Source: Planctomycetota bacterium
GTDB taxonomy: Bacteria > Planctomycetota > B15-G4 > JADJEK01
DNA: 29,333 nt
Reading direction: 5' to 3'
Assembly: GCA_044225365.1 (NCBI GenBank)
Contig: JBGAIQ010000063.1
Span: 1-29,333 of the forward strand
The notes beneath the pieces are model-generated. The model had not been told where the DNA came from. It did not search any database and was given only the letters and a program-made list of their open reading frames with translations. The translations under genes and the position numbers were made by a program. Numbering within the stretch: the first letter of the stretch is position 1; each line of letters opens with the position of its first letter. Positions 1 through 29,333 of the stretch are shown here, one piece after another.

Positions 1-1757
1 ACCTGCGTGAAGTCGGAGAACGGGATCTCGACCACCGTGGATTCGGACTTCGCGACGAACGTCTGGCCGTAGTGATCGGCGTCCCGCGCATTGCGCTCGA
101 CGAGGAGGATGCGATAGCGATCGATGCCTTCGGCGCGCGCCTTGAAGCGCAGCGCCCGATAGTCGGAGAAGCCCGTGAGCGGCAGGACGGGCGAGAGGTC
201 GATCTCGACGCCGGCCTTCACGACGAGCGAGGGTCCGTCGCTCTGCTCGCCCGCGACGCGCAGCGCGTGGCCGCCGTCGGAAGGTCCCGAGGGTCCAGGC
301 TCGACGATGATCGTGACGGGGTCGCGGGCCTTCTCCTTCACCGCGAGTTCCCCGAGCGCATGCCACGCCGGTGCACCGCTTTCGAAATCGAGGAGCCTCC
401 TGCGTTCGAGGAATCCCGGGCGTGGCTTCTCGATCGCCAAGGAGGATTCGAGATCGCTGCGCGGCACGATGTTCCCTCCCTTCATCACGAGCACGACTCG
501 CCGCAGGTCGCCGATGCGCTCGAGGGGATTGCCGTCGACGAGGAGAAGATCGGCAAGGTAGTTCGTCGAGATCCGCCCCAGTCGGTCGCCCGCGCCGATC
601 GCCTTCGCGGCATCGCGCGTCGCGGTCCGCAGCGCCCGATCGTTGCGAAGCCCCGCGCTCGCGTAGCTCTCGATCTCGAGGAGCAGTGCCGAGCCGTGAG
701 GATTGCCCGGCATGCCGGCATCGCTCCCCGCGGCGATCGCGACTCCCGCCCTTTCGAGTGCGACGAGCTCGCGTTCGAGGGCAGGAAAACGCTCGGCAAA
801 GTACGCGGCGCGCAGTCGCTCGGCCGCCGTGTACGAAGCGCGGCTTACGAGCTCGTCGGGTGCGAACTGCGCACGATAGGCCGCCAGGGTCGGGAGCAGG
901 ACGACGCCCCGCTCCACGAGGAGCTTCCCGAACTCCTCGTCGATGTCGCCGACGAAGGGCAGGTGCGCCAGCACGTCGACCCCCGCGAGCACGGCCGATC
1001 GCGCGCGCGCGACCGAGATCACGTGCGCGACGACCTTCTTGCCGTGAGCGTGCGCGAGTTCGACGAGTCGCGCGACCGTGGCGTCGTCGAGCGTCGGACG
1101 GGGCGGCTCGCCCGCGTACCCGCCCTCGTCGATCATCAATTTGACGACGTCCGGACCCTGCGCGACGAGTTCGTCGACGAGTTCCTTCGCGTTCGACCCG
1201 TCCGGGGATCCATCCGTACAGATGCGTGCGGGGAAGCCGCCCTCCGTGCCGTGCCCGCCCGCGACGGTGATCGCCGCGAGCGAGCCGAAGATCCGCGGGA
1301 GCAACGTCGTCGGATCTGCCCTCTCGCGAGCGCGCAGATCGAGGAGGAGAGCGTCAGGGGCATTGAGATCGAGCACGCTCGTGACGCCGAAGTAGAGCGA
1401 GCGCCGTCCCGCGGCGTCGGCATCGCCTTCGGTCCGCTTCTCTCCGCTCCCGAACAGGTGCACGTGGGCGTCGATGAGGCCGGGGACGAGAGTGCGACCG
1501 AGACCATCGTGGATCCGCGCGCCTGCGGGGACTTCGATCTGGGCGACTTTGCCGACCGCGGTGATGAGCCCGCCCGATACGAGCACGGTCGCGTCGTCGA
1601 GGACCGTGTTCGCGTCGTCTTCGGTGACGACGCGCACGCCGACGAAGGCGTGAACGGCGTCCTCGCGCGGCGCGGCGTGGCTCGCGCTCGACGCCGCGGC
1701 GAGAAGCGCGAGTCCGAGGGCCCGGTGCGTGCTCGCCGGCTTCGACCACATCCACAT
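1..1757 (-). CDS. Secreted metal-dependent amidohydrolase with C-terminal CIA30/CBM11-like domain (3' end beyond the left edge of the window)
   Basis: Absent from the ORF track, presumably because it has no stop inside the window; translated by hand in segments. It starts MWMWSKPASTHRALGLALLAAASSASHA (signal peptide-like; ATG 1757, alternative 1751). Metal-site motifs: LVPGLIDAHVH, DVVKLMID, VVAH, LAH, AGSDAG, and ADLLLVDGNPL. The C-terminal FSDYRALRFKARAEG...YGQTFVA...VVEIPFSDFTQ resembles CIA30/CBM11. Confidence 0.85.
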   Translation of the reverse strand, partial: MWMWSKPASTHRALGLALLAAASSASHAAPREDAVHAFVGVRVVTEDDANTVLDDATVLVSGGLITAVGKVAQIEVPAGARIHDGLGRTLVPGLIDAHVHLFGSGEKRTEGDADAAGRRSLYFGVTSVLDLNAPDALLLDLRARERADPTTLLPRIFGSLAAITVAGGHGTEGGFPARICTDGSPDGSNAKELVDELVAQGPDVVKLMIDEGGYAGEPPRPTLDDATVARLVELAHAHGKKVVAHVISVARARSAVLAGVDVLAHLPFVGDIDEEFGKLLVERGVVLLPTLAAYRAQFAPDELVSRASYTAAERLRAAYFAERFPALERELVALERAGVAIAAGSDAGMPGNPHGSALLLEIESYASAGLRNDRALRTATRDAAKAIGAGDRLGRISTNYLADLLLVDGNPLERIGDLRRVVLVMKGGNIVPRSDLESSLAIEKPRPGFLERRRLLDFESGAPAWHALGELAVKEKARDPVTIIVEPGPSGPSDGGHALRVAGEQSDGPSLVVKAGVEIDLSPVLPLTGFSDYRALRFKARAEGIDRYRILLVERNARDADHYGQTFVAKSESTVVEIPFSDFTQ

Positions 1758-1784
1758 GCCCTGCACGATACCAGCGGTCGGCGT

Positions 1785-2702
1785 CTATCGAGCGCTCGCG
1801 CGCCCCTCGTGCGCCCGAAGCGCGAAGGTCGCCGCGCCGAGGTAGCCGACCGCGAACGCAGCGAGGAAGCCGACGGCGGCGAGCAGGACGGCGATCTGCA
1901 GATGCCTGCGGCGGGAGCGGAGACCCTCCGCCTCCACGACGCTCTGCTCGTACCAGGCGACGAGCCGCGCCACGTCCGGGCACGCCGCGCCGCCCGCCGC
2001 GAGCGAATCGCGAAGGCGGCGCGCACGGCTCGCGGCGCGCACCGGCGCCGCGAGGTCGCGGGCTTCGATCTCGGCCGCGAGCCCCTCGCCGAAGATCGCG
2101 TCCTCGATGCGCGGCGAGACGGCGACGAATCGCTCGAGACTCGCGATCGCGCGCTCGGGATGCAATGCGTTGCGCGCCGCGTCCGCGACGAAGTACGTGA
2201 GGACGGGGTGGCCCGGCGATTCCGCCGCGAGCGATTCGAGCACGGCGAGGGATTCGTCCAGTTCGCCGCTCGATCGCAACCGCAGTGCGAGCACGATCCC
2301 GCTCGGCAAATCGTTGGGATCGGCCGCATGGACCCGGCGCGATGCGTCGAGCGCTTCCTCCTGCGAGTCGCAGGCCCACGACACCGCGGCGAGGATGCGC
2401 TCGCGATCGATCGTCGAGGCGTACTCCGCCGCGCTCTCGGCGTGATCGCGAATCCACTCCCGTGCGGTCGAAAGGCGCGGGCGTAGTGTCGTCTCGAGCT
2501 CGAGGAGGCGCGCAACGGCATGGCCACGCGCGAGGTCGTCGCCGTTCTCCACATCGCTCGCGAACTCGCGCTCGGCGGCGTCGAAGAATTCCTCGCGCGC
2601 GAAGCCGCGCAGCAGCAGCTCCTCGCCTCGCGGCGTGGGGCCGTCGCTTCGACCCGCCATCGCGCAGGAGATGAGGATGCATGCGAGTCGAACGCCGATC
2701 AT
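1785..2702 (-). CDS. Hypothetical exported helical (TPR-like) protein with C-terminal transmembrane anchor
   Basis: 3' part of track ORF 1785..4463. The ATG at 2702 overlaps the upstream TGA (ATGA). The N-terminus is hydrophobic (MIGVRLACILISCAMAG), the middle has TPR-like helices (LRSSGELDESLAVLESLAAESPGHP), and the C-terminus has a TM (IAVLLAAVGFLAAFAVGYLGAATF). Confidence 0.65.
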   Translation of the reverse strand: MIGVRLACILISCAMAGRSDGPTPRGEELLLRGFAREEFFDAAEREFASDVENGDDLARGHAVARLLELETTLRPRLSTAREWIRDHAESAAEYASTIDRERILAAVSWACDSQEEALDASRRVHAADPNDLPSGIVLALRLRSSGELDESLAVLESLAAESPGHPVLTYFVADAARNALHPERAIASLERFVAVSPRIEDAIFGEGLAAEIEARDLAAPVRAASRARRLRDSLAAGGAACPDVARLVAWYEQSVVEAEGLRSRRRHLQIAVLLAAVGFLAAFAVGYLGAATFALRAHEGRASAR

Positions 2703-4342
2703 CGTGCGTCTCCTTCCGCCGCCCCAGTCGGGCGCATCAGCGACGCGTCGATGATGCGTTCGATCGGCGCGAGATCGTCGCGGAGCACGATGTCGTCCGG
2801 CGCCCGCTGCATCCCGATCAGTCCCTTCCACCACTCGTCCGTCACACGCTCGAACGGGTGCTTCGCGCGCGCGAGCGGAAGGAAGGGACGCGACTCGCCG
2901 TTGCGGGCGAGCAGCAGCGCGGAGGGGAAGCCGGGGATCGGAAGCAGCGATGTCGACGCGAATCCCGCGGCGGCAACCGTCGCTGCGATCACGCGCGGGA
3001 GTCTCGCCGCCGCGGTGCGACTGTCGAGATTCACCGCGAGGATTCCGTCGGCGCTCAGGATCGCCTTCAACTTCGCGAAGAACTCGACGGTCGCGACCTG
3101 GAAGGGAACGTACTGCTGATTCGCGTAGGCGTCGACGAAGACGATGTCGAACCGGGGCACGGGCGGAAGCGCGTTGACGTAGGCGCGGCCGTCGGCCACG
3201 ACGCATTCCAGCCCAGGCGCGTGGACATCGAGCCCCATGTGCCGTTCCGCGGCGACGAGCACGCGCGCATCGATCTCGATCCCGACGAGCTCGAGCCGTT
3301 CTCCGAGCACATGGTGAAGGACGCGATACGCGGTGCCCGCCGCGAGTCCGACGACGAGCACGCGCACCTTCGCGTCGGGTTCGAGCGTCAGCAGCTCGGG
3401 TACTGCCGCGAGCGCGTCGTAGTAGCGGCCTCCGCTGTCGACGCGCGAAGCCTCGCCCGGGTGTTCGGGGCGCGGCGGATAGTAGATCGAGTGGTACTCG
3501 GCGTCGCCCTCGTCGAGCGCGAGGACACGAACGACGGGCGATTCGGCTTCGTCTCCCGGTCGCACCTCGCGTCGCTCGAGGACGCGCACGAGTTGCATGG
3601 CGGAATCCTGCTCGAAGAGGACCGTGTCGCCGGGCAGGCCCGGCCCCTTCGATGCAAGCTCGGGCAGCTTCGCGGCAAGCTCCGGCAGCTTCGCGACCGC
3701 CGCGAGAGCCACGAGGAGGACGGCCGATGCGACGATCGACGATCGTCGCGAGTGCGCGCGGGCGAACGCGAGTGCGGATCCGATCGCGAGCAGGAACACG
3801 GCCGTCGCGATCAGGGTCCGCCGCGTTCCGAGCGTGGGCACGAAGACGAGCGCCGTCAGGTAGCAGCCGAGCACGGACCCGAGCGTCGACGTGGCGAGGA
3901 CGAGTCCGGCAGCGCGCCCGACCGGACCCTTCGGACCGACAACGCGGAGCAGAAGCGGCGTCGAGGCGCCGAGCAGGACGAACGGCGGGCCGAACAAGAC
4001 GAGCGTCGATGCGAGCGAGCCGAGCAATGCGAACGAGAGTTCGGGTCCGGCCTGGAAGCCTTCGGGGAGCAGAAAGCGATCGAACGTCGGCCCGAACAGG
4101 GGCGCCGGAAGCGCGAGCAGACCGGCGAGGATCGCGACGCGGCCGAGCATCACGCCGTCCGCACGGCGCTCCGCGAGTCGACCGCCGAGGGCGGAGCCGC
4201 AGGCGAGTGCGAGCAGCACGACGCTGACCACATTGGCCCAGACGAGTTGGGATTGGCCGAAGTACGGCGCGGCGAGCCGCACGGCCGCGAATTCGAGCAC
4301 CGTGACGGCAAGTCCCATGACGAAGGCGAACGCGTATCCCAT
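2699..4342 (-). CDS. Fused membrane domain / spermidine-synthase-like SAM-dependent transferase
   Basis: About 7 N-terminal TM helices with the family motif LEFAAVRLAAPYFGQS...VWANVV. The C-terminal Rossmann motifs are VLVVGLAAGT, GIEID, ADGRAYV and FDIVFVDAY. Confidence 0.85.
   Translation of the reverse strand: MGYAFAFVMGLAVTVLEFAAVRLAAPYFGQSQLVWANVVSVVLLALACGSALGGRLAERRADGVMLGRVAILAGLLALPAPLFGPTFDRFLLPEGFQAGPELSFALLGSLASTLVLFGPPFVLLGASTPLLLRVVGPKGPVGRAAGLVLATSTLGSVLGCYLTALVFVPTLGTRRTLIATAVFLLAIGSALAFARAHSRRSSIVASAVLLVALAAVAKLPELAAKLPELASKGPGLPGDTVLFEQDSAMQLVRVLERREVRPGDEAESPVVRVLALDEGDAEYHSIYYPPRPEHPGEASRVDSGGRYYDALAAVPELLTLEPDAKVRVLVVGLAAGTAYRVLHHVLGERLELVGIEIDARVLVAAERHMGLDVHAPGLECVVADGRAYVNALPPVPRFDIVFVDAYANQQYVPFQVATVEFFAKLKAILSADGILAVNLDSRTAAARLPRVIAATVAAAGFASTSLLPIPGFPSALLLARNGESRPFLPLARAKHPFERVTDEWWKGLIGMQRAPDDIVLRDDLAPIERIIDASLMRPTGAAEGDAR
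3654..3695. repeat. In-frame 21-bp tandem duplication (AKLPELA x2)
   Basis: gcaagctcgggcagcttcgcg followed by gcaagctccggcagcttcgcg (1 mismatch), in the linker between the TM and catalytic domains. Confidence 0.85.
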
Positions 4343-4492
4343 TCTCGGGCGAGATCCGGCGCCGCAGCGACGGCGCTGCCGTACCTATCCCGCCGACGGC
4401 GAATTCGGTTGCGCATTTCTCGAAATCGAGTTTCGTGAGCGGAAGAGAACGGGAGAACGCCAAGCAACCGCATTGCGCTATCGTTGGGGACG

Positions 4493-5968
4493 ATGACTCC
4501 TGCCCAATCCGCTCCGACTCCGCCGGCGATCCGTACCCTGGCCGAACTGAAACGCTCCGGACTTGCCTACGAAAGCGTCCGCGACGAGCTGCGACGCAAT
4601 CTGCTCCTACGCCTCGCGAGCGACGCGCCCCTCTTCCCGGGAATCGTCGGCTACGACGACACGGTCATTCCCCAGATCGCGAACGCAATCCTCTCGCGCC
4701 ACCACTTCATCCTGCTCGGACTTCGTGGTCAGGCGAAGACGCGCCTGCTGCGCTCCCTCGTGACGCTGCTCGACGCCTACACGCCCGTGATCCCGGATTG
4801 TCCGTTGAACAGTCACCCCCTGCGCCCCCTCAGCAAGCAGGCCAAGCGCCTCACGAAGGAGCGTGGCGACGATCTGCCGATCCAGTGGATGGCGCGCGAG
4901 GAGCGATACCGCGAGAAGCTCGCGACGCCCGACGTCACCGTCGCCGACCTGATCGGCGACATCGATCCGATCAAGGCGGCGGCGAAGAAGATCGAGTTGT
5001 CCGACGAAGAAGTGATCTCGTTCGGCATCATCCCGCGGACGAACCGCGGCATCTTCGGCATCAACGAACTTCCCGACCTCCCGACGCGGATCCAGGTCGC
5101 GATGTTCAACATCCTGGAGGAAGAGGACGTCCAGATCCGCGGCTTCCCGGTGCGGTTGCCGCTCGACGTGCTGCTCGTTTTCACCGCGAATCCCGAGGAT
5201 TACACGAATCGCGGGAACATCATCACGCCGCTGCGCGATCGCATCCCGTCGCAGATCCACACCCACTATCCGCTGACGCTCGAGCACGGCATTGCGATCA
5301 CGGCGCAGGAGTCGTGGACGCAGCGCGAGGGTTCGCGGGTCAAGATCCCGCGTTGGGTGCGCGAGGTCGTCGAGGAGACGGCGATCCAAGCCCGTACCAG
5401 TTCGTTCGTCGATCAGAACTCGGGCGTATCGGCGCGCATGACGATCGCGCTGCTCGAGAACATCGTTTCGAATGCCGAACGACGAGCGCTCCGCCATCGC
5501 CAGAAGGAGACGACGCCGCGCGTCGCCGACCTGATGGCGGCCGCCGCCGCGATCACCGGCAAGATCGAACTCGTCTACGAAGGCGAGCGCGAAGGTCCGG
5601 CCGCGGTGGCGCGCGCGCTGCTCGGAAAGGCCGTCAAGGTCGTCTTCGATCGCTCGTTCCCCGATCCCTACAACGAGAAGGGCGGAGCAAAGGTCTACGA
5701 GAAGATCCAGAAGTGGTTCAGCGCCGGGAATCGCATCACGGTGTCGGATCAATCGAGCCCGCAGGAATACCTGAAGGAACTCGCGCGGGTCCCGGAACTC
5801 GAGACGCTCGCGCACGGCTTCGTCCCGGGCGAGGACGGCGAGGGACGGGGCGCTGCGATGGAGTTGATCCTCGAGGGTCTCCACCAGGCGTCGATCTTGT
5901 CGAAGGAGGCACACCTTCGCGAAGTCCGCTACGGCGACGCGTTCGACGAGATGGTCAAGAATCTGTGA
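4493..5968 (+). CDS. AAA+ ATPase, ChlI/Mg-chelatase-like (Rv0958-type), partner of a vWA protein
   Basis: Walker A GLRGQAKT, REKLATPD, DLIGDIDPIKAA, Walker B variant IFGINELPDL, TANPEDYTNRG, LRDRIPSQI. ATG 4493 is preferred over TTG 4484. Confidence 0.88.
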   Translation: MTPAQSAPTPPAIRTLAELKRSGLAYESVRDELRRNLLLRLASDAPLFPGIVGYDDTVIPQIANAILSRHHFILLGLRGQAKTRLLRSLVTLLDAYTPVIPDCPLNSHPLRPLSKQAKRLTKERGDDLPIQWMAREERYREKLATPDVTVADLIGDIDPIKAAAKKIELSDEEVISFGIIPRTNRGIFGINELPDLPTRIQVAMFNILEEEDVQIRGFPVRLPLDVLLVFTANPEDYTNRGNIITPLRDRIPSQIHTHYPLTLEHGIAITAQESWTQREGSRVKIPRWVREVVEETAIQARTSSFVDQNSGVSARMTIALLENIVSNAERRALRHRQKETTPRVADLMAAAAAITGKIELVYEGEREGPAAVARALLGKAVKVVFDRSFPDPYNEKGGAKVYEKIQKWFSAGNRITVSDQSSPQEYLKELARVPELETLAHGFVPGEDGEGRGAAMELILEGLHQASILSKEAHLREVRYGDAFDEMVKNL

Positions 5969-5977
5969 TCGTCGTGC

Positions 5978-8977
5978 TCACTTCAGCGTGACGACGACGT
6001 CGGACGTCACGTCGTCTTGCACCGTGAACGCTTCCGTCGCGGTCTTGCCGCTGCGCAGAGCGACGCGGGCGATGTAGCTCCCCGCCTCGAGGACGAGCGG
6101 AACCGTCCACTCGCTCGCATCCTCGTTGCGCCAGATCTCCGACTCGAATCGAAGCGTTCCGTCCTCGTTCGCGATCCTCAGGTTCGCGCGCTCGGTCGTG
6201 GGCCCCGCCACGCCGACGATTCGCATCGTTCGCGTGAGGCCCTCCCGCACTCCCACCGAGAGCTTCGTCTCTCGTCCCGACGCGATCTCGACGTCGTAGC
6301 ATGCGACCGCGATCCCCTCACCGAAGACGCAGACTCGCCACGCTCCGGGGAAGAGCGGAGGTGAGATCAACGTGCCGTCCCCTCCCGTTTCGTTCGTGAG
6401 CGGGTGGCGCGCGCTCCCGTCCGCGTGTTCGATCAGCGCTCCCACCTTCCCGCGGAGCGTGCCCGCGGAATCGTTCGGCGCGACCGGAACGAGTCGCAGC
6501 GTCCCACCGGCTTCGAACTTCACGGTTCCAAGGTCCCACTCCTCGTTCGCGTGGAGTTCCTTCTCGGGGGAAACGAAATCGCCGACCACGTGATCGCCGG
6601 CGACCTTGATCTCCACGCGGTAGCGGCCGGGCGAGAGTGGCCCCCGGCGGAATCCTCCGTCCGCGTCGGTCGCCTCGATCGGAATCGTGTTCGAGCGGTC
6701 GAACGAGAGCAATACGGTCGCGCCTTCGATCGGACGATCGAGCGAGTCGACGGCGCGCAGGACGACCGATGCCGAAGGAAGGAGCGCGGGATCCACTCGA
6801 ATCCGTTGCTCGACGGTTTGCGGCCGCACGTGTTCCATCACGAGGACCGGGTAGGACCACGATCCGCTCGCGAGGACCGCGAGTCGATAGTCGGTTTCGC
6901 GGAGTCCCACGAATTCGAAGGTCCCGTCCTGCTCGACCTTCTGTGGGGAGATCATCGGCTCGCCATCGAGGTAGGGTTTCGGCTCCAACGACACCGTGCA
7001 TTCGATCGGCTGATCGGACGGATCGACGACGCGGCCCCGCAGGAAGAGTCCGACCGCGAGATGCACGTCGAATCGCACGGTGCTCTGCGATCGCGTTTCG
7101 ATCGTCGCGACGAGTTTTCCCGCGACGCCGCCATCGACGGTGAGCGGCACCGTTCCCACCGGAACGTCTTCGACGCGATAGCGCCCGCTCGCGTCGCTGC
7201 GGGTTCCGTGCGCTTCGAGGGCACCCGTCCTTCCGACATCGATCTCCGCGTTCGCAACCGGCTTCCCGGCCGCGTCGTAGATCGTGCCTTCGATGCTCGC
7301 GGAGGGCACGAGCTGCACGATCGGCTGCGTCGCGACGCCGAGCGCGACCTCGATCCGCTGGGACCACGGCGCGAAGCCACGCGCGCGCACTTCGAGCGGT
7401 CGCGAACCGGCTTCGACGGAATCGAAGACGAACGAGCCGTTTCGATCGCTCGTTCCGAACTGCGCGTGGCGTCGTGTTCCGCTCTGCCCGTTGGCGAGAG
7501 CGAGGAACTCGGTGTCGCCGCCGTCGACCACGACCGACGCGAAAGGAACCGCCTCGCCGTTCGGGGCGAGCACGCGCCCCGCAATCGACCCGCCGAACTT
7601 CTCGATCCTCAGTTCGAGCTCGATCGGCGCGCGACCCGACGCGACGATCTCCGGCACGGTCGACGGCGCGTAGCCCTTCGCGTGGGCGCAGAAGCCATGC
7701 AGGCTCGTGACGTCGCGGATCGAGAACTTCCCCTCACGATCCGACCGCGCGACGATGAACCCTTCGATTCCAGTCGCGAGGCCCGACATCCAGATGTCGG
7801 CGCCCTCGAACGGTTCGCGATTCGGCCCGCGGACGATGCCGTTCACCGTCGCTCCCGGCTCGATCTCGATCGTCACGTCCTTCGTCTCGCCAGCGACGAG
7901 TTGGAACCGGCTCTGCGCGCCGCGATCCGTCACGACGACGCAGCCACCCGGTCGCAGATCGTCGACGCGGAACACGCCCTCGCGATCCGTCTTCCCCGTG
8001 CGCGCCTCGAAGTACGGATCCGGATCGTTGAAGCAGTAGATCTTCGCGTAGACGTTCGTGGCTTTCGTCTGGTCGCTCCACACCACGTGGACGACCACGG
8101 ATCCGCGGCGCGCCGCCTCGGTCGAGGAGACTTCCGACGCTGGATCGACGGGGGCGTTTGGGATCGCGGCGCGAGTCGGGACGACCGGCGACGCGTCGTT
8201 CGAGACGACCGGCGCGACGAGCGCGGTGGGCGTTCCTCCGGCGCTTCGTTGCGGCGGTGGAGTCGCCGACCCGGGAAGGGTGTGGAAGAGGACGAAGGCG
8301 GCCGCGACGAGCGCCGCTGCGAACGTGACGACCTTGGCCTTCGTACTGAGCAAGAGGATCTCCGAGGCAACGAGGAAGGAGGTACCAAAGGACCCGGTTC
8401 CCGAGGGAGGATGTCCAAGGGGTGCGAGCGCGAGCAGCGCATCGCGCCGAGTCCGGCCGCCCTCCAAGTGCTGGCGGAGTCGCTCGTGGCCCCGCTGCAA
8501 GCGTGTGCGAACCGTCTCGATCGGCGCGCCCATGGCACGCGCGATGTGCCGCGGTTTCTTGTCCTCGAAGTACCGCAGGACGAGCGTCGTGCGATACGGC
8601 TCGTCGAGCGACAGTACGGCGTCGACGATGCGGCGCCGCGCCGCCTCACGATCGAAGAGATCGCTCACGTCCTCGTCCGCCAGCATCCCGCCGCGCCGCG
8701 CGAACGCGGTTTCGCGCCGCTGTCGTCGCTGCTCGCCCCGCGTTTGCTTCGAAGCGAGGTGCCGCAAGACGGCCAAGAGCCACGCGCGCGGCGATCGCGG
8801 GCTGGCTCCGTGTTTCGTGAGCGCTGCGAGCCACGTATCCTGGACGACGTCGTCCGCTCCGCTCCGATCGAACAGGACGTGCCGCGCGAGTGCACGCAAC
8901 GACGCGTCGTGCCCGGCGAGTGCGACGGGATCGGTCCAGTCGATCGATTCCAGCGACGAGGGAGGGGTCGTGTCCAT
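5978..8977 (-). CDS. ECF sigma-70 factor fused to a TM helix and extracytoplasmic carboxypeptidase-regulatory-like beta-sandwich repeats
   Basis: Region 2: LRALARHVL..ADDVVQDTWLAAL..RAWLLAVLRH. Region 4: LDEPYRTTLVLRYFED..IARAMGAPIETVRTRLQRG. Then TM VVTFAAALVAAAFVLF, a Pro/Ala linker, and repeated units such as IAGRVLAPNGEAVPFASV / IEGTIYDAAGKPVANAEI ... SDASGRYRV. Confidence 0.9.
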   Translation of the reverse strand: MDTTPPSSLESIDWTDPVALAGHDASLRALARHVLFDRSGADDVVQDTWLAALTKHGASPRSPRAWLLAVLRHLASKQTRGEQRRQRRETAFARRGGMLADEDVSDLFDREAARRRIVDAVLSLDEPYRTTLVLRYFEDKKPRHIARAMGAPIETVRTRLQRGHERLRQHLEGGRTRRDALLALAPLGHPPSGTGSFGTSFLVASEILLLSTKAKVVTFAAALVAAAFVLFHTLPGSATPPPQRSAGGTPTALVAPVVSNDASPVVPTRAAIPNAPVDPASEVSSTEAARRGSVVVHVVWSDQTKATNVYAKIYCFNDPDPYFEARTGKTDREGVFRVDDLRPGGCVVVTDRGAQSRFQLVAGETKDVTIEIEPGATVNGIVRGPNREPFEGADIWMSGLATGIEGFIVARSDREGKFSIRDVTSLHGFCAHAKGYAPSTVPEIVASGRAPIELELRIEKFGGSIAGRVLAPNGEAVPFASVVVDGGDTEFLALANGQSGTRRHAQFGTSDRNGSFVFDSVEAGSRPLEVRARGFAPWSQRIEVALGVATQPIVQLVPSASIEGTIYDAAGKPVANAEIDVGRTGALEAHGTRSDASGRYRVEDVPVGTVPLTVDGGVAGKLVATIETRSQSTVRFDVHLAVGLFLRGRVVDPSDQPIECTVSLEPKPYLDGEPMISPQKVEQDGTFEFVGLRETDYRLAVLASGSWSYPVLVMEHVRPQTVEQRIRVDPALLPSASVVLRAVDSLDRPIEGATVLLSFDRSNTIPIEATDADGGFRRGPLSPGRYRVEIKVAGDHVVGDFVSPEKELHANEEWDLGTVKFEAGGTLRLVPVAPNDSAGTLRGKVGALIEHADGSARHPLTNETGGDGTLISPPLFPGAWRVCVFGEGIAVACYDVEIASGRETKLSVGVREGLTRTMRIVGVAGPTTERANLRIANEDGTLRFESEIWRNEDASEWTVPLVLEAGSYIARVALRSGKTATEAFTVQDDVTSDVVVTLK

Positions 8978-9077
8978 GGGCGATTCGTCCAGAGTGTAGT
9001 CCCCGGACTTCGCGTTTCCGGTTCGACGAAATCGCTTCCCTCCGATCGCGCGGACGCGAACGACTCACGGTTCGAGC

Positions 9078-9083
9078 TACAAT
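9078..9083 (+). promoter_or_regulatory. Putative -10 element (TACAAT) for a leaderless or short-leader vWA transcript
   Basis: TACAAT lies 9 nt before ATG 9093, with no Shine-Dalgarno. Confidence 0.4.
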
Positions 9084-9092
9084 CACGATCTC

Positions 9093-10187
9093 ATGCTCGA
9101 ATACGTCTACGGCCCATTCGATCGGCGCTCGCTCGCGCAGGACGAGCGCTTCAAGGATCTGAAGCGCGTCTACCACCAACTGCTCCTCGCCGCGGATGGC
9201 GATGCGTCGCGTGCACTCCAGTGGCTGAAGCAGCTCGACAAACGCTACGGCTTCTTCGACGACAAGTTCTCGTTCGACGACTTCGTGAATCGACTGGAGC
9301 GCGAGAAGCTGGTCGAGAAAACCACGGGTGGTGGGTTCAAGATAACGCCCACCGGAGAGCGCACGCTGCGACGCGACGCACTCGAACGAGTGTTCTCATC
9401 GCTCCAAGCGGGCAGCGACGGCGCCCATCGCACGCCGGGCTCGGGAGGCGCCACCGAGAAACTCTCCGAGACGCGGCCCTTCGTGTTCGGCGACGATCCC
9501 GCGGACCTCGACGTGCGCGGCTCGATCAAGAACGCATTGCGGCGCGGCGATCTCGACTTCGAACTCACCGAGCCGGATTTCGAGGTGTTCGAGGGTGAAG
9601 CGCTCACTTCCTGCGCCACCGTCATCGCGATCGACATCAGCCATTCGATGACGCTCTATGGCGAGGATCGCATCACTCCCGCGAAACAGGTCGCGCTCGC
9701 GCTCGTCGAACTGATCCGCACCCGGTATCCGAAGGACCATCTCTCCGTCGTCCTGTTCGGCGACGACGCGAAGGAGGTCCCGCTCGAACGCCTCCCCTAC
9801 CTCAGCAACGGGCCCTACCACACGAACACCCGCGCCGGGCTGCGACTCGCTTCGCGATTGCTCTTGCGGCAACGGCATCCCAATCGGCAGGTCTTCCTCG
9901 TCACCGACGGCAAACCGTCGGCTCTGACGATGGAGGACGGCACGCTCTACAAGAACCCGTTCGGCCTCGACGAGATGGTCGTCAACAAGACGCTCGAGGA
10001 AGCCGGCAACCTGCGTCGCAAGGGCGTCATCGTCACGACGTTCATGTTGACCGACGATCCCTATCTCGTCGACTTCGTCGAGCGCTTCACCCGCGCGAAC
10101 CGCGGCCGCGCCTACTACAGCAAGGCCGACGATCTCGGGTCGGCGTTGCTCGTCGACTACATCAAGAACCGCAAGCGCGCGGTTTGA
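9093..10187 (+). CDS. von Willebrand factor A domain protein (Rv0959-type partner of the AAA+ ATPase)
   Basis: MIDAS IAIDISHSM, YHTNT, FLVTDGKPS; family motifs LYGEDRITPAK and RPFVFGD. Confidence 0.88.
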   Translation: MLEYVYGPFDRRSLAQDERFKDLKRVYHQLLLAADGDASRALQWLKQLDKRYGFFDDKFSFDDFVNRLEREKLVEKTTGGGFKITPTGERTLRRDALERVFSSLQAGSDGAHRTPGSGGATEKLSETRPFVFGDDPADLDVRGSIKNALRRGDLDFELTEPDFEVFEGEALTSCATVIAIDISHSMTLYGEDRITPAKQVALALVELIRTRYPKDHLSVVLFGDDAKEVPLERLPYLSNGPYHTNTRAGLRLASRLLLRQRHPNRQVFLVTDGKPSALTMEDGTLYKNPFGLDEMVVNKTLEEAGNLRRKGVIVTTFMLTDDPYLVDFVERFTRANRGRAYYSKADDLGSALLVDYIKNRKRAV

Positions 10188-10224
10188 GATCGCGCAGGCG
10201 AACCTCGCCGTATCGGGTCGGCAC

Positions 10225-11031
10225 TCACGGGGGATACGGACTCGGGCGCGAATCGTAGATGCTCTTCCATTCCCGATCGCACTTCTCGATCGCCTGCATC
10301 CACCGTTGGTGGATCCTCGTCGCAACGTCCGGAGAAGCGGTTCGTTCTACGGCGTCCACGATCGCCGACGCCAAGACCTCGTGGCATTCGATCCGCATGA
10401 GCCGCCGATCGATCGAGCGGTACTCCCGAAGTATGGTCCAATACCAGGGCAGCAAGGACCAAACGTAGACCCTCTCGGCGAAGTCTCGATAGGCGTGCTC
10501 GCTCCGCGTCTTCGCCTCGTTGGCCTTCCACGCGTCGTAGCGCGCATCGAAGTACTCGTCGGTCGGAACGAAGACGACGTAGTCGAATCGCATGCGATCG
10601 AGAGCGCTGAGGTTGGAAGCAAGGAGCCCCTTGCGCGAGAGTGCGAATCCGCCGGATCCGAGATCTCCCCAATCGATGCAATAGGACCGAGCGCTCGCGG
10701 CTACCGGCAGACGAAGTTGCCCGCCCTCCGGGACGATGAAGCTCGCGATCGTCGCCTCGTCTCCAGGCTCGATCGCGATCAGCAAGCCCAAGGCTCCTGG
10801 ATCGTCGAATTCGTCGCGAATCCGGGCACCGTCGACCGCAACCCAGTCGCGCAGTTTCGCTCCGTCGATCTTCCGCGTCGCGTAGAGTTCGTAACGATTC
10901 GTCGCGACCACGAGGTCGCGACGGAGATCTCGCGCCGTGGCGTCGCGCAGGGCTTCTGGATCGGTCGCGCAGCCGATCCCATTCACGACAACGGCGAGAC
11001 AGAGAACGATGACCCGGGAAGTGCGCGGCAT
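10225..11031 (-). CDS. Hypothetical protein, probable lipoprotein
   Basis: ATG 11031 is preceded by GAGGA. The N-terminus MPRTSRVIVLCLAVVVNGIG-C is a lipoprotein-like signal with an imperfect lipobox. No recognisable domain. Confidence 0.6.
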   Translation of the reverse strand: MPRTSRVIVLCLAVVVNGIGCATDPEALRDATARDLRRDLVVATNRYELYATRKIDGAKLRDWVAVDGARIRDEFDDPGALGLLIAIEPGDEATIASFIVPEGGQLRLPVAASARSYCIDWGDLGSGGFALSRKGLLASNLSALDRMRFDYVVFVPTDEYFDARYDAWKANEAKTRSEHAYRDFAERVYVWSLLPWYWTILREYRSIDRRLMRIECHEVLASAIVDAVERTASPDVATRIHQRWMQAIEKCDREWKSIYDSRPSPYPP

Positions 11032-11273
11032 GGTGTCCTCCGCACGCAATGATCGAGGATCGCGAGCGAGTCGATCCGATTCGCACCCCGACGCCCGGTC
11101 CGATGCGGCTCGACGGCTGCCGACCCGTCGGTGCGATTCGAGGCTGCGACGCATCCGCGCAACGAAGCCCGCGCACATGGCGTGAGCCCTTTCGAACGAC
11201 GGATCCGAGGTCGATCGACCCGGCGAGAACAGTCGCTGCAAGCCGACTCTACCATCGCGTCCGAGGGAGTCGC

Positions 11274-11279
11274 TAGAAT
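11274..11279 (+). promoter_or_regulatory. Putative -10 element (TAGAAT) of the scoAB operon
   Basis: TAGAAT lies 24 nt upstream of ATG 11304, with the SD GAGGA between them. Confidence 0.4.
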
Positions 11280-11303
11280 CGCGAACCCACGACGAGGAAC
11301 TGC

Positions 11304-11999
11304 ATGAACAAAGTCTGCGCGTCCGCGCTCGAAGCCATCTTCGACATAAGAGACGGCGCCACTCTCGCCGTCGGCGGATTCGGCCTCTGCGGAATCCCCG
11401 AGAACCTCATCGCGGCGCTGCGGGAGAAGGGCGTCAAGGGCCTCACGGTCATCTCCAACAATGCCGGGGTCGACGACTTCGGGCTCGGGATCCTCCTCCA
11501 GACTCGTCAGGTCCGGAAGATGATCTCGACGTACGTCGGGGAGAACAAGAACTTCGAGCGCCAGTTCCTCGATGGCAGCCTCGAGGTCGAGCTCGTCCCG
11601 CAGGGGACGTTCGCCGAGCGCCTCCGGGCGGCCGGCGCGGGCATCCCCGCGTTCTACACGCCGACCGGGGTGGGAACGCTCGTCGCGGAAGGCAAGGAGA
11701 CGCGGATCTTCGGTGGCCGCGAGTACGTGATGGAGCGCGCGCTCCACGCGGACTTCGCGATCGTCAAGGCCTGGAAGGCCGACCCGATGGGCAATCTCGT
11801 GTACCGCAAGACGGCTCGCAACTTCAATCCGATGATCGCGACGTGCGCGCGCGTGACGATCGCCGAGGTCGAGGAGATCGTGCCGGTCGGCGCGCTCGAT
11901 CCCGATCAGATCCACACCCCTTCGATCTTCGTGAAGCGACTCATCCAGGGTCCACGATACGAGAAGCGGATCGAACAGCGCACCACCCGGCCCGCGTAG
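11304..11999 (+). CDS. scoA: 3-oxoacid CoA-transferase subunit A
   Basis: [55 protein letters not shown]. Confidence 0.95.
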
Positions 12000-12017
12000 T
12001 CATCGACGGAGACTTCC

Positions 12018-12704
12018 TTGGTCCTCACTCGCGAACAGATCATCGAGCGCGCTGCGCAGGAATTGCGTGACGGTTACTACGTGAACCTCGGGATCGGCAT
12101 GCCGACCCTCGTGGCGAACTGCATCCCGAGCGGCATGGACATCGTCCTCCAGTCGGAGAACGGGATGCTCGGAATCGGTCCCTTCCCACGGGAGAGCGAA
12201 GTCGATCCGGATCTCATCAACGCGGGCAAGCAGACGATCACGCAGATGCCCGGCTCGTCGTACTTCAATTCGGCGGACTCGTTCGCGATGATCCGCGGCG
12301 GGCACATCGACCTCTCGATCCTCGGCGCCATGCAGGTCTCGCAGGACGGTGACCTCGCGAATTGGATGATCCCCGGGAAGATGGTGAAGGGAATGGGCGG
12401 CGCGATGGACCTCGTCGCCGGCGCACGGCGCGTCGTCATCACGATGGAGCACTGCGCGAAGGGCAACGAACCCAAGATCCTGAAGAAGTGCACGCTGCCG
12501 CTCACCGGCAAGCAGGTCGTGCATCGCATCATCACCGATCTCGCGGTGCTCGACGTGCGCATCGGCAAACCGCTCCTCCTCCTCGAGACCGCGCCGGGCG
12601 TTTCGGTCGACGAAGTGAAGAAGCTCACGCAAGCCGACATCGAGGTCGCGCCGGACGTGAATTCGATGAAGCTGGGAGCGATGAAGGGGGCGTCGGCGTC
12701 GTGA
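12018..12704 (+). CDS. scoB: 3-oxoacid CoA-transferase subunit B
   Basis: VNLGIGMPT, catalytic Glu motif [23 protein letters not shown]; TTG start after GGAG. Confidence 0.95.
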
Positions 12705-15046
12705 TCCGCGAGGAGAAGAACGCTCTCATCCTGCTCGTGCTCTTCGTCGTCGGAGCGTTCGTTCTCTACGTTTTCGTGCTCAAGCCCACGCTCGAAGGGG
12801 CGATCGAATTGCCGGGCGGCGGCAAGGCGAACGCCGCGAGCGAGGAGACCCCGCCCGCCGACCCGATCCTCGACGACCGGCCCAAGTCCGCGAAGCGCAT
12901 GGTCACCGCGCGAGCGAATCTCCGCGACGCTGCGACGGGCCTGCCGGTCTCCGGCGTGACGGCGAAGGTGATCGGAGTCGAGGACATCGCGGATCCGCAG
13001 ACGCGCGAGATCAGCGAGGGAGTCCTCCTCGTCGAGTACTTGCCGCCCGATGCCCAGTTCTCGGTCGAATTCCGTCGCGATGGCTACACGTCCCGCCTCC
13101 TGCACCAACTGCGAGGACCCGCGAAACAGACGCTCGAACTCGGAGTCGTCGCGCTCGTTCCCGAGCGCTCGATCACCGGAGACGTGCGCGACAGGAAGGG
13201 CAAGGCCATTGCCAACGTCAAGGTCGGGGCCTTCGTGGCGTCGGAAGCAGCCGCGGCCGACGACGTGTTCGAGCGCGCCCGCCAGCTCGCCGAAGCGATC
13301 CGCCAGTCGCCGATCGCGGTCGCGACGACCGACGCCGACGGCCGCTTCAAGCTGAATCAGCTCGAGCCGCGCAACTACGTCATTCAGTTCTTCTCCGAGG
13401 AGTTCGCTCCGACGGTCCTTCCCCATGTCGACACGCAATTCGCGGACGGCCGGGTCCGCGTCGAACTCGATACGGGCAGCGCCGCGCGCGCACGAGTCAC
13501 GCTCGAGGATGGCAAGTTCCCGAAAGGCGCGATCGTCACCCTCGTCGCGGCGGAGATGCCGCAAGACGTCGCGCTATCGGCGGGGCAGGCGGAGGTGACT
13601 TCGGACGGCGCCCTGGCGCTGCGGGCCCTCGCTCCGGGCCCCCATTTCGTGTTCGTCGGCGGAGGCGGCGCGGCAACCTGTGGAATCGGACCGCTCTCGT
13701 TGCCCTCCGATCACGAGATCAAGATCACCGTCCCGCGCGGCGTCGAGGCGCAAGGCGTCGTCACCGACGTCCATGGCGTGCCGGTCAAGGAGGCGCGCAT
13801 CGAGGCGCGCGGAGCGCAACGCGGGGCGATCCGCTCCGTGACGAAGACCGACGCGAATGGCCGCTGGAAGCTGACGGGTCTGCCGGTCGGGGCGACGCGC
13901 ATCCGCGTGAGTGCCCGTGGTTATGCCACCGACGAACAGAGCGTGCCGGTCGCGTCGCTCGGTGCCGAGCATCCGACTCAGCTCTATCGCGGCGGCACGT
14001 TGATCGGGACCATCACCGCGGACGGCAAACCGGTCCTCGGGGCGCGCGTGAGCATCCCGACGCAGGATCAGCGGACGGTCAGCGACGAGCACGGGCAGGT
14101 CAAACTCGAGGGATTGTCGGCCGGGAAGACGACGATCGACTGCGAAGCCGTCGGTTTCACGGCGACGCATCAGATCGTCGACCTCGCCCTCGGTCGCCCC
14201 ACGGAGGTTCGATTCGGGCTCGAGCGCGGCGGCGAAGTTCGAGTGAAGGTGCACGACGGCGCGGATGCCGCCATCGCGGACTCACGCTTGCTCGTCGTCC
14301 GCGTCGCGGAGGACGATCGCCCGATCGTCTCCGAGTGCTGGTTCGCCGATTCGGACTCGTTGGGATTCGCGCGCTGCCGCGACCTCGAGAACGGATTGCG
14401 ATTCATGATCGTGGCGTCGCATGCCGGTTATGCGCCGGCGCGCAGCGAGGGATTCGTGCTCGGTCCCGAACACTTGAAGCGAGGCTTCGCGATCCTCCTG
14501 CCGTCGAGCGGCTCGATCGCAGGAAACCTCGTCGACGACCAAGGCGCCCCGGTCGCGGGAGCACTCGTGCGCGTCGAGTCCTTCCTGGACGATCCGATCA
14601 CGGATCTGTTGCTGGGGCGCGTCCGCTCGCAGGTGCTCAGCACGGCGGAGGGCGCTTTCGAATTCCGTGACTTGCCGGCCGGCGAATATCGAGTGGTCGC
14701 GCAGGCCGTGGGTTTTCGACGAGTGCTGTCGCCGAAAGTGGCGGTTCCCGCCGGCGAGCGCCGGATTGGCGTGAAACTGACGATGCTCCCCACGCGACCC
14801 GTCTTCGGCAGCATCGCCACGGCGGACGGCCGTCCCGTCCCGATGGCCAAGATCTCGCTCACGGCGAAGGGCTTGCCGCCGCAGGTCGAACTCGCAACCG
14901 ACTACGCCGGCCGATTCTACTTCCTCTCCCCTGATTCGCGCCCGTTCACGCTCCACGCCGAAGCGACGAACGTGGGCCAGGGCGAACTGAAGATCGAGGG
15001 CGATGCGCCCGCGCCGCCGTTCAAGATCACGATCGATCAGCAATGA
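12701..15046 (+). CDS. Membrane-anchored protein with carboxypeptidase-regulatory-like beta-sandwich repeats
   Basis: GTG 12701 overlaps the scoB TGA. N-terminal [22 protein letters not shown]; repeats [79 protein letters not shown]. Confidence 0.82.
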
Positions 15047-15801
15047 CCCGCAGCGGATGGGCGCCCTTCGTCATCGCGCATCGTGGAGCTTCGTTCGACG
15101 CGAACGAGAATGCGGAAAGCGCGATCCGCCTCGCGATCGCCGTCGGCGCAAGAGCGATCGAGATCGACGTCCATCGAACGCTCGACGGCGTGATCGTGGT
15201 GCATCACGACGAAGATCTGATGCGCTCGTGTTCGGATCCGCGCTTCCTTCGCGATCTACGTTACGACGAAGTGGCGGTGCTGCGCCAACGCTTCGCGCCG
15301 ACGCGGGAGCCCGAGCCCATTCTCACGCTCGAAGAAGCACACGCCTGCGCCGCGCCGTTGCCGCTCGTCGTCGAGATCAAGGCGAGGGATCGCGACCCCT
15401 TGGGCTTTGCTCGCGCCGTGGCGGAACTGCTCGCGCGACTCGAGACGCCTTCGCGGCCGCCAGAGCGTCGATCGACGATCATCTCGTTCGAGTCGGAGAT
15501 CGTCGCCGAGGCCGCTCGCCACCATCCGGCTGAACGAGTCGGGCTCATCCGGAATACCGAGTACGGAGAAGAGGGCTGGCGCGATCTACAAACACAGCCG
15601 GGTGGCATCGCCGTGATGTCGAGTCGCATCGCGACATCCTCGCGGGTCGCAGCATTGCGGGAGGCCGACAAGACCGTCTTCTGCTATGCCCTCGACGACG
15701 AGGAGAGCGTGCTCCGCCACGTCGCGATGGGAGTCGAAGGCATCCTCTCGAATCGTCCGGCGATCGCTCTTTCGGCCCTCGCGCGCCGCCCGCGCGCCTG
15801 A
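15043..15801 (+). CDS. Glycerophosphodiester phosphodiesterase (GDPD family)
   Basis: VIAHRGAS...EN, IEIDV..TLDGVIVVHHD, VEIK, IISF, GVEGILSNRP; ATGA overlap with the upstream gene. Confidence 0.92.
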   Translation: MTRSGWAPFVIAHRGASFDANENAESAIRLAIAVGARAIEIDVHRTLDGVIVVHHDEDLMRSCSDPRFLRDLRYDEVAVLRQRFAPTREPEPILTLEEAHACAAPLPLVVEIKARDRDPLGFARAVAELLARLETPSRPPERRSTIISFESEIVAEAARHHPAERVGLIRNTEYGEEGWRDLQTQPGGIAVMSSRIATSSRVAALREADKTVFCYALDDEESVLRHVAMGVEGILSNRPAIALSALARRPRA

Positions 15802-15806
15802 GCGGC

Positions 15807-16499
15807 TCAACTCTGCTCGCCGCCGGGCGCGCGCTTCAATGAACCCTTCTTCAGGCTGGGCGTCGGGCCGGAAGGAGCTTGCGAAGCATCGGTCGTCGCC
15901 GAGGACTTGTCGCCACCACCTCGACGGACCAGCAGGTACAGGATGAGCAGCGCGAGCACGATGAGCAGCGCTCGATCGATCTGCTTCACGTAACCGAGCA
16001 ATCGCTCGATCTCGGCTCCGAATTTGAAACCGAGCCAGACGGAGATCGGCGCCGAGAGCAGCGCCCCGAGCAAATCGAGCAACAGGAACGTCCGGTAGCG
16101 CATCCCGAGCGTGCCCGCGGTGAAGTAGACGAGACCCCGGATCCCGGCGAAGAATCGACCGAAGAAGACCGACTTGGTGCCGTGGCGATCGAATTCACGC
16201 CGCACCTTGTTCATCCGCTCGACGTGAAGGAGGCGAGCGACGAACGGCTTCTGGAGCAGCGCGCCCCCGTAGCGGTGGCCCCAGTAGAAGAGGATGCTAT
16301 CGCCCGCGAGGATCCCGACGATCGTGACGATGGTCATCGTGACGAGTTCGGCCTTGCCTTCGTAGACCGCGACACCCGCCGCGATGAGAGTGATCTCTTC
16401 CGGCACGGGGAGGCCGATCCCGCACAGCAACAGCACGCCGAACACGGCGATGTAGCTGTACTCGAGAAAGACCGAGCTAATGAAGCCGAAGAACTCCAA
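15807..16499 (-). CDS. DedA family membrane protein
   Basis: GLPVPEEITLIAAG, GDSILFYWG, FFGRFFAGIR. Confidence 0.92.
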   Translation of the reverse strand: MEFFGFISSVFLEYSYIAVFGVLLLCGIGLPVPEEITLIAAGVAVYEGKAELVTMTIVTIVGILAGDSILFYWGHRYGGALLQKPFVARLLHVERMNKVRREFDRHGTKSVFFGRFFAGIRGLVYFTAGTLGMRYRTFLLLDLLGALLSAPISVWLGFKFGAEIERLLGYVKQIDRALLIVLALLILYLLVRRGGGDKSSATTDASQAPSGPTPSLKKGSLKRAPGGEQS

Positions 16500-16601
16500 T
16501 CCAGTCGCGCCGTCGTGAGTGAGGGGCTCACCAGTCTACGGAATGCAGGGATTGAAGGAGAGACGGAATCGGACGAACTCCGCCGCGAGATGCGGCCGAC
16601 C

Positions 16602-19574
16602 TCATGGCCCTCCGGCCTTCAACCGTTCGTCGATCTTGCGGGCGAGTGGCCCCCATTGGGGGTGCTGGACGAGCGGCGCGAGTTCCGCTTCGGCCTCGAC
16701 CTTCTTGCCCATCACGGCGAAGCGCACCGCCGACCCGAAATGGTTGTTCGTCGCGTTGTCCTTCGCGAGGGCGAGATCTGCGATTTGCCCCGCTTCCTTG
16801 TCGCGCGCCAGGAGGTAGAGCGCAATGGCGTATCCGGTGAGCGCGAAGGCGTCGACGTCGGGGTTCTTCGCCATCGCTTCGAACGCGAGATTCGCCTCAC
16901 TGAACTGACCGAGCTGCAGCAACGAGAATCCGAGATGGCGCGCGATGGCGGAATTCCCCGGGCTCTGCTTCAACGCGAAGTTCGCGAGATCGACCGCCTG
17001 CTGATAGCGCCCCGCCGCGAAGCGCCGCCGCAGCAGTCGCTCGACGCCTCGTAGGGACGCAGCATGACGCGGATCGACGACGAGCGCGGTCTGATACTTG
17101 TCGGCCTCGCGCTGTTCGTCGCCCAGGACGTCGTCGGGGAACGACTGCGCACGCAGTTCCCAGTAGTGAGCACTCAGATAGGTTCGCATCGCCGATGCGC
17201 GGCGCCGCACCGCCAGATCGAACGGCTTCTTCTGCGCCTCGGTCCACTCCGGCGGCAGGTCGAGGTATTGCGCCACCGAGTCGCCGAACTTCAGCGTCAC
17301 GTTGTTGAAGTTGTTGAGCGCGAGAACGTCTTCGGCCTCGGTCGTCGCCGCGGTGAGATACTCGATCGATGGTCGATCGAGCGTCAGGTCGTCGATCCGC
17401 GAGGCCGCTTCGCCGGCGAACTGGGCCGCCAATGTGTGCTCGTCGCCGAGGAACAATTCGATCACGTCCTCCGGCGCGAAGAGTCCAACGTCGTGCGCGG
17501 GCTTCGACGTGGCCATCTTCGGATCCGTGATCCGCGCGGCGATCGAAGCCACGTCGAGCCGCATCACGTCGGAGCTGCCGACGAGCGCGACGACGGGCAT
17601 CGCGGCCTCGGGATCGGCAATGAACACGAATGTCTGATCGAACACGCGGCGAAACGTCATAGCGATGCGACCGAAGTCCTCGAACCGCATCTGATGCAGC
17701 GGGATCCACTGCCAGTACACTCCCCCTTCGGCGAGCAGCCGCTTCACCTCCGTGAAATGTTCCTTCGTGTAGAGCGCGCCGGCCCCCTCCTCCCACGGGA
17801 AGAAGAGATCACCGACGACGAGATCGAAGTGCGCGCGATTGCGTCGGACGAAGCTGACCGCATCGTCGTAATGGAATGTGACGCTCGGATGGTCGCGCAG
17901 GTCACCGTGGCGCCCCGCGAAATACCCGATGGCGTCGATCACCTCGGGGACGATCTCGACCGCGTCGATGCCGCGTAGCCCTCCATCGAGCATGCCGTCG
18001 ATCGTCCCGCCGGTTCCGACTCCGAGAACGAGAGCTCGATTCGGATTGGGGTGGAGCAATGCCGGGAGCAGTCCCTGGCGTTGCTGGATGCGATCACTCG
18101 CGCTGCCCTGTCGCATCGTGCGATTCACGAAGAGTTCGGGCAACCCCACGCGGGCGGAACGAACGACGCTGACGTCCGCCGCCGCTCCTTCCTTGGCGAA
18201 GAGAACCACGTCCCCACGATCGAGGATCGGCAGACTGCGATAATCGATGACGAGGACCGCGGACGCGACGAGACCACCGAGCGAAGCCGCGACGATCGCT
18301 CCCGGCCTGCGACATGCGGCCCCGCCGACGACCACCGCGAGCGCGGCGCAGATTCCGATCGCTCCCTTCATACCGAGCGACGGCAGCCACACGAAACCCA
18401 CGATCGCCGCGCCCAGGATCGAGCCGAGCGAATTGGCGAACGTGATGCGTCCATAGTGCCGCGGCGCAGGGACGCCTTCCGGCCTCGAAGCGAGCAGCGC
18501 CGCGAAAAGGGCCCCGGCCATCGCACTCGCGGGCAGCACGCACGCCGCGAATCGGACTTGCTCGACGAATCGACTCGCGACGAATCCCGACCCGCCGCTC
18601 CCCAAGTCTCGTGAGCTTCCCGTCCCCAGGACGTGGGGTAGTGCACCGCACACCACGAGCAGTGCGCCGAGGATGGCAAGGAGCGCGCCCGGCGCGGGCC
18701 GGAAGTCGAATCGCTCTCGCGCGCTCGCGAGCAGGCCTCCGCCCACCGCAGTTCCGAGCAGGAACGCCGCGAGCACTCCCGCGAACGCGTGCGCCGAGTT
18801 GGGGACGAACTGCGCGATGGCACGCAGGAGGAGGATCTCGGCCGCGATTCCCACGAAACCGCCGACGACCGCGAGGAGGAGCGGGAACGGCGATGGCTCG
18901 CACACGGGAAGACCGTCCGTTCCATCGATCGAATCCGCGCTCGTGCTCGCGATGGGCTCTCTCCGGGCGAGGAGGTAGCAGAGCAGGGCGACGAGCCCGA
19001 GCGTGGCCGCGGCGAGCCGACACGTCCACGTCGCGCCGAGCCTCTCGATCGCGAAGTACCCGGCGAGGATCGCACCCACGACACCGCCGAGCGTCGTCGC
19101 TGCGTACAGCCACGAGAGCCGCGTGCGCGACGCGAGAAGTGGAGTCAGCGCACCTTGCGGCAGGACGGGGATGCCGACGACGACGAGCGCAGACACGGCG
19201 GCCACGACGAATCGCGGCAGGTCGATGAACGCGTCGCGGAGCGACAACGAGGCAAGAAGGGAACCGATCGCGGGTGCGAGGAGTGCGAGTCCGAACGAAA
19301 CGAGCGCGAGCGTTGCGCAGACAGCTAGCGGCCGTTTGCCCGATGCGAGCCGACCGCCGACGGCCGCTCCCAGGCCCTGAGCGGCCAAGAAGGCGGCGAC
19401 GACGGCGGCGCTGGACTCGACGGTGTTCCCGATGCTCGGCGCGAGCATCCGCGACGTCGCGAGTTCGAAGGCGAGCGCCGCAGCGCCGGCCAAGGCCGCG
19501 ATCCCGTACCGCGCGGAGCGCAGGAGAGCGTCGGGATCGTTTCGCCGACCCACGGATGCTGCGGACTCACTCAA
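16602..19574 (-). CDS. Fused multi-TM / spermidine-synthase-like transferase with C-terminal TPR repeats
   Basis: TTG 19574 after GGAG is preferred over 19793. It has two TM repeats (AFELATSRMLAPSIGNT; AAEILLLRAIAQFVPNS), Rossmann motifs ALVLGVGTGGT, AVEIVPEV, DAVSFV, FDLVVGDLFFP..LYTKEHF, and a TPR-like tail (LGFSLLQLGQFSEANLAFE). Confidence 0.85.
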   Translation of the reverse strand: MSESAASVGRRNDPDALLRSARYGIAALAGAAALAFELATSRMLAPSIGNTVESSAAVVAAFLAAQGLGAAVGGRLASGKRPLAVCATLALVSFGLALLAPAIGSLLASLSLRDAFIDLPRFVVAAVSALVVVGIPVLPQGALTPLLASRTRLSWLYAATTLGGVVGAILAGYFAIERLGATWTCRLAAATLGLVALLCYLLARREPIASTSADSIDGTDGLPVCEPSPFPLLLAVVGGFVGIAAEILLLRAIAQFVPNSAHAFAGVLAAFLLGTAVGGGLLASARERFDFRPAPGALLAILGALLVVCGALPHVLGTGSSRDLGSGGSGFVASRFVEQVRFAACVLPASAMAGALFAALLASRPEGVPAPRHYGRITFANSLGSILGAAIVGFVWLPSLGMKGAIGICAALAVVVGGAACRRPGAIVAASLGGLVASAVLVIDYRSLPILDRGDVVLFAKEGAAADVSVVRSARVGLPELFVNRTMRQGSASDRIQQRQGLLPALLHPNPNRALVLGVGTGGTIDGMLDGGLRGIDAVEIVPEVIDAIGYFAGRHGDLRDHPSVTFHYDDAVSFVRRNRAHFDLVVGDLFFPWEEGAGALYTKEHFTEVKRLLAEGGVYWQWIPLHQMRFEDFGRIAMTFRRVFDQTFVFIADPEAAMPVVALVGSSDVMRLDVASIAARITDPKMATSKPAHDVGLFAPEDVIELFLGDEHTLAAQFAGEAASRIDDLTLDRPSIEYLTAATTEAEDVLALNNFNNVTLKFGDSVAQYLDLPPEWTEAQKKPFDLAVRRRASAMRTYLSAHYWELRAQSFPDDVLGDEQREADKYQTALVVDPRHAASLRGVERLLRRRFAAGRYQQAVDLANFALKQSPGNSAIARHLGFSLLQLGQFSEANLAFEAMAKNPDVDAFALTGYAIALYLLARDKEAGQIADLALAKDNATNNHFGSAVRFAVMGKKVEAEAELAPLVQHPQWGPLARKIDERLKAGGP

Positions 19575-19886
19575 AGCACACTCCGGACCTCCGCTGCCAC
19601 TCGATTCGAAGGCGACTTGCTCCGAACGAGTGATGCGGACCGCAAACGAAAGGCCACCAAGACGAGGTCGTGCGGAACGCAACCTCCAAGGCGCGCGGCC
19701 AAGGATCTCCGCCGGATCGACGACGGAGTAGGGCGGATCTCGCCCACCTTGCGCACATCGTGGGAAGGGTAACGACGGTCGCGCAGTGCGCAACCGCTCG
19801 TTGCGTGCGCGTTCGATCGTTGATCGAAGGCTCGGACCGGGGCGCCACCGGAACGCCTCCCCCGCGCGAGCGAACCGAATGCTCGA

Positions 19887-21791
19887 TCAGTGAGGGCGAC
19901 GCTTCGGGATCAGCGCGTTCCGCGGGCCGACCGGGTCGTCGGCGCCATCCTGGGAATACGCTCGGCGGATCGAGTTGACGAGGAGTTCGAACTGGACAGC
20001 CTGCGCCGAATGCGGCTGATCGAGGTCGACGGTCCCGCGGTAGTCCGTCGTACGGCGAAGGATGTAGAGCGCTGCTTCGCGCTGCGGCCGCGGCGCATCG
20101 TCCGCGCGCACCAGGGACAGACAACGCATCGCCACCGTGTTCGAACGAATGCGGATGAGTGCGTCGATGACGAGGGGGTCGAGCCGGCCGGTATCGAATC
20201 GCTCGATCAACCACGGCAGGTCGCGATCGCGCACCTTGGCCTCGACGATCGAGTCCCGGACGTCGTGATGCGAGTTCTTGAGCGCCGCCGCGATCGCGGC
20301 CTTGTGCTTGTTCCCCACGACGCTCGCGATCAGCTCGTCGCCGACACCGGTCACGTCGGTCAGATGCGTGAACTCACCTTGCCCGACGCGCGCGATCTCT
20401 TGGAACGCCTTCACGGCCTTGTCGACCTCGTCCTGCTGATAGCCGCCGCCGCTCTTGGCCACGCAGATCGTCGACACGAACGTGCGCCCCTTGCCCTTCT
20501 CGATCTGATTGCGCAACTCGACGTAGAGGCGCGACAGATCCTCCTTGTGAGGCGGAGCATCGCCGACGAGGAGCAACGCGTGATACGCGCTTTGTCGCCA
20601 GCCGAGTTCCTTGAACGCGACGTGGATCGCGTCATAGATCGCCTCGGGCGTGTCACCGCCGCCTCCGGCATCGAGCGACTCCAGGAAGTTCAGGATCTTG
20701 TATCGATCGTCCGAGAGCGGCGAGATCTTCGTGAGGTAGGCCTCACCCTGCTCGCGATCGCGATACGCGACCATGCCGATTCGCAGGTCGGGCACGAGCG
20801 CCGCCATGTTCGTGATGATCTCGTCGATCGTGTGCTTCGCGGACTCGATCAGCGAATCCATGCTCGACGTCGTGTCGATGAGGACGACGAGATCGAGGCC
20901 GCCGTCGCGGAACCCGGCGACCTTGCTCGCGAGTCCGCGATCCATCTGATCGAGGCCGATTCCGCGGCCTCGGCTCAGCCCTCCGCCGTGGCGGACGCGT
21001 GGGGATCCCATCCCGACGCCGCGACCCGCACCTGCGCCGAGGCCGATCGTCGGCAATGCGTTCTCGATTCCGGGAGGCGTCGAGGAGATCTCGGTGGTCG
21101 GCGTGGTCGGGAGAGCCGGGATCTCGGTCGAGTCCACTTCAGGTGCGACCACTTCGGCGGGCACCGAATCGACTCGCATGTCGGATGCGGCGGACGACGA
21201 GTCCCCTCGTTCTTCCACGCTCGACCCGCGCTCCGGCCGGACCGCGATGAGCGCTTCCGAGTCGTCCTGGACGAATTCGAGGCGCGGCTCGTAGAGGACG
21301 TAGAAGAGGATCGCGTGGAATGCGATCGAGATGAGCAGCCACGGAGCGTGATCGAGTTCCCGCTTCACGCGTCGCCAGAGACCGAGTTCACCGTAGAACG
21401 ACAGCTCGCGATGGAGGACTGCCGACTCGACTTCGCGGCGCTCGAGGCGCAACTCGATGTCGCCGATCCGAATCCGCTCGCCGCCGGAGAGCAGCGCGTT
21501 CTGGATCAGGCGATCGTTCACACGGACGGCAGCGCCGGGCATCGCCTTCAGGACGTAGCGGTCGCCGAGCTTCTCGAGCACGGCGTGACTCGGGCGCACC
21601 GAGTGATGCTGGATCTGGAGCACTGCCGTTGGATCGGAACCGATCGAGAGCATCTCGCGCGACAGCGGCAGCTCTCGCTGCTTCAACATCAACCGCCAGG
21701 CGATCGAATTGCCATCGCGCGCCGCGAGCGCGGCACGAATGCCACTGTCGCTGAACTCGGGACGAAGCGGTTGCGGGTTCACCTCAGCCAT
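19887..21791 (-). CDS. FHA-like domain - TM - vWA domain protein
   Basis: N-terminal FHA-like fold (LSIGSD...SVRPSHAVL...VRVND...LLSGGERIRIG), TM WLLISIAFHAILFYVLY, Gly-rich linker, and vWA with MIDAS LIDTTSSM, GGGDTPE, LVGDAPPH. Confidence 0.82.
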   Translation of the reverse strand: MAEVNPQPLRPEFSDSGIRAALAARDGNSIAWRLMLKQRELPLSREMLSIGSDPTAVLQIQHHSVRPSHAVLEKLGDRYVLKAMPGAAVRVNDRLIQNALLSGGERIRIGDIELRLERREVESAVLHRELSFYGELGLWRRVKRELDHAPWLLISIAFHAILFYVLYEPRLEFVQDDSEALIAVRPERGSSVEERGDSSSAASDMRVDSVPAEVVAPEVDSTEIPALPTTPTTEISSTPPGIENALPTIGLGAGAGRGVGMGSPRVRHGGGLSRGRGIGLDQMDRGLASKVAGFRDGGLDLVVLIDTTSSMDSLIESAKHTIDEIITNMAALVPDLRIGMVAYRDREQGEAYLTKISPLSDDRYKILNFLESLDAGGGGDTPEAIYDAIHVAFKELGWRQSAYHALLLVGDAPPHKEDLSRLYVELRNQIEKGKGRTFVSTICVAKSGGGYQQDEVDKAVKAFQEIARVGQGEFTHLTDVTGVGDELIASVVGNKHKAAIAAALKNSHHDVRDSIVEAKVRDRDLPWLIERFDTGRLDPLVIDALIRIRSNTVAMRCLSLVRADDAPRPQREAALYILRRTTDYRGTVDLDQPHSAQAVQFELLVNSIRRAYSQDGADDPVGPRNALIPKRRPH

Positions 21792-21951
21792 CCGATCAAC
21801 CCATCGAAATAATCGCGGCCGGACTCAAGGATTTGCGGCTCCAGAACGGGAAGGAATCCCGCGAGGGGCCACGCGACGGAGCGCACCGACGGCAATAGGT
21901 GCGACTCCAAGTCCATGATCCGACGAGTTGTATACGGATGGAAACGCATGG

Positions 21952-22722
21952 TTACCGGCGCGGCCCCTGCGAACTCGTGGCGGAAGCGCCGGCACTCGCC
22001 GACCCCGCCCCATCGATCGCCGCAACCATCTCGCGGACCGCCCTTTCGAACCCGACGAGGACGGCACGCGCCACGATCGAGAAACCGATGTTCAGTTCGT
22101 CGATGCCCGGTATCGCCGCGATCGCCGTCACGTTCCGGTAATCGAGACCGTGTCCAGCATGAACGACGAGGCCTTTGTTGCGACCGTGCGACACCGCCTC
22201 TTCGATCTTCTTCAACTCCTCGGCGCGACGCGCGCCAGGGGGTGCGTCCGCGTAGGCGCCGGTATGGATCTCGATCGCGTGGGCGGAAAGCAATGCCGCC
22301 GCTTCGATCTGCTCGAGGTCCGGCGCGATGAACAGGGAGACTTCGACGTGCGCGGCGGCGAGTCGACGGACGAGGGGCTCGAGTCGCGATTTCATCGCGG
22401 CGGCATCGAGACCGCCTTCGGTCGTCAACTCCGCTCGCTTCTCGGGGACGAGCGTCACTTGTTCGGGCCGGTGCGCAAGAGCGAGAGCGACCATTTCCTC
22501 GGTCGCGGCCATCTCGAGGTTGAGTCGCGTCTTGATCGTTTGCCGCAGGACGATCAGATCGCGGTCCTGGATGTGTCGACGATCCTCGCGCAGGTGGATC
22601 GTGATCCCCGTCGCACCGGCGAGTTCTGCAAGGATCGCTGCTTGGACTGGATCGGGCTCTGCCGCTCTGCGCGCCTGTCGCACCGTGGCGACGTGATCGA
22701 CGTTGACGTGCAATCGCGGCAT
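21952..22722 (-). CDS. pdxJ: Pyridoxine 5'-phosphate synthase
   Basis: [58 protein letters not shown]; ATG 22722 after GGAG. Confidence 0.96.
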
Positions 22723-22844
22723 CGAGACTCCGGTGCGGGCGGCGAAGCCATGGCGGTCACGAGGCAGTATAGTGCCCCGCGGCCGTGCGACCAGTGCGGA
22801 GGAGAATCCTCCCTCCCGCACGATGAAGGATGAGGACCCCTCGC

Positions 22845-23402
22845 ATGGACGATCACGCGCCGCGCATCCTTGGCGGGGCTCTGAAGGGCCGGCGACTGCA
22901 CGTTGCGCGCGGCCGGACGACACGCCCACTCAAGGTCATGGCGCGACGGTCGCTGTTCGATTCGCTCCAGGCGCGGATCCCCGATTCCTCCGTCCTCGAC
23001 CTCTTCGCGGGCGCGGGAACGATTGGATTCGAGGCGGCGTCCCGCGGAGCGCGTCGCGTCGTCCTGGTCGAAGCGGCCCGGCCGGCGCTCGCAGCGCTCG
23101 CGGAATCGCAGCACGAATTCGCCCTCGAATCCGTCGTGACGATCGTCGCCGGGGACGCGATGCAGTTCGTCACGAATGCGAGCGAGCGGTTCGATTTCGT
23201 ATACGTCGGGCCCCCGTATCCACTCTTCCGCGGTGAATCCCGGCCCGATCTGCTCGCGATGCTGCGCCGACTTCCCGCGTTGCTCGCGGAATCCGGCCTG
23301 CTCGTCATCGAGACCCCCGCCGCCGAACGAGCACCCGAACTCGCGATTCCCCTCGCCCGCTCCCGCGAGTTCGGCGAGTCGACCCTCCACTTCTATTCCT
23401 GA
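22845..23402 (+). CDS. rsmD: RsmD-family methyltransferase (16S rRNA m2G966-like)
   Basis: [52 protein letters not shown]; ATG 22845 follows GAGGA (alternative start 22830). Confidence 0.85.
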
Positions 23403-23413
23403 ACTTCCCCCCG

Positions 23414-23574
23414 GGACCGCCGCGCTCCATTGCGGCTCCGTTTCTTATTCCGTTTCCTACTCCGGTTCCGGTTCCGGCGGACCGCCGCGCTCCATTGCGG
23501 CTCCGTTTCTAATTCCGTTTCCTACTCCGGTTCCGGTTCCGGTTCCGGCGGACCGCCGCGCTCCAGCGCGGCTC
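23414..23574 (+). repeat. Tandem array of REP-like hairpins separated by hexamer microsatellite
   Basis: GGACCGCCGCGCTCCA(TT/GC)GCGGCTC starts at 23414, 23479 and 23550 (periods 65 and 71 nt). The linkers are near-identical and differ mainly by one TTCCGG unit. Confidence 0.85.
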
Positions 23575-23647
23575 ATCTCCCAACGCCTCCTCCTCAAGTC
23601 TCACACCCCCTCCCCCGCCAAGACTCCCGTCCTGGAACCACCCCATC

Positions 23648-23675
23648 TCAAGTGGACTTCCAGGGTCGACGATAG
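23648..23675 (+). promoter_or_regulatory. Putative sigma28 (FliA/SigD/WhiG)-type promoter
   Basis: TCAA-N16-GACGATAG (TCAAG 23648-23652; GACGATAG 23668-23675) versus the consensus T(A/C)AA-N15/16-GCCGATAA; upstream of the FlgM-like ORF. Confidence 0.5.
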
Positions 23676-23867
23676 CGTCTTCGTCCCGCAGTCCGTCGAA
23701 TCAGGCGGTAACTCGACGCTCATCACCGGCGAAACGGTGAAACAGATTGCGATCCCTGGCCCCATCTTCTCGGGAGCTTCGATGCGAGCGCGCAGGCGCT
23801 TCGGCGGGGCGAACGGGCGGCGGGAGGGCCTGCCGAGCTTCGAACACACACCTTTGGAGTACACACC

Positions 23868-24038
23868 ATGAATGGCTCGCGCATTGGGGAATTCCTGTTT
23901 GGTTTTCCCGACCGGCCCCTCACCCGGGCCGAACGCATCGAAATCATCCGGCAGCGGATCAAAGACGAGAAATATCTGACTCAGGAGCGCCTGGACAAGG
24001 CTCTCGAGAAGATGCTCGACGAGATCCGCGATTCTTGA
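23868..24038 (+). CDS. 56-aa FlgM-like (anti-sigma28 C-terminal core) small protein
   Basis: Below the ORF-track cutoff. GGAG-N8-ATG; MNGSRIGEFLFGFPDRPLTRAERIEIIRQRIKDEKYLTQERLDKALEKMLDEIRDS. The pattern R-x-E-R-I-x-x-I-R-x-x-I-x-x-x-x-Y followed by an amphipathic helix matches the FlgM sigma-binding helices. Confidence 0.7.
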   Translation: MNGSRIGEFLFGFPDRPLTRAERIEIIRQRIKDEKYLTQERLDKALEKMLDEIRDS

Positions 24039-24086
24039 TCGAGGATCGAAACTTGGGTCGCGGGAAAGCGACCGAAAGAGGAAGTC

Positions 24087-24584
24087 ATGAAGAAACTGGC
24101 AATCGCTCTCGTGTTCGCCGGCCTCGCCGCCGGCAGTATCGGAATCCAGGCGGATGGCAGGCCTCGTCCGGCGACGCACACCTCGCTCCTCGCGGTGCGT
24201 GCGCAGCCCGACGCCTGGCTCAATACGCCGATCACCTTCGAAGCGCGGTTCCACCGCCTCGGAGAGGTCTATCAACCGTTCTTCACGCCGTTCGACAGCT
24301 TCTCGTTCGGGAACTTCGCGGCGTGGGACGTGTCGCAGGACCTCAACTCGAAGGAAGGGTTCCTCGACCACTGCGCGACGCTGTACGTCGATCGCGAGAT
24401 GAAGGCGAGGACGATGCAGGACGTCGCCGAGCTCGCGACCTACGAGCGCTTCGAGGCGACGGGCGTCGTGCGCGCCGTGTTCGCCGGAAAGCCGTTCATC
24501 GAGATCACCAAGATCGAGCCCTGCGAATGGTGGAAGTTCTGGCTGAAGGCCGACGACTTCCGCCGCGAGGCCCTCGGTCACTGA
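24087..24584 (+). CDS. Secreted hypothetical protein, possible OB-fold
   Basis: GAGGA SD; signal peptide MKKLAIALVFAGLAAGSIGIQA; QPDAWLNTPITFEARF ... FEATGVVR..GKPFIEITKI beta-strand pattern. Confidence 0.75.
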   Translation: MKKLAIALVFAGLAAGSIGIQADGRPRPATHTSLLAVRAQPDAWLNTPITFEARFHRLGEVYQPFFTPFDSFSFGNFAAWDVSQDLNSKEGFLDHCATLYVDREMKARTMQDVAELATYERFEATGVVRAVFAGKPFIEITKIEPCEWWKFWLKADDFRREALGH

Positions 24585-24698
24585 GCGATTCGTCGCTGCC
24601 GGGCGACTCGAGTCGGAGCCGTGCAGCCCGTTCTACAGCGGGTTGAATGGATCGTTTCGGTTCCGCTCGCGCGGGATCGAGAGGATTCTCGGTATCCT

Positions 24699-24740
24699 TG
24701 GGATCATGAGTGCGTCATGCATTCATGATCCCAGTTCTTT
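24699..24740 (+). terminator. 15-bp stem-loop followed by T-rich tract (intrinsic terminator/attenuator-like)
   Basis: TGGGATCATGAGTGC-GTCAT-GCATTCATGATCCCA (one G-U pair), then GTTCTTTT. Confidence 0.55.
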
Positions 24741-24753
24741 TCCGCCTTGAACC

Positions 24754-26442
24754 ATGTTGCTCGATCTCGAAGTCGAAAATCTCGGCGTCCTGAAGCAGGT
24801 TCGCGCCAGCTTCGTGGACGGATTCAATGCGATCACCGGAGAGACCGGCGCCGGCAAGTCTCTCGTCCTGAAGGCGCTCGCCCTCCTCGGAGGCGACCGC
24901 GCCGACAAAACCCAGGTCCGCGACGGCGCGAACGAGGCGCGCATCAGCGGCTTGTTCCGAATCGATGACAAGAAGCGCGAGGAGATCGCGGAGCTCATCG
25001 CCCCGATCGAGATCGAGGACGACGAGATCCTCCTCACTCGCACCTTCTCGGTCGACGGACGCGGCCGGGCCTTCGCGAATGGCCGCTTGATCACGCAGGG
25101 AGTCCTGAAGGCCGTCGGCTCTCGGCTCGTCGACATCCTGGGCCAGGGCGATGCGCGGCTCCTCATGGAATCCGATCATCGCGCCCGCCTGCTCGATGCC
25201 TACGGAACGCTCTACGAGGACCATGCCCTCTACCTCGCGGCTCGCGAGCGGGCGCTCTCCCGACGCGAGCGGAGGGATCGACTCGTCAACGAATCGATGC
25301 AGCGGCGCCAGCGCGTCGACTATCTGCGCTACGTCCTCGCCGAGATCGCCGCGGTCGAGCCCAAGCCGGGCGAAGCCGCGCAGCTCACCGCCGAGCTCGA
25401 AGTCCTCGAAGCGGGTGAGGACCTCAGCGCTCTCTGCTCCGAGGGCGTCTTCTCGCTCTACGAAGCCGACTCCGCGATGACGACCCAGATCGAGAAGCTG
25501 CTGCGGCGAGTCCACGGATTGAAGGACGGCGCGCAGCAACTCCTCGCTCCCGCCCGAGCGGCGCTCGAGCGCGCAGCGGTCGAGATCACCGAAGCGGCTC
25601 GCGAACTCCGCTCCGCACAGGATTCGATCGCGAGCGATCCGCAGCGGCTCGAAGTCGTCAACTCTCGCCTCGACGCTCTCCGCAAGTTGATCGACCGCTT
25701 CGGCCCGACCGAGGAGCGGCTCCTCATGACTCGCGACGAATCCGAGAGCGAGTTGCGTGCGCTCGAGGCCGACGACGAGGACCAGGCCGCCGCCGATCGG
25801 GCGCTCGAGGAAGCCGTCGCGGAACTCGATGCGGCGGCGACGCGCCTCGACAAGAAGCGCCTCGCAGCGGGCGCCAAGCTCGCTCGCGCCGTCGAGAAAG
25901 AACTGCATCGCCTCGGCATGCCCTACGCTCGTTTCATCGTCTCACTCACGAAGAACCCTGGCGACGCGGTCTCCCGCGCCCAACTCACGGGAGCGTCGAA
26001 GGTCGAATTCCTGCTGCAGGCGAACCCCGGCCTCAAGGAACGTCCGCTCGAGGAAGTTGCGAGCGGCGGCGAAGCCGCGCGCATCGCGCTCGCGCTGTCC
26101 GCGACGCTCTCCGATGTCCTCGACGTCCCCTGCCTCGTGTTCGACGAGATCGAGTCCGGCATCGGTCAGCGCCTCGGTGACATCGTCGCCGATTGCCTCG
26201 CGGACATTGCGAAGAAGCGCCAGGTGATCGTCGTGAGTCATCTGCCGGCGGTCGCCGCCAAAGCACAGCGCCATCTCAGGATCGTGAAGAAGACACAGGC
26301 GGGCGCGACCGCTTCGATGCTCGAGACGCTCGAGGGCAGGGCGCGAGAGCTCGAGATCGCCGCGATGCTCCGCGGGGAGAGTCACGCCGAGAAGGCGCGA
26401 GGCACCGCCCGCGACATGCTCGCGAAGGATCATCCGGCGTGA
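24754..26442 (+). CDS. recN: DNA repair protein RecN
   Basis: ITGETGAGKS, coiled coil, ANPG, VASGGE, LVFDEIESG, QVIVVSHLP; 562 aa. Confidence 0.95.
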   Translation: MLLDLEVENLGVLKQVRASFVDGFNAITGETGAGKSLVLKALALLGGDRADKTQVRDGANEARISGLFRIDDKKREEIAELIAPIEIEDDEILLTRTFSVDGRGRAFANGRLITQGVLKAVGSRLVDILGQGDARLLMESDHRARLLDAYGTLYEDHALYLAARERALSRRERRDRLVNESMQRRQRVDYLRYVLAEIAAVEPKPGEAAQLTAELEVLEAGEDLSALCSEGVFSLYEADSAMTTQIEKLLRRVHGLKDGAQQLLAPARAALERAAVEITEAARELRSAQDSIASDPQRLEVVNSRLDALRKLIDRFGPTEERLLMTRDESESELRALEADDEDQAAADRALEEAVAELDAAATRLDKKRLAAGAKLARAVEKELHRLGMPYARFIVSLTKNPGDAVSRAQLTGASKVEFLLQANPGLKERPLEEVASGGEAARIALALSATLSDVLDVPCLVFDEIESGIGQRLGDIVADCLADIAKKRQVIVVSHLPAVAAKAQRHLRIVKKTQAGATASMLETLEGRARELEIAAMLRGESHAEKARGTARDMLAKDHPA

Positions 26443-27350
26443 ATCCCCAGAATCCCCTGAATCCATCGACACACGAACTCCTCGAGCGACTCGTGCCCAC
26501 GGCCGTCGAGCGGCCATGGGGTGGACATGGCGTTCCGGCGCTCGGCTTGGCGAAACCTCAGGCGCTCGGTGATCGCCCGGTCGGTGAGTACTGGCTGCCG
26601 ACCACCGAGTTCCCCTTGCTCGTGAAGATCATCGACGCGAAGGAACGCCTGTCGATCCAGGTCCATCCCGACGATGCGACGGCGAAGGCGATGGATCTCG
26701 GCAACGGCAAGACCGAAGCATGGTTCGTTCTCGACGTGAAGCCGGGTGGCGAACTCTGGCTCGGTCTCCGCGACGGCGTCGGGGTCGAAGCCTTCCTCGC
26801 GGCAGCGCAACGCGGCGAGGACGTATCGACGCTCCTCGTTCGCCACGAGCCCACGATCGGCGAGACCTACTTCGTGCCCGCCGGTGCGATCCATGCGGTC
26901 GGCGGCGGCCTCACGATCCTCGAGGTCCAGCAACCGTCCGACGTCACGTTTCGGCTCTATGACTGGGGCCGGCTCCCTGCTCGCCCCCTGCATCACGCCG
27001 AGGCGGCGCGGTCGGTCAAGGCGAAGGTGGAGACGCCGCGTACCCCGCCGGAGAAGGGCTCGCCGCAAGCGGAGCGAACCACCTTGGTGTCCTGCGATCA
27101 TTTCGAGGTCGAGGAGATCGCGCTCCACTCGCCCGCTCTCACGGTTCCGCATCACGGCGAGTGTGAATTGTGGTTTTGCCGCGCGGGAAGCGGTGCCTGC
27201 GCAGCGGGCCCCAGGGGCGAATCTCGCATCGATTTCGTACCCGGGACGTTTTTTCTGGCCCGACCGGGCTCCGGTTCGCTTCAAATAACAGCGGCCCATC
27301 CTCACGGAAACAGGCCGTTCGTCGATCTCATCCGGATACTGGCGCGGTGA
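26439..27350 (+). CDS. manA: Class I mannose-6-phosphate isomerase (cupin)
   Basis: GTG 26439 overlaps the recN TGA. Motifs PWGG, GEYW, FPLLVKIIDA, LSIQVHP, GKTEAW, VPAGAIHA, EVQQPSDVTFRLYDWGR. Confidence 0.88.
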   Translation: MNPQNPLNPSTHELLERLVPTAVERPWGGHGVPALGLAKPQALGDRPVGEYWLPTTEFPLLVKIIDAKERLSIQVHPDDATAKAMDLGNGKTEAWFVLDVKPGGELWLGLRDGVGVEAFLAAAQRGEDVSTLLVRHEPTIGETYFVPAGAIHAVGGGLTILEVQQPSDVTFRLYDWGRLPARPLHHAEAARSVKAKVETPRTPPEKGSPQAERTTLVSCDHFEVEEIALHSPALTVPHHGECELWFCRAGSGACAAGPRGESRIDFVPGTFFLARPGSGSLQITAAHPHGNRPFVDLIRILAR

Positions 27351-28522
27351 AGGAACGTCTTCAGAAACATCTCGCCCGAGCGGGCCTCGGCTCCCGCCGC
27401 TACTGCGAAACACTGATCGAGCAGGGCCGCGTCGCGGTCAATGGCACCGTCGTGGACCGCGTCGGCTTCCAGGTCGATCCCGAATCCGACTCGATCGCGG
27501 TCGATGGCAGCACGGTCAAGGTCGAATCGGCGGTCTACTACCTGCTCCACAAGCCCAAGGGCTTCGTGTGCTCGAATCGCCCGCAGGGGAGTTCGAGATC
27601 GGCGCTCGAGTTGGTCCGCGGCCGGCACGGTGAACGCCTGTTCTGTGTCGGACGACTCGACGAACAGAGCCAGGGCGCACTGCTCCTCACCAACGACGGC
27701 GAATTCAGCAATCGCGTCATCCATCCCCGCTATGGCGTGGAGAAGACCTACCTCGTGTGCGTGAAGGGCAAGCCCGAAGGCACGATGCTCGACAAGATCC
27801 GCAAGGGTGTCCACCTCGCCGAAGGCAAGACGGCCCCGGCGAAGGTGCACGTCGTGAAGCGGAGCCGATCGCATTCCCTCATCAAGGTCACGCTCCACGA
27901 GGGCAAGAACCGCCACCTGCGACGCATCTTCGCGCGCATCGGACTCCCGGTGACCGAGATCATCCGCCTGCAGATCGGTTCGCTCTCGCTCGGCTCGATG
28001 AAAGCAGGACAATATCGCGAGCTGAAGCCCGCGGAGATCGCGGGCCTGCTCGAGGAATCGCAGCCCGGTTCGCGGCGAATGGACTACGACGACCTCGTCG
28101 ATGCCAAGGACCGCGGTACGCGCGGCAGGAGCGATGGCGCGGCGGACGGCGAAGCCGCCGGCTTCGCGCTTCCCAAGCCCAGGCCGGACCTGCGCAAATC
28201 CGTAGTTCGGCCCGCGGGACGCGGCGGATTCGCACCGCGCCATCCTCGCGATGCGCGCGACCCGCGGACTTCGCGCGCCGGTGGACCCGCGACGAAGGGA
28301 CCGTTCGCCAAGCCCGGCAAATCCGACCGCCCCTTCGGTCGCTCCTTCCAGAAGGCTCGCGGCCGAACCGATCACAAGAACGGCCCGCGCGGACGCAAGG
28401 GTCCGCCGTCGTTCCCCCCCAGTTCCTCGGGTCCGAACGAGGATGTCGACGATCTCTTCGATCTCGATCGAATGGACTCCGCCGATGATTTCGATGGACC
28501 CGATTCGGAGACGGACGAGTGA
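27347..28522 (+). CDS. rluB: rRNA pseudouridine synthase, RsuA/RluB family, with long disordered C-terminal tail
   Basis: GTG 27347 overlaps the manA TGA. S4 domain RLQKHLARAGLGSRR, HKPKG, catalytic VGRLD, LLLTNDG, HPRY, LHEGKNR. The exact paralog assignment is uncertain. Confidence 0.85.
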   Translation: MKERLQKHLARAGLGSRRYCETLIEQGRVAVNGTVVDRVGFQVDPESDSIAVDGSTVKVESAVYYLLHKPKGFVCSNRPQGSSRSALELVRGRHGERLFCVGRLDEQSQGALLLTNDGEFSNRVIHPRYGVEKTYLVCVKGKPEGTMLDKIRKGVHLAEGKTAPAKVHVVKRSRSHSLIKVTLHEGKNRHLRRIFARIGLPVTEIIRLQIGSLSLGSMKAGQYRELKPAEIAGLLEESQPGSRRMDYDDLVDAKDRGTRGRSDGAADGEAAGFALPKPRPDLRKSVVRPAGRGGFAPRHPRDARDPRTSRAGGPATKGPFAKPGKSDRPFGRSFQKARGRTDHKNGPRGRKGPPSFPPSSSGPNEDVDDLFDLDRMDSADDFDGPDSETDE

Positions 28523-29211
28523 AGAACGCCCCCGCCGATCCCAGTGCGAAGAAAACCGAACTCCGCAAGTCGCTGCAGAAGCGCTGGCGCTCGGAAGCCG
28601 CACTCGACTTCAGCGATTCGAAGATCGCGGTTCCCAACTTCCGCGGGGCCGACAAAGCGGCCGAGCGTCTCTCGAACGAAGCCTCGTTCGAAAAGGCAAG
28701 AGCGCTGCTCACCTCGCTCGACGACGCCCTGCTCCCGCTTCGCACTCGCGCGATGAGCGCCCACAAGACACTCGTCGCGTACGAGAAGTTGTCGACCGGA
28801 CCACTCCAGTTCCTCGTCCTCGATCCATCGACGATCCCGGTGTCGAACTACGAGCGCGCCGCGTCCCGCGGCGGCTTCCCCACGTTTGCACGTCGAGTCG
28901 CCGTATCCGCGATCCCGACCTGCGAAATCGTGGTCTGCGGCGCGTTCGCCGTCGATGCCTCGGGCGGACGACTCGGTGACGGTAGTGGCGATTTCGATCT
29001 CGCGTACGCCACGTTGCGCGAACTCGGCAAGATCTCGGTGAAGGCGATGATCGCGACGCTGGTGCATCGCGTTCAGATGCTCGAAGGCGGCGTCCCGATG
29101 ACGAAGCTCGACACGCCGATCGACCTCATCCTCACGCCCGAAGATCGAGTCCTCACCCGCACGAAGCACACCCGGCCCGCCAAGGTCGGGGGCGGCGAAG
29201 GCGGCTTCTAA
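28519..29211 (+). CDS. 5-formyltetrahydrofolate cyclo-ligase family protein (MTHFSD/COG0212-like paralog)
   Basis: VPNFRGADKAAERL, VVCGAFAVD..GGRLGDGSGDFDLAY, TLVH, DTPIDLILTP; GTGA overlap with the upstream gene. Confidence 0.8.
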   Translation: MKNAPADPSAKKTELRKSLQKRWRSEAALDFSDSKIAVPNFRGADKAAERLSNEASFEKARALLTSLDDALLPLRTRAMSAHKTLVAYEKLSTGPLQFLVLDPSTIPVSNYERAASRGGFPTFARRVAVSAIPTCEIVVCGAFAVDASGGRLGDGSGDFDLAYATLRELGKISVKAMIATLVHRVQMLEGGVPMTKLDTPIDLILTPEDRVLTRTKHTRPAKVGGGEGGF

Positions 29212-29213
29212 CC

Positions 29214-29333
29214 GGACCGCCGGGCTCCGCCCGGCTCTGGGGGACCGCCGGGCTCTGCCCGGGTCTGGGGGACCGCCGGGCTCCGCCCGGCTCTGGGGGA
29301 CCGCCGGGCTCTGCCCGGGTCTGGGGGACCGCC
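29214..29333 (+). repeat. 28-bp tandem REP-like hairpin array with alternating A/B variants (continues past the window end)
   Basis: A=GGACCGCCGGGCTCCGCCCGGCTCTGGG at 29214 and 29270; B=GGACCGCCGGGCTCTGCCCGGGTCTGGG at 29242 and 29298; partial copy at 29326. Confidence 0.92.

Follow-up and report, generated by a model that had tools for sequence, protein, structure and literature searches.

A short FlgM-family protein encoded between rsmD and recN behind a putative sigma-28-type promoter in Planctomycetota

The rsmD-recN locus and its 56-aa gene

The window, by which we mean the whole stretch of DNA that was analysed (29,333 nt), carries four neighbouring genes on its forward strand that concern us here. 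The first encodes an rsmD-type 16S rRNA methyltransferase (positions 22830 to 23402; Cons_hypoth95, Pfam PF03602, 124.4 bits). It is followed by a small reading frame for a protein of 56 aa (23868 to 24038, stop codon included), which was recognised by its open frame, its conservation and profile homology, by a gene for a putatively secreted OB-fold protein of 165 aa (24087 to 24584), known from its reading frame and a fold model, and, on the downstream flank, by recN (24754 to 26442; Pfam SMC_N and synteny). The order pdxJ, rsmD, small gene, 165-aa gene, recN was kept in nearly all of the 20 related loci that we compared (L017 to L036, the window's own being L017). In tblastn searches, rsmD was found upstream in the same orientation in 19 of these loci, the exception (L020) being a locus without an rsmD match that is cut by a contig end, and the 165-aa gene followed the small gene in 18 of the 20. 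Since the gene at 24087 to 24584 begins only 49 nt past the small-gene stop codon, the two probably belong to one unit.

A preliminary description of this DNA, made from its letters alone, had pointed to the small frame as an unannotated gene with a good ribosome-binding site that lies outside any flagellar locus. Direct inspection of the sequence revealed a Shine-Dalgarno-like GGAG on the forward strand (23856 to 23859), 8 nt 5' of the ATG. GGAG stands at a comparable distance in most of the related loci, as part of a leader of the form CTCGAGC...CACAC...GGAG that is conserved 5' of the small gene and that was weighed as a conceivable CsrA-type site. The rule used for listing reading frames places the start at the first ATG, GTG or TTG after a stop, and the frame upstream of the small gene contains 52 codons without any of these triplets (the whole open frame spans 108 aa); in several relatives, moreover, this upstream frame is shut within 7-16 codons of the small-gene start. 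The lack of an upstream start codon, together with the closed frame in relatives, excludes an N-terminal extension of the 56-aa protein.

The gene was also conserved as a protein. Five homologues with 73-88% identity were every one 56 aa long. Among 41 genomes of the order, 26 gave a match at E <= 0.01, a count that includes the genome to which the window belongs (G000). The dN/dS ratio estimated by the Nei-Gojobori method was 0-0.23 in all 10 pairs of small-gene sequences, and seven close pairs, when summed, showed 24 synonymous versus 5 non-synonymous differences. The frame at 23868 to 24038 is a real conserved gene, and the description of its start signal held, as did that of its placement away from the flagellar clusters; its setting, pdxJ-rsmD-X-recN, is conserved. 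Curated models called the small gene in none of the 41 genomes of the order.

Homology of the small protein to FlgM

The preliminary description had read the last part of the 56-aa protein as the C-terminal pattern of the anti-sigma factor FlgM. Direct scans of the protein against Pfam and against NCBIfam returned no family at E <= 10, and a six-frame scan of the genome with the Pfam FlgM model (PF04316, E <= 10) returned four weak matches in large unrelated frames and not the small frame. Similarly, the narrow family alignment searched against the genome contigs recovered no related locus, and searches of the PDB with two family profiles gave no significant FlgM in one case (A1; the best match was the unrelated STH1, E 0.11) and a FlgM entry, 9wsf_B, only at E 0.92 in the other (A2).

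Profiles built on both sides of the comparison revealed the relationship. A profile of 6 close homologues, run against 1.84 billion representative proteins, matched 39 proteins at E <= 1e-3. The short ones among them (33-64 aa) belong to the same small family, and nine of the 39, of 56-60 aa, scored 13.2-23.3 bits on PF04316, under its cut-off. Nine other matches, of 81-112 aa, aligned by their C-terminus, and all nine exceeded the Pfam FlgM cut-off (26.8-46.9 bits). When 27 members of the small family were compared with these nine Pfam-verified FlgMs by hhalign, the probability was 98.7% with an E value of 2.7e-16 over 51 columns, residues 4-54 of the 56-aa protein corresponding to residues 42-92 of a 92-aa FlgM. 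The nine-FlgM set was chosen from matches to the small family, so that this comparison is not fully independent; independent support for the identity of the nine comes from the Pfam cut-offs and from matches to solved FlgMs in the PDB (9wsf_B, 2.8e-9; Aquifex 1rp3_B, 7e-6). In the six-frame translation of the genome, the nine-FlgM profile found the small frame at E 2.9e-14, while the next match had E = 1, and thus the small protein is the only FlgM-like gene detected in this genome.

The same picture emerged from the order and from the ESM Atlas. PF04316 gave no match above its cut-off in the 41 genomes, and 5 of the 6 sub-threshold matches fell on the small gene. The nearest clusters in the ESM Atlas, which we take only as a lead (score 0.87), were "FlgM domain-containing" proteins of 67-70 aa that are commonest in Planctomycetota; automatic naming has thus already attached the FlgM domain to some clusters in the database. 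Taken together, these profile comparisons firmly identify the 56-aa protein as a homologue of the C-terminal, sigma-28-binding domain of FlgM. The C-terminal pattern noticed at the outset thus reflects real homology, which escaped the direct Pfam scan and was recovered by profile methods.

An AlphaFold2 model of the monomer predicted helices at residues 5-11, 20-32 and 39-55 (mean pLDDT 75.9), and a Foldseek search with this model found no match at E <= 0.001. In its free state, FlgM is mostly disordered. FlgM bound to its sigma factor is extended and inhibits by wrapping around it (PMC4598750), and for both reasons the fold of the monomer may be uninformative.

Homology of this kind might be retained by a small helical protein that derives from FlgM and has taken on a role other than anti-sigma activity, for example one tied to rsmD, to recN or to the OB-fold neighbour. 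The position on the rsmD side is indeed conserved across at least six families, the protein has no direct Pfam match, and sigma binding is putative. We nevertheless regard such a role as very unlikely, because the columns conserved in the small family are those of the FlgM sigma-binding domain, because a conserved sigma-28-type promoter, described below, stands in front of the gene, and because sigma-28-family genes were present in all 46 genomes examined for them.

Absence of the N-terminal half

Among anti-sigma factors, FlgM is the classic example of one that is inactivated by export through the very structure whose assembly it monitors, and in enterobacteria its N-terminal part directs this export through the flagellar type III apparatus. 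The 56-aa protein matches the last ~51 residues of the 81-112-aa FlgMs and lacks the first ~40 residues of all nine verified FlgMs. The two solved FlgMs are 88-111 aa long, and FlgM-like genes of 84-100 aa in the same phylum also carry the N-terminal region that the small protein lacks. In the longer FlgMs this region carries an Asp-x-Val-Glu-x-Ser motif in addition to a start that is conserved and a stretch of low complexity, and the small protein starts just past the position of that motif. Since the alignment with the sigma-binding domain begins at residue 4, almost no free N-terminus is left. Judged from these alignments, the preliminary description is therefore right about the anatomy, namely that the protein is a FlgM core lacking the export half: what is missing is the half that serves export in canonical FlgM.

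Whether such a protein leaves the cell is a separate matter. The FlgM of Campylobacter jejuni is also short, about 65 aa. A review reports that it is secreted via the flagellum (PMC3930126), so that short FlgMs can still be exported, and truncation by itself is no proof of non-secretion. The 56-aa protein may remain unsecreted. The reported secretion of the C. jejuni protein also bears on the possibility that the small gene is simply a classical FlgM, which would inhibit the flagellar FliA only and be exported once the hook-basal body is complete, its orthologues in flagellum-free genomes being relics or re-used copies. A protein with hardly any free N-terminus before its sigma-binding alignment, in which the ~40 N-terminal residues of the compared canonical FlgMs are missing, does not fit well with this possibility; further evidence on both sides comes from the distribution of the gene.

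Flagella, sigma-28-family factors and the distribution of the small gene in the order

The window's genome is flagellated. It encodes FlhA (C95:315278-317194), with a second FHIPEP gene at C34, and flagellin (C95:324320-324736). Three genes of the FliA/WhiG family were found, with scores of 254.6, 192.9 and 186.7 bits; the third is slightly under the NCBIfam cut-off of 189.6 bits and lies directly beside flhF and flhA. This flhA-linked gene occupies C95:313037-313702, and the two others C89:27016-27681 and C75:2133-2801. Factors of the FliA/WhiG type, one of which had been postulated as a partner, are thus present. The flhA-linked FliA and the small protein, with alignments of 17 and 27 rows respectively, were submitted to a complex prediction run without controls; its score, 0.15 against a mark of 0.32, is neutral on binding.

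Across the order, two sigma-28-family sigmas were present in all 41 genomes searched. A third was found in G000 and in 20 of its 21 flagellated relatives, and in at least 15 of the genomes that have it this gene lies no more than ~2.5 kb from flhA; all 19 genomes without FlhA have exactly two. FlhA itself was found in 22 of the 41 genomes (11/11 in family f1, 1/1 in f2, 0/15 in f3, 8/8 in f4 and 1/5 in f5), and flagellin in the identical 22. The small gene was present in 21 of 21 flagellated relatives and in 4 of the 19 relatives without FlhA or flagellin. The non-flagellated carriers were G018, G021 and G024 (E 4e-5 to 2.7e-8) and, with a weak match, G028 (0.0077). Family f3 keeps both of the universal sigma-28 paralogues, yet 14 of its 15 genomes lack the small gene and the remaining one has just a weak match (E 0.0077), which indicates that these sigmas can work without the small protein.

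The neighbouring 165-aa gene followed flagella still more closely. Its product belongs to no Pfam or NCBIfam family; its N-terminus is hydrophobic and by eye resembles a signal peptide (pLDDT < 50 for the first 18 residues), and its AlphaFold2 core (pLDDT > 90) adopts an OB fold similar to 4gn3_B (Z 10.9) and to YgiW (1nnx_A, Z 9.2). The distribution of this gene is exactly that of FlhA and flagellin, 22 of 41 genomes with the same numbers in each of the five families, and those non-flagellated loci in which the small gene is retained lack it. The two genes thus make up a small motility-linked island among housekeeping genes. The window had been described as free of flagellar and chemotaxis genes; this held for the five reading frames that were scanned with Pfam, but the gene at 24087 to 24584 tracks flagella.

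These distributions supply arguments for a classical FlgM: the genome is flagellated and has no second FlgM-like gene that the profile could detect, the small gene is carried by all of the flagellated relatives but few of the others, and its neighbour tracks flagella exactly. They speak against a flagellum-independent function, as first suggested for this protein, in the window's own genome. On the other hand, the orthologues in non-flagellated genomes are not decaying. The C-terminal 30 residues of the small protein are nearly identical between G018 and G024, and four genera of a further family, f55, share a frame of 71 aa together with the promoter, as described in the following sections. 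Weighing these points, we consider it rather unlikely that the small protein is a classical, exported FlgM.

A putative sigma-28-type promoter

A sigma-28-type promoter-like site, CTCAAG-17 nt-CGATAG, lies on the forward strand at positions 23647 to 23675, 221 nt upstream of the ATG, and was identified by its conservation across loci. Of the 20 related loci, 18 have exactly one CT[C/A]AAG-N17/18-CGAT site at a distance of 100-221 nt before the small gene, the spacer being N17 in 12 loci and N18 in 6; L033 and L036 are without a site. For the strict motif, the background frequency in the window's genome is 0.0023 per 260 nt. The sequence that separates the two boxes varies between loci, and this points to selection acting on the boxes themselves. 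Genome-wide, strict CTCAAG-N16-18-CGATA[G/T/A] sites numbered 5, against ~2.8 expected by our estimate, and precede the small gene, a pilM gene, a REC-GGDEF gene, a TPR gene and ugd. With so small an excess in this one genome, the case for the promoter rests on its conservation across loci.

Two other sets of upstream regions in the order were available for comparison. The sigma-28 consensus is TAAA-N15-GCCGATAA, and the motif upstream of the flagellin genes resembles it: 24 of 30 flagellin upstream regions contained CTCAAGC-N13-nCCGAAyMA with fixed spacing, which, counted between hexamer and CGA, is N16 at all 24 sites. In front of pilM, 20 of 21 loci of the order carried CT[C/A]AAG-N18-CGA[T/A], with N18 in 19 of the 20 sites and N17 in one, located 30-95 nt upstream of the start of the match (60-95 nt in the loci of 19 relatives); the distribution of PilM in the order is that of flagella. 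A weight matrix derived from the flagellin sites with fixed spacing found no site of at least 12 bits on the window's contig (C53), from which it follows that the small-gene promoter differs from the flagellin class. The difference lies in a spacer that is one base longer and in CGAT instead of CGAA.

The site in front of the small gene was noticed through the pattern shared across loci rather than through a matrix score; with a flagellin matrix of variable spacing, the window's site scored 2.9 bits, within the background (mean 0.3, 95th percentile 6.8). CGAT versus CGAA in the -10 element was also considered as a separator of the sigma paralogues and ruled out, since pilM has CGAT in f1 and CGAA in f4. 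A genome-wide regulon based on GC3 gene calls was dropped, because these calls covered only ~62% of the genome and many of the "intergenic" sites were false.

To judge by these motifs, the order holds a putative sigma-28-type regulon with three spacings, N16 for flagellin, N18 for the pilus operon and N17/18 for the small gene, and the small gene itself is probably transcribed from a sigma-28-dependent promoter. Such a promoter would also be expected of a classical FlgM, because late-class flgM promoters are reported for Vibrio and Pseudomonas in the review cited above (PMC3930126). The same type of promoter was found before orthologues in families f55 and f51, and in all four f55 loci CTCAAGT...CGATAG stands ~70 nt upstream of the start.

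rsmD-linked orthologues in the phylum

We extended the comparison to a sample of 151 genomes of the phylum, for which the tables of family-profile and FlhA matches were compared by hand. The family profile matched in 67 of the 151 genomes at E <= 1e-3 and FlhA was present in 81; both were found in 42, a profile match without FlhA in 25, FlhA without a profile match in 39 and neither in 45. The profile thus matched in 42 of 81 FlhA-positive and in 25 of 70 FlhA-negative genomes, many of the matches being FlgMs of ordinary length. In 13 of the 67 matching genomes the FlgM-like match adjoins rsmD. Six of these 13 are FlhA-positive (G000, G002, G003, G081, G107 and G131), and in seven FlhA was not found, namely four genomes of f55 from four genera, two of f59 and one of f47, which are 91-94% complete. 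In five rsmD-adjacent genomes without FlhA (G096, G120, G144, G164 and G126; 91-94% complete), searches for flagellin and FlhB also found nothing.

The f55 genes encode one conserved protein of 71 aa in the same pdxJ-rsmD setting in all four genera. Pfam FlgM was the top family for 5 of 6 rsmD-linked small proteins (25.7, 25.0, 23.0, 18.4 and 18.3 bits; cut-off 25). Five genomes were checked for sigma factors, four of f55 and one of f47 (G083), and each has three FliA_WhiG-family matches of at least 155 bits, of which 3 of 3 exceed the 189.6-bit cut-off in the f55 genomes and 1 of 3 in G083. The conserved f55 genes, with their FlgM match and promoter and with FlhA not found, illustrate that a FlgM-domain protein exists without a flagellar export gate. 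That orthologues and promoter type both persist where FlhA was not found makes a flagellum-independent role plausible. At the level of the family, then, the claim of flagellum independence gains the support that it lacks in the window's own flagellated genome.

These observations raise the possibility that the small protein serves solely as anti-sigma for a sigma-28 paralogue outside the flagellar system, one of the two present throughout the order, with no control over FliA and with a cytoplasmic release signal. The rsmD-linked orthologues in genomes without detected FlhA (and, in the five checked, without detected FlhB or flagellin) are consistent with this, as are the three FliA_WhiG-family matches in each of the five genomes checked for sigma factors. 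In addition, the N17/N18 spacer class of the small gene matches that of pilM rather than that of flagellin, and the promoter is present in non-flagellated families, where no flhA-linked FliA could read it. Regulons of sigma-28-family factors that are not flagellar are known from Actinomycetota, including type IV pili in Rubrobacter (PMC13595943). However, f3 lacks the gene in nearly all of its genomes while keeping both universal paralogues, and a dedicated role would leave the flagellated genomes with a flagellar FliA and no detectable anti-sigma. Any assignment of spacer classes to sigmas is, moreover, hypothetical, and the -10 flavour (CGAT or CGAA) varies by family for pilM and so does not separate the classes. 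Dedication to a non-flagellar paralogue with no hold on FliA appears improbable to us.

Discussion

The explanation to which we lean, with little more than even confidence, is that the small protein is a truncated FlgM-family anti-sigma factor in a sigma-28 feedback loop, and that its release does not obligatorily depend on flagellar export. The protein has kept three predicted helices that match the sigma-28-binding C-terminal domain and has lost the N-terminal part of ~40 residues, and its gene sits behind a conserved sigma-28-type promoter. A sigma-28-family holoenzyme would thus make its own inhibitor, in a negative feedback, and the small protein, by homology with FlgM, would wrap around and sequester one or more sigma-28-family factors. 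Because it stands alone as a FlgM-like gene and the genome is flagellated, the FliA encoded beside flhA and flhF is probably among its targets. In view of the missing export half, and of orthologues with the same promoter in genomes without an export gate, release would not have to use flagellar export. Probably the small protein also controls, or originally controlled, one of the pair of sigma-28 paralogues that every one of the 41 genomes possesses. Candidate release signals are proteolysis, titration and a partner such as the cytoplasmic domain of FlhA, as reported for Helicobacter pylori.

A bolder form of the truncated anti-sigma explanation, which we hold only tentatively and think more doubtful than not, is that the gene beside rsmD encodes a brake that acts in the cytoplasm on a sigma-28 paralogue untied from the flagellum, a paralogue that drives a motile or attachment programme. 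This programme might comprise the pilM type IV pilus operon, the REC-GGDEF cyclase and the brake itself, the paralogue reading promoters whose spacer exceeds that of the flagellin class by one to two bases, and the module would work without any flagellar export gate, as it may do in the non-flagellated f55, f59 and f47.

The small protein shares with canonical FlgM (PF04316; Aquifex aeolicus FlgM with sigma-28, PDB 1rp3/1sc5) a homologous C-terminal domain, which is predicted to be helical, a sigma-28-type promoter and the presence in the genome of sigma-28-family factors as candidate partners. It differs in its length of 56 aa versus 81-112 aa for the FlgMs compared here, in the missing first ~40 residues and in scores under the Pfam threshold; its gene lies between rsmD and recN, outside a flagellar cluster, and has orthologues in genomes without flagella.

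Short FlgMs are known from flagellates. That of H. pylori has about 67 aa and lacks the N-terminal part. This protein (HP1122) was found only by a domain-targeted search (PMC2864241), and it is described as being relieved through the cytoplasmic domain of FlhA and not by export (review PMC3930126, citing Rust et al. 2009). In H. pylori, a flagellated bacterium, FlgM acts within the flagellar hierarchy, whereas here orthologues also occur without the export gate, and there are three sigma-28 paralogues. C. jejuni is another flagellate that has both a FlgM and a late regulon under sigma-28, as summarised in the same review (PMC3930126), but its FlgM is the one reported to be secreted, and shortness alone therefore excludes no export. 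A functional parallel is offered by WhiG and RsiG of Streptomyces and other Actinomycetota, in which a sigma-28-family factor that acts beyond flagella is held by a cytoplasmic anti-sigma that is not exported (PMC13595943; PMC7005675). RsiG is armed by c-di-GMP and does not belong to the FlgM family, whereas the present candidate is derived from FlgM. In the parts available to us of the literature on FlgM in Planctomycetes and on non-secreted FlgM anti-sigmas, no such protein from the phylum was found.

The phylum has a dimorphic life cycle that leads from swimming to sessile cells. We describe here a FlgM relative without the export half that lies outside the flagellar loci, is preceded by a putative sigma-28-type promoter and persists in genomes where the export gate was not found. 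It provides a concrete candidate for a piece that has been missing, and the order offers testable promoter classes for the three sigma-28 paralogues of this phylum. If the truncated anti-sigma explanation is correct, the sigma-28/FlgM pair would prove open to re-use as a simple switch within the cytoplasm; and if the small protein should prove to be a brake on a flagellum-untied paralogue, FlgM would here have lost its tie to secretion and become a feedback anti-sigma of the ordinary kind.

The rsmD-small gene region

The spacer between rsmD and the small gene, which encodes a putative FlgM-like anti-sigma factor, is 465 nt long in the window vs. about 150-190 nt in relatives, because a 65-bp unit within it has been tandemly duplicated (window 23414-23542; 2.0 copies, 98% matches). 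A second, weaker repeat with a 23-bp unit was present at window 23576-23628. In addition, the final 30-45 nt 5' of the start codon contain a leader pattern consisting of CTCGAGC or CCGAGC, a CACAC-rich run and then TGGAG, which was found at window 23835-23867 and in the corresponding stretch of the extracted loci L018-L032. Because this pattern is common to genera of family f1, it suggests a putative conserved leader element, for example, a protein- or RNA-binding site. On the minus strand, a gene for an FHA and von Willebrand A protein adjoins pdxJ/rsmD both in the window (19887-21791) and in G083, a genome of a distant family (locus L110, 1304-3166), and this shared position indicates that the conserved gene neighbourhood is wider than rsmD.

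Directly 3' of the small gene, a gene on the plus strand (window 24087-24584) encodes a 165-aa protein for which Pfam and NCBIfam scans returned no family. Judged by eye, its N-terminus is hydrophobic and resembles a signal peptide, while the predicted structure contains a confident OB-fold core, matching 4gn3_B with a Z of 10.9 and, as a second structural match, the periplasmic protein YgiW (1nnx_A, Z 9.2). Within the order, the distribution of this gene coincides exactly with the flagellated genomes (22/41), and wherever present it lies immediately 3' of the small gene. The protein may be an unrecognised envelope protein associated with the flagellum or the pilus.

Sigma-28-family genes, export gate and pilus

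Besides the flhA-linked fliA, the window's own genome (G000) carries two additional FliA/WhiG-family sigma genes, at G000:C89:27016-27681 (L005) and G000:C75:2133-2801 (L006). Each of the 41 genomes of the order had both kinds, the 19 non-flagellated ones included, and three FliA/WhiG-family sigmas were found in non-flagellated families elsewhere in the phylum (five genomes of f55 and f47 checked). On G000:C95, the flhA-linked fliA is closely followed by a 90-aa ORF (L007 1202-1474, minus strand) whose start and the fliA stop share 4 nt. A Pfam scan assigned this ORF to no family at E <= 0.1; it could represent either a coupled small gene or a spurious high-GC frame.

FHIPEP, the FlhA/type III export gate family, is represented in G000 by a second full-length gene (G000:C34:126348-128351, L014; 597.6 bits) that stands apart from the flagellar cluster and could belong to a second type III system. 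In relatives, each second FHIPEP match that was listed is a fragment of a gene broken up between contigs or inside one.

In G000, a site that fits the strict sigma-28-type motif, CTCAAG-N18-CGATAA (G000:C95:389773-389802, L116), lies directly 5' of a response-regulator-GGDEF (diguanylate cyclase) gene. A conserved sigma-28-type site precedes the type IV pilus assembly gene pilM (G000:C51:23952-25079, L115 and L117; relatives' loci L118-L137) in 20 of the 21 loci of the order. PilM and flagella have an identical distribution (22/41 genomes), which indicates that the pilus and the flagellum were lost jointly.
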